From an uncultured Myxococcales bacterium (lineage in GTDB: Bacteria > Myxococcota_A > UBA9042): a DNA stretch of 64,000 bases. Location: positions 27,586 to 91,585 of the forward strand of contig CAJBNH010000033.1 in NCBI GenBank assembly GCA_903955385.1. The letters run 5' to 3'. Both the position numbers and the translations under genes were made by a program. This document shows positions 1 to 64,000 of this stretch, piece by piece (positions within the stretch are counted from its first letter, which is position 1; every line of letters starts with the position of its first letter). The notes below the pieces were generated by a model. It saw only the letters and a program-made list of their open reading frames with translations, was not told where the DNA came from and searched no databases.

Positions 1-1
1 G

Positions 2-250
2 GGCGACGTGAAGGAACAGACGCACCAGGTCATGCGCAACCTGCAGGCGGTGTTGCGGGCGGCGGGAGGCGACTTCCAGCACGTGGTGAAGACGTCGATC
101 TTCCTGCGCGATCTTGCTGACTTCGCACACGTGAACGAGGTGTACGCCAGCTACCTGACGCCGCCGTATCCGGCCCGCGCCACGGTGGAGGTGAGCCGAC
201 TTCCGCGCGACGTGAAGGTGGAGATCGACGCGGTAGCCGTCATTCCGTGA
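2..250 (+). CDS. RidA/YjgF/TdcF-family reactive-intermediate deaminase; 5' end truncated by the window edge
   Basis: The ORF at 8..250 translates to a C-terminal sequence typical of the RidA family (…VVKTSIFLRDLADFAHVNEVYASYLTPPYPARATVEV…). It runs off the 5' end of the window. Confidence 0.75.
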   Translation, partial: GDVKEQTHQVMRNLQAVLRAAGGDFQHVVKTSIFLRDLADFAHVNEVYASYLTPPYPARATVEVSRLPRDVKVEIDAVAVIP

Positions 251-325
251 CGTGGCGACGCGGCGACCGACCGGGGTTGGGGGACCACGGTCATCAAGTG
301 TGAATTCGCTAGCATCGGAGGGGAG

Positions 326-1255
326 ATGCAAACGCTTGTCGTCGTCAATCCGGCGTCGAGAGGGGGGCGTACCGGTCGCGCGTGGGCCATCATGCAGGAC
401 ACCGTGCTTGCGCGGCTGGGTCCGTGCGAGGTCCACCTGACCCACGGTCCCCACGAAGCCACGCGCATCGTGCGACAGGCGCTGCGGTCGGGTGTCCGGC
501 GCGTCATCAGCGTTGGCGGTGACGGCACGCATCACGAGGTCACCAACGGCTTTTTCGACCCGGAGACGCAGCGACCCTTGGCCCCCGACGCGGTGCTGGG
601 CTTGCTGTCGAGCGGCACGGGCAGCGATCTGGTACGGTCGTTTGGGTTGGGCGAGAGCCTGGAGGCCGACCTGGAGCGACTGGTGGCAAGTCCAGGCGTG
701 CCCATCGACGTCATCGCATGCACGGCAACCACGGAACAGGGCGAGCGAAAGGCGATCTCGATCAACATCGCGTCCGTGGGGCAGGCGGGTGACTTGGTGC
801 AGACCGTCAACCGCGGCTTCAAGGGCATCGGCGGCGGCTTCCCGTTCGTCGCCTACGGCGTCGTCAGAGCCTTTCGCATCGCGCCATGGGACGTCGAACT
901 GCAGGTGGACGACGGTGCTCCTGAGACTCGACGGATGCGCAACCTCGCGATCTGCAACGGGCGATACCAAGGCGGCGGCATGAATCCCGCCCCACAGGCC
1001 AAGCTGGACGACGGGCAGCTCGACCTCGTCTCGATCGGCGACCTCGGGCCGATTCGCTCGATCCGCGCTGGTTTGGCGTCCTACTCTGGCCGGATGCACC
1101 TGCACGCAGGCATCTGGACCGGCACTGCGCGCACCCTGACGCTGACGCCGATGCCCAGCCAGATGCCGATGTTGGTCGAGGCGGACGGAGAGTTGCTGGG
1201 ACACGCTCCGGCTACGTTCCGCGTGATGCATCGGGCGCTGCTTGTCGCGATCTGA
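326..1255 (+). CDS. Lipid kinase of the diacylglycerol-kinase catalytic-domain family (YegS/BmrU-like)
   Basis: 309 aa. It carries the DAGK_cat signature (…VVVNPASRGG…RRVISVGGDGTHHEVTNG…). Confidence 0.8.
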   Translation: MQTLVVVNPASRGGRTGRAWAIMQDTVLARLGPCEVHLTHGPHEATRIVRQALRSGVRRVISVGGDGTHHEVTNGFFDPETQRPLAPDAVLGLLSSGTGSDLVRSFGLGESLEADLERLVASPGVPIDVIACTATTEQGERKAISINIASVGQAGDLVQTVNRGFKGIGGGFPFVAYGVVRAFRIAPWDVELQVDDGAPETRRMRNLAICNGRYQGGGMNPAPQAKLDDGQLDLVSIGDLGPIRSIRAGLASYSGRMHLHAGIWTGTARTLTLTPMPSQMPMLVEADGELLGHAPATFRVMHRALLVAI

Positions 1256-1453
1256 CACCTCACGCAAACGGGCAGCAGGCCCGAGTTTCCGCCCCACGCA
1301 ACACCTGCGGAGTCGTGATAGCTGCGGTGCGTGGCCGGTGGACGCCTTGACACCCGTCCTCCGCCGCCTTTCGTTGCCGTGGCTCCTGCGACGCGCGCCG
1401 CCATTTGCCGCGCTCGCCGGCCGCGACATCCCCAGACCAGAGAGGCTTTTCGC

Positions 1454-3442
1454 ATGACTGTCGAGACCCGCGCATTCCAAGCCCATACCCGCAAGCTGTT
1501 GGACCTGATGATCCACAGCATCTACTCGCACAAGGAGATCTTCCTGCGCGAGCTGTTGTCGAATGCCTCGGACGCCATCGACAAGGTGCGCTTCGAGGCC
1601 CTGACCAACCCCGAGCTGGCGACCGCCGAACACCGCATCAAGCTGGTGCCCGACGCCGACAACCGCACGCTGACGATCATCGACAACGGCATCGGCATGT
1701 CGCACGACGAGGTGGTCGAGCACATCGGCACGATCGCGAAGTCGGGGTCAGAGGCCTATGCCGAGAAGCTGCGCACGGCATCGACCGACACGGCCATTCC
1801 GGAGCTGATCGGCCAGTTCGGCGTGGGCTTCTACAGCGCGTTCATGGTGGCACGCAAAGTGCTGCTCGAGACGCAAAAGGCCGGAGAACCCGAGGCGATC
1901 CGCTGGGAATCGACGGGCGACGGCCAGTACACGATCGAGCGCCTGCCGCCCCGCGAGCGCGGCACGACCATCACGCTGTTCCTGCGCCCGACCAAAGAGC
2001 ACGGCGACGACGAGGGGGATGCGACCGACGACATCGCGACCGCCGGTGACGACGCCCGCAACGATCAGGACTATGCCGAGCCGTGGGTGCTGCGGCAGAT
2101 CGTCAAGAAGTACAGTGACTTCATCGCGTTCCCGATCGTCATGGACCGCGAGCACATCGACGTCGAGCGCGACGACGACGGCAAGGTGATCGCGGGCGGC
2201 ACCCCCACGAAGACCGTCGAGACCGACACGCTGAACTCGATGAAGGCGCTGTGGACCCGCCCCGCGTCGGGCATCGAGCGCACGGAGTACGACGAGTTCT
2301 ACAAGCACGTCACGCACGACTGGACCGACCCGTCCGAGGTCATCCACCTGCACGTCGAGGGCACGCAGGAGTACACCGCACTGCTGTACATCCCGTCCAA
2401 GGCGCCGTTTGACCTGTACTCGCGCGAGCAGCGGCGCGGGTTGCAGCTCTACATCAAGCGCGTCTTCATCAGCGAAGAGGTCAAGGAGCTGATCCCGGAG
2501 TACCTGCGCTTCGTGAAGGGCTTGGTGGACTCGTCGGACCTGCCGCTGAACATGTCGCGCGAGGTGATTCAGCAAGACCGGCTGGTGGCGGTGATCCGCA
2601 AGCACCTGACCAATAAGGTGATCAGTTACTTGAAGGATCTGCAGGCAAAGGATCGCCCCCGCTATGAAACCCTGTGGACCGAGTTTGGTCCCGCGCTGAA
2701 AGAGGGCTTCCACTACGACCCGACGGTCAAGGACAAGCTGGCCGACCTGGTGCTGGTGGCGTCAACGCACGGCCCCGGGCTGTTCACCCTGAAGGAGATC
2801 GCCGAGCGGGCCAAGGAAGGGCAGAAGGCGCTCTACTACCTCACGGGCGACAACCGCGAGATCCTGGGGCAGGCGCCGCAGCTCGAGGTGTTCCGCAAGC
2901 GCGGCGTCGAGGTGATCCTGCTGGGCGACCCCATCGACGAGATCATGGTCGGCACGCTGGACAAGTTCGCCGACAAGCCCCTGAAGTCGGCGGCGCGCGG
3001 CGAGCTGGACGAGCTGCCCGAGGCGCAGGGCGACGACGCCAAACCCCAGGAAGAGGCTGGCGATCTGACGCTGCTGACCACCAAGCTGAAAGACCTGCTG
3101 AAGGACGACGTGTCGGACGTGCGCGTGTCGAATCGATTGACCGACTCGGCGGTGTGTCTGGTGTCCGACGAGCAGGCGCTGAGCCCGCATCTGGCGCGGC
3201 TGATGCAGTCGATGGGCCAGTCGGTGCCGGCGCAGAAGCGGCTGATGGAGATCAACGCCACGCACCCGGCGATTCGCGGGCTGCAGGACCTGGCAGGCCG
3301 AGAGGGATCGGAAGAGAAGCTGAAGGACTACGCAGAGATGCTGTTGGACCAGGCGTTGCTGGCCGAGGGCGCACCGCTGAAGAATCCTGCGCAGTTTGCC
3401 CGTCGTGTGGCCGACGCGATGGCGGCAGCGGTGGCCCGCTAG
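1454..3442 (+). CDS. htpG: Molecular chaperone HtpG (Hsp90)
   Basis: N-terminal GHKL ATPase motifs (ELLSNASDAIDKVRFE, IIDNGIGM, GQFGVGFYS) and the conserved middle and C-terminal domains are present. The ATG at 1454 sits inside the longer ORF-track frame that starts at 1331. Confidence 0.93.
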   Translation: MTVETRAFQAHTRKLLDLMIHSIYSHKEIFLRELLSNASDAIDKVRFEALTNPELATAEHRIKLVPDADNRTLTIIDNGIGMSHDEVVEHIGTIAKSGSEAYAEKLRTASTDTAIPELIGQFGVGFYSAFMVARKVLLETQKAGEPEAIRWESTGDGQYTIERLPPRERGTTITLFLRPTKEHGDDEGDATDDIATAGDDARNDQDYAEPWVLRQIVKKYSDFIAFPIVMDREHIDVERDDDGKVIAGGTPTKTVETDTLNSMKALWTRPASGIERTEYDEFYKHVTHDWTDPSEVIHLHVEGTQEYTALLYIPSKAPFDLYSREQRRGLQLYIKRVFISEEVKELIPEYLRFVKGLVDSSDLPLNMSREVIQQDRLVAVIRKHLTNKVISYLKDLQAKDRPRYETLWTEFGPALKEGFHYDPTVKDKLADLVLVASTHGPGLFTLKEIAERAKEGQKALYYLTGDNREILGQAPQLEVFRKRGVEVILLGDPIDEIMVGTLDKFADKPLKSAARGELDELPEAQGDDAKPQEEAGDLTLLTTKLKDLLKDDVSDVRVSNRLTDSAVCLVSDEQALSPHLARLMQSMGQSVPAQKRLMEINATHPAIRGLQDLAGREGSEEKLKDYAEMLLDQALLAEGAPLKNPAQFARRVADAMAAAVAR

Positions 3443-3490
3443 CGTCTGCCGAAGTACCGTACCGGCAGTCCGCACCCAAGGCCTGCCGCC

Positions 3491-6004
3491 ATGCGCATCC
3501 TGCCGAAGCTTCTGGTCGTTCCGCTGGCCACTCTTGCGGTCTCGCTTGCCTGGCCGGCCCACGCCGCACTTCCCCCCGTCCAAGCCTACGGGCTGCGCAC
3601 GACCACCAACGGCCACGCCGCAGTTGTCGTCGACGAGGCCACGGGCCGGGTACGCGACTTCTTCCTGCACCTGTACCGCCATCGCTCGCCCACCGAGACA
3701 ACGACCGACGTGCTGTACGACGCCTACTTCGGGCTGCGGCCTTCCGGCGGGCAGGGCGTGTGGGCCAACGCGCTGCCGCATCCGGTGCCGTTTGCCAAGT
3801 GCTTGGAAGGCAAGGCTTGTGTGGCAGACGAGGCGGCATTCGGCTATGTCGGCACCACCGGCATCGTGCGCGATGTGCGGGTTCAGGACGGCGTGCTGCT
3901 GCAGACCCACGCCTTTGCCCCGCAAACGCTGGCCGGGCAGGCGATGGTGTTGGTGGCCGTCGTACGCAACACCGCAACGACACAGAAGAAGATCGATCTG
4001 GGACTGCTGCTGAACGCGCACGTGGGGCCGGGAATGCCAGAGGCCACGGAGCAGGCGGAGCAAATCCTGCAGGTCTCGCCCCACGCTCTGTACGAGAAGT
4101 CGGCGCAGAGTCCGCACGCACTGCTGTACCGGGCGCTGGACGGTGCGGGCAACCGGACGCCCTCGGGCCCAGACTCGCCGACTGGGCTGGACGTGTGGAA
4201 TCCGTGGGACAAGTTCCAAAAGAATCAGACGTTCTCGACAGATGCGGTGTCCAGCGTGGGGACTGACCGTGTGGCGGGGCTGCAGTGGTCGGACCTGACG
4301 CTGGCCCCGGGGGCCGAGCGGACCTTGGGCGTGTTGGTGCTGTACGGCGAGAACGCGACGGCGGCTACCCTGACCCTGCAGGCTGACGTGTGGCTGGCGG
4401 GACGGACGGCGCTGGACGTGCTGCAGGACGAGCTGGCCGAGTGGCAGACGTGGCAGGGCAAGGCCAAGCTGCCCCAAGCACTGACGCCGCAAGAGGAGTT
4501 CGCCGCTCGTCGGTCGCTGGCGCAGTTGCGCATGGGGCAGGTGCGTGAGCCGAACACGGGACCGCCGCACACGAACCAGACGCCGAACGGCCAGATCGTG
4601 GCCAGCCTGCCACCCGGCATGTGGAACTACACGTGGCCGCGCGACCAGGCCTACGCAGCGGTGGCGCTGGCGGCGGCGGGCCACTTGGACGAGGCACGCG
4701 CGGCGCTGGACTTCCTGCTGGCGGGCCAAACGGGCAGCTATCAGGCGGAAGTGGGCGCGCCGTATCTGATTTCTCCGACCCGCTACTTTGGCGGCGGTCT
4801 GGAGGAGTCGGACCACAATCAGGACGGCCCCAACATCGAGTTCGACGGCTTTGGCTTGGTGCTGTGGCAGGCGGCGCGGTACGTGCAGGCCTCGAACGAC
4901 CTGACGTGGCTGCAGAAGGCCTGGCCCGACCTGCGCGATGGCGCGGCGGAGTTGCTGGTGCAGTTCGCAGACGGAACCGGCCTGATCAAGCCCGACTCGA
5001 GCATCTGGGAGGTGCACTGGAACGGCAAGCAGAAGCACTTCGCCTATACCAGCCTGACGGCCGTGCGCGGGCTGTGTGGGGCGGCGGAGCTGGCAGCCGC
5101 AGTCGGGCAGGGCGACGATGCCGCGAAGTACCGCAAGGCCGCGCAGGGCATCCGCAACGCGGTTCAGACCAAGCTGGTGGGCAGCAACGGCGCGCTGCTG
5201 GGCAATCTGGAGGAGTCGCAAGGCAGCGCCGTCGACGCCGCGGCCGTGGAAGCCTTTCTGGACGGACAGTTGGACCCGGCGGGCGCGGTGGCAAACGCGA
5301 CGCTCTCTCTGTGGCAGCAGAAACTGGCGGCGGGGGGCGGTCCCGGCTTCTTCCGCAACGACGACGGCGGCGAGTACGACAGCAAGGAGTGGTTGTTCAT
5401 CGACTTGCGCTTGCTGCGCTGGATGGACCGCCGCGCCGCCTTGGGTCAGGTGCATCCGTGGGCAGCGCCTCTGCGCCAGCGGGTGCTGGACGTCGCGCTG
5501 GCTGGCGGTGGCATCTTGCCGGAATTGCTGGCAACTCAAGGGGCCACGGCCGGGCAGTTCGACGGTGCCATCCCGATGATGGGCTTCGGCGGTGGTGCAC
5601 TGCTGCTGGCTCTGGGCGGCGCCGACTGGGACGACGACCTGACCGCGTGCCTCGCCCCGCAAAACCCCGACCCGGACCCTGGACCCGACGCGGGTGACGA
5701 CGCGAAGGACCCGCCGGATGCCCCGGTGGAGACGGTGGCCGACGCCGACCCAGAGGTCGTGGAACTGCCTGACACCGCCCAGGATACCGCCGCCGAAGCT
5801 TGGACGGATGCGGACGGCGTCGGCCCGGCAGAATCGGACGGAGATGCGTCGCCCACCGCCGCAAAGGAGAAATCTTCGTCGGGCGGCTGCACCGTCTCCC
5901 AAGGCTCGCGCGTCACAGAACCGGTCAGCTTGTGGCTGCTGCTGGCCACGGGCGCGTTGCTTGCCATTCGCAGAAAGTTCGGGCCCCATCGAGGCTTGCG
6001 ATGA
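3491..6004 (+). CDS. Secreted glycoside hydrolase family 15-like protein (glucoamylase/glucodextranase fold) with a C-terminal MYXO-CTERM sorting signal
   Basis: Signal peptide MRILPKLLVVPLATLAVSLAWPAHA. The GH15-type YxWxRD motif is present (WNYTWPRDQAY) in an (alpha/alpha)6-like region. There is a C-terminal acidic linker. The tail …SSSGGCTVSQ…LWLLLATGALLAIRRKF matches MYXO-CTERM (Gly-Cys, then a hydrophobic helix, then a basic cluster). Confidence 0.8.
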   Translation: MRILPKLLVVPLATLAVSLAWPAHAALPPVQAYGLRTTTNGHAAVVVDEATGRVRDFFLHLYRHRSPTETTTDVLYDAYFGLRPSGGQGVWANALPHPVPFAKCLEGKACVADEAAFGYVGTTGIVRDVRVQDGVLLQTHAFAPQTLAGQAMVLVAVVRNTATTQKKIDLGLLLNAHVGPGMPEATEQAEQILQVSPHALYEKSAQSPHALLYRALDGAGNRTPSGPDSPTGLDVWNPWDKFQKNQTFSTDAVSSVGTDRVAGLQWSDLTLAPGAERTLGVLVLYGENATAATLTLQADVWLAGRTALDVLQDELAEWQTWQGKAKLPQALTPQEEFAARRSLAQLRMGQVREPNTGPPHTNQTPNGQIVASLPPGMWNYTWPRDQAYAAVALAAAGHLDEARAALDFLLAGQTGSYQAEVGAPYLISPTRYFGGGLEESDHNQDGPNIEFDGFGLVLWQAARYVQASNDLTWLQKAWPDLRDGAAELLVQFADGTGLIKPDSSIWEVHWNGKQKHFAYTSLTAVRGLCGAAELAAAVGQGDDAAKYRKAAQGIRNAVQTKLVGSNGALLGNLEESQGSAVDAAAVEAFLDGQLDPAGAVANATLSLWQQKLAAGGGPGFFRNDDGGEYDSKEWLFIDLRLLRWMDRRAALGQVHPWAAPLRQRVLDVALAGGGILPELLATQGATAGQFDGAIPMMGFGGGALLLALGGADWDDDLTACLAPQNPDPDPGPDAGDDAKDPPDAPVETVADADPEVVELPDTAQDTAAEAWTDADGVGPAESDGDASPTAAKEKSSSGGCTVSQGSRVTEPVSLWLLLATGALLAIRRKFGPHRGLR

Positions 6005-6930
6005 AGTGGATGATGTACTTGTTGACTTTCGCCGCAGCACTCGGACTCGTGCTGCTGCCGGCCTGCCGCGAGGCCTCGCCGCCAGTGCCTCCGCCGAAGC
6101 CCGCCCCGCCGAAGGTTCAGGAGCCGACCGCCCCTTCCGGTCCCTCGCCCGCCCAACAGGCACAGGCAAAGCTGGTGGCCGAGCTGGCGTCGGACCCCAC
6201 GGCCACCGTCAGCCAGGGCTTTGTGCTGGTGCCGCCGGGGCGCTTTCGGATGGGCACCCCCAACGGAGAAATCGAGGAGGACTGGAACGACGCACCCGTC
6301 CACGAGGTCGTCCTGACGCACGCCTTCGAGATTCAGAAGACGGAGGTGACCCAGGCGCAGTACGCCTGGCTTGCGGGGTTGCAGCCCGATCAGGACACGA
6401 AGTGCCCGGACTGTCCGGTGGCGAACGTCTCGTGGTTTCAGGCCGCCGAGTACTGCAACCAGCTGTCGCGACAGAAGAACCTGCCCATGTGTCACACGCT
6501 GTCGGCGACCGACGCCACCTTCGAGGGGCTGACCTGTCGCGGCTATCGGCTGCCGACAGAGGCAGAGTGGGAGTACGCAGCGCGCGCCGGCACCGCTGGA
6601 CCGCGGTTTGGCCCCACCGACGAGGTCGCGTGGGTCGACAGCAACTCCAGCCTGAAGGCACACCCGGTCGGCCAGAAGAGGCCGAATCCATGGGGGATCC
6701 TTGACCCGCTGGGCAACATTTGCGAGTGGACGCAGGACTGGATGGGCGACTATCCGGCCGGCCCCGTGACCGACCCCGTGGGGCCGGCGACGGGACAGAA
6801 CCGTGTGTTCCGCGGCGGCAGCTTCCAATACCCGGACGTCGAATCGAGGGCAGGGTTCCGCAACGCCTATGGTCCCGGCAACCGCGTCGACTTCATCGGT
6901 TTTCGCTGCGTGCGGACGGTAGGGCGGTAG
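6001..6930 (+). CDS. Lipoprotein with a formylglycine-generating-enzyme (FGE/SUMF1)-family domain
   Basis: Lipobox LLPAC. The SUMF1/FGE-sulfatase domain is present (…VPPGRFRMGTPNGE…HEVVLTHAFEIQKTEVTQAQY…VSWFQAAEYCN…RLPTEAEWEYAARAG…). The ATG overlaps the upstream stop as ATGA (6001-6004). Confidence 0.85.
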   Translation: MKWMMYLLTFAAALGLVLLPACREASPPVPPPKPAPPKVQEPTAPSGPSPAQQAQAKLVAELASDPTATVSQGFVLVPPGRFRMGTPNGEIEEDWNDAPVHEVVLTHAFEIQKTEVTQAQYAWLAGLQPDQDTKCPDCPVANVSWFQAAEYCNQLSRQKNLPMCHTLSATDATFEGLTCRGYRLPTEAEWEYAARAGTAGPRFGPTDEVAWVDSNSSLKAHPVGQKRPNPWGILDPLGNICEWTQDWMGDYPAGPVTDPVGPATGQNRVFRGGSFQYPDVESRAGFRNAYGPGNRVDFIGFRCVRTVGR

Positions 6931-6942
6931 CGGCCTGAGGGC

Positions 6943-8082
6943 CTACTGCTGGCGGTCCCAAGTCGGGTAGAGCACGACCTTCTGCTCGGTACCCGCTGCG
7001 ATGCGCTTGTAGCCCACGCCCAGCTGGCTCAGGGGCAGCTCGCTGGTGATCAGGAACGAGGTATCCAGTCCCTTGTTCAGCAAGTCCATCATGGTGTCCC
7101 ACGAGCGGAACATCTCGCGGCCGATGATCGCGTGCAACGTCAGGCCGCGATAGATGATCTTCTGGCCGAAGTCCTGCAGCGTCACGGCCGAGTCGGTCGG
7201 CAGGCCCAGCAGCACCACGTCGCCCGCGGCGCGCGCGCAGCGGATGCAGTCGTTGATGGCATCCGGGTGACCGCTGATCTCCATCGACACGTCGACGCCG
7301 CCGCCGGTGATGTCGATGATGTGCTGGACCAAGGTGTTGCGGTGGGCGCTGTCGATCAGGTGGGTCGTCAGCCGGTCGCTGAAGCCACCGACCTTGGCGC
7401 GGTCCTCAGCCTTGCGCAACGCCTTGGGCTTGACGTCCATCACGTGGATCGCCTTGGCGCCCAGCACTGCCAGCACCTCGACGACCATCGCGCCGATCGC
7501 GCCGTAGCCAGCGACCAGCACCGTCTTGCCAGCGACCGGCACCTTGCACGCGGTGTGGATGGCGTTGCCCAGCGGGTCCAGGAACGCGGCGACGCGCAGC
7601 GGCACCTTGGCAGGCACGCGCTGGACGTTTGCGGCGCTGACGCACAGGTAATCGGCGAAGGAACCGGCTTCATTGGCGCCACGGTAGCGGGTGTTGGCAC
7701 AGGCGTGGGCCTTGCCGTCGAGGCACGCGGGGCAGTGGCCGCAGACCTCGTGCATCTCGGCCGTGACGTACTCGCCAATCTCCCAACCGGTGACGCCAGC
7801 GCCGAGCTTGTCGATATACCCGGCGAATTCATGACCTTGGATAAACGGCGGCTCGAGCAGCTTGCGCAGCGACTCGTCGAACTTGGCGATGTGCACGTCG
7901 GTGCCGCAGATGCCACAGGCGGCGACGGCGATGCGCACCTGATTGGGGCCAGGCTCTGGCGTGGGCACGTCGGTGCGGTACTCCCAGACGCCGAATTTCG
8001 GGACGACGACGGCGTTCATGACCTTGGGGGCGGGACCACCCGGAACGATGCGGGTCGGGCGAGAGGCGGTGTCGTTAGGCAT
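6943..8082 (-). CDS. Zn-dependent medium-chain alcohol dehydrogenase (threonine/sorbitol dehydrogenase-like)
   Basis: Structural-zinc CxxC motifs (CGHCPACLDGKAHAC), the catalytic zinc ligand (GHEFAG) and the Rossmann motif GYGAIGAM are all present. An alternative start lies at 8019 (MNAVVVPKF…). Confidence 0.85.
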   Translation of the reverse strand: MPNDTASRPTRIVPGGPAPKVMNAVVVPKFGVWEYRTDVPTPEPGPNQVRIAVAACGICGTDVHIAKFDESLRKLLEPPFIQGHEFAGYIDKLGAGVTGWEIGEYVTAEMHEVCGHCPACLDGKAHACANTRYRGANEAGSFADYLCVSAANVQRVPAKVPLRVAAFLDPLGNAIHTACKVPVAGKTVLVAGYGAIGAMVVEVLAVLGAKAIHVMDVKPKALRKAEDRAKVGGFSDRLTTHLIDSAHRNTLVQHIIDITGGGVDVSMEISGHPDAINDCIRCARAAGDVVLLGLPTDSAVTLQDFGQKIIYRGLTLHAIIGREMFRSWDTMMDLLNKGLDTSFLITSELPLSQLGVGYKRIAAGTEQKVVLYPTWDRQQ

Positions 8083-8248
8083 GATTCTCCGGGGAGCATT
8101 CGGTAGGGGGGAGGGGAATGCAGGACGACCCGAGAAGTGGGGGCCGTCGAGGTGAGAATTGGAGCACATCGGCGGTGGGTTTGTCGACGGTCCTGCGTGA
8201 GAGAGCGTGCAGAACCTGACGGCGGGGACGACCAAGCGGTCGTGGGCG

Positions 8249-10378
8249 CTACGGGCAGACCTGAAGGATCCGCAGGTCGTCGACCAGCACGCCCAGGGTG
8301 TCGTTGGACTGGTCATCGACCGCATCAAAATCCAACCGAATCCAGAGCTTGTCGCCCAAGTCGGCCGGCAGATCCAACACCAGCTCCAGCCAGTTGTCGC
8401 CGGTTGTCTTCACGCAGCTGCCGCCCTGCCCACAGTTGGTGCCTTGAGGACACTGCGCGGCCGGCAGCGACGACTTGGTCCACAGCACCTTGGCAGGCTT
8501 GCCGGTCGCCTCTGCCGAGATCGTGATCTTGTCGTAGTTCACGCACGCCTCGACCTTGGCCTGAATCTGCAGCCGAAGCTGGCGCTTGGTGCCGGGAGGC
8601 AGCGAGACCTCAGGCAGGGTGACGGTGCCCTTGTTGTTGTTGAACGAGTACTTCAGCGTGGCAGGGTCGCCGTAGTACAGGACACTGCCGGGCGTGAAAG
8701 CCCAGGGCGTCGCGTAGACCTGCCACCCCTTGCTCGGGCTGTTGCTGTTGCTGATCTTGGCGCCCGCGGGCAGTCCGCTGTCGAAACCCTCTTGCCAGAA
8801 CACCTTCTTGGGGTCGCAGCAGCTGGCGATCGCCGTGTGCGTGCACGCGCCCGTCCCCGGGGTGCACGCGTCGGTGGTGCAAGCGTTGCCGTCGTCGCAA
8901 AGCGCCGTGTTGGCGGGGAACGTGCAGTCCTTGGCCGCGTCGCAGGTATCGACGGTACAGGGATTGTTGTCGGTGCAAGTCTTGGCTGCGCCCGCGATGC
9001 ACTTGCCGTTCAGGCACTTGTCGCCCACGGTGCACACGCTGCCATCGGTGCAGTCGCCGCTGTTGGCCAGAAACACGCAACCTCCGGGTGCCTTGGGGTC
9101 GCACGCCTCGTCGGTGCAGGCGTTGCCGTCGTCGCACACCAAAGGCTTGGTGCCGGCGCACTTGCCTGCCTTGCACAAGTCCGCGTCGGTGCAGACGTTG
9201 CCGTCGTTGCACGGTGCCGCATTCTCGACGAACAGGCAGCCACCCTTCGGGTCACACTTGTTGTCGGTGCAGGGATTGCCGTCGTCGCAGCTGTTCGGCA
9301 GCGCCGTGTGCTGACAGCCAGCCTTGGGGTCGCAGGCATCGCTGGTGCACAAGTCCTGATCGTCACACGTGTCGGCCGTACCTTTGCACAAGCCGACGGC
9401 ACACAAGTCGCCCTTTGTGCATGGGTTGCTGTCGTCGCAGGCCTGCGTGTTGGGCTTCTGGCCGCAACCCTGACCCGGCACGCAGACCGTGTCGGTGCAG
9501 ATGTCGTTGTCCGAGCAGACGACGCCGACGTTGTAGCCACCGCCGTCCGCGCGGCACTCGAAATACCCGAGCGAGCTGCCGCATCCCCCCTTGGCGCAAA
9601 GGTCTTCCTGGCAGCGGTGGCTGGCGTCGCAGAACTTGCCCGGCAGGCAGTCGTCGGCCGTCTCGCAGTCGACGCACACGCCCGCCACGGTGTCGCAGAT
9701 CAGGTCGCATTCCTTGCTGGTCTTGCAGGGCTTTGCGCCGATGCAGCGGTGGTCCAGGCAGGCCTGTTGGTCACCGCAGTCGGCGGCCACCACGCAATCA
9801 GCGCACAGTCCTATCGGCTTGTCGCATACCTGGTTGTTGGCCTTGCACTCGACGTCGGACTTGCAGGTCTTCGACGCGGAGCACTTGCGTTCGAGACAGA
9901 GCAGGCCAGCGCCGCAGTCGGCCGACGTCAGGCACGGGACACACGCACGGGTCGCGAGGTCGCAAACGCCCGTCTTGCATGGGTTCTTGTCGTCGCAAGG
10001 AGCAACGGTTTGCGTGCAGCCGGGAATGGCCTCGTGGGTGCAGGCGCCCGTGGCACTGCACCCGTCGATGGTGCAGGCATCCTCGTCTGCGCACTCCGAC
10101 GCTGCGGTGCATCCCGCGGGGGTCGCATCGGGGTCGGTGACGGCGTCGGAGGAGGTCTCCGTCGCTGCGTCGGGGTCGGTCACGCCGTCGGTGGTGGCAT
10201 CGTCCGAAACCGTGGCGCCGTCTGGCAGCGACGTGTCGCTGAGCGAAACATCGCCAGTGTCTTCCGCGACATCCGCAGCGGTCATGCCGCCGAGCGGGGT
10301 CGTGACATTGGAGCAACCGGCGGTCAGGGCGACCAGCAGGACAACGGTCGCAAGGGCGCGAGGGCAGAAGGAGTGCAT
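8249..10378 (-). CDS. Large lipoprotein with Myxococcus-type cysteine-rich repeats (CxDGNxCTxDxCxxxxGC) and a C-terminal beta-sandwich-like domain
   Basis: Lipoprotein signal MHSFCPRALATVVLLVALTAGC. An Asp/Thr-rich linker follows. There are at least 10 tandem Cys-rich modules resembling TIGR02232. The last ~190 aa are cysteine-poor. The start chosen is the ATG at 10378, inside the longer ORF that begins at 10675. Confidence 0.8.
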   Translation of the reverse strand: MHSFCPRALATVVLLVALTAGCSNVTTPLGGMTAADVAEDTGDVSLSDTSLPDGATVSDDATTDGVTDPDAATETSSDAVTDPDATPAGCTAASECADEDACTIDGCSATGACTHEAIPGCTQTVAPCDDKNPCKTGVCDLATRACVPCLTSADCGAGLLCLERKCSASKTCKSDVECKANNQVCDKPIGLCADCVVAADCGDQQACLDHRCIGAKPCKTSKECDLICDTVAGVCVDCETADDCLPGKFCDASHRCQEDLCAKGGCGSSLGYFECRADGGGYNVGVVCSDNDICTDTVCVPGQGCGQKPNTQACDDSNPCTKGDLCAVGLCKGTADTCDDQDLCTSDACDPKAGCQHTALPNSCDDGNPCTDNKCDPKGGCLFVENAAPCNDGNVCTDADLCKAGKCAGTKPLVCDDGNACTDEACDPKAPGGCVFLANSGDCTDGSVCTVGDKCLNGKCIAGAAKTCTDNNPCTVDTCDAAKDCTFPANTALCDDGNACTTDACTPGTGACTHTAIASCCDPKKVFWQEGFDSGLPAGAKISNSNSPSKGWQVYATPWAFTPGSVLYYGDPATLKYSFNNNKGTVTLPEVSLPPGTKRQLRLQIQAKVEACVNYDKITISAEATGKPAKVLWTKSSLPAAQCPQGTNCGQGGSCVKTTGDNWLELVLDLPADLGDKLWIRLDFDAVDDQSNDTLGVLVDDLRILQVCP

Positions 10379-10560
10379 GCGGTGGCCTCTGCGAAAGGTG
10401 GGAGACAGCCTTGCATGATACGGGTCGTCGCAGGGGCGGACAAGGCAAGGTGCATGGACGGAATAAATCGGGTCAATTGGGTCCGGAATTTGGAATCGAC
10501 TTGACAGGCGTCGCGGCGTGGCGAGGATCCCCGCCGTAACTGAACGACGACAGCCGCGCG

Positions 10561-11478
10561 TTGCGGCTTCTCCGTGGGAGGGACCCGATGGTAGGCATTG
10601 GTACGCCTTGGCGCCGCCGTAGATTGGTTCTGATGTGGGCGGGGTTGCTGATGATGCCGGCCCTCGCGCAGGCACAGGTCTTTGAGAGCGGCGAGTCGCT
10701 GCTGATGGGCTATTCCGTCACCGGCGGGGCCATCTACGAGGCCGGGCGCGGCGAGCTCAGCGGTTGGCGCGACGGCGTCGATCCCACGCCGACCGCTTAC
10801 GGCTTCCGTTACTTCGAGCGCAACGGCTTGATCTCAGGCACGATCGGCGCCGTGGCCGTGGTTCTGGGCGGCGCGATGGCGGCATCGGGACCCAAGAGCG
10901 TCGAGACCTGGGAAGACTCGAACTACCGCTATACCAAAACAACCTACTACAGCGCTGCCGAACAGGCAGCGATCACCGGGTCTGCCGCACAGTCGGCGTC
11001 CGAGCTGATGGGCTCGCCCAACCAAAGCTTCGACCTGCAGATCTTCTCGCGCTCACTCGGTGGCACCACGGCCGGCTACAAGGCCAACCTCATGTTCGTG
11101 GGCATCCCGTTCGAGGGCGGCATGGTCGACGTCGGCATGGGGTTGGGCAAGGTCACGTCGGCGTTTCAGGACAAGGGCCAATATTTCGTCAGTCGCTACA
11201 CGTACTTCGGAATGCCCATGCGGCTCAACCTGGTGATGGGACCGGTCGTGACTTACCTGCACTTCGACTGGAACTGGCTCAGCCACGCCGAGCACAAGGC
11301 CCCGGTCATCTCGGGGGCATCCAAGAACACGAAAGAGGTCGAGTCCGACGCCTTCCCGTGGCGCCTGGGTGTGCAGGCCGCGCTGTTCGGCCGGCTCTAC
11401 GTCGACGGAGCCGCCACCACACCTTCGCTGACGTCGGGTGACTTCGGGTACTCCGGGTCGCTCGGGCTGCGCTTCTAG
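10561..11478 (+). CDS. Secreted outer-membrane beta-barrel-like protein (hypothetical)
   Basis: The signal peptide ends …MMPALAQAQ. The protein is Gly/Tyr-rich with alternating hydrophobic residues and ends in …GSLGLRF, an aromatic residue of the kind seen at OMP C-termini. An alternative start lies at 10588. Confidence 0.65.
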   Translation: MRLLRGRDPMVGIGTPWRRRRLVLMWAGLLMMPALAQAQVFESGESLLMGYSVTGGAIYEAGRGELSGWRDGVDPTPTAYGFRYFERNGLISGTIGAVAVVLGGAMAASGPKSVETWEDSNYRYTKTTYYSAAEQAAITGSAAQSASELMGSPNQSFDLQIFSRSLGGTTAGYKANLMFVGIPFEGGMVDVGMGLGKVTSAFQDKGQYFVSRYTYFGMPMRLNLVMGPVVTYLHFDWNWLSHAEHKAPVISGASKNTKEVESDAFPWRLGVQAALFGRLYVDGAATTPSLTSGDFGYSGSLGLRF

Positions 11479-11494
11479 GCGCAAGGAGGACGTC

Positions 11495-12229
11495 ATGCAT
11501 CAGTCCACTAAGCCACACTTTGCGGGTTACTTTCTGGCGGCGCTGCTATCGCTTGCTGCCTCTACCGCGCTGGCGGAAACGGTGGCCGGGCCCTACGGGA
11601 TGACCCGCAACGGTCTGGTAGGCGGCTTCTTCGGCCAGGGCGAGCGATGGGGACAGGGCGGGTCGCAGGTGATCCTGTTTGCTGAGGGCGGTCTGTTCAC
11701 GCACGCCTCGACGCTGGGCAACTTGGGTGGACTCTCAGGCGGCATCCAGATGGGGTGGGACGGCGTACCGGCCTCAGGCGACGACACGATCGGCCTGGGC
11801 AGCTTCCAGTTCGACATGTGGGCCGGTTTTCCCGTCTCGCTGTTCCGCATCGGCGACCTGTTTCAACTGACGTTCGAGCCCGGCATGGGGATGAGCTATC
11901 AGGCCTCGTACCTGAACATGAAGCTGCGTGGCGGGTTTGCGGTTGGCGAAGTGGAGGGTGACCTGACAGGAACCTGGTGGCCCGGCGCGACCAGCTATGC
12001 GACGGGCCCCGACGGCGTCGGCAACGATGCGACCAGCTTGAAGGGCACCCTTTACATCGGCGACGATCCAGCCTTCTTTGCATGGGGCGAGTACTACTCC
12101 AGCCGACGCGAGCAGGAGTCGTTCGACACCACGAAGTCGCAGGAATACGGTGGGTTGAACGTGTTTGGCACCACGACCCGGCAAGACTTTGAGAACCTGA
12201 TCCGCATCGGCTTGGGGGTCGCCTTCTGA
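11495..12229 (+). CDS. Secreted outer-membrane beta-barrel-like protein (hypothetical)
   Basis: A strong RBS (AAGGAGGA) sits 5 nt upstream of the ATG at 11495. The signal peptide ends …AASTALAETVA. The protein ends …RIGLGVAF, an OMP-like C-terminus. Confidence 0.7.
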   Translation: MHQSTKPHFAGYFLAALLSLAASTALAETVAGPYGMTRNGLVGGFFGQGERWGQGGSQVILFAEGGLFTHASTLGNLGGLSGGIQMGWDGVPASGDDTIGLGSFQFDMWAGFPVSLFRIGDLFQLTFEPGMGMSYQASYLNMKLRGGFAVGEVEGDLTGTWWPGATSYATGPDGVGNDATSLKGTLYIGDDPAFFAWGEYYSSRREQESFDTTKSQEYGGLNVFGTTTRQDFENLIRIGLGVAF

Positions 12230-12263
12230 CCCCCGCACCGTCGCCCCCAACTGAGAGATCGCC

Positions 12264-13277
12264 ATGCCGTACACACGCTTCGCCCTTCCGGTTCTCGCGT
12301 TGTTGGTCGGATGCCAGACCTCTCAGGTCAACGTGACACCGGTCGATCCCGACGTCACGGCCGACACGACGGAAGTGCAGACCGACACGCAGACGGAGCC
12401 GACGTGCAGTGGAACGGTGAGCGGCACCTTCCTCATCCGGCCCAGCGTGAAGGCGGGGCTGAAGAACCCTTGCACCATCAACGGTTCGCTGACGATCTCG
12501 CTGGACGCAGCGGCCGATGAGCTGGCGACGGTTCAGGGTCTGCAGGTCGTGACCGGGGATCTGGAACTCCAGAACGGCGCGACCGATCCGGGGCCGGTGC
12601 TGCCGCACCTGACGCAAGTCAACGGCTCGATCACGCTGCAGAACATCGGCGCGCCCCTGGTGTCCGGTTTCGACGCACTGCTACAGGCGGACGGCGGCGT
12701 GACGTTCATGAACTCCACGGGCATTCAGGAGATCCGCGGCTTTGCGAGCTTGACCGCTACCCAAGTGGTCGAGGTCAACAATCTGCCCAACCTCGAGTTG
12801 ATCGACGGGTTTTCCAGCCTGTCGTCGCTCGCGCACCTCAAGCTCAGCTATCTGTCCAAGCTAAAGACGGTCCTGGGCCTTGGCGCCAACGTCACGGGGC
12901 AGGTCGAGACCGTCTGGCTCAGCCAACTACAGCTGCTGCAGTCGTTTCCGACGATGGACAAGGTGACGGAAGTCGCCGCTCTGGAGACCACAGCCACGGG
13001 CTTCTTGTCGGTCAGTGCATGGCCGTCCCTGACCAAGGTGGAGACCCTGACCGTCACCGACAACGCAGCGGTGGCTTCTCTGCACTTCCCGGTGCTGACG
13101 CAGGTGGAGACCGGGCTGTTTGTCGGCAGCAACCCGTACCTGAAGAGCATGGCCGGACTGGACGCGGTCACGTCGTGCGGTCAAGTCCGGTTCTGCAACA
13201 ACCACAAGGACTTGACGGAGGCTGCCGTCCACGCTTGGATCGCTGTACACGGCGGTCAGGACATGAAGTGCAACTGA
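12264..13277 (+). CDS. Lipoprotein with leucine-rich, receptor-L-domain-like beta-helix repeats
   Basis: Lipobox LLVGC with an Asp/Thr-rich linker. Repeats of ~24 aa carry spaced L/V/I residues (…LQVVTGDLELQNG…LTQVNGSITLQNI…). Cysteines occur near both termini. Confidence 0.7.
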   Translation: MPYTRFALPVLALLVGCQTSQVNVTPVDPDVTADTTEVQTDTQTEPTCSGTVSGTFLIRPSVKAGLKNPCTINGSLTISLDAAADELATVQGLQVVTGDLELQNGATDPGPVLPHLTQVNGSITLQNIGAPLVSGFDALLQADGGVTFMNSTGIQEIRGFASLTATQVVEVNNLPNLELIDGFSSLSSLAHLKLSYLSKLKTVLGLGANVTGQVETVWLSQLQLLQSFPTMDKVTEVAALETTATGFLSVSAWPSLTKVETLTVTDNAAVASLHFPVLTQVETGLFVGSNPYLKSMAGLDAVTSCGQVRFCNNHKDLTEAAVHAWIAVHGGQDMKCN

Positions 13278-13302
13278 CGACGACCGTGGCTCGTCGCTCG
13301 CG

Positions 13303-14859
13303 CTAGAAGCCGCAGGCCAGCGACGCCCCGGCGCACTTGCCGGCCATGCAGATGCCCTTGCAAACCATGTCGGTCTTGCACTGGTCGTCGCAGGCGGCGT
13401 TGCAGCTGATGAAGGCGAACGCCTCTGTGGCTGCCTGCTTGCTGCCCAGGTCAAAGCACTGCAGGCCGCACGCGGGCTTGCCAGCGCACAGGTTCATGCA
13501 GCCCAGCACGGTCTTGCAGTCGCCCAAGCCCTTGGGGTCCAAGCACGCGATCGTCGTGTCGGTGCACTCCGTCGTGGTTTGTCCGAAACACTGCATCGCC
13601 GACCACGCCTGACCAGCAGCCTGCGGCGTCGCATCCTTCAAGCACGCAAGCCCGCAACTGTCGTTGCCTTGGCCGCAATTCGCCGCGCACGCCAGCGTCT
13701 GGCTGCAGGTCTTGGTGCCCTGGGGGTCCAGGCACTGGATGTACTTGTCCTGGCACTCGGGTGTCAGGGAACCGCCGTCGCTGGTGCAGTTGAACAACTC
13801 CAGCGCTTGGGCCGCCGCGGCGGGCTTGGACTGGTGCAGGCAACCGAACGCGCAGCCGGGCCCCGGGTCGGTGTCCCCGGCCGCCTTCTTGCACTCGTTG
13901 GCGCAAGTGATGGCATCCCAACAGGTCTTGCTGCCGGTCGGGTCGATGCAGCCCATGAAGGCCGTGGCGCACTCGGGCGTGGTCTCGGTCTGGCCCAAGC
14001 AGGGCAGCAAGGGAGTGAACTTCTGCTGAGCGGCGGGCGAGGCTTGGGACAAGCACTTGATCAAGCAGTCGCCGTCGCTGCGCTCAGGCGCGCAGGTCTG
14101 GTTGCAGTCGAACAGCTGCCAGCACTCCAGCGAGCCTGACTGGCCCTCCAGCAGGCACGCCATCACCTCCGCACCGCACGCTGCCATCGGATCTGCGGAC
14201 GTTGACTTGGCCACGCAGTCGCTGATCGCCTGCACACGGGTCTTCGCCTTGGCCGTCAGGCCGTTGTAGCAACTCGCCATGCACTGCAGCCCGTCGGCGT
14301 TGGCCATCGAGCAGCCGTCGAAGCAGGCCGAGGCGTCCTTGCACGCCACGGGGCCGGCCGTGCCGTCGTCGAGGCACGTGTACAGCTGCGACATGCACTT
14401 GGCCTCGATGCACTGGTCCACGCACTTCGGGTCTTGGCTGCCCTTGCACAGACCCGCCTGACACGTGCCCTGGACGCACATCAGCAGGGGAGCCGCCGCG
14501 ACGATGGCCGCCGAGCTTGCATCCGCAAGACAAGCCTTTTCGCAACCCGCCACACCGGAGGCACAGGCGAGGGTGATGCACTGCACGAGGTCCGGACAAT
14601 TCGCATACGTAGCGATGACTTCGGTGATGTCAGCGGTCGCGTCCTGTTCCACCGCGTCTTCTGCGACGTCCGCAACGGCATCGTCCTGTTGAATCGTGTC
14701 GTTGGTCTGGGTCGCGTCGCCCGCGATGTCGCCCACGGCGTCGGGGTCGGCGACGATCGTGTCGTCCAGCACCAAGCCAGGGGCCTCGGTCTCCGAGCTG
14801 CACGCCGCAACGGCCAAGGCGCCAAGGACAAGGCAACAGATTGCGGTACGCGAATGCAT
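13303..14859 (-). CDS. Lipoprotein made of six tandem ~70-aa modules with eight cysteines each (disulfide-rich repeat not assignable to a named family)
   Basis: Lipoprotein signal MHSRTAICCLVLGALAVAAC followed by an Asp-rich linker. Six modules follow the pattern C-x4-5-C-x3-C-…-C-x3-C-L-…-C-…-C-…-C-(L/I)-D-P. The start is the ATG at 14859. Confidence 0.75.
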   Translation of the reverse strand: MHSRTAICCLVLGALAVAACSSETEAPGLVLDDTIVADPDAVGDIAGDATQTNDTIQQDDAVADVAEDAVEQDATADITEVIATYANCPDLVQCITLACASGVAGCEKACLADASSAAIVAAAPLLMCVQGTCQAGLCKGSQDPKCVDQCIEAKCMSQLYTCLDDGTAGPVACKDASACFDGCSMANADGLQCMASCYNGLTAKAKTRVQAISDCVAKSTSADPMAACGAEVMACLLEGQSGSLECWQLFDCNQTCAPERSDGDCLIKCLSQASPAAQQKFTPLLPCLGQTETTPECATAFMGCIDPTGSKTCWDAITCANECKKAAGDTDPGPGCAFGCLHQSKPAAAAQALELFNCTSDGGSLTPECQDKYIQCLDPQGTKTCSQTLACAANCGQGNDSCGLACLKDATPQAAGQAWSAMQCFGQTTTECTDTTIACLDPKGLGDCKTVLGCMNLCAGKPACGLQCFDLGSKQAATEAFAFISCNAACDDQCKTDMVCKGICMAGKCAGASLACGF

Positions 14860-14983
14860 GAAGAATCCCCCTGATCGGCGATGCCGTAGTGGGGCGCAGT
14901 GTAGTGGTTGGCCGCGACAACCGAAAGGCTCGTTTTGCCCGGACTTGTTGACGTCTGCGACGCCAGCCCTACGCTCCCGGGTC

Positions 14984-15880
14984 ATGCTGCCGCTGCCCAT
15001 CCACGCCCGCATCGCCGTTGTCGCCCCTGCCGGGGTGTTTTCCACCGACCGCCTCGCCCGCGGGATCGAGGTCGTCCGATCGTGGGGCCACTCGGTCGTC
15101 GAAGCTCCCAACCTGCGCTGCCAACACCGGTATTGCGCTGGAACGGCTTCTGAGCGCACCGCCGACTTGATCTGGGCGCTGACCGAGCCCGGCATCGACG
15201 CCGTCTGGTTTGCCCGCGGCGGATACGGCACGGTCCACACGCTTGCGACCCTGCCATGGGATCGCTTGGATGGACGTCCGGTCATCGGCTTTTCCGACGC
15301 GACCGCACTGCACGCCGCATGCTGGTCCAAGGGATTCCGCACCGTGCACGGTCCGGTGCTGCAAGGGCTGTGCGACTACGACCTGCAGGCTGCGCCGCCG
15401 GTTGTGTGCGCCGACCCCGAAAGCCGCAAGTCCGTGCAGACGCTGCTGTCGACGGGGCGAGCCGCGCCGCTGCCCGCCGAGCCATTCTGCGGCCCCGATG
15501 TGGTGGTGCGGGGTCCAGTGGTGGGTGGCAACCTGAGCGTGCTGGCAAGCCTCTGCGGCACGCCGTGGGCGCTGCGGGGGCAGGGCGCCATCGTGGTGCT
15601 CGAGGACGTCGGCGAGGCCCCCTACCGCATCGACCGCCTGCTGACCCAGTTGATCGACTGTGGAACGTTCGATGGAGCCGTCGGCGTGGCGCTGGGCGAC
15701 TTCAACCAGTGCCGGTCCGAGGTGGCGAGCTACAGCGTGCGTGACGTGCTGCACGACCTGCTGCAGCCGCTGGGACTGCCCGTCGTGGCCGGCGTGCCCA
15801 TCGGCCACACCGCGCACAACTACGCTTGGGTCCACGGGGAAGTGGGCGAGCTCAGGCCGGACGGCATCGACTGGCCTTGA
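14984..15880 (+). CDS. ldcA: LD-carboxypeptidase (peptidase S66, muramoyltetrapeptide carboxypeptidase)
   Basis: S66-family motifs are present (IAVVAPAG…, VIGFSDATALH, GHTAHNYAWVHGE). The start is the ATG at 14984, inside the longer ORF from 14696. Confidence 0.82.
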   Translation: MLPLPIHARIAVVAPAGVFSTDRLARGIEVVRSWGHSVVEAPNLRCQHRYCAGTASERTADLIWALTEPGIDAVWFARGGYGTVHTLATLPWDRLDGRPVIGFSDATALHAACWSKGFRTVHGPVLQGLCDYDLQAAPPVVCADPESRKSVQTLLSTGRAAPLPAEPFCGPDVVVRGPVVGGNLSVLASLCGTPWALRGQGAIVVLEDVGEAPYRIDRLLTQLIDCGTFDGAVGVALGDFNQCRSEVASYSVRDVLHDLLQPLGLPVVAGVPIGHTAHNYAWVHGEVGELRPDGIDWP

Positions 15881-15883
15881 CCG

Positions 15884-17704
15884 TTAGGCCGTCTCGCGCT
15901 CCGTACCCACAAAGACCTGATGCTCGACCAGCCGCCGGTACACGCCGTCCAGCGCCATCAGGTCGTCGTGACGGCCGCGCTCGATGAGCTGCCCGTGCTC
16001 CAGCACCGCGATGGCGTCGGCGTTGCGCACCGTGCTGAGGCGGTGGGCGATGATCAGGGTCGTGCGGCCTTCCATCAGGCGCTGCAGGGCCTTCTGCACC
16101 AGCGACTCGCTCTCAGCGTCCAGGTTGGAGGTCGCTTCGTCGAGGATGAGCACCCTCGGGTCCGCCAGCAGCGCCCGGGCAATGGCGACGCGTTGACGTT
16201 GCCCGCCGGACAGCTGCACGCCGCGCTCTCCCACCTTGGTGTCGTACCCGTCGGGAAACTCGAGGATGAACTCATGTGCGTGCGCGTCGCGAGCTGCCTG
16301 TTCGACCTCGGATTCCGTTGCACCTTCGCGGCCATAGGCGATGTTCTCGCGGACCGTGCCGGAGAACAGTACGGGCTCCTGTGCGACAATCGCGATCGCG
16401 TGGCGCAGGTCGGCCAAGCGCAAGTCGCGCACATCGACGCCCTCGAACGTCACGCGACCGCTCGTCACGTCGTGGAACCGCTGTAGCAGCGCCGTCAGGG
16501 TCGTCTTGCCCGCTCCAGAAGCCCCCACCAACGCCACCGACTCGCCGGGAGCCACCTCCAGCGTGATCCCTTGCAGCACCGGATGGTCCGGCCGGGCCGG
16601 GTACACGAACCGCACGTCCTCGAACTTTACGGCACCGCGGCCTTTGGGCAGGTCGACAGGATGCTCCGGATCGGCGATCGCTGGCTCTGCGTTCAGGATC
16701 TCGAAGAGGCGTTCCGTAGCGCCTACGGCCCTTTGCAGCGCGCCTCCCAGGCTCGCCAGCGCACCGACCGCCCCCGCGACCATCACGGTGTAGAGCAGAA
16801 ACGCCGTCAAATCGCCGCCCGAAAGCTCATGCCGCACGACCGCCCGGCCGCCAACCCAAACGATCGCGGCGATGGCCAGCGAGACGCCCAGCGTGATCAC
16901 CGCGAAGAACAGCGCTCGCCAGCGGATCAGGTGCAGCGACTGTCCAAAGGCGGCCAGGATGTTGCCCCGATAGGTCTCGGCCTCGCGCGGCTCGCGCACG
17001 AAGGCTTGCACCGTCTGCATCGACGACACGACCTCTTCCACCCGCGTCGAAGTGATCGCATGACGGTCCTGCACCGCGCGGCTGAGCCTGCGCACCTTGC
17101 GCCCGAACACGACCATGAAGATGACGGTGGGAGGCACAATCGCCAGCATCATCAGCGTCAGCTTGGGATTCTCGACGAACAACAGCACGATGCCGCCCAA
17201 CAGCGTCACGCCGTTGCGCAAGGCCATGCTCAGCTCGGTGCCGACCAGCCCCTCGACCACCGTCACGTCGCTGGCCAACCGCGACAGAATCTCGCCCGTG
17301 TGACGCTCCTGAAACCACCCCGGCGGCAAGCGCAGCAGCTTGGCGAACACCTGCACGCGCAGGTCGGCCACCACCTTCTCGCCCAGCCAGCTCATCAGGT
17401 AGTGACGGATGTAGATGAACCCGGCCTGGATCAGAAACACCGCGACCAGCACCCAAGTCAGCTGGTTCAGCTTGTCCATCGAGCCCGACGCCAGACCGAT
17501 GTCGACGGCGTTGCGCGCCGCCTGCGGGTACACCAAGCCCAGACCTGAGCTGACGAACAGCGCGATCGTGGCGATCCAGAACTTGGCCTTGTACGGCCCG
17601 ACCAGCGCCAGCAGCTGCCACAGCGGGTCCAGACGCAGGCGCCCTTTGGGAGGCTGCGGATCGGCGAGGGAAGGAGAGGAATTCGAGTGCACAGGCTGGG
17701 CCAT
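15884..17704 (-). CDS. ABC exporter with fused permease and ATPase (MsbA/lipid-A-exporter-like)
   Basis: Six predicted TM helices in the N-terminal half. Walker A (GASGAGKTT), the ABC signature (LSGGQRQRVAIARAL) and Walker B (ILILDEATS) are present. Confidence 0.9.
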   Translation of the reverse strand: MAQPVHSNSSPSLADPQPPKGRLRLDPLWQLLALVGPYKAKFWIATIALFVSSGLGLVYPQAARNAVDIGLASGSMDKLNQLTWVLVAVFLIQAGFIYIRHYLMSWLGEKVVADLRVQVFAKLLRLPPGWFQERHTGEILSRLASDVTVVEGLVGTELSMALRNGVTLLGGIVLLFVENPKLTLMMLAIVPPTVIFMVVFGRKVRRLSRAVQDRHAITSTRVEEVVSSMQTVQAFVREPREAETYRGNILAAFGQSLHLIRWRALFFAVITLGVSLAIAAIVWVGGRAVVRHELSGGDLTAFLLYTVMVAGAVGALASLGGALQRAVGATERLFEILNAEPAIADPEHPVDLPKGRGAVKFEDVRFVYPARPDHPVLQGITLEVAPGESVALVGASGAGKTTLTALLQRFHDVTSGRVTFEGVDVRDLRLADLRHAIAIVAQEPVLFSGTVRENIAYGREGATESEVEQAARDAHAHEFILEFPDGYDTKVGERGVQLSGGQRQRVAIARALLADPRVLILDEATSNLDAESESLVQKALQRLMEGRTTLIIAHRLSTVRNADAIAVLEHGQLIERGRHDDLMALDGVYRRLVEHQVFVGTERETA

Positions 17705-17731
17705 GGAGCTCCGGCGGCAGGGGTGGCGGCG

Positions 17732-18796
17732 TCAGACGGCCGGGATCTGCTGGGTGATGCAGTGGATGCCGCCGTACTGCGACACAAGGGCCCGCGCGTC
17801 CAGACCGATCACCTGACGACCGGGCAGCAGCTCGCGAAGGATGGCCAGTGCGGCGTCGTCGGTCTTCTGGCGGAACACCGGGACCAGCGCCTTGCCGTTG
17901 GCGAGGTAGAAGTTCGCATAGCTGGCCGGCAGGTGCTCGCCCTGAAAGCGAATCGGCTCGGGTACGGGCAGCGCCACGATCTGAAACGGTCGTCCATCGG
18001 CGCCGCGCATCGCCTTGAGCCGCACGATGTTTTCTGCCATCGCTTCATGGTCCAGATGGCCCGGCGGCGGAGCGACCACAACGATGGTGTCGTCCGAAAC
18101 GAACCGCGCCATGTCGTCGATGTGGCCGTCGGTGTCGTCGCCTTCGAGTCCGTCGCCGAGCCAGTGCAGACGCTGCACGCCCAGATGGTCCTTCAGGCTC
18201 TTTTCGATACCAGCGCGGTCGAACTCCGGATTGCGATTGGTGTTCAGCAGCACGGACTCGGTCGTCAGCAGGTCGCCCCGGCCGTTGACCTCCAGCGACC
18301 CGCCCTCCATCACCAGACCGGGCTCGATCCGCGGCAGGCCCCACGTGCGGTTCATCTCGCGCGGCACCAGATTGTCCAGCTCCGAAGCAAACTTGCCGCC
18401 CCAAGCGTTGAAGCCCCAGTCGAGCATCGCAAGCTGCTGCGCCGCCTGGGGGTCCAAGGCCTTGACGAAGATCGGCCCGTGGTCGCGCGCCCAAACGTCG
18501 TCGCTGTCGACGAGATGCCAGACCAGCCGCTTGGGGTCGCCGCCGGCGCGCGTCACGTTGTTCAGCGCGCGGTCGCGCCACTCGGCGTGCGGGACGTTGA
18601 TGTGGACGGTCTCGACTTCGCTCAGTTCCGCCGCCAGCTTCGCAAAGAGCGATAGGACGGCGTCATGAAGGCCGCGCCAGATCGCCGGACGATGCGGCCA
18701 AGTGAGAACCGTACCCTCGTGTGGGGCCCACTCGGCGGGCATACGGTAGTGGCGAACGTCGAGAGACGGGTCGAGGTCCATGGACGGATCCTGCAC
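17732..18796 (-). CDS. aguA: Agmatine deiminase (porphyromonas-type peptidyl-arginine deiminase family)
   Basis: The N-terminal RMPAEWAPHEGT motif and the WARDHGPIFV, DGHIDDMARFV and GGIHCITQQ motifs are present. An alternative start lies at 18742/18781. Confidence 0.85.
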   Translation of the reverse strand: MQDPSMDLDPSLDVRHYRMPAEWAPHEGTVLTWPHRPAIWRGLHDAVLSLFAKLAAELSEVETVHINVPHAEWRDRALNNVTRAGGDPKRLVWHLVDSDDVWARDHGPIFVKALDPQAAQQLAMLDWGFNAWGGKFASELDNLVPREMNRTWGLPRIEPGLVMEGGSLEVNGRGDLLTTESVLLNTNRNPEFDRAGIEKSLKDHLGVQRLHWLGDGLEGDDTDGHIDDMARFVSDDTIVVVAPPPGHLDHEAMAENIVRLKAMRGADGRPFQIVALPVPEPIRFQGEHLPASYANFYLANGKALVPVFRQKTDDAALAILRELLPGRQVIGLDARALVSQYGGIHCITQQIPAV

Positions 18797-18924
18797 TGCG
18801 TGCGTGCGATGCGCTCAGCGAGCGTAAACGGCTGAAACAGGACGACCGACGTTCGGGTGAACGTGGAGGGGGTCGTCAGTGGGCGGATGAACAGCAAGGA
18901 AGGATCCTTTCGAGGGGCAGGGGC

Positions 18925-19815
18925 TCAGCCCTGAGGCTCGTCGTCGTTGGATGCGGCGAATCGCCGGTCGATACCGGCATAGGCGTCGATTCGGCGATCG
19001 CGGAAGAAAGGCCAGATGTTGCGCACCTCGGCCTGGCGGTCGCGGTCGCAGTGCACGATCTGTAGCTCGGCGTGGGTCTGCGAGGCGTCCACAAGCCACT
19101 CGCCCAGCGGGCCGACCGCGAAGCTGTGGCCCCAAAAATCGATACCGCCCTCGCGTCCAACGCGATTGACGGCCGCGACGAACACCCCGTTGGCGATCGC
19201 GTGACCACGCTGGACGGTCTGCCAAGCGTCCAGCTGCCGGGCGTGCTCTTCCGCAGGCTCGCTGTCGATGCTGCCGATGGCGGTGGGATAGACGATCACC
19301 TCGGCGCCCTGCAGCGCCAGCAACCTCGCGACTTCCGGGTACCACTGGTCCCAGCAGACCAGCACCCCCACCTTGCCAAAGCGCGTCTTGAACACCTGCG
19401 GCGGCAAGTCACCGGGAGTGAAGTAGAATTTCTCAGCGTACAGGGGGTCCTGCGGAATGTGCAGCTTGCGGTACTTGCCCAGCAGCGTGCCGTCTGCGTC
19501 CAGCACGACCGCGGTGTTGAAGTACACGCCCACGCCAGCGCGCTCGAACAGGGAACCGACGACCACCACGCCACACTCGGCAGCGACTTGTCCCAAGCGA
19601 CGCGTGCCGGGACCGGGGATCGGCTCCGCAAGGGCGAAGTGCTTGGTCTCCATCTCCTGGCAGAAGTACGGCGAGCGGAACAGCTCGGGCAGGACGCAGA
19701 TTTGCGCGCCCTGGGCCGCTGCCTCGCGAATGGCGCGAACGCCGTCTTCGAGCCGATCGCCGCCGTCGGCGTTGGCACGCAACTGCAACAAACCCAAAGT
19801 GAACGACGCAGCCAT
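18925..19815 (-). CDS. aguB: N-carbamoylputrescine amidase (nitrilase-superfamily C-N hydrolase)
   Basis: The Glu-Lys-Cys triad motifs are present (…CVLPELF…, KLHIP, VLVCWDQWYPE). It sits next to aguA, which gives the agmatine-to-putrescine pathway. Confidence 0.85.
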   Translation of the reverse strand: MAASFTLGLLQLRANADGGDRLEDGVRAIREAAAQGAQICVLPELFRSPYFCQEMETKHFALAEPIPGPGTRRLGQVAAECGVVVVGSLFERAGVGVYFNTAVVLDADGTLLGKYRKLHIPQDPLYAEKFYFTPGDLPPQVFKTRFGKVGVLVCWDQWYPEVARLLALQGAEVIVYPTAIGSIDSEPAEEHARQLDAWQTVQRGHAIANGVFVAAVNRVGREGGIDFWGHSFAVGPLGEWLVDASQTHAELQIVHCDRDRQAEVRNIWPFFRDRRIDAYAGIDRRFAASNDDEPQG

Positions 19816-19986
19816 CGGACGTCCTCGCGCTCGCAGGGGCAGCCATAGGGTGGGGAGCGGACCGGGCGACATAGCCGTTCCCGGCCGGGCGCGTCAAATG
19901 GCGCGGACGCAGAGGCTCACCAAGCAACGCTTGCTCCCGACCCGCAAGGTGCGCGAACCTGTCCTGCATTCCCTGAGGAGGTTCCG

Positions 19987-21480
19987 TTGTCCGCTCCCGT
20001 CGCACCCGCCGCCTTTCCGTCCTTGCGCATCGCTCGCGACGCCCTGACCCCGCTTGGGCCGTTCGCGGAAGCGCAGGCGGCGTTCCTGCGCCCCGACGCC
20101 CGTGCCGTACAGGAACTGGACGACCTGCTGCGCGACAGGAACGTCGGCGTGGTCGCGCACTTCTACATGGACCCGGAGCTTCAAGGCGTTTTGTCGGCAT
20201 GCAAGTGGCCACACATCCACATCTCCGACTCGCTGGTGATGGCGGACCGCGCAGTCGACATGGCCAAGGCAGGCGTGCAGGCGATCTGCGTCGCTGGCGT
20301 GGACTTCATGGCCGAGAACGTCCGCGCCGTGCTGGATCATGCGGGATTTGCCGCGATTGCCGTGTACCGACTGGCGGCGGGCGAGATCGGCTGTTCCCTG
20401 GCCGCATCGGCAGAAGCACCGGCCTACGCTGCGTTTCTTCGCCAGGCCGCACAGACGCCGAATTCGCTGCATGTCATCTACATCAACACCAGCCTGCGGG
20501 TGAAGGCGCACGCGCATCGGCTGGTCCCCACGATCACCTGTACGTCGTCGAATGTGGTTCGCACGATCCTGCAAGCGACCTCGCAAGTCGCGGACCTGCA
20601 CCTTTGGTTCGGCCCCGACACGTACATGGGTGAGAACCTGCGCCACCTGTTCACCGCCTACGCGCAGCTGCCGGACGACCGCATCCGCGCGCTGCACCCG
20701 GCCCACGATCAGGCCTCGATCCGGGGGCTGCTGCAACGGTTCCACCCATTCCAACAGGGCAATTGCATCGTGCATCAGTTGTTCGGCCCCGCCGTGGCCC
20801 AAGCCGTGCGCGAGCGACACTCCGACGCCTTGATCACGGCCCATCTGGAAGTACCGGGCGAGCTGTTTGCGCTGGCGAGTCAGGCGGCTGTCGAGGGCAG
20901 GGGCGTTGTAGGCTCCACCTCCGACATTCTGGGCTGCATCGTGGACCACGTGAGAGCGGCGCTGCGCCAACCCGGACCGACGCGAATTCCTGTCGTTTTG
21001 GGGACGGAAGCCGGCTTGATGACCTCGATCGTCCTTGGCGTGCAGGCGGTGCTGCGGGCAAGTGGCCGGGATGATGTCACGGTCGAGATCCTGTTTCCGG
21101 TGGCTGCCGAAGCTGCCACTGCCGATGCCGACTCTCCGCTTGGCGTGATTCCGGGTGCCTCCAACGGAGAGGGTTGCTCAACCGCAGGCGGCTGCGCGAC
21201 CTGCCCGTACATGCGCATGAATCACTTGGACGGGCTGCTGGACGCGCTGCAGCTGGTCGGGACACCGAGCGCGGCACTCGAGGCGCTGCGGCCCCGCATG
21301 GACCCGCACCGCGTGGCGGGACAGACGGTGGCACAGCTTGGGTCGGTGCCGATCCTGCACATGCGCGACTTCCAGCGCAGCGGTCGGCTGAGCGACGTGC
21401 TGGTGACCGAAGTGACCGGGCGGACGCCGTTGCGCATGTCTCTGGAAGACCTGGCGTCCTGGCCAATGCTCCGGGCTTGA
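19987..21480 (+). CDS. nadA: Quinolinate synthase NadA (long form with N- and C-terminal extensions)
   Basis: NadA core motifs are present (VVAHFYMDPELQ, …DSLVMA…, ITCTSSN, TCPYMRMN for the third Cys). The start is a TTG at 19987 preceded by a GGAGG RBS. Confidence 0.85.
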   Translation: MSAPVAPAAFPSLRIARDALTPLGPFAEAQAAFLRPDARAVQELDDLLRDRNVGVVAHFYMDPELQGVLSACKWPHIHISDSLVMADRAVDMAKAGVQAICVAGVDFMAENVRAVLDHAGFAAIAVYRLAAGEIGCSLAASAEAPAYAAFLRQAAQTPNSLHVIYINTSLRVKAHAHRLVPTITCTSSNVVRTILQATSQVADLHLWFGPDTYMGENLRHLFTAYAQLPDDRIRALHPAHDQASIRGLLQRFHPFQQGNCIVHQLFGPAVAQAVRERHSDALITAHLEVPGELFALASQAAVEGRGVVGSTSDILGCIVDHVRAALRQPGPTRIPVVLGTEAGLMTSIVLGVQAVLRASGRDDVTVEILFPVAAEAATADADSPLGVIPGASNGEGCSTAGGCATCPYMRMNHLDGLLDALQLVGTPSAALEALRPRMDPHRVAGQTVAQLGSVPILHMRDFQRSGRLSDVLVTEVTGRTPLRMSLEDLASWPMLRA

Positions 21481-21542
21481 CCCGCACCCAGACGTTCGCT
21501 GCTTGACGACCGGGGGCGGGTGGTCCCAGTCTAGCCCTCACC

Positions 21543-23258
21543 ATGTCGGAAGCCCGCCCGCCGCTCCCCCCCGACGACTCGCCCGCCGCTGGCTTGGACG
21601 CCACCCGTCCGCTCGGCGGTCGGCCGCCCCCTCGCGCTGTCACCCGTCTGGAGTGGACCGCAGGCAAGCCCCTGAGCGGCCGCTACGTGATGGTCGACAA
21701 GCTGGGCGAGGGCGGCATGGGCACCGTCTACCTCGTCGAGGACCTGTTGCTGCGCCGACGGGTCGCTCTGAAGACCGTGTTCGCGGAAGACGCTTTTGAG
21801 CCCGCGGACATCGAGCGTTTTCGCAAGGAAGTTGCGCTCGCCCACAGCATCAACCACCCCAATGTCGCGCGGACCTACGACCTCGGTGAGGAGGGGGGCG
21901 TCCACTTCCTGAGCATGGAGCATCTGCGGGGCGAGACGCTGATGGCGCGCATCCGGCGCGGTCCCGTGCTGACCTCCAAAGAGGTGCGCGAGGTCGCCGT
22001 ACCGCTGTGCCGAGGCTTGGCAGCCGCTCACCGGTCGGGCGTCGTCCACCGCGACCTGAAGCCCGCGAACGTGATGCTGGTGCCCGACTCGCGCAAAGCC
22101 GTGATCATGGACTTCGGCATCGCCCGGTCGATGGGCGAGGCGATGGGCGATGAGGTGACGCTGTCACGGCCTCGCGTCGGTGCGACGGTTTGGGACGTGA
22201 CCTCGGCCGGTCTGGGCACCCCCGCGTACATGGCACCGGAGCAGTGGGACTCGGCCAGCGGCGATCAGCGCACCGACATCTACGCCTTGGGCGTGATCCT
22301 GTTTGTCTGCTTGACCGGACAGGCGCCATATGCCGCTGACACGCCTACGGAATTAGGTGACCGGCATCGCCAGTCACCGGTGCCCGACGTGCACGCATTG
22401 GCAGCGGGCGTCGACCGCGATCTGGCAGCGCTGATCCGCAGGTGTCTGGCCAAGCGCCCGGAGGACCGGCCGCAGTCGGTCGACGAGCTGCTGGAGCTGC
22501 TGGAGCGGGGCGAGCGGCGCAAGCGATTCGCGTTGCAGTTGACCACTGTGTTGCTGTCCAGCGCCGCCGTCCTTGGTCTGTTGGGCTGGTCAGTCTATGC
22601 CGTCGCCGAACAGGCGGTGCTGCAAGAGATGCGGCCGGCCCTGTCCAGACTGGCGGAGCTGGTGGCGCACGACATCGACCCCGCCGACATGGATCGGGTC
22701 CGGACTTCCGCCGACATCGACACCGCGCCGTTTCGGCGGGTTCACGCCATCATGGAGCGATACCACAGGGAAAACCCGGAGATCCGTTACTTCTACACGA
22801 TGCGGCCGGGGGCCTCTCGCGGGCTCTACCACTACGTCGTCGACGAGCAGCCGCGCGACCGGGACCTGAATGGCGACGGACAGATCCGCAACACTGCGAC
22901 GTTCTTCGAGGAGGGCACGCCCCCCGGTGAGTTCTACGACGGGCGCGACATGCCCGCGATGGCCGCGACGGTGGACACGGGGCGACCGCATACGGATCAG
23001 GACTTCGCGCGAGACGGCCTGGAGATCACGCTGTCGGGGTACGCTGCGGTGCCGATTGGGGAAAAGCCGGCGCGGTACTTCGTCGCAGTGGACGTCACCA
23101 ACGACCAGTTGTCGCGGCTGCGGCTCGCACTGACGGGGTTGTTGGGACTTGCGGAGCTTGGCCTCTGCATCGCGTTCTCGTTCCTGCTGGCCCCCGGTCG
23201 ACAGCACCGCCGCGCCCTTGCTGCATGGGCTCGCAATCGCGCGCAACCGCACACCTGA
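21543..23258 (+). CDS. Membrane Ser/Thr protein kinase with a C-terminal extracytoplasmic sensor domain bracketed by two TM helices
   Basis: Hanks kinase motifs are present (LGEGGMGTVY, VALK, HRDLKPANVML, DFGIA, APEQ). There is a TM helix at ~aa 325-345. A ~200 aa extracytoplasmic domain follows, then a second TM helix at the C-terminus. Confidence 0.9.
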   Translation: MSEARPPLPPDDSPAAGLDATRPLGGRPPPRAVTRLEWTAGKPLSGRYVMVDKLGEGGMGTVYLVEDLLLRRRVALKTVFAEDAFEPADIERFRKEVALAHSINHPNVARTYDLGEEGGVHFLSMEHLRGETLMARIRRGPVLTSKEVREVAVPLCRGLAAAHRSGVVHRDLKPANVMLVPDSRKAVIMDFGIARSMGEAMGDEVTLSRPRVGATVWDVTSAGLGTPAYMAPEQWDSASGDQRTDIYALGVILFVCLTGQAPYAADTPTELGDRHRQSPVPDVHALAAGVDRDLAALIRRCLAKRPEDRPQSVDELLELLERGERRKRFALQLTTVLLSSAAVLGLLGWSVYAVAEQAVLQEMRPALSRLAELVAHDIDPADMDRVRTSADIDTAPFRRVHAIMERYHRENPEIRYFYTMRPGASRGLYHYVVDEQPRDRDLNGDGQIRNTATFFEEGTPPGEFYDGRDMPAMAATVDTGRPHTDQDFARDGLEITLSGYAAVPIGEKPARYFVAVDVTNDQLSRLRLALTGLLGLAELGLCIAFSFLLAPGRQHRRALAAWARNRAQPHT

Positions 23259-23279
23259 CACCCTGAGGAGCACCGCGGC

Positions 23280-24941
23280 ATGGCCCACGACCCCGCCACT
23301 CCCAACCACGCGCCCGGCGCCCTCCCGTCGCCGCCAGCGGGACCTGCGCCGCGACCGAGACCACGCCCGCCCGTGCGCTCGATCGATTGGACGACCGGGC
23401 GATTGCTGAACGGCCGGTACCGCATGGTCCGCAAGCTGGGCGCAGGCGGCATGGGCGCCGTCTACCTGTGCGACGACGTGCTGCTGCGGCGACGAGTTGC
23501 GCTGAAGACCCTGTTCTCGAATGCGCAACTGGATGAGGAGGACCTGGACCGCTTTCGCCGCGAAGTCTCGATCGCCCATGCCGTCAACCATCCCAACATC
23601 GCGCGCACCTATGACTTGGGCGAGTCGGCCGGCGTCCACTACCTGACGATGGAGTTCCTGGAGGGTCGGACGCTGGTGGACCGCCTGCGCGAAGGCGCTG
23701 CCATGACCTCCGCAGAGGTGCGCGAGATCGCGGTCCCGCTGTGTCAGGGCCTGCGGGCCGCCCACCGCGCCGGCGTCGTGCACCGTGACCTCAAGCCTGC
23801 GAACGTGATGCTGGTGAACGACGACCGCAAGGCCGTCATCATGGACTTCGGCATCGCGCGAGCGGGAGATGAGGACGAGCAGCACGGAACCCGCGCACCG
23901 CTGGAGCAGAACGCCACCATTCCTTGGGAAGTGACCTCGGCGGGCCGCGGTACACCGACCTACATGGCCCCAGAGCAGTGGGACGACGAGAGCGGCGATG
24001 CCCGCACCGACATGTACGCCTTCGGGGTCATCCTGTTCGTGTGCCTGACACGTCGCGCCCCATACCGCGCGGAAAGTGCCGAAGCACTGGCGATGCTGCA
24101 CAAGAACGCGCCGATCCCGGACGTTGCGGCGTTGGTGCCCGGCGTCGACCGGGACCTGGCCAAGTTGATCCGTCACTGTCTGGCCAAGCGCCCGCAGGAC
24201 CGCCCGGACAGCGTGGACGCCGTGCTGAACGAGCTGCAGCGAGGTGCCCGTCGCCGCAAGCAAGTCCTTTCTCTGGCAGGGATTTCGCTGGCACTCGCCG
24301 GGCTGCTGCTGTTGACCGGACTGGGCCTGTGGACGATGGCGAAGTCGGCCGTCATGCAGGAGATGCGCCCCTCGCAGGCGCGTCTGGCAGAGGTGATCGC
24401 GCTGCAGATGGATGCGCGCGCCTTGGACGAGGTCAACCGCACCAAGGCCATCGACTCACCGGCCTTCGTACGCGCTCACCGGGTGCTCGAACGCTACAAG
24501 GACTCGAATCCTGAGCTGTTGTCGTTGTACGTGATGCGCTCGACCTCGCACGACAACCAGTACGAGATCGTCGTCGACCTGCTGCCCAAGGACCGCGACC
24601 TGAATGGCGACGGCGTGATCAGTCAGGAGGAACAAGGTTCCGCACCAGGGCGGCGCTATGACGGCAGTGGCACACCCGCGATGGCTGAGGTGTTGCGGAC
24701 CGGCAGGGCGGGGTCCGACACGGACTTCGTCGCGGACGACTGGGGCCTATCGCTGTCGGGCTACTCACCGGTGGTCGAGGACGGCCGAACGACCGCGTAC
24801 TTCGTAGGCGTCGATGCCCGTAACGACCAACTGGAGCGGCTGCGGGTGCGTCTGGCCGTGCTGTTCAGCGTGGTCTGGCTGTTGGGTACGATCAGCGTCA
24901 CGATCGCGCGCTTGGTCATGGATCGGCGCGCGCAAGCGTGA
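23280..24941 (+). CDS. Membrane Ser/Thr protein kinase, tandem paralog of the upstream gene with the same TM-sensor-TM architecture
   Basis: Same kinase motifs (LGAGGMGAVY, HRDLKPANVML, DFGIARA). The sensor domain aligns with the upstream paralog and contains DLNGDGVISQEE. Confidence 0.9.
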   Translation: MAHDPATPNHAPGALPSPPAGPAPRPRPRPPVRSIDWTTGRLLNGRYRMVRKLGAGGMGAVYLCDDVLLRRRVALKTLFSNAQLDEEDLDRFRREVSIAHAVNHPNIARTYDLGESAGVHYLTMEFLEGRTLVDRLREGAAMTSAEVREIAVPLCQGLRAAHRAGVVHRDLKPANVMLVNDDRKAVIMDFGIARAGDEDEQHGTRAPLEQNATIPWEVTSAGRGTPTYMAPEQWDDESGDARTDMYAFGVILFVCLTRRAPYRAESAEALAMLHKNAPIPDVAALVPGVDRDLAKLIRHCLAKRPQDRPDSVDAVLNELQRGARRRKQVLSLAGISLALAGLLLLTGLGLWTMAKSAVMQEMRPSQARLAEVIALQMDARALDEVNRTKAIDSPAFVRAHRVLERYKDSNPELLSLYVMRSTSHDNQYEIVVDLLPKDRDLNGDGVISQEEQGSAPGRRYDGSGTPAMAEVLRTGRAGSDTDFVADDWGLSLSGYSPVVEDGRTTAYFVGVDARNDQLERLRVRLAVLFSVVWLLGTISVTIARLVMDRRAQA

Positions 24942-24965
24942 GCAGCCTGGGCACGGAAGTACGCG

Positions 24966-25343
24966 TCACGCTTGGACAGTTCGCTCGGCCTCGCACGCCG
25001 CACACGGGCAGATCACGCGCAGGTAGCGGTACGAGTACAAACCGGCGTCGTGACCATCGCCCCACTTGAAGCGGATGGCGTACTGACCGACGGGCTCGAC
25101 GGACTGCACCTCAGAGGACGGTTCCGTTCTTCCCGCACGCCGCGTGTCCTTCACCAGCGTCGTCGGTGGCCCATGGGTGCCTTTGCAGGTCGCACAGGGG
25201 CAGCGAGAGCGCAGGAAGGCGAGGTCGAACGTGCTCTCGTGGCTGTCGTCCCAGGTGATGCCGACGGAGCCGTCTGTGTTCCAGCGGAGGTCCACGGGCT
25301 CGACGGTGTCAAAGGGGCTCGGCTGCATCCTGGGTTGCCTCAT
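24966..25343 (-). CDS. DUF971-family protein (gamma-butyrobetaine hydroxylase-like N-terminal domain)
   Basis: The duplicated LRxxCPCAxC motifs characteristic of DUF971 are present (LRSRCPCATC, LRVICPCAAC). Confidence 0.7.
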   Translation of the reverse strand: MRQPRMQPSPFDTVEPVDLRWNTDGSVGITWDDSHESTFDLAFLRSRCPCATCKGTHGPPTTLVKDTRRAGRTEPSSEVQSVEPVGQYAIRFKWGDGHDAGLYSYRYLRVICPCAACEAERTVQA

Positions 25344-25508
25344 GGTGCTGCGTCAGGCGACGGTTCTGCTTGCAGCGTGCGCAAGCAGGCGGGCTGCGTC
25401 AAGGCAGAGGGCCCAACGACCGGCTTGCCAAGCGACCGCGAATCCTTCGATGCTCCCGCCGGTATGGCGAAACCGCTGCTCCACCACCCGGGGCGGTGAG
25501 GAGGCTAC

Positions 25509-26507
25509 ATGGCCCCGCAGCAAGCGACAGTGCTGGCAGGTGACATCGGCGGCACGAAGACTCATCTCGCACTTTACCGATCGATTGATAATCGTTCCGA
25601 ACTTCTACGGGATCACGTATTCCCCAGCCGCGACTTTCAGGCGCTTGAGGATGTCATCGCTGCGTTTCTGGGAGCGGAGCAAACGGTCGATGCCGCTGCG
25701 TTCGGCATCGCCGGGCCGGTGGTGGACGGTCGCGTGACGACGACCAACCTGCCGTGGATCGTGAGTCCCGAGGGCGTCGGAGCGGCCTGCGGCACCTCGC
25801 GCGTGGCGCTGCTGAACGACCTCGAGTCGACGGCACTTGGGGCACTGGACCTGTCGGCCGACCGGTTTCACGTGTTGCAGCCTGGCGTTCGCCGCCCCGG
25901 ACACATCGCCGTCATCGCGGCCGGAACGGGGTTGGGTCAGGCCTTCCTGTTCTGGGACGGCCAGCGCTTCCGCCCGGCTGCGACAGAGGGTGGACACACC
26001 GACTTCGCCCCCACGACGCCAGAGGACGAGCGACTGCTGGCGTTTGCCCGCCGTCAGTTCGGCCACGTGTCGTGGGAGCGGTTGGTGTCAGGCCCAGGCC
26101 TGAATGTGATTTTTCGCTGTCTGGTCGAGGAGTTGGGACATCCAGTGGCGCCGTCCGTGCTGGCGCGACTGCCAGAAGCCGACGCTGGTGCCGTCATCGG
26201 TCAGGCGGCGTTGACCGGCGAGTGCCTCACCTGCACCGCGGCGGTCGACTGGTTTGTGCGGCTCTACGGCACCCAAGCAGGCAACCTCGCGCTGACGGTG
26301 ATGTCGTTCGGCGGCGTCTGGCTGGGCGGCGGGATCGTAGCCAAGCTGCTGCCACGGTTCATCCACGGTCCGTTCTTGGAAGCCTTCGCCGCAAAGGGTC
26401 GATACCGCGGATTGCTGCAGCAGATCCCCGTGCACGCCATCCTCGAGCCCCAGACATCGTTGTTCGGTGCGCGACGTGCGGCGCTGGAGTTGCTGCGGTC
26501 GGCGTGA
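25509..26507 (+). CDS. glk: Glucokinase
   Basis: The N-terminal ATPase motif (LAGDIGGTKTHLAL) and glucokinase-family motifs (VALLNDLEST, AAGTGLGQAFL) are present. Confidence 0.85.
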   Translation: MAPQQATVLAGDIGGTKTHLALYRSIDNRSELLRDHVFPSRDFQALEDVIAAFLGAEQTVDAAAFGIAGPVVDGRVTTTNLPWIVSPEGVGAACGTSRVALLNDLESTALGALDLSADRFHVLQPGVRRPGHIAVIAAGTGLGQAFLFWDGQRFRPAATEGGHTDFAPTTPEDERLLAFARRQFGHVSWERLVSGPGLNVIFRCLVEELGHPVAPSVLARLPEADAGAVIGQAALTGECLTCTAAVDWFVRLYGTQAGNLALTVMSFGGVWLGGGIVAKLLPRFIHGPFLEAFAAKGRYRGLLQQIPVHAILEPQTSLFGARRAALELLRSA

Positions 26508-26525
26508 CGACACAAAACGCCCGAC

Positions 26526-27236
26526 CTACCCGAGCGGCGTGTGGCGAGGCGGCAAGGCCCACTGGATCGGCGGCTCGCCCCTGGCCTGCAAGTGGCTGTT
26601 GATCTGCGAGAAGTGGTCGCGACCCGTGAAGCCCCAGACCGACTTCGGTGACGGATGGGCGGCCTTCAACACCAGATGCCTGCTGCGGTCGACGACCTCG
26701 GCCTTGGTGGCGGCGGGCCCTCCCCACAACGCAAACACCAACCCGTCACGGCGACGGTTGAGCTCGAGGATCACCCGGTCCGTGAAAGTCTCCCAGCCGT
26801 GGTGGGCGTGCGACAGCGGCATGCCCGCGCGGACCGTCAGGATGGAATTCAGCAACAGCACGCCCTGACGCGCCCACGACACCAGACATCCGTGGTCGGG
26901 CGGCGGAATTCCCAAGTCCCGCTCGATCTCCTTGAACACGTTGACCAAAGACGGTGGCGGCCGCACGTCGGGGCGCACCGAAAAGCACAGCCCGTGCGCC
27001 TGACCGGGTCCGATGTACGGGTCCTGACCCAAGATCACGACCCGGACTTTGTCGAAGGGCGTCAGCCAGAACGCCTGAAAGATCTCGTTTCCGGGCGGGT
27101 AGACGTCGTGCAACCGCTTCTCCTCCGCCAGAAACGCACGTAGATCCTGCATGTAGGGTTGTTCGAAAGCGTCACCCAGCACCGACAGCCACGACGGTTC
27201 CAGGTTCGGGGTTCGCGGGGTCGTCGACGGGGTCAC
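26526..27236 (-). CDS. ung: Uracil-DNA glycosylase
   Basis: UNG motifs are present (VVILGQDPY, GLCFSV, LLLNSILTV, HPSPKS). The start is a GTG at 27236 with a GGGAGG RBS 7 nt upstream. The ORF track extends further, to 27617. Confidence 0.85.
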   Translation of the reverse strand: MTPSTTPRTPNLEPSWLSVLGDAFEQPYMQDLRAFLAEEKRLHDVYPPGNEIFQAFWLTPFDKVRVVILGQDPYIGPGQAHGLCFSVRPDVRPPPSLVNVFKEIERDLGIPPPDHGCLVSWARQGVLLLNSILTVRAGMPLSHAHHGWETFTDRVILELNRRRDGLVFALWGGPAATKAEVVDRSRHLVLKAAHPSPKSVWGFTGRDHFSQINSHLQARGEPPIQWALPPRHTPLG

Positions 27237-27652
27237 GGTGGCCTCCCGATGCGTGCGTTCCGCGGATTCTGCCACAAGTCTGGTGCGATGGGGGCAGCTA
27301 CGTCGAAAGCGGGCAAGCGCGCGGTGCGAGCGGCGTCGGCCAGCCTGAAGAGGGGGCCCCGGCCGACGCCGCACCGCATGGCACCGCGCGGCGGCCGGCG
27401 ATCCTGCATGTGCACCCTGGGCTGGGCTGGTGCACGCACACGTCATCGCCGGCCTTGCCGCGCGGCATCGCTGAACCGCCCCCGGGTCATGGCACCCGCA
27501 GCGGATGGGGCGCAGCCGGCTCGGAAAGCTGCGACCTTTATGCAACCCGCCGCCTCGCACTCCATTCCCTCCCCGCGACACTTTCTTCTTGCGCCCCCTT
27601 TGGGCAGCATCGGACATCGAATGGCGAACGGAACCGCTCGACCGAGGTGAGG

Positions 27653-28510
27653 ATGCACGAACGCGAATTCGAGATCGGAGTGGTCGTGGTCGGCTTGGGC
27701 CGGGCAGGGCAGGCGCGGGTCCGCGACGTGTCTGAGGTCGGCGGCTGCCGTCTGGTCGGGACCGTCTCGCGGCGTCCGGGTGCCGGGTCGATCACCTTGG
27801 ACGATGCGCTGACGCGACCTGACGTGCACGCCGTCATCCTCGCGACAGAAAACGATACCCATGCCCAGCTGGCCCGGCAGTTTCTCGCCGCCGGACGGCA
27901 CGTGGCCGTCGAGTTTCCGCTGGCCAACACCGCGGACGATGCGGTCGACTTGTTCCGGCTGGCCCAGCAACAGGGGCGGGTGCTGCACACGGAGGCCATT
28001 GGCCTGCTGACCCGGTCTCACGCCGCGCTGCGCGCGTTCTGCCGCGACCAAGCGTTCGTCGAGCTCGACCTGAACTTTCAAGGGGATTTGCAGGGTTGGG
28101 TTGCGGAAGAGGCGAACGCCGGCCGGTTGGGCCAGCTGGCTGTCGGCCGTCTGCATGTGCTGTGGGACCTTCTGGGGCCGCTGACGGTCCAGTCCGCCGC
28201 GCTGCACCGCGAAGGCCGAGGCTATCGATTGGAGGCAAGACTGACGGGGTGGGGAGGCTCAGCGACACTGGTCGAGCGCAGGGCAGACGGCATGGTGCGA
28301 GGCCGAACACTGGTCGTGCAAGGCGCCGACGGCGATCGTTGGCAGGCCGAACCCGAGCGCCCGGAACCCGGACTGTTCCGCAGCGACCTTGAGCGGTTTG
28401 TAGACCGAGTGAGAAGTGGCGGCGACGAGGGCGTCTACCTGCCCGATGAGGACGTGCTGGGCGTGCTGCGGGTGGCCGAAGAGCTGTCGCAAACACCGTC
28501 CATTTCATAA
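27653..28510 (+). CDS. Gfo/Idh/MocA-family NAD(P)-dependent oxidoreductase
   Basis: N-terminal Rossmann motif (IGVVVVGLGRAGQAR). The start is the ATG at 27653 with a GAGGTGAGG RBS. The longer ORF from 26954 lies antisense to ung and was rejected. Confidence 0.78.
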   Translation: MHEREFEIGVVVVGLGRAGQARVRDVSEVGGCRLVGTVSRRPGAGSITLDDALTRPDVHAVILATENDTHAQLARQFLAAGRHVAVEFPLANTADDAVDLFRLAQQQGRVLHTEAIGLLTRSHAALRAFCRDQAFVELDLNFQGDLQGWVAEEANAGRLGQLAVGRLHVLWDLLGPLTVQSAALHREGRGYRLEARLTGWGGSATLVERRADGMVRGRTLVVQGADGDRWQAEPERPEPGLFRSDLERFVDRVRSGGDEGVYLPDEDVLGVLRVAEELSQTPSIS

Positions 28511-28608
28511 GTCGTTTCAGGATATTGGATGGCACAAGCGGCGTTGCGTTCCTCGCCACGCTTGTACTATGCTGCACCGCCTGCGCGCCCACTTCGCGGA
28601 AGGTGACC

Positions 28609-30066
28609 ATGTCCGCCAACCGAATCTGGCCAGGCTTCTGTCCCCCGGGCTCGCGTGCGGCCGCCTGGTGGGTGGCGGGCGTGCTTGCGGCGTGCAGCGC
28701 CGACCCGGCCGCACCCGTCCCCTATACATTCGACATCCAGATCAAGAAGGACGCGAAGGACACCGCCATCGCGCAGGACGTGGCCGAAGACGATGCGGTG
28801 GATGCAGGGCTGGCGGACTCCGCGGAATTCGACACGGACCCGGTGACCGACGTCGATCTGGAAGTTCAAACCGACACAGACCCGGCCGATGCAGCACCCG
28901 ACGAGAGTGAAGACCCTGACTTGGCCGGCACCACCGACGTCGCCGCCGTGCCCGACACGGTAGACGTCGCCGTCGACGCCAAGGACGTCGAGGACGTCCC
29001 GCCGGGGACCGATGCCGTCGACGCCAAGGACGCCGCCGACGTGGTGGACGTGACGGACATCAAGGATGCTGCGGACATCTCCGACGTCGACGAGGAGCCG
29101 TGGTGGGACCTGCCGGACGCCGATGCCGGAACCGTGGATGTGCCGCCGCCGGTTTGGGACAGCAGCAACCCGCCCAGCCGCGTGTGCTCGCCCGTTGCCA
29201 ACGCCACGCCGGTCGAGGAGACGGTGTCCGGTGGCGGCAAGCTGGACATCCTGTTCTGGATCGACACCTCGGGCAGCATGACCGAAGAGGCGAAGTGGCT
29301 GACGCAGAACCTGCAGGGGTTTGCCGACTTCATCGCCAAGAAGGGCATCGACTACAACCTGATGATCATGGGCACGGGCCTTGGGCTGTGCTCGCCGAAG
29401 TGTTTCGCCCCCGCGCCCAACCACTTCTGGAACAAGGTCGCCGTCTCCAGCACCAATGGCCCCACGAAGTTCCTGTCCAGCTATAACACCTACGAGGCAT
29501 TCCTGCGCGACGACGCCAAGAAGAACATCGTGGCGGTGACCGACGACAACAGCTCGATGACGGCGGAGAACTTCACCCTGAATCTGCTGGCCAAGCCGAA
29601 GTTCAAGGACGGGTTCGTGCACCACAGCATCGTTGCGTTCAACGAGGACGCGCAGGGCAACCTGCTGCCCGGCATGTGCAACACGGGCGCGAGCTTGGGC
29701 ACCGTCTACCTGAAGCTGACGCAGAACACCGGCGGTTCGCGCTTCAAGGTATGCGAGCAGAACTGGGCGCCGATGTTCGAGAAATTGGCCGCCAACGTGG
29801 CCAAGACCGTCTCTGCGCTGTGCACCTACGCCATTCCGCCGGTTGCAGGCAAGAACCCGGACCTGCAGCAGCTGCAGCTCAGCTACTTCACGGGCAAGGA
29901 GGTCGTCGAGCCGTTGAAGCACGTGATCGAGGCCAACGACTGCGCTGCCACTCCGAACGGCTGGTTCTTCGACGACAACGCCAACCCGACCAAGGTCATT
30001 GTCTGCGACACCACCTGTCAGGGCATGATCGGCGGCAAGATCGTCTTTCAGTACGGTTGCTTGTAG
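28609..30066 (+). CDS. Lipoprotein with a highly acidic Asp-rich linker and a von Willebrand factor A (vWA) domain
   Basis: The signal ends …WWVAGVLAAC. A ~130 aa D/V/A/T-rich low-complexity region follows. The vWA MIDAS motif is present (DILFWIDTSGSMT). The C-terminus has conserved cysteines. An alternative TTG start lies at 28525. Confidence 0.75.
   Translation: MSANRIWPGFCPPGSRAAAWWVAGVLAACSADPAAPVPYTFDIQIKKDAKDTAIAQDVAEDDAVDAGLADSAEFDTDPVTDVDLEVQTDTDPADAAPDESEDPDLAGTTDVAAVPDTVDVAVDAKDVEDVPPGTDAVDAKDAADVVDVTDIKDAADISDVDEEPWWDLPDADAGTVDVPPPVWDSSNPPSRVCSPVANATPVEETVSGGGKLDILFWIDTSGSMTEEAKWLTQNLQGFADFIAKKGIDYNLMIMGTGLGLCSPKCFAPAPNHFWNKVAVSSTNGPTKFLSSYNTYEAFLRDDAKKNIVAVTDDNSSMTAENFTLNLLAKPKFKDGFVHHSIVAFNEDAQGNLLPGMCNTGASLGTVYLKLTQNTGGSRFKVCEQNWAPMFEKLAANVAKTVSALCTYAIPPVAGKNPDLQQLQLSYFTGKEVVEPLKHVIEANDCAATPNGWFFDDNANPTKVIVCDTTCQGMIGGKIVFQYGCL
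28780..29110 (+). repeat. Imperfect GAC-GTC/GAC-GCC codon repeats encoding an Asp/Val/Ala-rich low-complexity linker
   Basis: Lies within the vWA lipoprotein gene and encodes …DVAAVPDTVDVAVDAKDVEDVPPGTDAVDAKDAADVVDVTDIKDAADISDVDEE…. Confidence 0.5.
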
Positions 30067-30078
30067 ATAGTCATTGAC

Positions 30079-31128
30079 TCAGACGATCCAAGTGCTTGAC
30101 CGACGCACCAGCTTCGCGACTGCAGCGACCCACTCTGGCGTCGCGTTGGGCGCCGGGACCAGCACCAAGTCGCCGCCCCCCGCCTGCTGGAACGTTTCGC
30201 GGCCGCGCAGCCCGATCTCCTCGATGGTCTCCAGACAGTCGGCAACGAACGAGGGCTCGGCCACCACCACCTTCTTCACCCCTTTGCGGCCCAGTTCGGC
30301 GATCACGTCGTCGAAATAGGGGCGAATCCACGGGATCTTGCCAAGGCGGCTCTGGAAGCAGGTGGTCGTCGCCGTCGGGTCGAGGTGCAGGCGCTCGATC
30401 AACGCCCGCGAGGTTGCCATGCACTGGGCGCGGTAGCAGCTGCGGTTCGCGGACTCGAGCGTGCTGCAGCAGCCCTCGGACTTCAGGCAGTGCGCCCCCG
30501 TCAGGTCCGTGCGAGTACAGTGGCGCTCTGGCACGCCGTGGTAGCTCAAGACGACGTGGTCGGGCTGCTCGCACGCGATGGCCCGCTGCAGCAGAGCGGC
30601 AATCACGTCCAAGTACTCGGCTTCCTGAAAGAAGGGCGGAATGATCTGCACCGATGGTACGGTCCAGCGCCGACCCGCTTCGTTCAGCACCGCTGCCGCT
30701 GCCGACCCGAACGACGCCGACGCATACTGCGGAAACAAGGGCAGGGCGACCACGCGATCGATGCCCGCCGCCTGAAACGCGTCCAGCGCGCCGGCGATCG
30801 ACGGTTCACCGAACTGCATCGCCAGCCGCACTTCCACGCCTGTCCCCAAAGCCGTCTGCACCCCCGCCGCCAAGTCCTGGCCATGGAACAGCAGCGGCGA
30901 GCCTCGCGGTGTCCAAATCTGTCGGTACGCGTGGGCAGACTTGCGCGGCCGGAACGGCAGGATGATCAGGTTGAGCAGCAGCCACCGCCCCAAAGCAGGC
31001 ATGTCGATGACCCTGGGATCGCTCAGGAATTGACGCAGATAGCGGCGCACGTCTGCCGTTTGCGGCGACTTCGGGGTCCCGGTGTTGACGAGCAGCAGGC
31101 CGGTGCGGGTGGGCGGTTGAACAGTCAT
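30079..31128 (-). CDS. hemH: Ferrochelatase
   Basis: HemH motifs are present (LLLVNTGTP, YHGVPE, …). The length of 349 aa fits. Confidence 0.9.
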   Translation of the reverse strand: MTVQPPTRTGLLLVNTGTPKSPQTADVRRYLRQFLSDPRVIDMPALGRWLLLNLIILPFRPRKSAHAYRQIWTPRGSPLLFHGQDLAAGVQTALGTGVEVRLAMQFGEPSIAGALDAFQAAGIDRVVALPLFPQYASASFGSAAAAVLNEAGRRWTVPSVQIIPPFFQEAEYLDVIAALLQRAIACEQPDHVVLSYHGVPERHCTRTDLTGAHCLKSEGCCSTLESANRSCYRAQCMATSRALIERLHLDPTATTTCFQSRLGKIPWIRPYFDDVIAELGRKGVKKVVVAEPSFVADCLETIEEIGLRGRETFQQAGGGDLVLVPAPNATPEWVAAVAKLVRRSSTWIV

Positions 31129-31365
31129 GGCGTTCCTCAGGACGGGCAGAGCAGAAAGCTAACACGACACGTCGGTCACGTCTGCCGACGACAGGGGCGC
31201 CAGGAATCGCACCGATCCGGCGACGCGCTTGCATTCCTTCCCTTGATGATGCCTTGTCGATTCGGCTATCGTGGGGATTCGTCCGGGCGCGCACCGCCGC
31301 CGCCCCCGCGCCGGACTGACCCCCCGCCGCCACCGTCAACGAATGGTGACGCAAGGAGTTCCCGA

Positions 31366-32052
31366 ATGCTCCCCCCGCTTGCCCCGCGTCGGTTGTTCGG
31401 CGTTCGCCGCATGGCAGCCGTCGCCCTCGCCACGGCCCTCGGCACCGCCTTCGTCGCCTTGCCCCAGACGGCCTGCGCGTTCACCGTGCTGCAGGTCGAC
31501 CTGTACGACCTCGTCCAGAGTGCGGATGTCGTCGCCTACGGAGTGGTCGAGCGCACGACCGTGATCGATCGCCGCAAGGAAGGTCGCAGCATCTGGACGG
31601 AATTCACGCTGCGGGTGACGGAGGTCTGGAAGGGTGACGCCAAAAAGGTCGGCCCCCGCTTCACTTGGCGTCACGTTGGCGGCACCGGACAGGACGGCAT
31701 CACCGTCGCCGTGCCAGGCATGCCCACCTTCGTTCAAGGCGAGGAAGTGGTTGTCATCCTTGAGAAGACCTCAGAAGGGCACGTGATTTCCGCCGGTCCC
31801 CAGGGCAAGTTCTTCGTTCGCACCGACAAGTTGGGGCGCAAGACCGTCACGCGCGATCTGCTGGACGTCCACTTGCTGCACCGCGACACCCAGACCGGCA
31901 AGGTCAGCGAAGCTCCCACCACGACGCAAGTCACGCGCTTCCTGAAGGACTTCCGCGCAGAGGTGCTGGGCCATGTCGCTGCTCAGGCCAAGGTCGCCGT
32001 CAAGCCCGCCGCCCCCGTCAAGGTTTCCCCCCCCGGCCCCATCGGGAAGTAG
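31366..32052 (+). CDS. Secreted hypothetical protein
   Basis: Signal peptide MLPPLAPRRLFGVRRMAAVALATALGTAFVALPQTACA. An AAGGAG RBS sits 8 nt upstream of the ATG at 31366. The longer ORF from 30385 lies antisense to hemH and was rejected. Confidence 0.65.
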   Translation: MLPPLAPRRLFGVRRMAAVALATALGTAFVALPQTACAFTVLQVDLYDLVQSADVVAYGVVERTTVIDRRKEGRSIWTEFTLRVTEVWKGDAKKVGPRFTWRHVGGTGQDGITVAVPGMPTFVQGEEVVVILEKTSEGHVISAGPQGKFFVRTDKLGRKTVTRDLLDVHLLHRDTQTGKVSEAPTTTQVTRFLKDFRAEVLGHVAAQAKVAVKPAAPVKVSPPGPIGK

Positions 32053-32095
32053 CCCACCCACCGCTTCGCAGCTTCCCGAGACAGGAGTCCTCCCC

Positions 32096-34276
32096 ATGCG
32101 GCTCACCGGCGCTCCCTCCTTCGCCCCTCTGGCGCGCGCCCTGTTGACCCTGGCCTTGTGTTGGCCGGCCCAGGCTCAGGCGTTCTCGGTCTCTGTGCCG
32201 ACGCCGACCACCAAGACCTTCGTCAAGTGGTACACCAACAAGGTGATGTACTACCTGCACCCCTTCGGCACGCCCGACATCGGCGCGGCCGCCTCTCTGG
32301 ACGAGCTGCGGCTGGGCTGGAAGGGTTGGATGGGCATCAACTGCACCGGATTGCAGTTCATCGAGGGCTACCACTGCAACACGGCGCAAGGGAAGTGCCT
32401 GTACGACAAGTCCGGCGGCGTGGCGGTCTCGTGCAGCAAGGATGCAGACTGCCCGTCAGCCTTGAACGTCAAGGTCGTCCCGATCGGCTATAACCCCAAC
32501 AACCGCAACGAGTTGGTCTTTGTCGAGAACGCCGACTGGCAGTTTGGCAAGTACGTACTGGGCGTCACTTCGCCAGTCTTCGGCAGCAACGGTGCGATCC
32601 TCGAGGCCGACATCGCCTTCAACGGCTACAGCCAGAAGTGGACGACCAAGTCGGGAGAGGCGGGGTCCGGCACGCAGCACCTGCTCAGCGTCGCCATCCA
32701 CGAACAGGGCCACTTCTTCGGCGCCCAGCACGTGCTCGGTGGCTACAATGCCAAGGATCCTCCGACGATGGCACCCACCGTGCAGCCGTTCGGCATGTCG
32801 GCGACGCTGAACACGGATGACCAGAAGGTCGCGTGCTTTCTGAACCCGAAGTCGGGGCCTTACACCTGCGGTACCGACGCGGACTGCCCCTACATCAACG
32901 AGCAGAACCAACAGTCGGGTGAGGAGTACTACTCCGCCAAGCTCCTCTGCAATTCCGGCTCATGCGCGTGGTCCGGCGCCGGCACGCCGGTGGGCGGCAC
33001 CACTGCACTGGGCGGCGTCTGCACCGCGTCCAAGGACTGCAAGACCGGTCTGTTCTGCCAACCGTTCGGGTCCCAGGCCTACTGCTCGCAGGAGTGTACG
33101 GTCACCGCCAAGAACTGCCCGACGGGCTACACGTGCTACGCCTACCAGAACGGCGGCGGCAAGGGCGCCTGCCTGCCCGGCCAAGGCGAGCCGACGCCCA
33201 GCAAGACGCCAGGCACCGCCTGCAGTTCCAGCGCTGAGTGCACCACCCTGATGTGTCTGGACAACGTGTGCCGCGTGAAGTGCACCACCGGCAATCCCAT
33301 CGAGTGCGCCAAGGGCACCGAGCAGTGCGCGCCCATTCCGTCAGCCGGTTACGGCGGCTGCCTGCCCGTAGACCAGCCCGCCCAGAAACTGCCGCTGGGG
33401 GCCAAGTGCTTCGACGCCACCGAGTGCGACTCCGGCGCATGCCTGAAGGCTGACCTGCAGGCCAACTACGGTCTGTGTCGACAGAAGTGCTCGGGCAAGG
33501 GGACGTGCCCCAGCGGATTCTCCTGCGTTCAGCAGGTCGAGGGCTTCATGGCCTGCCTGCCCGGCAACGACAAGGTCCCGGTGGGCAGCGCGTGCACCGG
33601 CACCGGCGACTGCGACACCAACCTGTGCATCGACGCCGGCAACGCGATGTTCTGTTCGAAGAACTGCGACTTGAATCAGGTCGGCGTCTGCCCCTGCGGC
33701 ATGGCCTGCACCAGCACCAGCATCGGCCCCATCTGCTACCCCGGCACCAAACAGGCGTGCGTGTCGATCGGCCAGTCTTGTACGGCAGACAGCGAGTGTT
33801 TCTCTGGGCTTTGCGCGGGGGGCCTCTGCGTCGCCAGCTGCGACGTTGGCACCGGACAGGGCGGCTGCCTGCAGGGTGAGGCGTGCCTGCGTGTCCAGAA
33901 CGCCAACAGTCAGGGGCGCTGCGAGAAGACCGGCGCGACCAATCTGGGCGACCTGTGCGCGCAGGACTCGGACTGCAAGTCGCTGTTGTGCGCCCCAGAG
34001 TTGGCCAGCCCGCTTGAGCTGCGCTGCCAGAAACCCTGCGATCCGTCTCAGGATTCCTGCGGACCCGGCTTGGCCTGTCGCGCGCTGGGCGTGGGGTTGG
34101 GAGCGTGCGTGCTCGTCGAGGACATCCCCAACGTGCCGGACGTGCCGGTAGTCGGTTCGCTGGTCCCGTCGAATTCGAGCGGCTGCGCAGCGGGCGGGCG
34201 CACGGCACCTGCGGGACTTGCGTTGCTGTTCGCGGCTCTTGCGCTGATGACGTGGCGGCGGCGGTCGCGCGTCTAG
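32096..34276 (+). CDS. Secreted metzincin-type zinc metalloprotease with about eight C-terminal Cys-rich modules and a MYXO-CTERM signal
   Basis: The signal peptide ends …CWPAQAQA. The motif HEQGHFFGAQH fits HExxHxxGxxH. Repeated modules carry 6 cysteines in ~45 aa. The tail …SGCAAGGRTAPAGLALLFAALALMTWRRRSRV matches MYXO-CTERM. The start is the ATG at 32096 with an AGGAG RBS. Confidence 0.82.
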   Translation: MRLTGAPSFAPLARALLTLALCWPAQAQAFSVSVPTPTTKTFVKWYTNKVMYYLHPFGTPDIGAAASLDELRLGWKGWMGINCTGLQFIEGYHCNTAQGKCLYDKSGGVAVSCSKDADCPSALNVKVVPIGYNPNNRNELVFVENADWQFGKYVLGVTSPVFGSNGAILEADIAFNGYSQKWTTKSGEAGSGTQHLLSVAIHEQGHFFGAQHVLGGYNAKDPPTMAPTVQPFGMSATLNTDDQKVACFLNPKSGPYTCGTDADCPYINEQNQQSGEEYYSAKLLCNSGSCAWSGAGTPVGGTTALGGVCTASKDCKTGLFCQPFGSQAYCSQECTVTAKNCPTGYTCYAYQNGGGKGACLPGQGEPTPSKTPGTACSSSAECTTLMCLDNVCRVKCTTGNPIECAKGTEQCAPIPSAGYGGCLPVDQPAQKLPLGAKCFDATECDSGACLKADLQANYGLCRQKCSGKGTCPSGFSCVQQVEGFMACLPGNDKVPVGSACTGTGDCDTNLCIDAGNAMFCSKNCDLNQVGVCPCGMACTSTSIGPICYPGTKQACVSIGQSCTADSECFSGLCAGGLCVASCDVGTGQGGCLQGEACLRVQNANSQGRCEKTGATNLGDLCAQDSDCKSLLCAPELASPLELRCQKPCDPSQDSCGPGLACRALGVGLGACVLVEDIPNVPDVPVVGSLVPSNSSGCAAGGRTAPAGLALLFAALALMTWRRRSRV

Positions 34277-34288
34277 AACGACGCTCGC

Positions 34289-35317
34289 TCAGGCCCAGCC
34301 AAAACGCTCAATTCCCATCCAGATCAGCGGCATCGGTCGTTCGGCGTCCAGCCAGGCGATCATCGGCAGGCCCTTGTCCCGCGTACGATCGACCGTGCCC
34401 AGTGGACGGCGGTTCGGCTCGTGCCACGGGTCCAGCCCGGTGTCGCGGTCGGCGTCCCACCAGACCACGTGCGTCAGTCCCTCGCGCACAGCTTGAGCAG
34501 CAGCGGCCTGGGTCAACATGCGGGCGTCCTGAGCGCTCTCTGGCCGCCAAAGCAGCACATGCAGCACGGTTTCGGCGGCATCGCTGGTCCACAGCACCCA
34601 ACCGCCGTCGGGCCCCCGGGCGCCGATGACGTGTGGCTCTGGCAGCCGCCGGGCCCACGCACGCGCGCGCGCACGCACGCGGAACCACTCGATGCGCTCG
34701 GCCCGAGGAGCCTCGGCCACCGCCGGCGCCGTGGTCACGCCCAGCCACGAGGGCGTCCGCTCGACTTGCTGGTGCAACAGGTCCGCCACATCGGCCAGTC
34801 CCAGCTCGGTCGCCCGCAGCGGCCAGCGGTCGGACGAGGCCACGCGCAAGACGGATTCCCTTGCCGGATGAAGCAGATAGCCCAGACGCCGGTAGAGCTG
34901 CGGCCCGACGTCGCTGTACAGCGTCAGGGCCGAATTGCCCTCGAAACGCAGCTCTGCCCCCAGACGGCGCAGCAGCTCGGTTGCGTGACCCTGTTGACGC
35001 AGCTGGGGCGCGACCAGCACCGAGGCGATCGTCTGGCCCTTCACCCGCTCGGCACGGCCTTCGGCGTCCGCCGCCCACAGCTCGCAGGCATAGGTCTCGC
35101 AGCTGGCCACCGGCTCACCGTCCGGGTCGACCAGCAGCCACATCCTGAGGACATCGCGGAGGAAATCATCAGTTGCGAGCGTTTCCTCCCGCCGCAGAAA
35201 GTCGTCGATGGCGAAACCGTCACCCCACGCCTGATGATGCAGACGCCACCGCTGCGCACGCTGCTTGGGCGTGGCCTGCACCAGCGCAAAGGCCTCAGTG
35301 TCGCCGGTCTCGCTCAT
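34289..35317 (-). CDS. GNAT-family N-acetyltransferase, Eis-like two-domain architecture
   Basis: Acetyl-CoA-binding motif A-like sequence (LRQQGHATELLRRL) within a GNAT fold. The start overlaps the upstream lipase stop by 4 nt. Confidence 0.6.
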   Translation of the reverse strand: MSETGDTEAFALVQATPKQRAQRWRLHHQAWGDGFAIDDFLRREETLATDDFLRDVLRMWLLVDPDGEPVASCETYACELWAADAEGRAERVKGQTIASVLVAPQLRQQGHATELLRRLGAELRFEGNSALTLYSDVGPQLYRRLGYLLHPARESVLRVASSDRWPLRATELGLADVADLLHQQVERTPSWLGVTTAPAVAEAPRAERIEWFRVRARARAWARRLPEPHVIGARGPDGGWVLWTSDAAETVLHVLLWRPESAQDARMLTQAAAAQAVREGLTHVVWWDADRDTGLDPWHEPNRRPLGTVDRTRDKGLPMIAWLDAERPMPLIWMGIERFGWA

Positions 35318-36780
35318 GGCATCACGCTGGGGTCGTTGCAGTCCACAGCAGGGCGAATGACGCAATTGCGCTCGGCGACCAAGGGCTTTCCCGCAACGCG
35401 GTCATCGATCCACTTGCGCATGTAGGGCAGCGACGCAAGCGCCCCGTCGGTGTGGCCCAGACCCGCGCACTCCAGATACTCGATACGATAGCCCTGCTTG
35501 CACAGCTCCGGGATGCTCTTGCGCTCTGTTTCGGTGATGACGAGCTCGTCCTTCTCGCTGTAGGTCACCAGCACCGGGCGGTCCTTCAGCCGCGGCACCG
35601 AGGTCCAGGGCACGCTGTTCTCGCTGATCATGCAGCCCCAAGGCGGAAGGGCATCGAACTGACCGGCGGCCACTTTGGTCAGAAAATCGGGCGAGTACAG
35701 ATCGGACAGCGTCTTCAGCGTCGAGACGTCGACGTCGGGCTTGCAGGTCGTCGACAGCCAGATCGGCACGTTCTCGGCAAGCTTCAAAGGCTCTGCATTC
35801 GCAAGCACTTCCTTCAGGTCGCCCAGGCCGTACCACTGCTGCCAGGCCGTCAGCGCGGCCACCAGCGTAATGGCGGTCGCCCCTGGATGGTTGGCGCCCC
35901 AGACCGCCAACGCGCGCAAGTCGGTCGCGGGAACGGCGGCGGCAACGGCCAGCACGTCGATCTCTGGCGCGTAGTGCGGTTGATAGCGATCGACGAAGAA
36001 CGCAGCGTGCCCTCCCTGCGAGCCGCCCCAAACGATGGTGCGCTGCAGGTCCGGGTGCGTCAGCGTCGCGTCGTTGGCCAGGGCGACCCCAGCGGCACGC
36101 ACGGCGTCGAGACTCGCGAGGGCGGTGGCCTCTCCGACCAGGTACGAGTGGATCGATCCGGCCGGCGACGGCGGACCGAAGCCGCGCAACCCCAGGTAAT
36201 CCGGAGCCACGGCGACATAGCCCAGCGAGGCCAGCAGGGCGACCAGCCCCGCCCCCTCGAGCTCGTTCTTCGACGGCGCGCAGTCGTCCATGAAGCCGGT
36301 CGTGCCGTGCAGCCACAGGATCGTCGGCACGGGCTCCTTGGCCTCCAGGCCCACTGGCACGCCGACCAGCGCGGTGGCCTCGGTCAGTTGGCCCTTGTCT
36401 TGCGTGGTGTAGCGCAGCTTGAAGGTGCGGGCGCCGTTGCGGATCTCGCCGAGGTCGTAGCCCGTGTTCTTGAGCAGCTGCGCAATGGTGGCGGCAGACA
36501 GGTTGGTCAGCGCCATCTCGTCGAACTGCACCGGTTGGCCGACCTGTGCGGCGGGCAGCCAGGCAAACGGAGCGGCGCCGCACCGGTCGGGGGTGAACGG
36601 CGGGATGTCGGCGTCGGTACTGGCATCTTCGGCGTCGGCCGTGGCGTCCTGCGCTGTGGCGTCATCCGCGACGGAATCGCCCGGCGCTGCGGAGTCGACG
36701 GCATCGGTCTCGCACCCCGACAGGGCCAGGAGGGTGAGGGCGACGGCAGCGAAAAAGTGAAAGAAGGACGGGGTGTTCAT
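35314..36780 (-). CDS. Lipoprotein of the secretory-lipase (LIP, alpha/beta-hydrolase) family
   Basis: Lipobox LALSGC with an Asp-rich linker. The nucleophile elbow GGSQGGHAA is present. The length of ~490 aa fits PF03583-type lipases. Confidence 0.72.
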   Translation of the reverse strand: MNTPSFFHFFAAVALTLLALSGCETDAVDSAAPGDSVADDATAQDATADAEDASTDADIPPFTPDRCGAAPFAWLPAAQVGQPVQFDEMALTNLSAATIAQLLKNTGYDLGEIRNGARTFKLRYTTQDKGQLTEATALVGVPVGLEAKEPVPTILWLHGTTGFMDDCAPSKNELEGAGLVALLASLGYVAVAPDYLGLRGFGPPSPAGSIHSYLVGEATALASLDAVRAAGVALANDATLTHPDLQRTIVWGGSQGGHAAFFVDRYQPHYAPEIDVLAVAAAVPATDLRALAVWGANHPGATAITLVAALTAWQQWYGLGDLKEVLANAEPLKLAENVPIWLSTTCKPDVDVSTLKTLSDLYSPDFLTKVAAGQFDALPPWGCMISENSVPWTSVPRLKDRPVLVTYSEKDELVITETERKSIPELCKQGYRIEYLECAGLGHTDGALASLPYMRKWIDDRVAGKPLVAERNCVIRPAVDCNDPSVMP

Positions 36781-36790
36781 CGGTGTCACG

Positions 36791-37807
36791 TCATGCATCG
36801 GTGGGGGGATTCGACTTGAACACACGGAAAAGGAAGAAGAACGACGGCAGCAGCACCAGACTTCCCAGGCCGAGCACCCACAGCACGGGACGCAGCACGG
36901 TCTGGGGCGCCGCCGCCGACTCGACGGTCAGGTTGGGCGGCAGCAGGTAGGGGAACTGGGCAAACCCCCAACCAGCAACGATCAGCGCCACATGCAGGGC
37001 AGCGGCGACCCGGGCCACGGAATACCACCTCCGCCACAGCGCCGCCACCGCCACCACGGCCGAACCGCCGACCATGACGTGGAATGCCAGGGACCACGAC
37101 CGCTGCGTCAACCCCGCGGCGACCAGCGGTGCGTGTTGGCGGGCGAGCACGAAGGCGCCCCAGGCCGTCAGGAACACGATCGGCGCCGTCATCAGCGCAC
37201 GCCACCGAAAGTCCTCTTGCAGCCTGGGGTCTCGCGTCTCGAGCGTCAGGTACACGGCCGCCAGGAACGCGAACAGGGCGACCGCCAGCAGACCGACGGC
37301 CAAGGGAAACGGCGCCGCCCAGGCCGAGACGAAGTCGGTGACGACCTGATGCGTGCGCGGATCGACGGGCAGTTGTCCCGACGCCACCGCCCCGGCCGAG
37401 ACGCCCAGCATGAATGGCGTGACGACACTGGCGCTTGCGAACACCCGCCCCCACCAGCGCAGCGTCTCGTCCGTGCCACCGCCATACGACCGGAACGTGA
37501 ACGCCGAGCCTCGCAGCACGACGCCGATCAGCATGACGGTCAACGGGATGTGCAGGGCCGTCGCCATCGCGGCGAACGCGAGGGGAAAGCAGACGAACAG
37601 CAAGACGACGGCGAGGATCAGCCAGACGTGATTCGCCTCCCAAATCGGTCCCAGCGCATCGGAAATGACCTTGCGCTGCCTGGCCTTGCGCGGGCCAGAC
37701 GCCAGCAGGTCCCACACGCCGCCGCCAAAGTCCGCGCCGCCCGACACCGCGTACACGACCAAGCCAGCCAACAACACGCCGGCCACCGCCAACGCCTCGG
37801 TGTTCAT
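36791..37807 (-). CDS. cydB: Cytochrome bd ubiquinol oxidase subunit II
   Basis: The GPIWEANHVWLI motif is present. About 8 TM helices are predicted. Confidence 0.9.
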   Translation of the reverse strand: MNTEALAVAGVLLAGLVVYAVSGGADFGGGVWDLLASGPRKARQRKVISDALGPIWEANHVWLILAVVLLFVCFPLAFAAMATALHIPLTVMLIGVVLRGSAFTFRSYGGGTDETLRWWGRVFASASVVTPFMLGVSAGAVASGQLPVDPRTHQVVTDFVSAWAAPFPLAVGLLAVALFAFLAAVYLTLETRDPRLQEDFRWRALMTAPIVFLTAWGAFVLARQHAPLVAAGLTQRSWSLAFHVMVGGSAVVAVAALWRRWYSVARVAAALHVALIVAGWGFAQFPYLLPPNLTVESAAAPQTVLRPVLWVLGLGSLVLLPSFFFLFRVFKSNPPTDA

Positions 37808-39156
37808 GCGTCACCTCGATCCGTCGCGGTCGCGCCGCCTTGCGCCTTGTCCGTCGCGGCCAGACCCGGGCTGGCGAACACCTGTCGCTTCATCAGCAAG
37901 ACGACCACGACCGCCAGCACCAGGTAGAGCAGGGTGAAGGTCAAGAACGGCACGATCAGGTACGGCATCGGTGTGACGGCGTCGGCGGTGCGCAAGAACC
38001 CATGGATCACCCAAGGTTGCCTGCCGACCTCGGTGACGACCCAACCCGCCTGGACGGACAGCATCCCCATCGGCCCTGCCACGACCAAGGCCTTCAACAG
38101 CCACGGATCCAGCGGCACGCGCTTGCGACGCCGCCACAGCACCGCCGCCGCCAACGCCACCGCGGCCATGTACATGCCCATGCCCACCATCGCCTGAAAG
38201 GCCACGTGCACGACGGCCACGGGGGGGCGGTCCTGCTTGGGGATGTCCTTCAGCCCCGTCACAGCGGCGTTCGGGTCGCCATGCGCGAGAAAGCTGAGAC
38301 CATACGGGATCTCCAGCGCCCACGACGTCGTCTCGGCCACCTCGTCGGGCCAGCCGCCGATCGACAGCGGTGCGGCCGCACGGGTCTCCCAGTGGGCCTC
38401 GGCAGCCGCGAGCTTGGCGGGTTGGTTGCGGGCGATCTGCTTGGCGCTGAAGTCGCCGCTGATCGGCTGCAGCACGCCCGACACGATGGCAACGCCCAGC
38501 GCGATGGCAAACGCCCTTTGGTGGAAGCCCTGGCCGGGCTGTCGCAGCAGGACCCAGGCGTGGATGGCGGCGACAGCGAACGCGACCGCTTGAAACGCCG
38601 CGATCGCCATGTGGGTCACCTGGGTGGGCGCCGCCGGGTTCAGCATCGCCGCCCACACGTTCACGTCGCGGATCTCGCCGCCGACGATCGAGAAACCCGC
38701 CGGCGTGTTCATCCACGCATTGGCCATGACGACGAAGACGCCGCTCGCGGTGCCGCTGACCAGCACGGCGACGCCAGAAAGCCAATGGATGAGAGGACTC
38801 ACGCGATCCCATCCGTACAGCCAGATGCCCAGGAAGATGGCCTCGAGGAAGAAGGCGAATCCCTCGAGCGAGAACGGCATCCCGATGACGGGTCCCGCGT
38901 GGCGCATGAACGTGGGCCACAGCAGCCCCAACTCGAACGACAACACCGAGCCCGAGACCGCCCCGACCGCGAACAGGATGGCGGTGCCCTTGGCCCACCG
39001 GTGCGCGAGCTCGCGGTAGTCCGGTTCGCGGGTGCGCAGCCACAGCCCCTCGGCGATCACCATCAGCAATGGCATCGCCATGCCGACGACCGCAAAGAAC
39101 ATGTGAAAGCCAAGCGACATCGCCATCTGGGATCGCGCGGCCAGCAGGTCGGTCAT
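37804..39156 (-). CDS. cydA: Cytochrome bd ubiquinol oxidase subunit I
   Basis: CydA motifs are present (…MFHMFFA…, the Q-loop, GWVVTEVGRQPW). The start is the ATG at 39156. It overlaps the cydB start by 4 nt. Confidence 0.9.
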   Translation of the reverse strand: MTDLLAARSQMAMSLGFHMFFAVVGMAMPLLMVIAEGLWLRTREPDYRELAHRWAKGTAILFAVGAVSGSVLSFELGLLWPTFMRHAGPVIGMPFSLEGFAFFLEAIFLGIWLYGWDRVSPLIHWLSGVAVLVSGTASGVFVVMANAWMNTPAGFSIVGGEIRDVNVWAAMLNPAAPTQVTHMAIAAFQAVAFAVAAIHAWVLLRQPGQGFHQRAFAIALGVAIVSGVLQPISGDFSAKQIARNQPAKLAAAEAHWETRAAAPLSIGGWPDEVAETTSWALEIPYGLSFLAHGDPNAAVTGLKDIPKQDRPPVAVVHVAFQAMVGMGMYMAAVALAAAVLWRRRKRVPLDPWLLKALVVAGPMGMLSVQAGWVVTEVGRQPWVIHGFLRTADAVTPMPYLIVPFLTFTLLYLVLAVVVVLLMKRQVFASPGLAATDKAQGGATATDRGDA

Positions 39157-39326
39157 GTCGGACTCCACTCGTCGGGTCACACCGGGATGCGCAACCTTGC
39201 GACGTTTGATCGGCAACGGCAAGGCCATGTTGGCGCCGCGCCGCTTGACCCGCTTGCCACCACGACTATTCTCCGGCGGCACTCGCCAGACCGCCGCCCG
39301 CCCTTTCCACCCATCCGGAGCCGCTC

Positions 39327-39887
39327 ATGTACCTGACCGTCCTTGCCCTACATTCGCTGTTGCGCTGGGTCGTCCTCGTCGCCCTGATCCTGACGGCTAC
39401 TGCCGCGGTGCGTGGCTGGACGGGAGCCCGCCCTTGGACGTCGGCCAGCGCTCGCTGGGGTCGCATCGGTGTCATTGCGATGGACGTGCAACTTCTGCTT
39501 GGCCTGCTGCTCTACGCGTTCCTCAGCCCGATGACACACTCCGCCTTCGCAAACTTCGGCGCCGCGATGCGCGACCCCATCTCGCGATTCTGGGCCGTGG
39601 AGCACATTTTCCTCATGGTCACCGCTTTGGTGGCCGTGCATGTCGGTTTCGCCACGGCCAAGCGCGCCGTCGAGCCCGTGGCCAAACACCGCAGGACCGC
39701 CATCGGCTTCTCGCTGGCGCTGGTGGCCACCCTGATCGCGATTCCGTGGCCAGGGACGCGCACCGCCCGACCGTTGGTCCGGGGCCTGTCGGAAGCCCCG
39801 GCGTCCATCGAAAGCCCTTTGAACTCGGGGCAGGGCGATGATTCAGCCGCCATGCACGAGCCCGGGTCCGCCCCCGCAGCGAAATAG
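39327..39887 (+). CDS. Integral membrane protein (4 TM, hypothetical)
   Basis: Hydrophobic helices. It is divergent from cydAB. Confidence 0.55.
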   Translation: MYLTVLALHSLLRWVVLVALILTATAAVRGWTGARPWTSASARWGRIGVIAMDVQLLLGLLLYAFLSPMTHSAFANFGAAMRDPISRFWAVEHIFLMVTALVAVHVGFATAKRAVEPVAKHRRTAIGFSLALVATLIAIPWPGTRTARPLVRGLSEAPASIESPLNSGQGDDSAAMHEPGSAPAAK

Positions 39888-40085
39888 GGCCGTTCCGGTC
39901 CTAAATCAATCGTGAATCCGAGACGTTGACTTGCGCCAGAAGCGGAGCCAGCATCGCCAGCCTCTGGGCTCCTCCCAGAGCACGATGCCGGCGACCACCG
40001 ATCACCGGCCTCCTCCAAAAAAGCCGACAGCGTCCCGCGCGGAAGGTCCGCCAAGGCGTAGGCTTTCTCTGGTTCAGGAGAGTCC

Positions 40086-41423
40086 ATGTCTCCCCCTACC
40101 CAGTCTCCAGACGGCGCGGCCTCCAACGGCCTGACCCTGCAGCAGGCCATCGCGGAAGCCCACCGCTGCCTCCTGTGCCATGACGCCCCGTGCAGCAAGG
40201 GCTGCCCCGGCGGCACGGATCCGTCGAAGTTCATTCGCCAGATCCGCTTCTACAACTTCAAGGGGGCGGCCCGGACCGTGCTGCGCAACAATCCGCTGGG
40301 CGGCGTGTGCGCGTACGTCTGCCCGACGGAAGAAACCTGTCGCCATGCGTGCTTGCGCGGCGAGATCGACACCCCGATCGACATCGACGGGTTGCAGCGA
40401 TTCGCGGTGGAGTACGGCCGCAGCCAGGGCCTGACGGTGCTCGAGAAGGGCCAGGACAAGGCTGCACGCATCGCGGTCATCGGCGCAGGTCCTGCGGGCC
40501 TGGCGGCGGCGGCCAACTTGGCGCGTTTCGGCTACAAGGTCACGGTCTTTGAGGCACGGGCGGAAGCGGGCGGCATGCTCCGCTACGGCGTTCCGGCGCA
40601 CCGGCTGCCGCTGGAGGCGCTCAACGCCGACGTGCGGGAGATTCAGTCGCTGGGCGTCGAGATCAAGACCTCGCACCCCATCGACCGCGAGAACGCGACC
40701 GCGTTGCTCGACCAGGGCTACGCGGCGGTGTTTGTGGCCCCGGGTTTGTGGAAGGCGTTCGAGTTGAATCTGCCCGGCAAGGACCTGCAAGGTGTTGGTA
40801 CGGCCCTCGAGTTCCTCGAGCTCGCCCGCACCGACACCCAAGCGGCTGCCCAGCGCGTCGCGGGCCGCAACATCGCGGTCATCGGTGGCGGCGCGGTCGC
40901 GATGGACGTGGCGCACACGGCGCGCGAGCTTGGCGCCCAGCGCATCTACGTCCTGACACTCGAGGGGCTCAGCGAGCTTCCGGCCACCGCGGCTGAGCTC
41001 GACCAAGCCCGTGAAGACCACATCATCTTCAAGCCCCAGAGCCGTGTCGTAGCCATCGCCGGTCAGGGCGGCTTCGTCACCGGGCTGCAGGGCTGCGAGA
41101 CCGAGTGGGTGGTCAAGGGCAAGCTGACGCCCGACAACGCCCGCGACGTCGACGGCACCGGCTTCGAGTTGCGCGTGGGTGCCGTGATCCAAGCCATCGG
41201 TCAGGGACCCAGCGAGGTCGTCGGCCGCATCCTGTCTCAGGCCGAGCGCAAGGGCCGGTTGGTCGCGGCCGACGCGGTCACCCTGGCCACCAGCGTCGAT
41301 CGCGTCTTCGCAGGCGGCGACATCGTGCGCGGCGCAGCGACGGTCGTGAAGGCGGTCGCCGACGGCAAACGAGCAGCGGACGCCATCCACAAAATGCTCA
41401 CGGGTACGGAGGTGACGGCATGA
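40086..41423 (+). CDS. preT: NAD-dependent dihydropyrimidine dehydrogenase subunit PreT (glutamate-synthase small-subunit-like)
   Basis: An N-terminal Fe-S Cys cluster and the FAD/NAD dinucleotide motifs IAVIGAGPAGL and IAVIGGGAVAMD are present. Confidence 0.85.
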   Translation: MSPPTQSPDGAASNGLTLQQAIAEAHRCLLCHDAPCSKGCPGGTDPSKFIRQIRFYNFKGAARTVLRNNPLGGVCAYVCPTEETCRHACLRGEIDTPIDIDGLQRFAVEYGRSQGLTVLEKGQDKAARIAVIGAGPAGLAAAANLARFGYKVTVFEARAEAGGMLRYGVPAHRLPLEALNADVREIQSLGVEIKTSHPIDRENATALLDQGYAAVFVAPGLWKAFELNLPGKDLQGVGTALEFLELARTDTQAAAQRVAGRNIAVIGGGAVAMDVAHTARELGAQRIYVLTLEGLSELPATAAELDQAREDHIIFKPQSRVVAIAGQGGFVTGLQGCETEWVVKGKLTPDNARDVDGTGFELRVGAVIQAIGQGPSEVVGRILSQAERKGRLVAADAVTLATSVDRVFAGGDIVRGAATVVKAVADGKRAADAIHKMLTGTEVTA

Positions 41424-42658
41424 AGAAGCGTCCCAGCCTGGAAGTGAATTTCTGCGGCGTGAAGTTCCCCAACCCGTTCTGCCTGTCGTCGTCGCCCGTC
41501 GGCAACACCTACGACATGGTGGCGCGGGCGTTTGACCACGGATGGGGCGGCGCGGCGTTCAAGACGGTCGGTCTGGACTACGAGGTCAAGATCACCCACC
41601 CGTCGCCTCGCCTGAATGGCTACAACTTCGCGAACCACAAGGTGGTTGGCCTGCAAAACGTCGAGCAGATCTCGGATCGCACCACGACCGAGAACTTCAC
41701 CGACATCGCGCGCCTGAAGAAGAACTACCCCAAGCACGCGGTCATCGCGTCGATCATGGGCCTGACGCACTCGCAAGACTGGGTCGAGCTCGCGAAGATG
41801 GCGCAGGACTCGGGCGCGGACATGATCGAGTGCAACTTCTCTTGCCCGCAAATGACGGTCGAGGGAACGGGGCACAAGGTCGGACAGGACGCCGCGCTGA
41901 TCGAGACGTTGACCAAGCTGACCAAGAGCGGCTGCTCCATCCCTGTGATGGCCAAGATGACGCCGAACGTCGCGGACATGCTGCCCATGGCGCTCGGTGC
42001 CAAGGCGGGCGGTGCGGATGCGATCTCGGCCATCAACACCGTGCGCGCGATCTCGGCGGTGGACATCTTCAACTACGTCCCGATGCCGACGGTGGGCCAG
42101 AAGGGCTCGGTGTCCGGCTTCTCGGGCGCAGCGGTCAAGCCGATTGCACTGCGTTTCGTGTCTGAGTTGGCGTCGGACCCGCGGCTGCAGCTGCCGATCA
42201 GCGCGATGGGCGGCCTGTACACGTGGATGGACGCGGTCGAGTTCCTGCTGCTGGGCGCCACCACGTTGCAGTGCACCACGGCGGTCATGCACCACGGCTA
42301 TCGCATCGTCGAGGACATGAACGAGGGTCTCGAGGACTACTTGGCCGACCGCGGCTTCCAGTCCGTGCATGACATCATCGGCCTCGCGCTGACGAACGTG
42401 ACCGACCCGAACGGCCTGACACACAAGACCCAAGCGATCTCGCTGATCGACAAGGACAAGTGCGTCGGTTGCGGCCAGTGCCTGCTGGCTTGCCGTGACG
42501 GCGGGGCGCAAGCCATCACGCTGGACCCGCGCCGCAAGGCCGTCGTCGACGAGAACGAGTGCTTCGGCTGCCTGATGTGCAAGCACATTTGCCCGGTCGA
42601 GGACTGCATCACGTACAAGACGGTCCCGCACCATCTGGCGCATCTGGCGACCGCCTAG
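41420..42658 (+). CDS. preA: Dihydropyrimidine dehydrogenase subunit PreA (DHOD-like TIM barrel with a C-terminal 2x[4Fe-4S] ferredoxin domain)
   Basis: A DHOD-like core plus the ferredoxin motifs CVGCGQCLLACRDG and CFGCLMCKHICP. The start overlaps the preT stop as ATGA. Confidence 0.88.
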   Translation: MKKRPSLEVNFCGVKFPNPFCLSSSPVGNTYDMVARAFDHGWGGAAFKTVGLDYEVKITHPSPRLNGYNFANHKVVGLQNVEQISDRTTTENFTDIARLKKNYPKHAVIASIMGLTHSQDWVELAKMAQDSGADMIECNFSCPQMTVEGTGHKVGQDAALIETLTKLTKSGCSIPVMAKMTPNVADMLPMALGAKAGGADAISAINTVRAISAVDIFNYVPMPTVGQKGSVSGFSGAAVKPIALRFVSELASDPRLQLPISAMGGLYTWMDAVEFLLLGATTLQCTTAVMHHGYRIVEDMNEGLEDYLADRGFQSVHDIIGLALTNVTDPNGLTHKTQAISLIDKDKCVGCGQCLLACRDGGAQAITLDPRRKAVVDENECFGCLMCKHICPVEDCITYKTVPHHLAHLATA

Positions 42659-42693
42659 CTTCCTCCCGGCCCCCTGACCTCCCCCAACTACCT

Positions 42694-43548
42694 TCAGATC
42701 GGCGGCCGCTCGAAGCCGTGGCCGATCACCTCGGTCACATCTTGCACGAAGGTAAAGGCGTTGGGGTCCTGGTCCTTGACGATCTTGCGGGCCACGGCCA
42801 ACTGCCGGGTGCGCAGGATACACAGGACCACCTTGGTCTGGTTTCCCGTGTAGGCGCCCTCTCCCTGCAGAAAGGTCGCGCCGCGGTCCAGGCCGTTCAT
42901 CAACGCGTCGGCCACTTCGCGGGGGCGGTTGGTGATCGTCAGCATGGCCTTGTTCGCGCCCACGCCCACGATCGTCTGCTCGACCACCACCGACTCGACC
43001 AGGATCGCCACGGCGGTCGCAAGGGCGGGTTCCAGGCCGTAGAACCAGGCCAACCCCAGGACGCCCGACGCATTCAGCACGAAGAACAGCGGCCCGATGC
43101 GGACTGAGCTGACCTTGCGGATCGCTGCCGCGATCACGTCGGTGCCGCCTTGCGACGCCCGCGCGCGAAACACCAGACCGGTCCCCAGCCCCGCCACCAC
43201 GCTGCCCGCCAGCAGGTTCAGATAGAAATCCTTGACTGGATGCAGGGTTGCGAGCGGCTGCGTGACCGCCAGTGCCAGCGACAGACCGGCCATGCCCAGC
43301 AAGCTCCACAGCAGGAACTCGCGCTCGAGCAGCCGGCGGGTCCCCAAGAAAATCGGGATGTTCAGTGCGACCAGCACCGCCGCCGACGGCAACGGCGTCA
43401 GGTAGGACACCAGCAGCGCGATTCCGGCGACGCCGGCCGTCAACAGGTGGATGGGCACGAGAAACAGCTGGATCCCCGCCGCCGCCAGCAGCGAGCCAGC
43501 GGTGACGAGGGCGATGCGGATCAAGAGATCGTGAACGGCGGGGCGCAT
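42694..43548 (-). CDS. YitT-family membrane protein (DUF161/DUF2179)
   Basis: Five TM helices in the N-terminal part and the C-terminal DUF2179 domain (…VVLCILRTRQLA…). The start is the ATG at 43548. Confidence 0.75.
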   Translation of the reverse strand: MRPAVHDLLIRIALVTAGSLLAAAGIQLFLVPIHLLTAGVAGIALLVSYLTPLPSAAVLVALNIPIFLGTRRLLEREFLLWSLLGMAGLSLALAVTQPLATLHPVKDFYLNLLAGSVVAGLGTGLVFRARASQGGTDVIAAAIRKVSSVRIGPLFFVLNASGVLGLAWFYGLEPALATAVAILVESVVVEQTIVGVGANKAMLTITNRPREVADALMNGLDRGATFLQGEGAYTGNQTKVVLCILRTRQLAVARKIVKDQDPNAFTFVQDVTEVIGHGFERPPI

Positions 43549-43663
43549 GGCGAGACCTGGGCCGGGCAGGGGGGCCCGATGGGGGGCCGCGATGGTAAGC
43601 CCGCCAGCGCCGCGAGAGAACCCCTGGCGACCGGCAGAGACACCCCAGGCGCGCCGCCCCGGT

Positions 43664-46600
43664 CTACAGCGACAACGGCGCCCCATGGCGCATGGTGTGC
43701 ACCGCAAAGCTGCGGCAGTGCAGGTGCGCCTTGGCAACGCCCTCGTAGTCCGGCGCCTGCGGCCAGGACACCGCGCAGTGCACCGCGCGCACGTGCCTTT
43801 GTCCCTTGGGCAGTGCGGTGGCGGCGGCGAGAACGGGCTCCCACTCCTCGGCCGTCCCATCCAGCACGACCGTCGTCACGTGCAAGCGTCCCAGCGCGGC
43901 CAGAATTCCGTCACCGTCGACCACACGCACCACGTCGAACGCCGGGGGCTCGTCTGCACCCGCCAGTTGCTGCGCCAGCCCCTGCCACGCCACGTGAGAT
44001 TCCGCAGAGCAGGCAAGCACTTCCACGGGGTTGCCGGTGCAGGCCGCCGCCACCGCGTGCATGACCGCGTTGCCGCCGGGAACCCGCCGACCCGCCAGCA
44101 CCACCACAGGGCCGCGCGGCAACGACCAGCGATTGAAGCTGTCCTGACCGGGGATCACGCGGTTCAGCTCGGCGCCTGACGCAAGTCCGGGCAGCTGCTG
44201 CAGCATCCACGTCAGAAGGGCCTCGACGTGACCCCGCGACTCCGGGTCCAGCATCCCCTTGGGCAGCGTCTCGAGCGCCCGCTGCATCGCCGCCGCCAGT
44301 CGCAGCCCCTTGGCCACCGAAGTGGACTTGGGAGCCGGGCCATGCTCGTGCACCGCGTGGTCGTGAGCTGCGTGCGGCAGGTCGTCGTCTTCCACCGTCG
44401 AAGTCTCGGGATTCTCCATGTCGTTCAGCACGGCAGCGGCCTGCGGGTCCATGGGACCACGCGAGAGCACCGAAGGCGCCAGCGACGAATAGAAGGAGGG
44501 CAGGTACTCGTGACCGCCGGCTTTGGGGCCTGTACCGGAAAGCTTGAAACCTCCGAAGGGTTCAATACCTACGCGCGCACCCGTGACCGTTCTGTTCACA
44601 TAGACATTGCCGCACTCGAGCAGGTCGCCGAGTCGGGCGATGTCGTCTTGCGACTGGGTGAACATGCCCCCTGTCAAGGCGAAGTCGGTGCCGTTGAAGA
44701 GCTGGACCGCGTGCTCCATGGACTTGGTGGGGATGATGTGGACGATGGGGCCGAACAGCTCCTTTTGCGCGTAACTGTCTGGCTTCACCGCCGCTTCAGC
44801 TGGTAACAGGACGACGGTCGGGCCGACCAGATGGCCTCCCCGCGGTGTTCCGGCGAACGAGCGACCGGGCTCGGGCTGGGCCGGCATCGGTCCCGGAGCA
44901 GACTGCTGGCTGCGATCGACCAGGACCTCGCCGCCGTTGTCGCGGGCTTCCTGTCCCGCAGCCTCCGCATCCTTGCGCAAGCGGGCCTGCTCCTGCGCGG
45001 TGATCACCGGATTGACGCGAGTGCCGTGCGACGCTGCCGGACCCAGTTGCAAGTCGTTGGCGGCTCTGCGGAAACGGGCGAGGAAGGCGGGCAGGATTCG
45101 CTCGTCCACCAGGATCCGCGACGCCGCCGAGCACTTCTGTCCCGCGTGACCGAACGCCGAATACAGGCAACCGCTGACCGCCTCGTCCAGGTCGGCAGAG
45201 GCCGTGACGATGACCGCGTTCTTGCCGCCCATTTCGGTGATGGCGCGCTTGGTTCGGCCATCGACCACCTGAGGCGCCATCGCGCTGTAGATCCACGAGC
45301 CCACGCCCACCGACCCGGTGAAGACGCTGGCCGAGACGTCGGGGTGCTGCACCAGACGGTTGCCGACCTCAGCACCCGGACCCGTCATGTGGCGGAAGAC
45401 TGCAGGCGGGACGCCCACTTCGCGCAGCAGCCGCACCAGAAGCTCGACGATCAGGGGGGTGGGGCGCGCGGACTTCAGCAGCACCGCGTTGCCCGACACA
45501 AGGGCGGCGATGGCCATGCCGCAGGGAATCGCCAAGGGGAAGTTCCACGGTGCCACCACGGCCACCACGCCCCACGGCTTGGCCTCAGGCCAGGTCGTCT
45601 CGACGCGGAACGCCTCGCGGGCATAAAACATCATGAAGTCGATGGCTTCATCGACGTCAGCCAGTGCCTCGTTGCGGGCCTTGCCGCCTTCCAGAGCTGC
45701 GACGGCCGCAAAGTCCAGACGCCGCACGCGCATCCGCTCGGCAGCCCGCATCACCAGCGTGGCGCGCTGACCCACCGACCGCGCCGCCCACAGGGGCTGT
45801 TGCGCCAGAGCGTCTGTGACCGCCACGTCGACGTCGGCGGCTGTGCAGAACGCAATGTGCCCCAGCACGTCGTCGGTGTCGGAGGGGGATCGAACCACCA
45901 TCATCGGACCAGAGCGCACGTCGACCGCCGTCGCATCCTCGCGGAACGGCAGCAGCAGCCGTCGCATCGCAATCGCCTCGTCGAACGCCGCGCGATGCGG
46001 GGCCAGATAGAGGCGTGCAGGTCCGCAGTTGCGGAACGGCGGCATCTCACTGGGCGGGTCAGCGACGTTGAGAGGATCGCGTGCGATCTGGCCCTGTTCC
46101 ATCGCCCCGTGCAGCACGCGACTTGGGGGCGTCAGGCCGAGCTGCAGGTCCACGCCCGCGCGCGCCATCGTCAGCACGCCGACCTGCGAGCTGTTTTCGA
46201 GGATACGCCGCACCAGATACGCCATGCCCACCAGCAGACTGCCCACCGGGATGTAGTTGCGAACGGCCCAGCCCTGCTTGGCCAACGCGGTGCTGAGGCC
46301 CTCGTACGTCATGTGCAGTGCCTGATGCTCGACCGGCGGTGCACCCGGGTACATCAGCTCGCGAGCCTCGTGGGCAAAGCAGTGGTCGCGCAGGTTGTGG
46401 CTGCCGATGCACAGCTGGACGGCGTCGTGGCAGGCCAGGATGCGCAGCACCAGCATCTGGAACATCGCGTCCGACTCGGCCTTGTTCAGGAACTCGGGGG
46501 CGCAGAAGCCATGCGCGTCGGCTTCGGTGGTCTCGGCGTCCCAGTAGGCACCCTTGACCAGACGAATCGGCATCCGCACGCCGCGCTGGCGACAGTACCC

Positions 46601-64000: not shown

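What the first reader, a model, noticed from the sequence alone, without database searches (positions are those of the whole stretch)
8249..14859. Envelope island: two Cys-repeat lipoproteins flank two OMP-like barrels and an L-domain-like lipoprotein
Five consecutive genes all encode exported proteins. On the minus strand, a 709-aa lipoprotein and a 518-aa lipoprotein, both disulfide-rich, bracket three plus-strand genes. The three are two small Gly-rich proteins ending in Phe (OMP-like) and a lipoprotein with leucine-rich beta-helix repeats. The outer lipoproteins use repeat types similar to those in the myxobacterial TraA cell-surface receptor. The layout suggests a surface-recognition or adhesion module rather than metabolism. 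I could not assign it to any described system.
Basis: partly seen in the sequence, partly recalled or inferred. Interest (0 to 1): 0.65.

Follow-up and report, generated by a model that had tools for sequence, protein, structure and literature searches.

The report
Two outer-membrane barrels plus LRR lipoprotein
The five exported-protein genes are real, but only the three middle ones (two small outer-membrane barrel proteins and a leucine-rich-repeat lipoprotein) travel together in related uncultured myxobacteria, so they form an uncharacterised envelope operon and the two cysteine-rich lipoproteins are just neighbours.

Summary
Five consecutive genes at 8249-14859 encode exported proteins of the stated sizes, and independent public gene calls agree.

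The five-gene "island" does not hold. Only the plus-strand trio B-C-D (10588-13277) is conserved.
- In 14 distinct Myxococcota MAG loci, C follows B in 12 of 13 evaluable loci and D follows C in 10 of 13.
- Order and strand are always the same, the gaps are tiny, and the flanking genes are unrelated housekeeping genes.
- A relative with 90%-identical B shares DNA homology only over window 10408-13282.
- The flanking lipoproteins A and E recur only in a 96%-identical sister genome. An E homologue elsewhere sits in an unrelated context.

Best reading: an outer-membrane complex that anchors or displays D. The closest analogue is the Myxococcus GltA/GltB/GltK-CglB platform, but membership is not met. 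It is a new variant of a known kind, of moderate interest.

The parts
10408..10587 (+). Conserved upstream region of the B-C-D unit. It holds a palindrome-like block (about 10410-10452), a perfect -35-like TTGACA (10501-10506) followed 16 nt later by GAGGAT, a small 5'-leader hairpin GCCGC-GCGTT-GCGGC (10553-10567) and a Shine-Dalgarno GGGAGGGA (10576-10583).
   Evidence: This region is retained in L007, where gene A is absent and the flanks are unrelated (blastn, alignment, sequence). Promoter function is inferred and was not tested.
10588..11478 (+). Gene B. A 296-aa outer-membrane beta-barrel protein with a Sec signal peptide and an invariant C-terminal Phe. Its most conserved part is a helix / beta-hairpin / helix insert (residues about 77-141, motifs ERNGxISGT...SGPKSVE...TKTTYYSxAEK).
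11495..12229 (+). Gene C. A 244-aa all-beta outer-membrane barrel with a signal peptide and an invariant C-terminal Phe beta-signal (IRIGLGVAF). OpcA-like fold.
12264..13277 (+). Gene D. A 337-aa lipoprotein with a lipobox, a short conserved Pro/acidic tether (orthologue consensus C-[LF]-LPE-x-DTPP-x-DP), a low-complexity linker, and an L-domain/LRR beta-solenoid with four invariant capping Cys.
   Evidence: Pfam Recep_L_domain 3.7e-10, 40.4 bits against a cutoff of 21.8. 7 of 9 orthologues hit the same family. The family profile hits LRR proteins and the ErbB3 L domain in the PDB. Alignment. It lies directly downstream of C in 10 of 13 loci.
13278..13296 (.). Short GC-rich hairpin (CGACGA-CCGTGGC-TCGTCG) in the 25-nt gap between the convergent stop codons of D and E. 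Possible bidirectional terminator.
   Evidence: Read directly from the sequence. The terminator scan did not call it because there is no T tract. Weak evidence.
8249..10378 (-). Gene A, a neighbour and not part of the conserved unit. A 709-aa lipoprotein with an acidic linker, a Cys-rich stalk (about 20-aa C-x-DC units, then Dicty_CTDC repeats with a 75-78-nt DNA period) and a C-terminal domain of about 190 aa with a weak MAM-like match.
   Evidence: Dicty_CTDC 1e-32 in 6 stretches; InhA-like MAM E=0.009, below cutoff. DNA repeats. Its non-repeat parts are found only in L006.
13303..14859 (-). Gene E, a neighbour and not part of the conserved unit. A 518-aa lipoprotein with an acidic linker and about six copies of an unmodelled 8-Cys repeat of about 62-72 aa.
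   Evidence: Cys spacing pattern. No Pfam, NCBIfam or PDB sequence match. 101 relatives among 1.84 billion representatives. The five homologues read are all lipoproteins. Homologue P0083 sits in an unrelated context.

Best explanation
The functional unit is the three-gene operon B-C-D (window about 10408-13277), not the five genes. It encodes two different small outer-membrane beta-barrel proteins, B and C, and an outer-membrane lipoprotein, D. D's folded part is a disulfide-capped L-domain/LRR solenoid, a classic ligand-binding scaffold.

Proposed mechanism:
1. B and C are inserted into the outer membrane by BAM through their C-terminal Phe beta-signals.
2. There they form a hetero-complex.
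3. D is lipidated and sent to the outer membrane.
4. D is held by the barrels through its conserved N-terminal tether, and is probably exposed at the cell surface.
5. There its fast-evolving LRR face binds an external ligand (adhesion or recognition).

Shown here: the gene set, the operon-like arrangement and its conservation, the export signals, the barrel folds and the L-domain/LRR identity. Inferred: the physical complex, surface exposure and ligand binding.

Genes A and E are independent Cys-rich lipoproteins that merely lie beside the operon in this species.
For: - Synteny: B-C adjacency in 12 of 13 evaluable distinct loci and B-C-D in 10 of 13, always in the same order and strand.
- Spacing: the intergenic gaps in the window are 16 and 34 nt. 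In L001 the genes are 9 nt apart or overlap by 11 nt.
- Variable flanks: RlmL/PlsX/APP1, purEK, a HEAT-repeat protein, or ADH/LdcA here.
- Unit boundary: blastn against L007 aligns only window 10408-13282, including a conserved upstream region with TTGACA and a Shine-Dalgarno.
- D: lipobox, L-domain and LRR hits. It has an unusually conserved tether right after the lipidated Cys and four invariant Cys.
- Rate contrast: against L007, D is 56% identical while B is 90% and C is 85%. This is the pattern expected of an exposed binding protein on conserved anchors.
- Precedents: GltA/GltB barrels are mutually stabilising and, with the lipoprotein GltK, hold the lipoprotein adhesin CglB at the surface (PMC4488436, PMC11761067). 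A short motif next to the lipidated Cys directs surface export in Bacteroidetes (PMC5080379).
- Constraint: all five genes are under purifying selection.
Against: - No direct evidence of a B-C-D complex, of D's orientation (surface or periplasm) or of any ligand.
- The model of C is only moderately confident (pLDDT 64).
- D is missing from the more distant B-C loci (L003, L005), and B stands alone in L019. So the barrels can function without D.
- The window's own D has a degenerate tether (C-QTSQVNVTPVDP).
- Co-transcription is inferred from spacing only.
- The sample is small (14 loci) and consists entirely of MAGs.
Confidence: 0.55

Rival explanations
1. All five genes (A, B, C, D, E) form one surface-recognition or adhesion island in which the Cys-rich lipoproteins work with the barrels and the LRR lipoprotein.
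For: - All five are exported, and both flanks are Cys-rich lipoproteins.
- Only one other strongly Cys-rich ORF occurs in the remaining roughly 40 genes of the window.
- Some other B loci also have non-orthologous Cys-rich proteins within a few kb: L003, L012, L013, L014.
- A is divergent from B across a shared 209-nt intergenic region.
Against: - A and E, including A's non-repeat domains, are found only in the 96%-identical genome L006.
- In L007 (B 90% identical) homology ends at the edges of B-C-D. A is replaced by non-coding DNA and a HEAT-repeat gene, and there is no E in the 300 nt after D.
- An E homologue lies in an unrelated locus.
- Enrichment of Cys-rich neighbours is not significant (5/46 against 3/71, p=0.26).
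- A and E are on the opposite strand and are unrelated to each other.
Confidence: 0.07
2. B and C are independent small porins or channels (OpcA/KdgM/Tsx-like) for a small solute. D is a periplasm-facing outer-membrane lipoprotein. The genes are co-transcribed for a shared physiological role such as uptake or envelope maintenance, without any display of D at the surface.
For: - B-C pairs, and B alone, exist without D.
- By default, outer-membrane lipoproteins face the periplasm. CglC was shown to be periplasmic by protease assay (PMC4488436).
Against: - Two non-homologous barrels kept strictly adjacent suggests a heteromer rather than redundant channels.
- B's most conserved element is a helix-hairpin-helix insert, not pore-lining strands.
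- LRR and L-domain folds are binding modules typically used on surfaces.
- D's rapid divergence relative to B and C fits exposure.
- No transporter, binding-protein or catabolic genes are linked to the trio.
Confidence: 0.22
3. B and C are a divergent copy of the myxobacterial Glt/Nfs outer-membrane platform (GltB/GltA-like), with D replacing GltK/CglB. The trio would then be part of a gliding-type or spore-coat-type envelope-spanning machine.
For: - The sizes and gene order resemble gltB (275 aa) and gltA (256 aa) with an adjacent lipoprotein gene (PMC4488436).
- The modelled GltB has a helix (121-134) and a beta-hairpin that contact GltA (PMC11761067). B has a conserved helix-hairpin-helix insert.
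- The phylum is the same.
Against: - GltA and GltB are paralogues with a recognisable OmpA-like barrel (PMC4488436). B and C are not detectably related, and essentially no member hits OmpA or OMP_b-brl models.
- No GltC-like TPR gene or other glt or agl gene is adjacent in any locus.
- The B search returned no protein from cultured gliding myxobacteria among its 48 clusters.
- Direct comparison with GltA/B sequences could not be done here.
Confidence: 0.08
4. C or B is an outer-membrane enzyme (an omptin-type protease, or a PagP/PagL/OMPLA-type lipid-modifying enzyme) and D is its substrate-recruiting partner.
Against: - No Omptin, PagP, PagL or OMPLA Pfam hit for any family member.
- The invariant residues of C are Gly, Leu, Tyr, Trp, Pro and Phe plus a single Glu, with no conserved Asp/His or Ser/His set.
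- B's invariant polar residues (R78, T119, E125, N229) do not form a known catalytic signature.
Confidence: 0.04

Closest known systems
Myxococcus xanthus gliding outer-membrane platform GltA/GltB (+GltH) with lipoproteins GltK/CglC and CglB (paralogous Nfs system)
   Same: Same phylum. Two adjacent genes encode barrels of about 250-300 aa next to a lipoprotein gene. The Glt barrels are mutually stabilising and, with a lipoprotein, hold a lipoprotein adhesin at the surface (PMC4488436, PMC11761067). This is the mechanism proposed here for B, C and D.
   Different: GltA and GltB are paralogues with an OmpA-like barrel, whereas B and C are unrelated to each other and match no OmpA or OMP model. 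There is no GltC TPR partner and no other glt genes nearby. D is an L-domain/LRR protein, not a GltK-like protein or a VWA/beta-propeller adhesin. B and C occur only in uncultured lineages.
Neisseria OpcA (10-stranded outer-membrane adhesin) and OmpT-type barrels
   Different: Sequence identity is 8-12%, there is no Pfam OpcA or Omptin match, and no catalytic residues are conserved. OpcA acts alone, without a partner barrel or lipoprotein.
Receptor L domain (PF01030) and bacterial surface LRR proteins (internalin B, BspA/LrrA-type)
   Same: D passes the Pfam gathering threshold for Recep_L_domain, and its family profile matches LRR proteins and the ErbB3 L domain. It has a right-handed solenoid with Cys caps and a ligand-binding role.
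   Different: D is a lipid-anchored bacterial protein with its own conserved tether, and it is encoded with two barrels. No ligand is known. Similarity to any characterised bacterial LRR adhesin is only at repeat level.
TraA (myxobacterial outer-membrane exchange receptor)
   Same: A is a Cys-rich, secreted, probably stalk-like protein. PF00526 repeats are said to resemble the TraA repeat TIGR04201 (PMC3325183). A has a sub-threshold TIGR04201 hit.
   Different: No PA14 domain, no MYXO-CTERM tag and no traB-like OmpA-domain neighbour. A is lipid-anchored at its N terminus. E has a different repeat altogether.
Barrel-assisted lipoprotein exposure (RcsF-OmpA/C/F, LptDE, Slam, the Bacteroidetes LES pathway)
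   Same: The concept that a lipoprotein reaches or crosses the outer membrane in association with a beta-barrel, or through a short motif adjacent to the lipidated Cys (PMC5080379). D has a conserved motif in that position.
   Different: D's motif (LPE-x-DTPP-x-DP) is not the K-(D/E)2 LES. B and C are not Slam/DUF560, LptD or general porins. The comparison is an analogy only.

Membership tests
Pfam PF01030 Receptor L domain (gene D) | Score above the curated gathering threshold | tested here: met
   40.4 bits against a cutoff of 21.8, E=3.7e-10. 7 of 9 orthologues also match.
Pfam PF01030 Receptor L domain (gene D) | Right-handed beta-helix of leucine-rich turns capped by disulfides | tested here: inconclusive
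   The family profile hits LRR solenoids and the ErbB3 L domain, and four Cys flanking the repeats are invariant.
Pfam PF00526 Dicty_CTDC repeat (gene A) | Repeated Cys-rich units of about 24 aa scoring above threshold | tested here: met
   112 bits against a cutoff of 27, in 6 stretches. The DNA repeat period is 75-78 nt.
TraA-type outer-membrane exchange receptor (genes A, E) | N-terminal PA14-like variable domain | tested here: not met
   No PA14 hit at E<=1 on A or E.
TraA-type outer-membrane exchange receptor (genes A, E) | TIGR04201 Cys-rich repeats above threshold | tested here: not met
   A scores 14.7 bits against a cutoff of 25. E has no hit.
TraA-type outer-membrane exchange receptor (genes A, E) | MYXO-CTERM sorting tag (TIGR03901) and an adjacent traB (OmpA-domain) gene | tested here: not met
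   No NCBIfam hit. A ends ...LRILQVCP and E ends ...SLACGF. The neighbouring genes are an ADH, gene B, gene D and LdcA.
Glt/Nfs outer-membrane platform (GltB/GltA-like pair) | The two barrels are paralogues of each other | tested here: not met
   BLASTP finds no significant match. hhalign of the two family profiles gives probability 2%.
Glt/Nfs outer-membrane platform (GltB/GltA-like pair) | OmpA-like barrel domain recognisable by sequence | tested here: not met
   None of the 26 C-family members hits one. One of 25 B-family members hits OMP_b-brl at E=0.064.
Glt/Nfs outer-membrane platform (GltB/GltA-like pair) | Co-encoded periplasmic TPR protein (GltC/NfsC) | tested here: not met
   No TPR gene is adjacent in any of the loci with gene calls.
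Glt/Nfs outer-membrane platform (GltB/GltA-like pair) | Direct sequence or structure homology to GltA/GltB/NfsA/NfsB | not testable with these tools
   The M. xanthus sequences were not obtainable here. Indirectly, no cultured-myxobacterium protein is among the 48 B relatives.
BAM-dependent outer-membrane beta-barrel proteins (genes B, C) | Sec signal peptide plus a C-terminal beta-signal ending in an aromatic residue | tested here: met
   Signal peptides ...PALAQA/QV in B and ...STALA/ET in C. The terminal Phe is invariant in both family alignments.
BAM-dependent outer-membrane beta-barrel proteins (genes B, C) | Closed antiparallel transmembrane barrel fold | tested here: met
Omptin protease (gene C) | Conserved Asp/Asp and Asp/His catalytic pairs, and a Pfam Omptin match | tested here: not met
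   No Pfam hit. The invariant columns of the C alignment contain no Asp or His.

The most novel reading that the evidence does not exclude
B-C-D is a previously unrecognised, self-contained surface-display system of uncultured Myxococcota. A heterodimer of two unrelated small barrels would export and hold a lipoprotein at the cell surface. One of the barrels carries a conserved hydrophobic helix / hairpin / helix insert. The lipoprotein would be recognised through a dedicated tether motif next to its lipidated Cys. Its rapidly diversifying LRR/L-domain face would then act as a cell-cell, prey or kin recognition determinant. This would add a new route for lipoprotein surface exposure alongside Slam, LptDE and the Bacteroidetes LES pathway.
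Probability: 0.2. Interest if true: 0.65.

Novelty: new variant of a known kind. Interest (0 to 1): 0.38.

Why it matters
How Gram-negative bacteria place lipoproteins on their surface is still known for only a few systems. In myxobacteria, surface receptors and adhesins such as TraA and CglB drive social behaviour, motility and predation.

A compact, conserved operon of two unmodelled barrel families plus a fast-evolving LRR lipoprotein is a clean, testable candidate for another barrel-assisted display or adhesion module, in lineages known only from metagenomes.

The practical gains are modest:
- It corrects the boundary of the unit from five genes to three.
- It defines three unannotated protein families (B, C and the E-type 8-Cys lipoprotein) that could be modelled.
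- It gives specific motifs to mutate: B's insert, D's tether and the terminal Phe residues.

No phenotype, ligand or complex has been shown, the organisms are uncultured, and paired barrels with a lipoprotein are an established theme. A specialist would find this interesting but not startling.

Tried and rejected
- **Five-gene synteny.** Searched A, B, C, D and E against 20 fetched loci by tblastn, hmmsearch and phmmer. A and E were rejected as members of the unit.
- **Homology within the pairs.** B against C and A against E, by BLASTP and hhalign. No relationship found.
- **Family libraries.** Pfam and NCBIfam scans on the window proteins, and Pfam on 25 B-family and 26 C-family members.
- **PDB sequence searches.** Nothing for A, B or E. 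D gives only generic LRR matches.
- **Structure job for C with locus-derived homologues.** Redone with database homologues, giving a shallower and more distant alignment and pLDDT 64.
- **AFDB fold search.** The library was unavailable, so no link to annotated myxobacterial models such as GltA/B could be made.
- **Wider locus scans.** The genome-contig scan with the wide alignment failed for lack of a conserved stretch and was redone with closer sequences, giving 9 loci. The metagenome scan returned only a duplicate of L012.
- **Enrichment of Cys-rich neighbours near B-C-D.** Not significant.
- **Mobile-element or RNA explanation.** No bounding inverted repeats and no Rfam family. The promoter and terminator scans gave nothing above background.
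- **Diversifying selection.** dN/dS against L006 is 0.08-0.12 for all five genes, with no gene-wide signal.
- **GltA/GltB sequences from a paper supplement.** No supplementary files were held for the one paper checked, PMC11761067.

Full report
**1. What is in the sequence**

The window is about 66% GC and full of spurious long ORFs, so I picked coding frames by third-position GC.

| Gene | Coordinates | Length | Export signal | Other features |
|---|---|---|---|---|
| A | 8249-10378 (-) | 709 aa | lipobox LTAGC | 78 Cys |
| B | 10588-11478 (+) | 296 aa | Sec signal peptide | 0 Cys, 41 Gly, ends LGLRF |
| C | 11495-12229 (+) | 244 aa | Sec signal peptide | 0 Cys, 44 Gly, ends LGVAF |
| D | 12264-13277 (+) | 337 aa | lipobox LLVGC | |
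| E | 13303-14859 (-) | 518 aa | lipobox AVAAC | 59 Cys |

Gene calls on a public contig that carries an identical D protein give the same five products. Against a 95.6%-identical genome (L006), all five have dN/dS of 0.08-0.12, the same range as the housekeeping neighbours.

**2. What each protein is**

- **A** has six Dicty_CTDC (PF00526) repeats (E=1e-32). It also has a sub-threshold MAM-like C-terminal domain and a sub-threshold TIGR04201 hit. Its repeats are visible as 75-78-nt DNA repeats.
- **D** passes the Pfam threshold for the Receptor L domain (40.4 bits against 21.8), as do 7 of 9 orthologues. A profile of the D family matches LRR proteins and the ErbB3 L domain in the PDB.
- **E** has no match in Pfam, NCBIfam or the PDB.
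  - Its Cys spacing shows about six copies of an 8-Cys unit of 62-72 residues.
  - An exhaustive phmmer search found 101 relatives among 1.84 billion representatives.
  - The five relatives I read are all lipoproteins with the same layout.
- **B and C** match nothing in Pfam or NCBIfam. That also holds for 25 members of the B family and 26 of the C family scanned against Pfam. They are not related to each other (BLASTP; hhalign probability 2%). A and E are also unrelated to each other.

**3. Folds of B and C**

- **B:** the AF2 model from a 25-sequence alignment is confident (pLDDT 86.6, pTM 0.76). It is a beta-barrel with two long helices.
  - One helix is strongly hydrophobic (residues 81-100). 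The other spans 123-141. They flank a polar hairpin (102-120).
  - This insert is the most conserved part of the family (motifs ERNGxISGT...SGPKSVE...TKTTYYSxAEK).
  - All 50 Foldseek matches listed are outer-membrane barrels or constructs derived from them, although weak.
- **C:** the model is less confident (pLDDT 64, pTM 0.60).
- **Both families:** each keeps a signal peptide and an invariant C-terminal Phe preceded by alternating hydrophobic residues. This is the BAM beta-signal.

**4. Synteny, the decisive test**

B is rare, with only 48 clusters at 90% identity among 5.8 billion. All are from metagenomes or Myxococcota MAGs. I collected 14 distinct B loci and searched them with profiles of B, C and D.

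- C lies immediately downstream of B in 12 of 13 evaluable loci.
- D lies immediately downstream of C in 10 of 13.
- Order and strand are always the same. The gaps are 9-34 nt, or the genes overlap.
- The flanking genes differ by lineage:
  - RlmL ... PlsX-APP1 in L008, L011 and L017
  - purE-purK in L001
  - a HEAT-repeat gene in L007
  - an alcohol dehydrogenase and an LD-carboxypeptidase around the whole five-gene region here

A and E, including A's non-repeat N- and C-terminal parts, are found only in L006, the same species.

The sharpest evidence comes from L007. Its B is 90% identical, yet it aligns to the window only over 10408-13282 (77.7% nt identity over 2951 nt). That stretch is the B-C-D genes plus 180 nt upstream, and both flanks are unrelated. 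An E homologue (P0083) lies between transhydrogenase and biotin-synthesis genes.

Cys-rich proteins do occur near some other B loci. They are not orthologous to A or E and are not significantly enriched (5/46 near against 3/71 far, p=0.26). The window itself has a third Cys-rich ORF 18 kb away.

So the conserved unit is B-C-D, and A and E are neighbours.

**5. Further features of the unit**

- **Upstream region.** The 180 nt upstream of B are conserved in L007 even though A is absent there. They contain a perfect TTGACA (10501-10506), a small leader hairpin and a strong Shine-Dalgarno. This fits an autonomous promoter, which is an inference.
- **Tether of D.** D orthologues share an unusually conserved segment directly after the lipidated Cys, C-[LF]-LPE-x-DTPP-x-DP. 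The window copy is degenerate here (C-QTSQVNVTPVDP). Four Cys bracketing the solenoid are invariant.
- **Rate of divergence.** Between the window and L007, B is 90% identical, C is 85% and D only 56%. D's C-terminal cap is conserved (87-90%) and the rest is 35-70%.
- **Looser association of D.** More distant B subfamilies (Kofleriaceae-type) have B-C without D, or B alone.

**6. How it most likely works**

*Shown:* an operon-like trio of two BAM-type outer-membrane barrels and a lipoprotein with an L-domain/LRR binding fold.

*Inferred:* B and C form a heteromeric outer-membrane platform that anchors D through its conserved tether, and probably exposes it. D's variable solenoid would bind an external ligand.

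Three precedents support this reading:
- In M. xanthus, GltA and GltB are adjacent-gene barrels that stabilise each other. With the lipoprotein GltK they hold the lipoprotein adhesin CglB at the surface (PMC4488436, PMC11761067).
- In Bacteroidetes, a short motif next to the lipidated Cys directs surface export (PMC5080379).
- LRR and L-domain folds are generic binding modules.

I give about 0.85 to 'B-C-D is the unit, B and C are outer-membrane barrels, D is an LRR lipoprotein, and A and E are bystanders'. I give about 0.35-0.4 to the display or adhesion mechanism. The overall figure is 0.55.

**7. Rivals**

| Reading | Main objection | Confidence |
|---|---|---|
| Five-gene island | Contradicted by synteny | 0.07 |
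| Independent small channels with a periplasmic lipoprotein | Viable, but weaker given the obligate pairing of unrelated barrels and D's fast divergence | 0.22 |
| Divergent Glt/Nfs platform | Fails the paralogy, OmpA-like-domain and GltC tests. Direct comparison was not possible. | 0.08 |
| Outer-membrane enzyme | No catalytic residues conserved | 0.04 |

**8. Comparison with the known, and novelty**

- **Works like:** barrel-plus-lipoprotein outer-membrane platforms, with Glt the closest.
- **Member of:** D is a Pfam Receptor-L-domain protein and A is a Dicty_CTDC-repeat protein. B, C and E belong to no described family.
- **TraA:** not a TraA system, because there is no PA14 domain, no MYXO-CTERM tag and no supra-threshold TIGR04201 hit (PMC3325183).

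I rate it a new variant of a known kind. Interest is 0.38. It is a tidy, testable, uncharacterised envelope operon in uncultured myxobacteria, with no demonstrated function and a familiar overall theme.

Noticed in passing
window 10408-10452 (and L007 about 9778-9825): A palindrome-like block (GCCTTGCATGAT...GGCGGACAAGGCAAGGTG, with CCTTGC and GCAAGG arms) upstream of B is conserved in L007, where gene A is absent. It therefore belongs to the B-C-D unit. In the window it overlaps the only sigma-70-like promoter match, which points towards A. It may be a regulator binding site.
   Followed up: partly
window 31946-34276 (+): A third Cys-rich ORF of 776 aa with 63 Cys, with only a sub-threshold Matrixin (Peptidase_M10) hit. 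It shows that Cys-rich secreted proteins are a recurrent feature of this genome.
   Followed up: partly
window 13303-14859 (-) and proteins P0082-P0181: E defines an unmodelled family of about 100 clusters at 50% identity. The five members read are lipoproteins with an acidic low-complexity linker followed by repeats of an 8-Cys, Ala-rich unit of about 65 aa. There is no Pfam, NCBIfam or PDB relative.
   Followed up: partly
L007 and L001/L009 (records CAYURO010000037.1, CAZPHC010000012.1): Two public MAG records titled 'uncultured Enterobacteriaceae bacterium' carry high-GC DNA with the Myxococcota-specific B-C-D operon. The taxonomic label is almost certainly wrong.
   Followed up: no
window 12264-13277 against L007 11652-12710: D is 56% identical between two genomes whose B and C are 90% and 85% identical. 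Only D's last 50 or so residues (the C-terminal Cys cap) stay at 87-90%. This points to accelerated divergence or recombinational replacement of the solenoid.
   Followed up: partly
L005 (B-C only), L019 (B alone), L003 (B-C only): The more distant (about 30-40% identity) B subfamily, including a Kofleriaceae MAG, lacks D. In L005 an unrelated 338-aa lipoprotein is divergent from B. In L003 a sigma-54 activator lies just downstream on the opposite strand.
   Followed up: partly
L008, L011, L017: In one clade the trio always sits between an RlmL-type rRNA methyltransferase gene and plsX plus an APP1-like phosphatidate phosphatase gene. This is probably vertical synteny, but the lipid-metabolism neighbours are a possible functional hint.
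   Followed up: no
window 8207-10504 (+), 9088-10140 (+), 13307-14029 (+): Long antisense ORFs with high GC3 overlap genes A and E. These are typical high-GC artefacts and should not be annotated as genes.
   Followed up: yes
window 16-19 kb and 43-48 kb: The surrounding genes are ordinary chromosomal housekeeping genes: an ABC exporter, agmatine deiminase with N-carbamoylputrescine amidase, NadA, PutA, cytochrome bd, dihydroorotate dehydrogenase and NAD synthase. There are no mobile-element genes near the region.
   Followed up: partly

What the first reader, a model, noticed from the sequence alone, without database searches (positions are those of the whole stretch)
8249..10378. TraA-like Myxococcus cysteine-rich repeats on a lipoprotein scaffold
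At least ten CxDGNxCTxDxCxxxxGC-type modules (the TIGR02232 pattern) follow a lipobox. The C-terminal ~190 aa form a distinct cysteine-poor domain (…KVFWQEGFDSGLPAGAK…LGVLVDDLRILQVCP). The protein has no PA14 domain and no MYXO-CTERM. This differs from TraA in anchoring. It may be a separate receptor-like family.
Basis: partly seen in the sequence, partly recalled or inferred. Interest (0 to 1): 0.5.

Follow-up and report, generated by a model that had tools for sequence, protein, structure and literature searches.

The report
Cysteine-rich stalked lipoprotein with binding head
This gene from an uncultured myxobacterium encodes a lipid-anchored protein with a long disulfide-rich stalk and a sugar- or protein-binding head; it belongs to a very large, unstudied family, and it is not a TraA kin-recognition receptor.

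Summary
The gene is real (window 8249-10378, minus strand, 709 aa; dN/dS 0.13 against a sister strain). It has a lipobox (LTAG|C22), a 67-aa acidic linker predicted to be disordered, and 76 cysteines in the mature protein.

The eleven CxDxNxCT modules are Pfam PF00526 Dicty_CTDC repeats (112-114 bits). They do not match TIGR02232 or its Pfam equivalent DUF4215, even at E<=10. TraA's repeats are in any case TIGR04201, not TIGR02232.

A different part does resemble TraA locally. The central segment (aa 128-287) holds three CxxCx4[DE]Cx5Cx4-5C units. It matches the stalk region of the TraA model at 26.6 bits, as do all 18 orthologous segments (best E 1.4e-10). The protein is still not TraA: there is no PA14 domain, no MYXO-CTERM, no traB, and the model cutoff is 750 bits.

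The C-terminal 190 aa fold confidently (pLDDT 94.7) into a MAM / cleaved-adhesin / CBM-type jelly roll, related to the choice-of-anchor J domain. It is the most conserved region (dN/dS 0.044).

Thousands of homologues exist, almost all labelled as uncultured Myxococcota, often with other lectin-like heads. Most likely this is a lipid-anchored, stalked binding protein. It is ordinary in kind, and no member has been characterised.

The parts
8249..10378 (-). Complete gene, 709 aa plus stop codon (8249-8251)
   Evidence: Translation. Identical 709-aa public gene call P0001. dN/dS 0.127 against sister-strain locus L085.
10415..10443 (-). Sigma-70-like promoter match (TTGTCC-17-TATCAT), 37 nt upstream of the ATG. 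A GAGG lies 7 nt before the ATG.
   Evidence: Consensus scan: 1 found against 0.1 expected. Upstream sequence read. This is a consensus match only.
10313..10378 (-). Lipoprotein signal peptide, aa 1-22, lipobox LTAG|C22
   Evidence: Sequence. A lipobox-like signal is found by regular expression in 76 of 109 homologues that start with M.
10112..10312 (-). Acidic Thr/Asp/Ala-rich linker, aa 23-89, predicted disordered
   Evidence: Composition: T13, D13, A10 of 67 residues. pLDDT is below 50 for residues 1-88. Length varies among orthologues. Highest dN/dS of any region, 0.25.
9944..10111 (-). Two N-terminal Dicty_CTDC-like modules, aa 90-145
   Evidence: PF00526 scores 29 bits on aa 96-118, above the cutoff of 27. 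Motif positions.
9599..9943 (-). TraA-stalk-like segment, aa 146-260. Three CxxCx4[DE]Cx5Cx4-5C units (aa 146-166, 192-212, 235-256) alternate with two CK[ST]xx[DE]C units.
   Evidence: Regular expression. NF033759 TraA model positions 307-396 at 26.6 bits; TIGR04201 at 17.7 bits, below its cutoff of 25. 18 of 18 orthologous segments hit NF033759 and 11 of 18 hit TIGR04201.
9518..9598 (-). Connector module, aa 261-287 (CxxxxCGSxxxxFxCxxDGxGY), conserved in the subfamily
   Evidence: Alignments A2 and A3.
8822..9517 (-). Tandem array of nine Dicty_CTDC repeats, aa 288-519. Each is 24-28 aa with 4 Cys. The copies are 24-65% identical to one another.
   Evidence: PF00526 at 114 bits in 7 stretches. 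Module table. Pairwise identities. No tandem repeat at the DNA level with the period of the modules (72-84 nt); only three trivial runs of period 6-10 nt.
8252..8821 (-). C-terminal head, aa 520-709: a MAM / cleaved-adhesin / CBM-like beta jelly roll related to choice-of-anchor J

Best explanation
The gene encodes a lipoprotein built as anchor, tether, stalk and head.

1. Anchor (inferred). Cys22 would be lipidated and the signal peptide removed by the standard Lgt/LspA/Lnt pathway. No +2 lysine retention signal is present, so the protein would go to the outer membrane.
2. Tether (shown as composition and low model confidence). A 67-aa acidic linker follows, predicted to be disordered.
3. Stalk (domain identity shown; rigidity and disulfide bonding inferred). 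About 430 residues hold 70 of the 76 mature cysteines. The order is two Dicty_CTDC modules, a segment like the TraA stalk, a connector, then nine Dicty_CTDC modules.
4. Head (fold shown; ligand inferred). At the far end sits a 190-aa jelly-roll domain of the MAM / gingipain cleaved-adhesin / carbohydrate-binding-module class. It would bind a conserved ligand, most likely a glycan or a surface protein.

The polarity is the reverse of TraA, which has its head at the N-terminus and its lipid anchor at the C-terminus. The gene is one small member of a very large paralogous family in bacteria labelled as uncultured Myxococcota. In that family the same lipobox-plus-stalk scaffold carries interchangeable heads.
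For: - Lipobox and conserved architecture. A lipobox-like signal is found in 76 of 109 top homologues, and only 2 of 120 have a MYXO-CTERM-like tail.
- Stalk: PF00526 at 112-114 bits. There are 76 cysteines after the anchor Cys, an even number. Every cysteine of the mature protein is kept in close variants. Repeat number varies among orthologues by insertion or deletion of whole repeats, as expected of a spacer.
- Head structure: pLDDT 94.7.
- Foldseek best hits: gingipain K1 and K3 cleaved adhesin domains (E 8e-9), CBM4 and CBM22, meprin and neuropilin MAM domains, Eph ligand-binding domains.
- Orthologous heads hit PF20773 (10 of 15), NF038128 choice-of-anchor J (11 of 15; P0025 scores 45 bits against a cutoff of 30) and PF00629 MAM (2 of 15).
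- The head is under the strongest purifying selection: dN/dS 0.044, against 0.115-0.25 elsewhere in the gene.
- Other family members carry C-type lectin, fibrinogen-C, F5/8-C, FGE-sulfatase or MAM domains on the same repeats.
- 96 of 143 top representatives that contain this head also have three or more Dicty-like motifs. 90 of the 129 that start with M have a lipobox.
Against: - No experiment exists for any bacterial member of this family.
- Surface exposure of an N-terminally anchored lipoprotein is not predictable from sequence. The protein could face the periplasm.
- The ligand is unknown.
- The target's own head is below the curated cutoffs: PF20773 at 19.3 bits against 26.9, and no NF038128 hit. 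The family assignment therefore rests on orthologues and on the predicted fold.
- The full-length model is poor (pLDDT 58.9), so the stalk geometry is not established.
- No neighbouring gene is conserved that could hint at a pathway.
Confidence: 0.6

Rival explanations
1. It is a TraA-like polymorphic kin-recognition receptor that mediates outer-membrane exchange, differing from TraA only in how it is anchored.
For: There is local similarity between aa 128-287 and the TraA stalk region: NF033759 positions 307-396 at 26.6 bits, with 18 of 18 orthologous segments hitting. Both proteins share the head-stalk-lipid-anchor logic (Pathak 2012).
Against: - The NF033759 score is 20-27 bits against a cutoff of 750.
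- No PA14-like variable domain.
- No MYXO-CTERM.
- No OmpA-type traB gene next to it or next to its orthologues.
- The head is the most conserved part (dN/dS 0.044; 5 of 68 substitutions), not the polymorphic part.
Confidence: 0.03
2. It is a structural component of an extracellular matrix or cell coat. The disulfide-rich repeats form a cross-linked fibre or layer, as in Dictyostelium extracellular proteins that carry PF00526 repeats. The jelly-roll head attaches it to exopolysaccharide.
For: The repeat type is PF00526, which Pathak et al. cite in secreted Dictyostelium proteins such as PsiA and DicA1. The head resembles carbohydrate-binding modules. Cysteine content is very high.
Against: The conserved lipobox points to a membrane-tethered protein rather than a released one. 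The cysteine count is even, which is compatible with all disulfides being internal. No matrix or polysaccharide biosynthesis genes are linked.
Confidence: 0.2
3. It is a periplasm-facing lipoprotein, not exposed on the surface. Its head binds peptidoglycan or a periplasmic glycan and its stalk spans the periplasm.
For: Most N-terminally anchored lipoproteins of diderm bacteria face the periplasm (general knowledge). Disulfide formation occurs in the periplasm.
Against: A mature chain of about 690 residues, with a long tether and stalk, is hard to fit in a periplasm. Choice-of-anchor domains are by definition found on surface-anchored proteins. Paralogues reach 1200-4600 aa.
Confidence: 0.14
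4. The C-terminal domain is an enzyme, for example a GH16-type glycanase, presented on a stalk.
Against: All the top structural and sequence matches are non-catalytic binding modules: MAM, cleaved adhesin, CBM, Eph LBD and reelin. No enzyme family hits in Pfam or NCBIfam.
Confidence: 0.03

Closest known systems
TraA outer-membrane-exchange receptor of Myxococcus xanthus (NF033759; Pathak et al. 2012, PMC3325183)
   Same: Both are cell-envelope proteins of a myxobacterium with a head, a cysteine-rich stalk and a lipid anchor. The central segment aa 128-287 matches the TraA model's stalk region (positions 307-396) and, weakly, the TIGR04201 repeat.
   Different: - TraA has an N-terminal PA14-like polymorphic head, nine TIGR04201 repeats, a C-terminal MYXO-CTERM anchor and a co-operonic traB gene.
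- This protein has an N-terminal lipobox and a stalk made mostly of Dicty_CTDC repeats.
- Its head is a C-terminal, conserved MAM-like domain, and it has no traB.
- It scores 27 bits against a cutoff of 750.
Dictyostelium extracellular PF00526-repeat proteins (PsiA, DicA1)
   Same: Both have the same Pfam repeat family (PF00526; 112-114 bits here). Both are secreted, cysteine-rich, and combine the repeats with a lectin-like domain (Pathak 2012 discussion).
   Different: Those proteins are eukaryotic and soluble, with a PA14 domain at the N-terminus. This one is bacterial, has a lipobox and has a MAM-like domain at the C-terminus. Whether the shared repeat reflects common descent, gene transfer or convergence was not tested.
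MAM / cleaved-adhesin / choice-of-anchor J jelly-roll domains (PF20773, PF00629, NF038128; gingipain K1 and K3, meprin, neuropilin, InhA)
   Different: The target's own sequence scores fall below the curated cutoffs. It sits on a Dicty_CTDC stalk of a lipoprotein rather than on a protease or a T9SS/PEP-CTERM cargo protein. The ligand is unknown.
Myxococcus cysteine-rich repeat (TIGR02232 / DUF4215, PF13948)
   Same: Both are cysteine-rich repeats containing a CDDGN-like motif and are common in Myxococcota. Some homologues carry both repeat types (P0036).
   Different: The target has no detectable match to either model, even at E<=10.

Membership tests
TIGR02232 / PF13948 (Myxococcus cysteine-rich repeat, DUF4215) | The repeats score on the family HMM. 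| tested here: not met
   No hit at E<=1 for the whole protein or at E<=10 for the repeat array alone. Positive control: P0036 scores 52.8 bits on PF13948.
PF00526 Dicty_CTDC | Score above the gathering cutoff of 27 bits, with multiple tandem 24-aa units. | tested here: met
   112 bits in 6 stretches for the whole protein. 114 bits in 7 stretches for the array, and 29 bits for the N-terminal module.
TraA (NF033759) | Whole-protein score of at least 750 bits. | tested here: not met
   20.4-26.6 bits, and only a local match to the stalk region.
TraA (NF033759) | N-terminal PA14-like variable domain. | tested here: not met
   No PA14 hit in Pfam at E<=1. The N-terminus is a lipobox followed by a linker predicted to be disordered.
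TraA (NF033759) | TIGR04201 cysteine-rich stalk repeats. | tested here: inconclusive
   The target scores 14.7-17.7 bits against a cutoff of 25. Three units fit the CxxCx4[DE]Cx5Cx4-5C pattern. 11 of 18 orthologous segments hit at E<=0.1, best 4.4e-6.
TraA (NF033759) | C-terminal MYXO-CTERM sorting tag (TIGR03901). | tested here: not met
   No hit. The protein ends in QVCP. Another protein in the window does carry such a tail, weakly scored at 17.4 bits against a cutoff of 20.
TraA (NF033759) | Co-operonic traB gene with an OmpA domain. | tested here: not met
   The neighbours are an alcohol dehydrogenase, an FGE-sulfatase protein, two proteins with no Pfam hit and a Receptor-L lipoprotein. 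Orthologues have unrelated neighbours.
TraA (NF033759) | Polymorphic recognition head. | tested here: not met
   Head dN/dS is 0.044, the lowest in the gene. Only 5 of 68 substitutions against P0121 fall in the head. This rests on a single strain pair.
Choice-of-anchor J (NF038128) | Score of at least 30 bits on the domain model. | tested here: inconclusive
   The target's head gives no hit at E<=0.1. 11 of 15 orthologous heads hit (best 2.3e-10), and P0025 scores 45.1 bits. The target's head aligns to P0025's head at E 4e-23.
InhA-like MAM (PF20773) / MAM (PF00629) | Score above the gathering cutoff; jelly-roll fold with terminal cysteines and a DD strand. | tested here: inconclusive
Bacterial lipoprotein (signal peptidase II substrate) | A positively charged n-region, a hydrophobic h-region, and a lipobox [LVI][ASTVI][GAS]C. 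| tested here: met
   R7, then ALATVVLLVAL, then TAG|C22. The feature is conserved in orthologues. Actual lipidation cannot be tested here.

The most novel reading that the evidence does not exclude
The lipobox plus Dicty_CTDC stalk is a scaffold that bacteria labelled as uncultured Myxococcota, many apparently from freshwater samples, have expanded into many paralogues per genome. The paralogues carry swappable heads similar to eukaryotic ones: MAM, C-type lectin, fibrinogen-C, F5/8-C. Together they would form a surface recognition repertoire for prey, partners or matrix. The repeat shared with social amoebae, and the stalk segment shared with TraA, would then reflect common descent or gene transfer among organisms with social lifestyles.
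Probability: 0.15. Interest if true: 0.6.

Novelty: new variant of a known kind. Interest (0 to 1): 0.33.

Why it matters
The finding corrects a misassignment: the repeats are Dicty_CTDC, not TIGR02232, and the protein is not TraA. It also locates the only part of the protein that does resemble TraA, a stalk segment of about 110 aa.

It also shows that bacteria labelled as uncultured Myxococcota carry a very large family of lipid-anchored, disulfide-rich stalk proteins with lectin-like heads, none of which has been studied. If these proteins are exposed on the surface, they are candidates for how these bacteria recognise prey, partners or matrix. The conserved head (aa 520-709) is a compact domain with a confident predicted model, and it could be expressed and tested for binding directly.

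On its own, this single gene is an ordinary member of that family.

Tried and rejected
- A word-indexed homologue search with the head alone returned nothing, not even the protein itself. I replaced it with a local phmmer search of the full-length hits and an exhaustive profile search.
- A locus search with the head alignment A1 failed because no stretch was conserved enough. I used the full-length alignment A2 instead.
- The AFDB fold library was unavailable.
- The full-length AF2 model is too poor to use for stalk geometry (pLDDT 58.9).
- Sequence searches of the PDB with the stalk gave no hits. With the mid-segment profile only chance-level Dumpy and Dickkopf matches appeared.
- Conserved gene neighbourhood was rejected. 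The orthologues P0013, P0003 and P0071 have unrelated neighbours. In sister strain L085 the two neighbouring genes with no family match are absent.
- Recent repeat amplification was rejected. There is no tandem repeat at the DNA level with the period of the modules, and the modules are only 24-65% identical.
- Diversifying selection was rejected. No region exceeds dN/dS 0.25.
- The 'CysRRep' repeats of a 2026 preprint have a different cysteine spacing (Cx6-9Cx5-7Cx8-11Cx7-8CC) and are not this repeat.
- An alternative upstream GTG start at 10675 (808 aa) was rejected. The extension has no signal peptide, the promoter-like site lies inside it, and public gene calls use the ATG at 10378.
Full report
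**Observation**

The minus-strand ORF at 8249-10378 translates to 709 aa plus a stop codon. A longer reading from a GTG at 10675 is possible but unlikely:
- Public gene calls for the identical protein (P0001, found on at least 16 contigs) use the ATG at 10378.
- A sigma-70-like promoter match (10443-10415) and a GAGG 7 nt before the ATG both lie upstream of the ATG at 10378.

The gene is under purifying selection against a sister-strain copy (L085): dN/dS is 0.127, similar to the flanking genes at 0.05-0.22.

Features of the protein:
- The N-terminus MHSFCPRALATVVLLVALTAG|C22 is a standard lipobox.
- After Cys22 there are 76 cysteines, an even number.
- A motif scan finds eleven CxDxNxC[TK] modules: aa 96 and 128, plus nine in tandem at aa 288-519. 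It finds none elsewhere in the six-frame translation of the window.

The observed features are therefore real and not due to chance.

**What the repeats are**

- Pfam assigns the modules to PF00526 Dicty_CTDC: 112 bits in 6 stretches for the whole protein, 114 bits in 7 stretches for the array alone, and 29 bits for the first N-terminal module.
- NCBIfam, which contains TIGR02232, gives no hit for the array even at E<=10.
- Pfam PF13948/DUF4215, the InterPro counterpart of the 'Myxococcus cysteine-rich repeat', gives no hit either. In the same run the homologue P0036 scores 52.8 bits on it, as a positive control.
- TraA's repeats were defined as TIGR04201, not TIGR02232 (Pathak et al. 2012, PMC3325183).
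- The nine tandem modules are 24-65% identical to one another, and there is no tandem repeat at the DNA level with the period of the modules, so the array is old.

**A segment that does resemble TraA**

- Between the N-terminal modules and the array lie three units of CxxCx4[DE]Cx5Cx4-5C (aa 146-166, 192-212, 235-256). They alternate with two CK[ST]xx[DE]C units.
- The segment aa 128-287 matches the NCBIfam TraA model NF033759 at model positions 307-396 with 26.6 bits (E 2.2e-6). Those positions lie just after the PA14 region described by Pathak et al.
- The same segment scores 17.7 bits on TIGR04201, below the cutoff of 25.
- All 18 orthologous segments hit NF033759 (best E 1.4e-10), and 11 of 18 hit TIGR04201.
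- The Dicty array is equally rich in cysteine and hits nothing in NCBIfam. Cysteine content alone does not explain the match.
- This is local stalk similarity only. The TraA model cutoff is 750 bits.

**The C-terminal domain**

- Fifteen proteins among the top hits share the last ~190 aa.
- With that alignment, AlphaFold gives a confident beta sandwich (pLDDT 94.7, pTM 0.91).
- Foldseek against the PDB returns, in order: gingipain K1 and K3 cleaved-adhesin domains (E 8e-9 and 6e-8), CBM4 and CBM22, meprin and neuropilin MAM domains, and Eph ligand-binding domains.
- By sequence the target's head is below cutoff: PF20773 at 19.3 bits against 26.9, and no NF038128 hit.
- Among orthologous heads, 10 of 15 hit PF20773, 2 of 15 hit PF00629 MAM, and 11 of 15 hit NF038128 choice-of-anchor J. 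P0025 scores 45 bits against a cutoff of 30.
- Invariant positions include the N-terminal CC, the C-terminal C, GW, YGD, and a terminal hhDDh strand.
- The domain is a non-catalytic binding module of a known superfamily. It is not a known enzyme.

**Distribution**

- The whole protein has more than 4,397 homologues with E<=0.001 among the scored candidates. All of those listed carry PF00526. 30 of the 120 listed carry an extra domain, including InhA-like MAM, ALK glycine-rich, FGE-sulfatase, C-type lectin, fibrinogen-C and F5/8-C.
- An exhaustive profile search with the head finds 4,526 representative clusters at E<=0.001 and 306 at E<=1e-30, often with several copies per protein.
- Of 143 top representatives, 96 have three or more Dicty-like motifs. 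Of the 129 that start with M, 90 have a lipobox.
- In species-representative genomes, 454 stretches were confirmed. The best 80 are all from MAGs, mostly labelled uncultured Myxococcales, Myxococcota or Deltaproteobacteria. Several genomes contribute multiple loci.
- The source's own name for a near-identical protein (20 differences in 709 aa) is 'MAG: Myxococcota bacterium'.
- Lipobox-like signals occur in 76 of 109 top homologues. MYXO-CTERM-like tails occur in 2 of 120.
- The exact subfamily, with the TraA-like segment and this head, makes up about 15-21 of the top 120.

**Context**

- The neighbours are unrelated: an alcohol dehydrogenase, an FGE-sulfatase protein, a GH15 enzyme, HSP90, two proteins with no Pfam hit, and a Receptor-L lipoprotein.
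- Three orthologues sit in entirely different neighbourhoods.
- There is no traB-like gene.

**Selection**

- Against the 90%-identical variant P0121, 68 substitutions are distributed as follows: signal peptide 3, linker 15, N-terminal modules 8, mid-segment 26, array 13, head 5.
- dN/dS by region is: signal peptide plus linker (aa 1-89) 0.25, N-terminal modules 0.065, mid-segment 0.15, array 0.115, head 0.044.
- Every cysteine of the mature protein is retained.
- The head is the most constrained part. This is the opposite of a polymorphic recognition domain such as TraA's.
- This rests on one strain pair.

**Mechanism**

Shown:
- A lipobox.
- A linker that is compositionally biased and modelled at low confidence (pLDDT below 50 for residues 1-88).
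- A cysteine-dense repeat region made of identified repeat types, whose repeat number varies among orthologues by whole repeats.
- A confidently modelled jelly-roll head of the MAM / adhesin / CBM class at the end farthest from the anchor.

Inferred:
- Lipidation and Lol-dependent sorting to the outer membrane. The +2 residue is Ser. That a +2 Lys retains lipoproteins in the inner membrane of M. xanthus is recalled from memory, not tested here.
- Disulfide bonding that gives a rigid stalk.
- Surface exposure.
- Binding of a conserved glycan or protein ligand.

Rivals:
- A matrix or coat component.
- A periplasm-facing lipoprotein.
- A TraA-type kin receptor, largely refuted.
- An enzyme, which is unlikely.

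**Comparison and novelty**

- The protein works like a head-stalk-anchor surface receptor, with polarity opposite to TraA.
- It is a member of the PF00526 repeat family.
- It is a probable, but below-cutoff, member of the choice-of-anchor J / MAM-like domain family.
- It fails every defining feature of TraA except a weak stalk-repeat resemblance.
- I found no paper on bacterial PF00526 proteins beyond a mention as an N-terminal module of bacterial teneurin-like proteins.
- I rate it a new variant of a known kind. It is of modest interest as a single gene and of more interest as a representative of a very large unstudied family.

Noticed in passing
window 32093-34276 (+): A 727-aa secreted protein. 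It has a metzincin-type HEQGHFFGAQH zinc motif, many Cx4[DE]C-type cysteine-rich units, and a C-terminal tail (SSGC...LLFAALALMTWRRRSRV). The tail weakly matches MYXO-CTERM TIGR03901 (17.4 bits, cutoff 20). This genome therefore appears to use C-terminal sorting tags on other proteins.
   Followed up: partly
window 3491-6004 (+): A GH15-family glycoside hydrolase. Its C-terminal tail (GGC, hydrophobic stretch, RRK) weakly matches JDVT-CTERM (20.7 bits, cutoff 27). This is an enzyme with a possible C-terminal sorting tag.
   Followed up: partly
window 13306-14859 (-): A second cysteine-rich lipoprotein of 518 aa (lipobox AVAAC). It has no Pfam or NCBIfam match and appears to be built of helical, cysteine-paired repeats. 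It is conserved next to the target in the sister strain.
   Followed up: no
window 10561-11478 (+) and 11495-12229 (+): Two adjacent proteins with signal peptides and no family match. Both end in phenylalanine (GLRF, GVAF), as outer-membrane beta-barrel proteins often do. They are transcribed divergently from the target. Both genes are missing between the target and the Receptor-L lipoprotein gene in sister-strain loci L085 and L086, so they are a strain-level insertion or deletion.
   Followed up: partly
window 12264-13277 (+): A lipoprotein (LLVGC) with Receptor L-domain repeats (PF01030, E 4e-10). This domain is best known from animal EGF and insulin receptors.
   Followed up: no
window 6001-6930 (+); L083 13443-14384: An FGE-sulfatase-domain lipoprotein lies two genes from the target. 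An FGE-sulfatase gene and a fibrinogen-C gene also lie near the orthologue P0003. Some Dicty_CTDC paralogues carry an FGE-sulfatase domain as their head. This may be coincidence in genomes where the domain is abundant.
   Followed up: no
protein P0090, aa 154-312 and 475-634: One homologue carries the TraA-stalk-like segment twice in the same protein, so the segment behaves as a movable module.
   Followed up: no
loci L011, L015, L027, L043, L044, L052, L059, L062, L072: Several MAGs that carry multiple copies of this family are labelled 'uncultured Enterobacteriaceae' by their submitters. Others are labelled Chitinophagales, Planctomycetota, Terriglobia or Peribacteria. These are either mislabelled or mis-binned, or the family extends beyond Myxococcota.
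   Followed up: no

What the first reader, a model, noticed from the sequence alone, without database searches (positions are those of the whole stretch)
21543..24941. Tandem paralogous Ser/Thr kinases with kinase-TM-sensor-TM topology
Two adjacent kinases share the same architecture. A cytoplasmic Hanks kinase is followed by a TM helix. Then comes a ~200-aa extracytoplasmic domain with motifs conserved between the two (YxxMRP/YVMRST…YHYVVDEQP/YEIVVDLLP…DRDLNGDG…LSGY). A second TM helix lies at the extreme C-terminus. The duplicated sensor domain looks Cache/PDC-like but contains an inserted Ca-binding-type loop. Tandem duplication with divergence suggests a pair that senses related ligands.
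Basis: partly seen in the sequence, partly recalled or inferred. Interest (0 to 1): 0.55.

Follow-up and report, generated by a model that had tools for sequence, protein, structure and literature searches.

The report
Paired receptor kinases with calcium-loop sensor
Two adjacent genes of an uncultured freshwater myxobacterium encode membrane receptor Ser/Thr kinases, each with a periplasmic Cache-type sensor carrying a calmodulin-like calcium-binding loop; the sensor belongs to a large family that Pfam and NCBIfam do not model, so the pair is a new variant of a familiar kind of receptor.

Summary
Genes K1 (21543-23258, 571 aa) and K2 (23280-24941, 553 aa) are 54% identical, lie 21 nt apart on the same strand, and share one layout: PknB-like Hanks kinase, TM helix, ~165-aa periplasmic domain, TM helix at the C-terminus.

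Three points are new relative to the finding:
- The loop is not peculiar to this pair. It marks a family of at least 809 sequence clusters, attached to Ser/Thr kinases, PP2C phosphatases, histidine kinases and GGDEF cyclases, or repeated 2-5 times in one protein.
- The K1/K2 duplication is old and its gene order is kept across divergent Myxococcota MAGs.
- The flanking genes are not conserved with the pair.

Most likely mechanism (inferred): Ca2+-dependent periplasmic sensing that controls kinase dimerisation and autophosphorylation. Verdict: new variant of a known kind, moderate interest.

The parts
21543..23258 (+). K1: receptor-type Hanks Ser/Thr kinase, 571 aa
   Evidence: ORF; the same gene call on identical contigs; 54% identical to K2.
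21684..22475 (+). K1 kinase domain (aa 48-311). All catalytic motifs are intact, and the activation loop is long with a conserved WDVTSAGLGTP motif.
   Evidence: Pfam Pkinase 152.6 bits; motifs GEGGMG, VALK, HRDLKPAN, DFG and APE seen.
22527..22607 (+). K1 TM helix 1 (aa 329-355)
   Evidence: Hydropathy peak of 1.9, preceded by RGERRKR on the cytoplasmic side.
22608..23117 (+). K1 periplasmic single Cache/PDC sensor domain (aa 356-525), pI 4.9
22863..22913 (+). K1 degenerate EF-hand-like loop DLNGDGQIRNTATFFEE (aa 441-457). A 4-residue insertion puts Arg at loop position 9 and Ala at position 12.
   Evidence: It does not match the first 12 positions of PS00018. The insertion is present in the 98%- and 94%-identical K1 orthologues L004 and L005 and in no other K1-type sequence.
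23118..23198 (+). K1 TM helix 2 (aa 526-552), followed by a 19-aa basic cytoplasmic tail
   Evidence: Hydropathy; tail RQHRRALAAWARNRAQPHT.
23259..23279 (+). 21-nt gap between K1 and K2, with GAGGAG (a possible ribosome-binding site) upstream of the K2 ATG. Co-transcription is likely but inferred.
   Evidence: Sequence printed. No terminator-like site lies between the genes.
23280..24941 (+). K2: receptor-type Hanks Ser/Thr kinase, 553 aa
   Evidence: The full-length AF2 model has pLDDT 87 and pTM 0.75. Its kinase part is closest to M. tuberculosis PknB (target TM-score 0.91, 32% identity).
23418..24215 (+). K2 kinase domain (aa 47-312). The activation-loop insertion at aa 193-221 is modelled with low confidence, and the conserved motif here is WEVTSAGRGTP.
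   Evidence: Pfam Pkinase 165.5 bits.
24258..24344 (+). K2 TM helix 1 (aa 327-355), part of one continuous modelled helix spanning aa 312-375
24345..24836 (+). K2 periplasmic single Cache/PDC sensor domain (aa 356-519), pI 4.7
   Evidence: Match to the family HMM at E=4e-63. DSSP order of elements, with the EF loop between β2 and α3: α1, α, α2, β1, β2, α3, β3, β4, β5, αC.
24597..24632 (+). K2 canonical 12-residue EF-hand-type loop DLNGDGVISQEE (aa 440-451)
   Evidence: Matches positions 1-12 of PROSITE PS00018, the only such match in the six-frame translation of the window. Faint Pfam EF-hand_5 hit. The family profile aligns with calmodulin loops.
24837..24923 (+). K2 TM helix 2 (aa 520-548), followed by a 6-aa tail

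Best explanation
K1 and K2 are two co-transcribed receptor-type Hanks Ser/Thr kinases of an uncultured freshwater Myxococcota bacterium.

Anatomy. Each protein has four parts in order. First comes a PknB-like cytoplasmic kinase. One long helix then leaves the kinase, crosses the membrane as TM1 and becomes the first helix of a periplasmic single-Cache (PDC) domain. The last helix of that domain returns through the membrane as TM2 and ends there. The Cache domain belongs to a large family that Pfam and NCBIfam do not model. Its hallmark is a calmodulin-type 12-residue Ca2+-binding loop inserted between strand β2 and helix α3. In solved PDC sensors such as CitA, DcuS and DctB, that segment forms the lid or wall of the ligand pocket.

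Proposed mechanism (inferred, not shown). Ca2+ occupies the loop. Loop occupancy, either alone or by completing the pocket for a small ligand, sets the conformation and dimer packing of the sensor. That state is passed through the TM1/TM2 helices. It controls kinase dimerisation and autophosphorylation on the conserved VTS residues of the long activation loop.

The pair. K2 keeps a canonical loop and K1 has a degenerate one. The pair is an old duplication kept in the same order. The two therefore most likely differ in Ca2+ or ligand response, and may work as a heterodimer.

How sure each step is. Shown: genes, topology, fold, loop sequence, family breadth and conservation of the pair. My probabilities for the inferred steps:
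- Ca2+ binds the loop: about 0.6.
- Ca2+ is itself the signal: about 0.3.
- Ca2+ acts as a cofactor for another ligand: about 0.35.
- K1 and K2 form a heterodimer: about 0.3.
For: - Genes and paralogy.
- Intact catalytic motifs in both clades, and a kinase fold closest to PknB, PknA and Stk1.
- Two TM helices with positive charges on the cytoplasmic side.
- A continuous modelled helix at aa 312-375 and a terminal helix at aa 516-552 in K2.
- EF-type loop: the PS00018 12-position match in K2, the family profile aligning with all four calmodulin loops, and sub-threshold Pfam EF-hand_5/EF-hand_1 hits in 14 and 10 of 37 members.
- Loop conservation: a canonical loop in 154 of 218 domain instances. 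Loop positions 1 and 12 are invariant, and positions 6 (Gly) and 8 (Ile) are at least 90% conserved, across 38 kinase-linked members.
- It is a genuine signalling input module. It is always flanked by TM helices. Among 74 single-domain representatives it is joined to Pkinase in 22, SpoIIE in 20, HATPase_c in 20, GGDEF in 9, HD_5 in 2 and Guanylate_cyc in 1.
- The sensor domains are acidic, with pI 4.7-4.9.
- There is a precedent for a Cache domain mediating a calcium response: CasA of Vibrio fischeri (PMC8576532).
- The pair is conserved as K1-type followed by K2-type in L004, L005, L009, L010, L013, L014, L015 and L017, and the two types form separate clades.
Against: - No metal or ligand binding was measured, and the model coordinates could not be inspected. 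The loop geometry and its position over the pocket are therefore inferred from topology only.
- The loop lacks the entering helix and the hydrophobic position 13 of true EF-hands, and it is unpaired. Lone loops usually bind Ca2+ weakly.
- Two family members have lost the loop yet keep every other conserved motif. The conserved core residues (Tyr and Arg in β1, Asp at the end of β2, Tyr after the Pro-Gly motif, Asp-x-Trp-Gly before β3, Asp in β5) may therefore serve a ligand site that does not need Ca2+.
- K1's own loop is degenerate.
- In fresh water, periplasmic Ca2+ (about 0.1-1 mM, general knowledge) could saturate a high-affinity site. That would favour a structural role over a sensing one.
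- No conserved neighbouring genes point to a pathway.
Confidence: 0.55

Rival explanations
1. The signal is a small organic ligand, and Ca2+ plays only a structural role. The conserved pocket residues of the Cache domain bind the ligand, for example an amine, amino acid or carboxylate. The EF-type loop is a constitutively Ca2+-filled brace that stabilises a periplasmic domain and carries no information.
For: Members without the loop keep all the other conserved motifs. Near-invariant Tyr, Arg and Asp residues lie on the β-sheet strands. The closest solved relatives (CitA, DctB, KinD, chemoreceptor dCache domains) all bind small organic ligands. Environmental Ca2+ would probably saturate the site (general knowledge).
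Against: The loop is the most strongly conserved sequence feature of the family, and it lies in the β2-α3 connector that borders the pocket in PDC sensors. A purely structural brace would not be expected to differ between the two conserved paralogues, canonical in K2 and degenerate in K1.
Confidence: 0.3
2. The loop does not bind metal. It is an EF-like sequence relic used as a surface or dimer-interface loop, and the domain acts mainly as a dimerisation and membrane-anchoring module for kinases that are regulated from the cytoplasm.
For: There are no flanking helices, no paired EF-hand, and only sub-threshold Pfam EF-hand scores. K1's loop fails the consensus. TM2 has nothing downstream of it in the kinases.
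Against: Every Ca2+-liganding position (1, 3, 5, 12), together with Gly6 and Ile8, is conserved across hundreds of distant sequences with different output domains. That is hard to explain without metal binding. The domain is used as the N-terminal input of histidine kinases, GGDEF cyclases and PP2C phosphatases, exactly as known sensors are.
Confidence: 0.1
3. K1 and K2 are functionally redundant, independent homodimeric receptors. The tandem arrangement is a neutral leftover of duplication, with no division of labour.
For: Both keep intact catalytic motifs and the same architecture. Some relatives carry a single copy (L006, L008, L016, L020-L022).
Against: The two types form separate clades, and the order K1 then K2 is kept in at least eight loci from divergent MAGs (about 55-60% identity to the window proteins). 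Clade-specific residues exist, with AGLGTP against AGRGTP in the activation loop. The sensors diverged more than the kinases.
Confidence: 0.2

Closest known systems
CitA/DcuS/DctB/WalK periplasmic PDC sensor domains (Pfam single-Cache families sCache_3_2 and sCache_3_3)
   Different: Identity is only 10-14%. No curated Cache model reaches its cut-off. A roughly 25-30-residue β2-α3 connector carries an EF-hand-type loop absent from those structures. The output is attached to TM1 (N-terminal kinase) instead of TM2. The family is heavily linked to Ser/Thr kinases and PP2C phosphatases, a link that is rare for the Cache families tabulated in PMC4822843.
PknB/PknA (M. tuberculosis) and Stk1 (S. aureus) receptor Hanks kinases
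   Same: An N-terminal cytoplasmic kinase, a TM helix and an extracytoplasmic sensor. The kinase fold has target TM-score 0.91 and 32% identity to PknB. All catalytic motifs are present.
   Different: The sensor is a Cache domain, not PASTA repeats. NCBIfam PknB_PASTA_kin matches only its kinase part and falls below the cut-off. There is a second TM helix at the C-terminus, and a longer activation loop with a W[DE]VTSAG[LR]GTP motif.
CasA, the calcium-responsive diguanylate cyclase of Vibrio fischeri (periplasmic dCache_1 domain)
   Same: A Cache-superfamily periplasmic domain flanked by two TM helices, needed for a response to external Ca2+. Acidic residues of the sensor are required (PMC8576532).
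   Different: CasA has a double Cache domain, no EF-hand motif is mentioned in the paper ('EF-hand' occurs 0 times), and the output is GGDEF. Homology to the present family was not tested.
Calmodulin-type EF-hand loops and the wider class of DxDxDG Ca2+ loops found in non-EF-hand folds
   Same: The family consensus D-x-[DN]-G-[DN]-G-x-I-x-x-x-E aligns residue for residue with all four calmodulin loops. K2 fits PS00018 positions 1-12.
   Different: It is a single loop with no entering helix, only a 3-residue helical turn at loop positions 10-12, and Gln instead of a hydrophobic residue at position 13. It is embedded in a β-sheet domain. This is a resemblance of the loop only, not membership of the EF-hand domain family. 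The comparison with DxDxDG loops in other folds (Rigden and Galperin 2004) rests on my own knowledge.
PhoQ periplasmic PDC sensor
   Same: A PDC-fold sensor that reads periplasmic divalent cations (PMC2376233, listed).
   Different: PhoQ uses an acidic patch that bridges to the membrane rather than an EF-type loop (my knowledge), and its output is a histidine kinase downstream of TM2. The relationship was not tested here.

Membership tests
Hanks-type (eukaryotic-like) Ser/Thr protein kinases (Pfam PF00069) | Pkinase HMM above the gathering score | tested here: met
   152.6 bits (K1) and 165.5 bits (K2) against a 31.7-bit cut-off.
Hanks-type (eukaryotic-like) Ser/Thr protein kinases (Pfam PF00069) | Catalytic motifs: Gly-rich loop, VAxK lysine, HRDLKPxN, DFG, APE | tested here: met
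   All are present in K1, K2 and both orthologue clades. The fold is closest to PknB.
Hanks-type (eukaryotic-like) Ser/Thr protein kinases (Pfam PF00069) | Phosphotransfer and autophosphorylation activity | not testable with these tools
   Needs an in-vitro kinase assay.
Cache superfamily / PDC fold (single Cache, sCache_3-like) | Extracytoplasmic position between two TM helices | tested here: met
   Hydropathy and charge distribution. The same arrangement is seen in nearly all of the 150 representatives. The K2 model agrees.
Cache superfamily / PDC fold (single Cache, sCache_3-like) | PDC fold: a long N-terminal helix and a central antiparallel β-sheet flanked by helices | tested here: met
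Cache superfamily / PDC fold (single Cache, sCache_3-like) | Match to a curated Cache HMM above its gathering score | tested here: not met
   K1 and K2 have no Cache hit at E≤1. Among 37 family members only sub-threshold hits appear: sCache_3_3 in 5, Cache_3-Cache_2 in 3, sCache_3_2 in 3, dCache_1 in 2. The best is 28.7 bits against a 28.8-bit cut-off, in P0001. It therefore belongs to the superfamily by fold but to no current Pfam family.
Cache superfamily / PDC fold (single Cache, sCache_3-like) | Binding of a signal ligand in the pocket | not testable with these tools
   Needs ligand screening and a structure.
EF-hand domain (PF00036/PF13202; PROSITE PS00018) | 12-residue loop with liganding positions 1, 3, 5 and 12, Gly at 6 and a hydrophobic residue at 8 | tested here: met
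   Met in K2: DLNGDGVISQEE fits PS00018 positions 1-12. Not met in K1, where an insertion puts Arg at position 9 and Ala at position 12. Met in 154 of 218 family domains.
EF-hand domain (PF00036/PF13202; PROSITE PS00018) | Helix-loop-helix context, with a hydrophobic position 13 starting the exit helix | tested here: not met
   DSSP shows coil before the loop and only a 3-residue turn at aa 449-451 in K2. Position 13 is Gln.
EF-hand domain (PF00036/PF13202; PROSITE PS00018) | Pfam EF-hand HMM above the gathering score, and paired EF-hands | tested here: not met
   EF-hand_5 scores 13.0 bits against a 25.9-bit cut-off in K2 and gives nothing in K1. There is one loop per domain.
EF-hand domain (PF00036/PF13202; PROSITE PS00018) | Ca2+ binding | not testable with these tools
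   Needs ITC, Tb3+ luminescence or a structure.
PknB/Stk1 PASTA kinases (NCBIfam NF033483) | Full-length match including the extracellular PASTA repeats, above the cut-off | tested here: not met
   255.6 and 264.9 bits against a 450-bit cut-off. Only profile positions 2-272 of 563 (the kinase part) align.

The most novel reading that the evidence does not exclude
The sensor defines a previously undescribed Cache family (an 'EF-loop Cache') that acts as a dedicated periplasmic Ca2+-sensing cassette of the form TM helix, Cache domain, TM helix. Bacteria would plug this cassette into Ser/Thr kinases, PP2C phosphatases, histidine kinases and c-di-GMP enzymes, and stack it 2-5 times behind an HTH domain in candidate-phyla-radiation bacteria. 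Within this reading, the conserved K1/K2 pair works as an asymmetric heterodimeric receptor with one Ca2+-competent and one Ca2+-degenerate subunit.
Probability: 0.2. Interest if true: 0.7.

Novelty: new variant of a known kind. Interest (0 to 1): 0.42.

Why it matters
Cache domains are the commonest extracellular sensors of prokaryotes. They are generally treated as cofactor-free small-molecule binders (abstract of PMC12889525). Direct external-Ca2+ sensors in bacteria are few and poorly understood; the CasA paper describes CasA as a novel calcium sensor.

A Cache family of at least 809 sequence clusters with a built-in calmodulin-type loop would give a sequence-recognisable candidate Ca2+ input module. 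It would also annotate a block of 'hypothetical' periplasmic regions in kinases, phosphatases and cyclases, mostly from uncultured bacteria.

The strong link to Ser/Thr kinases and PP2C phosphatases is unusual for Cache domains. It suggests matched kinase and phosphatase receptors that read the same signal.

For this locus itself the result is modest: two ordinary-looking receptor kinases, now with a defined sensor fold and a testable ligand hypothesis.

Tried and rejected
- A word-indexed homology search with the K1 sensor alone found nothing. The same tool with a 37-sequence profile returned only 18 short fragments, because of its candidate cap. The exhaustive profile search was what revealed the family.
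- PDB sequence searches found no Cache relative, only EF-hand proteins over the loop.
- NCBIfam gave kinase-only hits.
- The afdb50 fold library was unavailable.
- A functional link to the neighbouring genes was considered and rejected. These are agmatine deiminase, N-carbamoylputrescine amidase, NadA, DUF971, glucokinase and UDG. They are syntenic only in the 94-98%-identical genomes and absent around the pair in all more distant loci.
- No other copy of the sensor was found in the window. Among the window ORFs scanned with Pfam, none was a PP2C phosphatase or an FHA-domain protein.
- The promoter and terminator scan was uninformative.
- A lanthanide-type (lanmodulin-like) loop was considered because lanmodulin appeared among the PDB hits. 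I rejected it because, from my own knowledge of lanmodulin, its loops carry Pro at position 2, and that is absent here.
- Literature searches for an EF-hand within a Cache, sCache or PDC domain found no description.
- Cluster look-ups gave no organism names or informative annotation for family members.


Full report
**1. The observation**

The window has about 66-68% G+C. Two same-strand ORFs lie exactly at the reported coordinates: K1 at 21543-23258 (571 aa) and K2 at 23280-24941 (553 aa). Independent gene callers on identical metagenome contigs made the same calls. The genes are 21 nt apart, with GAGGAG upstream of the K2 start codon.

The proteins are 54% identical over 518 residues. By region, identity is 65% in the kinase domain and 46% in the sensor. 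Pfam finds only a protein kinase domain, at aa 48-311 in K1 and aa 47-312 in K2, and nothing for the C-terminal 240 residues.

Hydropathy gives two TM segments in each protein: 329-355 and 526-552 in K1, 327-355 and 520-548 in K2. Basic clusters lie before TM1 and after TM2, so the region between them is periplasmic. The inter-TM domain is about 165-170 aa rather than about 200.

**2. What the sensor is**

A word-indexed search with the sensor alone found nothing. An exhaustive HMMER search of 1.84 billion representative proteins with the K1/K2 sensor alignment found 809 clusters at E≤1e-3 and 279 at E≤1e-10. In essentially all of the top 150, the domain sits between two hydrophobic helices.

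An AlphaFold2 model of the K1 sensor, built on a 37-sequence alignment (A2), is very confident: pLDDT 95.4, pTM 0.89. Its topology is a long helix, two or three short helices, β1, β2, a long connector, α3, β3, β4, β5 and a C-terminal helix.

- Foldseek agrees.
- At sequence level no curated model reaches threshold. K1 and K2 have no Cache hit. Other family members give only sub-threshold hits to sCache_3_3, sCache_3_2, Cache_3-Cache_2 and dCache_1.
- NCBIfam recognises only the kinase.

The domain is therefore a single Cache/PDC domain by fold, from a family that Pfam and NCBIfam do not model.

**3. The loop**

The β2-α3 connector carries the family's most conserved sequence, D-x-[DN]-G-[DN]-G-x-I-x-x-x-E followed by x-G-x-x-P-G-x-x-Y-D.

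- A profile of the family finds calmodulin and other EF-hand proteins as its best PDB sequence matches. It aligns only over this segment, and to all four calmodulin loops.
- Sub-threshold Pfam EF-hand_5 and EF-hand_1 hits occur in 14 and 10 of 37 members.
- K2's DLNGDGVISQEE (aa 440-451) fits positions 1-12 of PROSITE PS00018. This is the only such match in the 128,000-residue six-frame translation of the window.
- A canonical loop is present in 154 of 218 domain instances among the top representatives.
- Two members of alignment A2 lack exactly this 16-residue segment while keeping every other motif.

It is not a true EF-hand domain. There is no entering helix, only a three-residue helical turn at loop positions 10-12, Gln at position 13, and no partner loop. 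It is best described as an EF-hand-type (DxDxDG-class) loop in a non-EF-hand fold.

K1's loop, DLNGDGQIRNTATFFEE, has a 4-residue insertion that puts Arg at position 9 and Ala at position 12. That insertion is present in the 98%- and 94%-identical K1 orthologues L004 and L005 and in no other K1-type sequence.

**4. Context of the family**

Among 74 single-domain representatives, the partner domains are:

| Partner domain | Proteins |
|---|---|
| Pkinase | 22 |
| SpoIIE (PP2C phosphatase) | 20 |
| HATPase_c (histidine kinase) | 20 |
| GGDEF | 9 |
| HD_5 | 2 |
| Guanylate_cyc | 1 |

Another 55 of the top 150 proteins repeat the cassette (TM helix, Cache domain, TM helix) 2-5 times. In the two such proteins scanned, it follows a TrmB/MarR-like HTH domain.

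This is the behaviour of a generic signalling input module. The strong association with Ser/Thr kinases and PP2C phosphatases contrasts with the Cache families tabulated by Upadhyay et al. In their Table 1, as I read its flattened text, those outputs are rare (PMC4822843).

**5. The whole protein**

A full-length K2 model (pLDDT 87, pTM 0.75) shows:
- a kinase domain closest to M. tuberculosis PknB and PknA and S. aureus Stk1 (target TM-score 0.91, 32% identity);
- one uninterrupted helix, aa 312-375, from the end of the kinase through TM1 into the first sensor helix;
- a terminal helix, aa 516-552, that forms TM2.

All catalytic motifs are intact in both paralogues and their orthologues. The activation loop carries a poorly modelled insertion (aa 193-221 in the K2 model) followed by a conserved W[DE]VTSAG[LR]GTP motif. 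The variable position is Leu in the K1 clade and Arg in the K2 clade.

**6. Organism, conservation and neighbours**

The closest genome records are Myxococcota MAGs at 98% and 94% identity. Relatives at 48-60% identity are all MAGs, most of them labelled Myxococcota, Myxococcales or Deltaproteobacteria, several from lakes and groundwater.

A neighbour-joining tree separates a K1-type clade from a K2-type clade. The K1-type gene is always the upstream gene and the K2-type the downstream one.

- The tandem order is kept in L004, L005, L009, L010, L013, L014, L015 and L017.
- In L018 the K2-type gene lies 2 kb away on the other strand.
- In three loci the contig ends right after the K1-type gene.
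- L006 and L008 have no adjacent K2-type gene.

The duplication is therefore old and retained.

The flanking genes are agmatine deiminase, a C-N hydrolase, NadA, DUF971, glucokinase and UDG. They are syntenic only in the near-identical genomes, so they give no functional clue. No further copy of the sensor lies in the window.

**7. Mechanism**

Shown: the architecture, fold, loop sequence, family breadth and conservation of the pair.

Inferred:
- The loop binds Ca2+. Every liganding position is conserved across hundreds of distant sequences, and the sensor domains are acidic, pI 4.7-4.9.
- The β2-α3 segment borders the ligand pocket in solved PDC sensors (established knowledge of CitA, DcuS and DctB; not verified on coordinates here). 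Ca2+ occupancy would then be read out directly, or would complete the site for a second ligand.
- The change is passed through the continuous TM1 helix, packed against TM2, to kinase dimerisation and activation-loop autophosphorylation, as in PknB-type receptor kinases.

CasA of Vibrio fischeri shows that a Cache-superfamily periplasmic domain can mediate a Ca2+ response (PMC8576532).

The main rival is that Ca2+ is only structural and the signal is an organic ligand. Three things support that rival: the loop-less family members, the conserved Tyr/Arg/Asp residues of the sheet, and the likely saturation of a tight site in fresh water.

Whether K1 and K2 act as a heterodimer or as separate receptors with different sensitivity cannot be decided here.

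**8. Verdict**

It is not a new kind of system: it is a receptor Hanks kinase with a Cache sensor. The sensor does belong to a sizeable family that current protein-family libraries do not model. Its embedded calmodulin-type loop and its unusual preference for Ser/Thr kinase and phosphatase outputs make it a new variant of a known kind, with a concrete and cheap experimental test (Ca2+ binding by the isolated domains). Interest is moderate.

Noticed in passing
related proteins P0001, P0002, P0005, P0007, P0010 and others; not in the window: 55 of the top 150 family representatives repeat the cassette (TM helix, EF-loop Cache domain, TM helix) 2-5 times in one polypeptide (P0002: 1412 aa, five copies). 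In the two scanned (P0001, P0054) the repeats follow an N-terminal TrmB/MarR-like HTH domain. Family fragments returned by a separate search carry Peregrinibacteria and Patescibacteria names. A DNA-binding domain tethered to up to five periplasmic sensors is an odd architecture.
   Followed up: partly
window 22119-22205 (K1 aa 193-221) and 23856-23942 (K2 aa 193-221): Both kinases have an unusually long activation loop: a variable, low-confidence insertion followed by a conserved W[DE]VTSAG[LR]GTP motif. The Leu/Arg position distinguishes the K1 and K2 clades.
   Followed up: partly
window 8249-10675 (-): An 808-aa ORF with four or more Dicty_CTDC Cys-rich repeats (Pfam E=5.6e-32), overlapping a 765-aa ORF on the + strand that has no Pfam hit. 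It is probably a secreted repeat protein typical of myxobacteria.
   Followed up: no
window 26526-27617 (-): The mechanical ORF for uracil-DNA glycosylase is 363 aa, but gene callers on identical contigs aa. The UDG domain occupies aa 190-344, so the long N-terminal extension is probably not translated.
   Followed up: no
window 19987-21480 (+): The NadA (quinolinate synthase) ORF is 497 aa, yet the Pfam NadA model covers only aa 43-318 (profile positions 2-215 of 295). The C-terminal ~180 aa are unassigned.
   Followed up: no
window 17732-19872 (-): Adjacent agmatine deiminase (PAD_porph) and C-N hydrolase (probably N-carbamoylputrescine amidase) genes form a putrescine-synthesis pair upstream of the kinases. 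They are not conserved next to the kinase pair in distant genomes.
   Followed up: yes
L012 (contig end) and L019 (contig start), same MAG STS170223_bin_369: The contigs break exactly between a K1-type and a K2-type gene, which suggests that assemblers break at this paralogous pair. Single-copy counts in MAGs may therefore understate how often the pair is tandem.
   Followed up: partly
L015 and L018, same MAG Baikal-deep-G138: One genome carries two separate K1-type/K2-type pairs, one tandem and one with the genes on opposite strands 2 kb apart. The pair itself has therefore been duplicated at least once.
   Followed up: no

What the first reader, a model, noticed from the sequence alone, without database searches (positions are those of the whole stretch)
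24597..24632. Canonical EF-hand calcium-binding loop inside the sensor domain of the second kinase
DLNGDGVISQEE fits the 12-residue EF-hand consensus exactly (D1, N3, D5, G6, I8, E12). The paralogous position in the first kinase (22863-22898, DLNGDGQIRNTA) lacks the Glu at position 12 and looks degenerate. A Ca2+-binding loop in an extracytoplasmic bacterial kinase sensor is uncommon. The pair may differ in metal responsiveness.
Basis: seen in the sequence. Interest (0 to 1): 0.5.

Follow-up and report, generated by a model that had tools for sequence, protein, structure and literature searches.

The report
Calcium-type loop in kinase sensor domain
The EF-hand-like calcium-binding loop is real. 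It is the conserved signature of a large, unnamed family of bacterial outer-face (Cache-type) sensor domains, so these membrane kinases are good candidates for calcium-dependent sensing, though calcium binding has not been measured.

Summary
DLNGDGVISQEE is encoded at 24597-24632 (+), residues 440-451 of a 553-aa protein (K2, 23280-24941). About 0.004 such motifs are expected by chance in the whole six-frame window.

Both "kinases" are Hanks-type Ser/Thr kinases, not histidine kinases. Each has the layout kinase, TM helix, ~170-aa ectodomain, TM helix.

An exhaustive HMMER search found 754 cluster representatives. In the top 150 proteins (229 domain copies), the loop sits at the same position in 76-86% of copies: D1 92%, N/D3 88%, D/N5 91%, G6 86%, I/V/L8 85%, D/E12 89%. 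The loop is therefore a family hallmark, not a K2 oddity.

It is not a true EF-hand. It runs from a β-strand through the loop to a one-turn helix, occurs once per domain, and scores below Pfam and PROSITE cut-offs. It is a Dx[DN]xDG loop in a structural context I did not find described.

K1 keeps positions 1, 3, 5, 6 and 8. It has Arg at position 9, and a 4-residue insertion displaces its Glu.

Ca2+ binding is inferred, not shown. Whether Ca2+ is a cofactor or the signal remains open.

The parts
21543..23258 (+). K1: Hanks-type Ser/Thr kinase (571 aa) with a C-terminal TM-ectodomain-TM cassette
   Evidence: ORF. Pfam Pkinase E 1.8e-44. G-loop, VALK, HRDLKPAN, DFG and APE are all intact.
21684..22475 (+). 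K1 protein kinase domain (aa 48-311)
   Evidence: Pfam PF00069 match.
22527..22607 (+). K1 TM helix 1 (about aa 329-355)
   Evidence: Hydropathy scan.
22608..23123 (+). K1 ectodomain (aa 356-527), Cache/PDC-like
   Evidence: 46% identical to the K2 ectodomain and a member of the same family profile. It departs from the family consensus at W135L, G136E and P144A.
22863..22913 (+). K1 variant loop DLNGDGQIRNTATFFEE (aa 441-457). Positions 1, 3, 5, 6 and 8 are kept, position 9 is Arg, and a 4-residue insertion precedes the Glu.
   Evidence: hmmalign places E456 at loop position 12.
23124..23198 (+). K1 TM helix 2 (about aa 528-552)
   Evidence: Hydropathy scan.
23265..23270 (+). GAGGAG Shine-Dalgarno-like sequence, 9 nt upstream of the K2 ATG. 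The K1 stop and the K2 start are 21 nt apart.
   Evidence: Read directly from the sequence. Co-transcription is inferred.
23280..24941 (+). K2: Hanks-type Ser/Thr kinase (553 aa) with a C-terminal TM-ectodomain-TM cassette
   Evidence: ORF. Pfam Pkinase E 2.1e-48. Catalytic motifs are intact.
23418..24215 (+). K2 protein kinase domain (aa 47-312)
   Evidence: Pfam PF00069 match.
24264..24338 (+). K2 TM helix 1 (about aa 329-353)
   Evidence: Hydropathy scan. An RRRK cluster lies on the kinase side.
24339..24848 (+). K2 ectodomain (aa 354-523): single-Cache/PDC fold
24597..24632 (+). K2 EF-hand-like Dx[DN]xDG loop DLNGDGVISQEE (aa 440-451). It lies between strand β2 and the helix that precedes β3.
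   Evidence: The family profile matches solved EF-hand proteins only over this stretch.
24645..24659 (+). Conserved P-G-x-x-Y just after the loop (aa 456-460)
   Evidence: Family frequencies are P 91%, G 98% and Y 89%.
24849..24914 (+). K2 TM helix 2 (about aa 524-545), followed by a short basic tail
   Evidence: Hydropathy scan.

Best explanation
K2, and its tandem paralog K1, is a receptor-type Hanks Ser/Thr kinase. Its periplasmic portion is a single-Cache (PDC) sensor domain. That domain belongs to a large family with no Pfam or NCBIfam model, whose signature is one EF-hand-like Dx[DN]xDG loop inserted after strand β2, in the β2-β3 connection. I propose that the loop binds one Ca2+ in EF-hand fashion: side chains of D440, N442 and D444, the backbone carbonyl of V446, a water held by S448, and E451. 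Bound Ca2+ would rigidify this connection, which in Cache/PDC domains forms the wall or lid of the ligand pocket. Ca2+ would then act as a cofactor or co-signal for a sensor that also has a conserved pocket of its own (Y417, R420, D433, Y460, D486, W488, D512). The state of the ectodomain would be relayed through TM1 to the cytoplasmic kinase. SHOWN: the motif, its position, the membrane topology, the fold class, family-wide conservation of every ligand position, and conservation of the core independently of the loop. INFERRED: Ca2+ binding, the role of the loop as lid, and coupling to kinase activity.
Against: There is no experimental or coordinate-level evidence of Ca2+ binding. The tools did not give model coordinates, so ligand geometry could not be measured. 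The loop scores below the Pfam EF-hand and PROSITE thresholds. About 7% of family copies have the loop cleanly deleted with the core intact, so the fold does not need it. Placing the loop next to the ligand pocket rests on the general Cache topology, not on a structural superposition done here. No ligand is known, and gene neighbourhoods of homologous kinases vary and give no clue.
Confidence: 0.6

Rival explanations
1. Ca2+ itself is the signal. The family is a dedicated extracytoplasmic Ca2+-sensor module. Loop occupancy changes with external or periplasmic Ca2+ and directly switches the output, which here is the Ser/Thr kinase. No other ligand is needed.
For: All ligand positions are conserved across very divergent members coupled to many outputs: Pkinase, SpoIIE/PP2C, HisKA/HATPase, HAMP-GGDEF, HD and cyclase. 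The loop lies in the β2-β3 connection, the ligand-responsive part of Cache domains. Another Cache-clan domain, the PhoQ sensor, already senses Ca2+/Mg2+ (clan listing in PMC4822843; the function is from my own knowledge). Few bacterial Ca2+ sensors have been defined molecularly (PMC10574481).
Against: Core residues that could form a small-molecule pocket are conserved independently of the loop. Extracellular Dx[DN]xDG sites are most often structural (PMC3123361). Environmental Ca2+ is often high enough to saturate an EF-type loop. Loop-deleted members keep the rest of the domain.
Confidence: 0.25
2. The loop binds a different cation (Mg2+, Mn2+, a lanthanide), or it binds no metal and serves as a rigid acidic surface for protein or envelope contacts.
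For: EF-type loops can bind Mg2+ or Ln3+. Lanmodulin appears among the weak PDB and NCBIfam matches. Position 9 is Asp in 41% of copies.
Against: The lanmodulin hallmark, Pro at position 2, is absent (my own knowledge of that family). Position 2 here is mostly L/T/Y/E/A/I. Gly6, hydrophobic 8 and an acidic residue at 12 together are the classic Ca2+ signature. No part of the evidence points to a partner protein.
Confidence: 0.1
3. The match is a chance or compositional resemblance in an Asp/Gly-rich loop and has no function.
For: Pfam EF-hand and PROSITE thresholds are not reached. Asp-rich motifs arise easily (PMC3123361).
Against: The expected number is 0.004 per window. The same register is conserved in 76-86% of 229 copies sharing under 50% identity.
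Confidence: 0.02

Closest known systems
CitA/DcuS/DctB-type periplasmic PDC (single-Cache, sCache_3-like) sensor domains
   Different: Sequence identity is only 12-19%, and no Cache-clan Pfam model reaches threshold. The domain is about 40 residues longer, and the extra length includes the Dx[DN]xDG loop in the β2-β3 connection. The output here is an N-terminal Ser/Thr kinase rather than a C-terminal histidine kinase.
EF-hand loops (calmodulin, calcineurin B, Entamoeba CaBP)
   Same: The 12-residue loop has ligands at positions 1, 3, 5, 7, 9 and 12, Gly at 6 and Ile at 8. The family profile's best PDB sequence matches are these proteins.
   Different: There are no entering or exiting helices, the loop is not paired with a second one, and there is one loop per domain. 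It scores below the Pfam and PROSITE thresholds.
Dx[DN]xDG calcium-binding loops in non-EF-hand contexts (Rigden and Galperin; PMC3123361)
   Same: It matches Dx[DN]xDGx[ILV][DSTN]x exactly, is extracellular, and is embedded in an unrelated fold in a strand-loop-helix-like context.
   Different: The host fold, a Cache/PDC sensor domain, is not mentioned in that paper: a text search for PAS, sensor and kinase gave 0 hits. Ca2+ binding has not been demonstrated here.
PhoQ sensor domain (a Cache-clan PDC domain that senses Mg2+/Ca2+)
   Same: It works in a similar way: a periplasmic PDC-fold domain whose state depends on divalent cations. PhoQ_sensor is listed in the Cache clan (PMC4822843).
   Different: PhoQ uses an acidic patch that bridges to the membrane (my own knowledge), not a Dx[DN]xDG loop. 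No sequence relationship was detected.
Known bacterial Ca2+-responsive sensor kinases: LadS (DISMED2), CarS, CvsS
   Same: They are membrane kinases whose activity responds to external Ca2+ (PMC10574481).
   Different: They have different sensor folds and are histidine kinases. As described in that source, none uses an EF-hand-type loop.
PknB-type receptor Ser/Thr kinases
   Same: Same overall architecture: an N-terminal cytoplasmic Hanks kinase, a TM helix and an extracytoplasmic sensor. NCBIfam PknB_PASTA_kin matches over the kinase part only.
   Different: The sensor is a Cache-like domain with a second TM anchor, not PASTA repeats. The score is below the equivalog cut-off (255-265 against 450).

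Membership tests
EF-hand (helix-loop-helix; Pfam EF-hand_1/5/6, PROSITE PS00018) | 12-residue loop with D1, [DN]3, [DN]5, G6, hydrophobic 8, polar 9 and E12 | tested here: met
   K2 has DLNGDGVISQEE. The definition is taken from PMC3123361.
EF-hand (helix-loop-helix; Pfam EF-hand_1/5/6, PROSITE PS00018) | An entering helix before the loop and an exiting helix after it | tested here: not met
   In the AF2 model (pLDDT 95), strand 74-80 precedes the loop and only a 3-residue helical turn (96-98) follows before Gly/Pro-rich coil.
EF-hand (helix-loop-helix; Pfam EF-hand_1/5/6, PROSITE PS00018) | Occurs as a pair of loops forming one domain | tested here: not met
   There is one loop per ectodomain.
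EF-hand (helix-loop-helix; Pfam EF-hand_1/5/6, PROSITE PS00018) | Reaches the curated profile or pattern thresholds | tested here: not met
   EF-hand_5 scores 13-15 bits against a cut-off of 25.9. PS00018 fails at position 13, which is Gln.
Dx[DN]xDG calcium-binding loop (Rigden and Galperin) | Sequence Dx[DN]xDGx[ILV][DSTN]x | tested here: met
   K2 has D-L-N-G-D-G-V-I-S-Q. K1 fails at position 9, which is Arg.
Dx[DN]xDG calcium-binding loop (Rigden and Galperin) | An acidic ligand completes the coordination (position 12 or elsewhere) | tested here: met
   K2 has E451 at position 12, and the family has D/E there in 89% of copies. K1 is inconclusive: its Glu is displaced by a 4-residue insertion.
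Dx[DN]xDG calcium-binding loop (Rigden and Galperin) | Located in an ordered loop, not inside a regular strand or helix | tested here: met
   DSSP assigns coil to residues 81-95 of the model, with block pLDDT of 94-96. Solvent exposure and ligand geometry could not be measured because no coordinates were returned.
Dx[DN]xDG calcium-binding loop (Rigden and Galperin) | A bound Ca2+ with superimposable ligand geometry | not testable with these tools
   This needs coordinates, an ion-aware prediction or an experiment.
Cache superfamily, single-Cache/PDC sensor domain | Fills the extracytoplasmic region between two TM helices (PMC4822843) | tested here: met
   the criterion is taken.
Cache superfamily, single-Cache/PDC sensor domain | A long N-terminal helix continuing from TM1, plus a PAS-like sheet | tested here: met
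Cache superfamily, single-Cache/PDC sensor domain | Found in proteins that carry a signalling output domain | tested here: met
   Pkinase here. Homologs carry SpoIIE, HisKA/HATPase, HAMP-GGDEF, HD or cyclase domains.
Cache superfamily, single-Cache/PDC sensor domain | Matches a Cache-clan sequence model above threshold | tested here: not met
   There are only sub-threshold hits to sCache_3_3, Cache_3-Cache_2, dCache_1 and sCache_3_2 in some homologs, and none for K1 or K2. Membership therefore rests on fold and architecture alone.
Hanks-type (eukaryotic-like) Ser/Thr protein kinase | Pkinase profile match plus intact catalytic motifs | tested here: met
   PF00069 E 2e-44 and 2e-48. GxGGxGxV, VALK, HRDLKPAN, DFG and APE are present in both proteins.
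Dockerin type I | Two tandem ~22-residue Ca2+-loop-plus-helix repeats | tested here: not met
   There is a single loop. Dockerin_1 gives sub-threshold hits in 2 of 46 domains only.

The most novel reading that the evidence does not exclude
The family defined here, a TM-Cache-TM cassette with an embedded EF-hand-like loop, is a widespread dedicated receptor module for external Ca2+ in prokaryotes. It would couple Ca2+ directly to Ser/Thr kinases, PP2C phosphatases, histidine kinases, c-di-GMP cyclases and HTH regulators. In this genome, the K1/K2 pair would form a two-kinase unit with one canonical and one altered Ca2+ site, giving differential or ratiometric metal responses.
Probability: 0.2. 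Interest if true: 0.8.

Novelty: new variant of a known kind. Interest (0 to 1): 0.55.

Why it matters
Few bacterial sensors of external calcium are understood at the molecular level. The examples found here are LadS, CarS, CvsS and PhoQ, and none uses an EF-hand-type site.

This work identifies a large sensor-domain family: at least 754 clusters at 50% identity. It has no Pfam or NCBIfam model, and the databases sampled name its members only by their output domains. Its defining feature is a canonical Ca2+-binding loop built into a Cache fold.

If the loop binds Ca2+, the Dx[DN]xDG motif gains a new structural context. It would also give a simple, mutable handle (D1 or E12) for testing Ca2+-dependent signalling. 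That handle applies across many output types, including receptor Ser/Thr kinases, whose ligands are mostly unknown.

Tried and rejected
- **Word-index homolog searches.** The K2 ectodomain found nothing and the 46-sequence profile found a single hit. Only the exhaustive HMMER search recovered the family.
- **Metagenome locus search.** A systematic gene-neighbourhood analysis of the family was therefore not done.
- **AFDB Foldseek.** The library was unavailable.
- **PDB sequence search with the two-sequence profile.** Nothing significant was found.
- **True EF-hand.** Rejected: no flanking helices, no pairing, and below thresholds.
- **Dockerin.** Rejected: a single loop only.
- **Excalibur domain (DxDxDGxxCE).** Rejected: there is no Cys after the loop (from the sequence and my own knowledge of that family).
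- **Lanmodulin-like lanthanide site.** Rejected as unlikely: no Pro at position 2 (the hallmark is from my own knowledge).
- **Histidine-kinase reading of "kinase".** Rejected.
- **Tandem canonical/degenerate pair as a family-wide rule.** Rejected: four homologous kinases are single genes in varied contexts.
- **Literature searches.** Searches for an EF-hand or DxDxDG loop in a Cache or sensor domain found no description. That library lacks most subscription-journal papers.

Full report
**1. The observation**

Nucleotides 24597-24632 (+) translate to DLNGDGVISQEE, and 22863-22898 (+) translate to DLNGDGQIRNTA. Both stretches are in frame in two adjacent ORFs: K1 (21543-23258, 571 aa) and K2 (23280-24941, 553 aa). 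The ORFs are 21 nt apart, with a GAGGAG ribosome-binding site 9 nt before the K2 ATG.

K1 and K2 are paralogs, 54% identical overall and 46% in the C-terminal region. The strict 12-residue pattern occurs once in the six-frame translation of the whole window. About 0.004 occurrences are expected from composition, or 0.0004 per protein of this size.

**2. What the proteins are**

Both proteins are Hanks-type Ser/Thr kinases, not histidine kinases.
- Pfam Pkinase matches with E 2e-44 and 2e-48.
- The glycine loop, VALK, HRDLKPAN, DFG and APE motifs are all intact.
- NCBIfam matches only the kinase part, all below the equivalog cut-offs.

After the kinase domain come a TM helix, about 170 residues, a second TM helix and a short basic tail. 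Basic clusters flank both TM helices on the kinase and tail side. The 170-residue segment is therefore extracytoplasmic. In a Myxococcota organism it would be periplasmic.

The window is 67% G+C. It is 99% identical across this locus to a Myxococcota MAG that carries the same tandem pair.

**3. The fold of the ectodomain**

No Pfam or NCBIfam model matches the segment. The only hit is sub-threshold, to EF-hand_5, over the 12 residues themselves.

An AlphaFold2 model built from the two paralogs alone was mediocre in the loop. A model built from a 46-sequence family alignment is excellent: mean pLDDT 95.4, pTM 0.90, and 94-96 for the blocks containing the loop.

- Next come DctB, WalK, KinD and many chemoreceptor Cache domains.
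- Foldseek agrees.

The domain meets the architectural criteria for Cache domains given by Upadhyay et al. (PMC4822843). It fails only the sequence-model criterion, so I file it as a Cache-superfamily member by fold and architecture, not by HMM.

**4. Where the loop sits**

In the confident model the motif occupies domain residues 87-98. It immediately follows strand β2 (74-80). It is coil up to position 9, and positions 10-12 form a single helical turn. A conserved Pro-Gly and a short strand containing a conserved Tyr follow.

The helix-loop-helix of a real EF-hand is also absent, and each domain has only one loop.

The correct description is a Dx[DN]xDG calcium-binding loop in the sense of Rigden and Galperin. 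Its 10-residue definition, Dx[DN]xDGx[ILV][DSTN]x, fits K2 exactly (PMC3123361). That paper documents near-identical Ca2+ coordination by such loops in many unrelated folds, mostly extracellular. It does not mention PAS, sensor or kinase contexts.

**5. The decisive result: conservation**

The word-index search found no homologs. An exhaustive HMMER search of 1.84 billion cluster representatives found 754 at E<=1e-3 and 255 at E<=1e-10.

The top 150 proteins contain 237 domain copies, 229 of them near full length. In 196 of the 229, a D-x-[DNS]-x-[DNS]-G motif is present. A profile alignment shows it is always in the same columns.

| Loop position | Residue frequency |
|---|---|
| 1 | D 92% |
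| 3 | N 74%, D 14% |
| 5 | D 69%, N 22% |
| 6 | G 86% |
| 8 | I/V/L 85% |
| 9 | D/E/S/N/T about 81% |
| 12 | D 45%, E 44% |

The fully canonical loop is present in 173 of 229 copies.

Searched against all PDB sequences, the 46-sequence family profile retrieves genuine EF-hand proteins almost exclusively as its best hits. These are Entamoeba CaBP1/2, calcineurin B, calmodulin and lanmodulin. All match weakly (E 1e-3 to 0.07) and only over the loop. No solved structure of the family itself was found.

The loop is therefore the hallmark of a whole sensor-domain family, not an oddity of K2.

**6. The family**

The domain is nearly always flanked by a TM helix on each side. It is joined to many signalling outputs:
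- N-terminal Pkinase, as here: 13 of 75 proteins scanned.
- C-terminal SpoIIE/PP2C phosphatase: 13.
- HATPase_c: 8, and HisKA: 6.
- HAMP-GGDEF, HD and a nucleotide cyclase.
- N-terminal TrmB-like HTH regions followed by two to five repeated TM-domain-TM cassettes.

In the sample checked, source annotations name these proteins only by their output domains. Four homologous kinases are single genes in unrelated neighbourhoods. The K1/K2 tandem is therefore a lineage-specific duplication.

**7. The loop versus the rest of the domain**

Other positions are conserved at 85% or more: Y64, R67, D80, P103-G104, Y107, D133, W135-G136, A143-P144 and D159 (domain numbering; add 353 for K2).

These positions are as well conserved in the 45 copies without a canonical core motif as in the 184 copies with it. 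About 17 copies have the loop cleanly deleted. The fold and a probable pocket or core function therefore do not depend on the loop. The loop behaves as an accessory module.

This is the main reason I rank [quoted passage not shown] above "Ca2+ as the only signal". The evidence does not decide between them.

**8. K1 versus K2**

K1 keeps D1, N3, D5, G6 and I8. It has Arg at position 9. A 4-residue insertion (TATF) lies before a Glu-Glu pair. The profile alignment places Glu456 at position 12.

Twenty-one other family copies with otherwise canonical loops also have an insertion within the loop. The insertion alone may therefore be tolerated.

K1 also departs from the family consensus at W135L, G136E and P144A, while K2 departs at D37A. 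K1's sensor is thus the more divergent of the two. Whether it still binds metal cannot be said from sequence.

In the two close orthologous loci the K2 ligand positions are unchanged (E11D only). K1 shows G4R in one locus. These genomes are too close for that to carry much weight.

**9. Mechanism (inferred)**

One Ca2+ would be held by D440, N442, D444, the carbonyl of V446, a water on S448, and E451. This would order the β2-β3 connection.

In Cache/PDC domains, from general knowledge of CitA, DctB and the chemoreceptors, this connection forms the side or lid of the ligand pocket. It moves on ligand binding, and that movement drives the TM1 displacement that controls the cytoplasmic module.

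Only the sequence, position, topology, fold class and conservation are shown. Metal binding, pocket proximity and coupling to the kinase are inferences.

**10. Comparison and novelty**

The two ingredients, a Cache sensor domain and a Dx[DN]xDG loop, are both well known. Cache-linked Ser/Thr kinases are also known (table in PMC4822843). Divalent-cation sensing by a Cache-clan domain has a precedent in PhoQ, which uses a different binding mode.

I did not find the combination described: an EF-hand-type loop as the conserved signature of a Cache-like family. It is absent from Pfam-A (2025), NCBIfam (2026), the PDB, and the searchable literature. That library omits most subscription-journal papers, so prior description cannot be excluded.

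I rate it a new variant of a known kind, of moderate interest. Interest would rise considerably if the family proved to be a general Ca2+ receptor module.

Noticed in passing
L008 3001-7239 (protein P0002); also P0001, P0003, P0005, P0012, P0018: Some homologs are 1000-1400 aa proteins. They have an N-terminal region of about 300 aa, which matches TrmB/HTH_24/MarR_2 wHTH models in 6 of 75 proteins scanned. This is followed by 2-5 repeats of the whole TM-domain-TM cassette, most copies with their own EF-like loop. The result is an unusual polytopic array of sensor domains. The last cassette often lacks the loop.
   Followed up: partly
window 22857-22880 and 24591-24614: Both kinases have DRDLNGDG, which contains two overlapping D-x-[DN]-x-[DN]-G registers offset by two residues. 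Many homologs show the same extension, for example DVDLNGDG and DKDGDGDG. In the family, Asp occurs at position -1 (two residues before D1 of the loop) in 44% of copies. Its meaning (an extra ligand, or a slip-register alternative) is unknown.
   Followed up: no
L001 (contig CAYURO010000007.1): The record title reads 'uncultured Enterobacteriaceae bacterium' MAG. However, the locus is 96% identical in protein sequence to this high-GC window and carries the same tandem kinase pair as the Myxococcota MAG in L002. The taxonomic label is probably wrong.
   Followed up: no
window 17732-19872 (-): An agmatine deiminase-like gene (PAD_porph, E 2e-111) lies next to a carbon-nitrogen hydrolase gene (E 2e-62). 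This is the usual pair for making putrescine from agmatine. The pair sits upstream of the kinases on the opposite strand.
   Followed up: no
window 19987-21480 (+): This is a 497-aa NadA-like ORF. The quinolinate synthase match covers only residues 43-318 and about 215 of the 295 profile positions, leaving a C-terminal extension of about 180 aa with no match. The start is an assumed TTG.
   Followed up: no
window 28525-30066 (+): This is a 513-aa ORF with no Pfam match. It has a hydrophobic N-terminus, then about 170 aa of very acidic Asp/Val/Ala/Thr-rich low-complexity sequence, then a Cys-containing C-terminal domain. It is possibly a secreted or envelope protein.
   Followed up: no
L005 1-2236 (-): The groundwater-metagenome contig carrying homolog P0006 has a second Ser/Thr kinase gene (761 aa) about 1.8 kb upstream on the opposite strand. 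I did not check whether it carries the same sensor domain.
   Followed up: no
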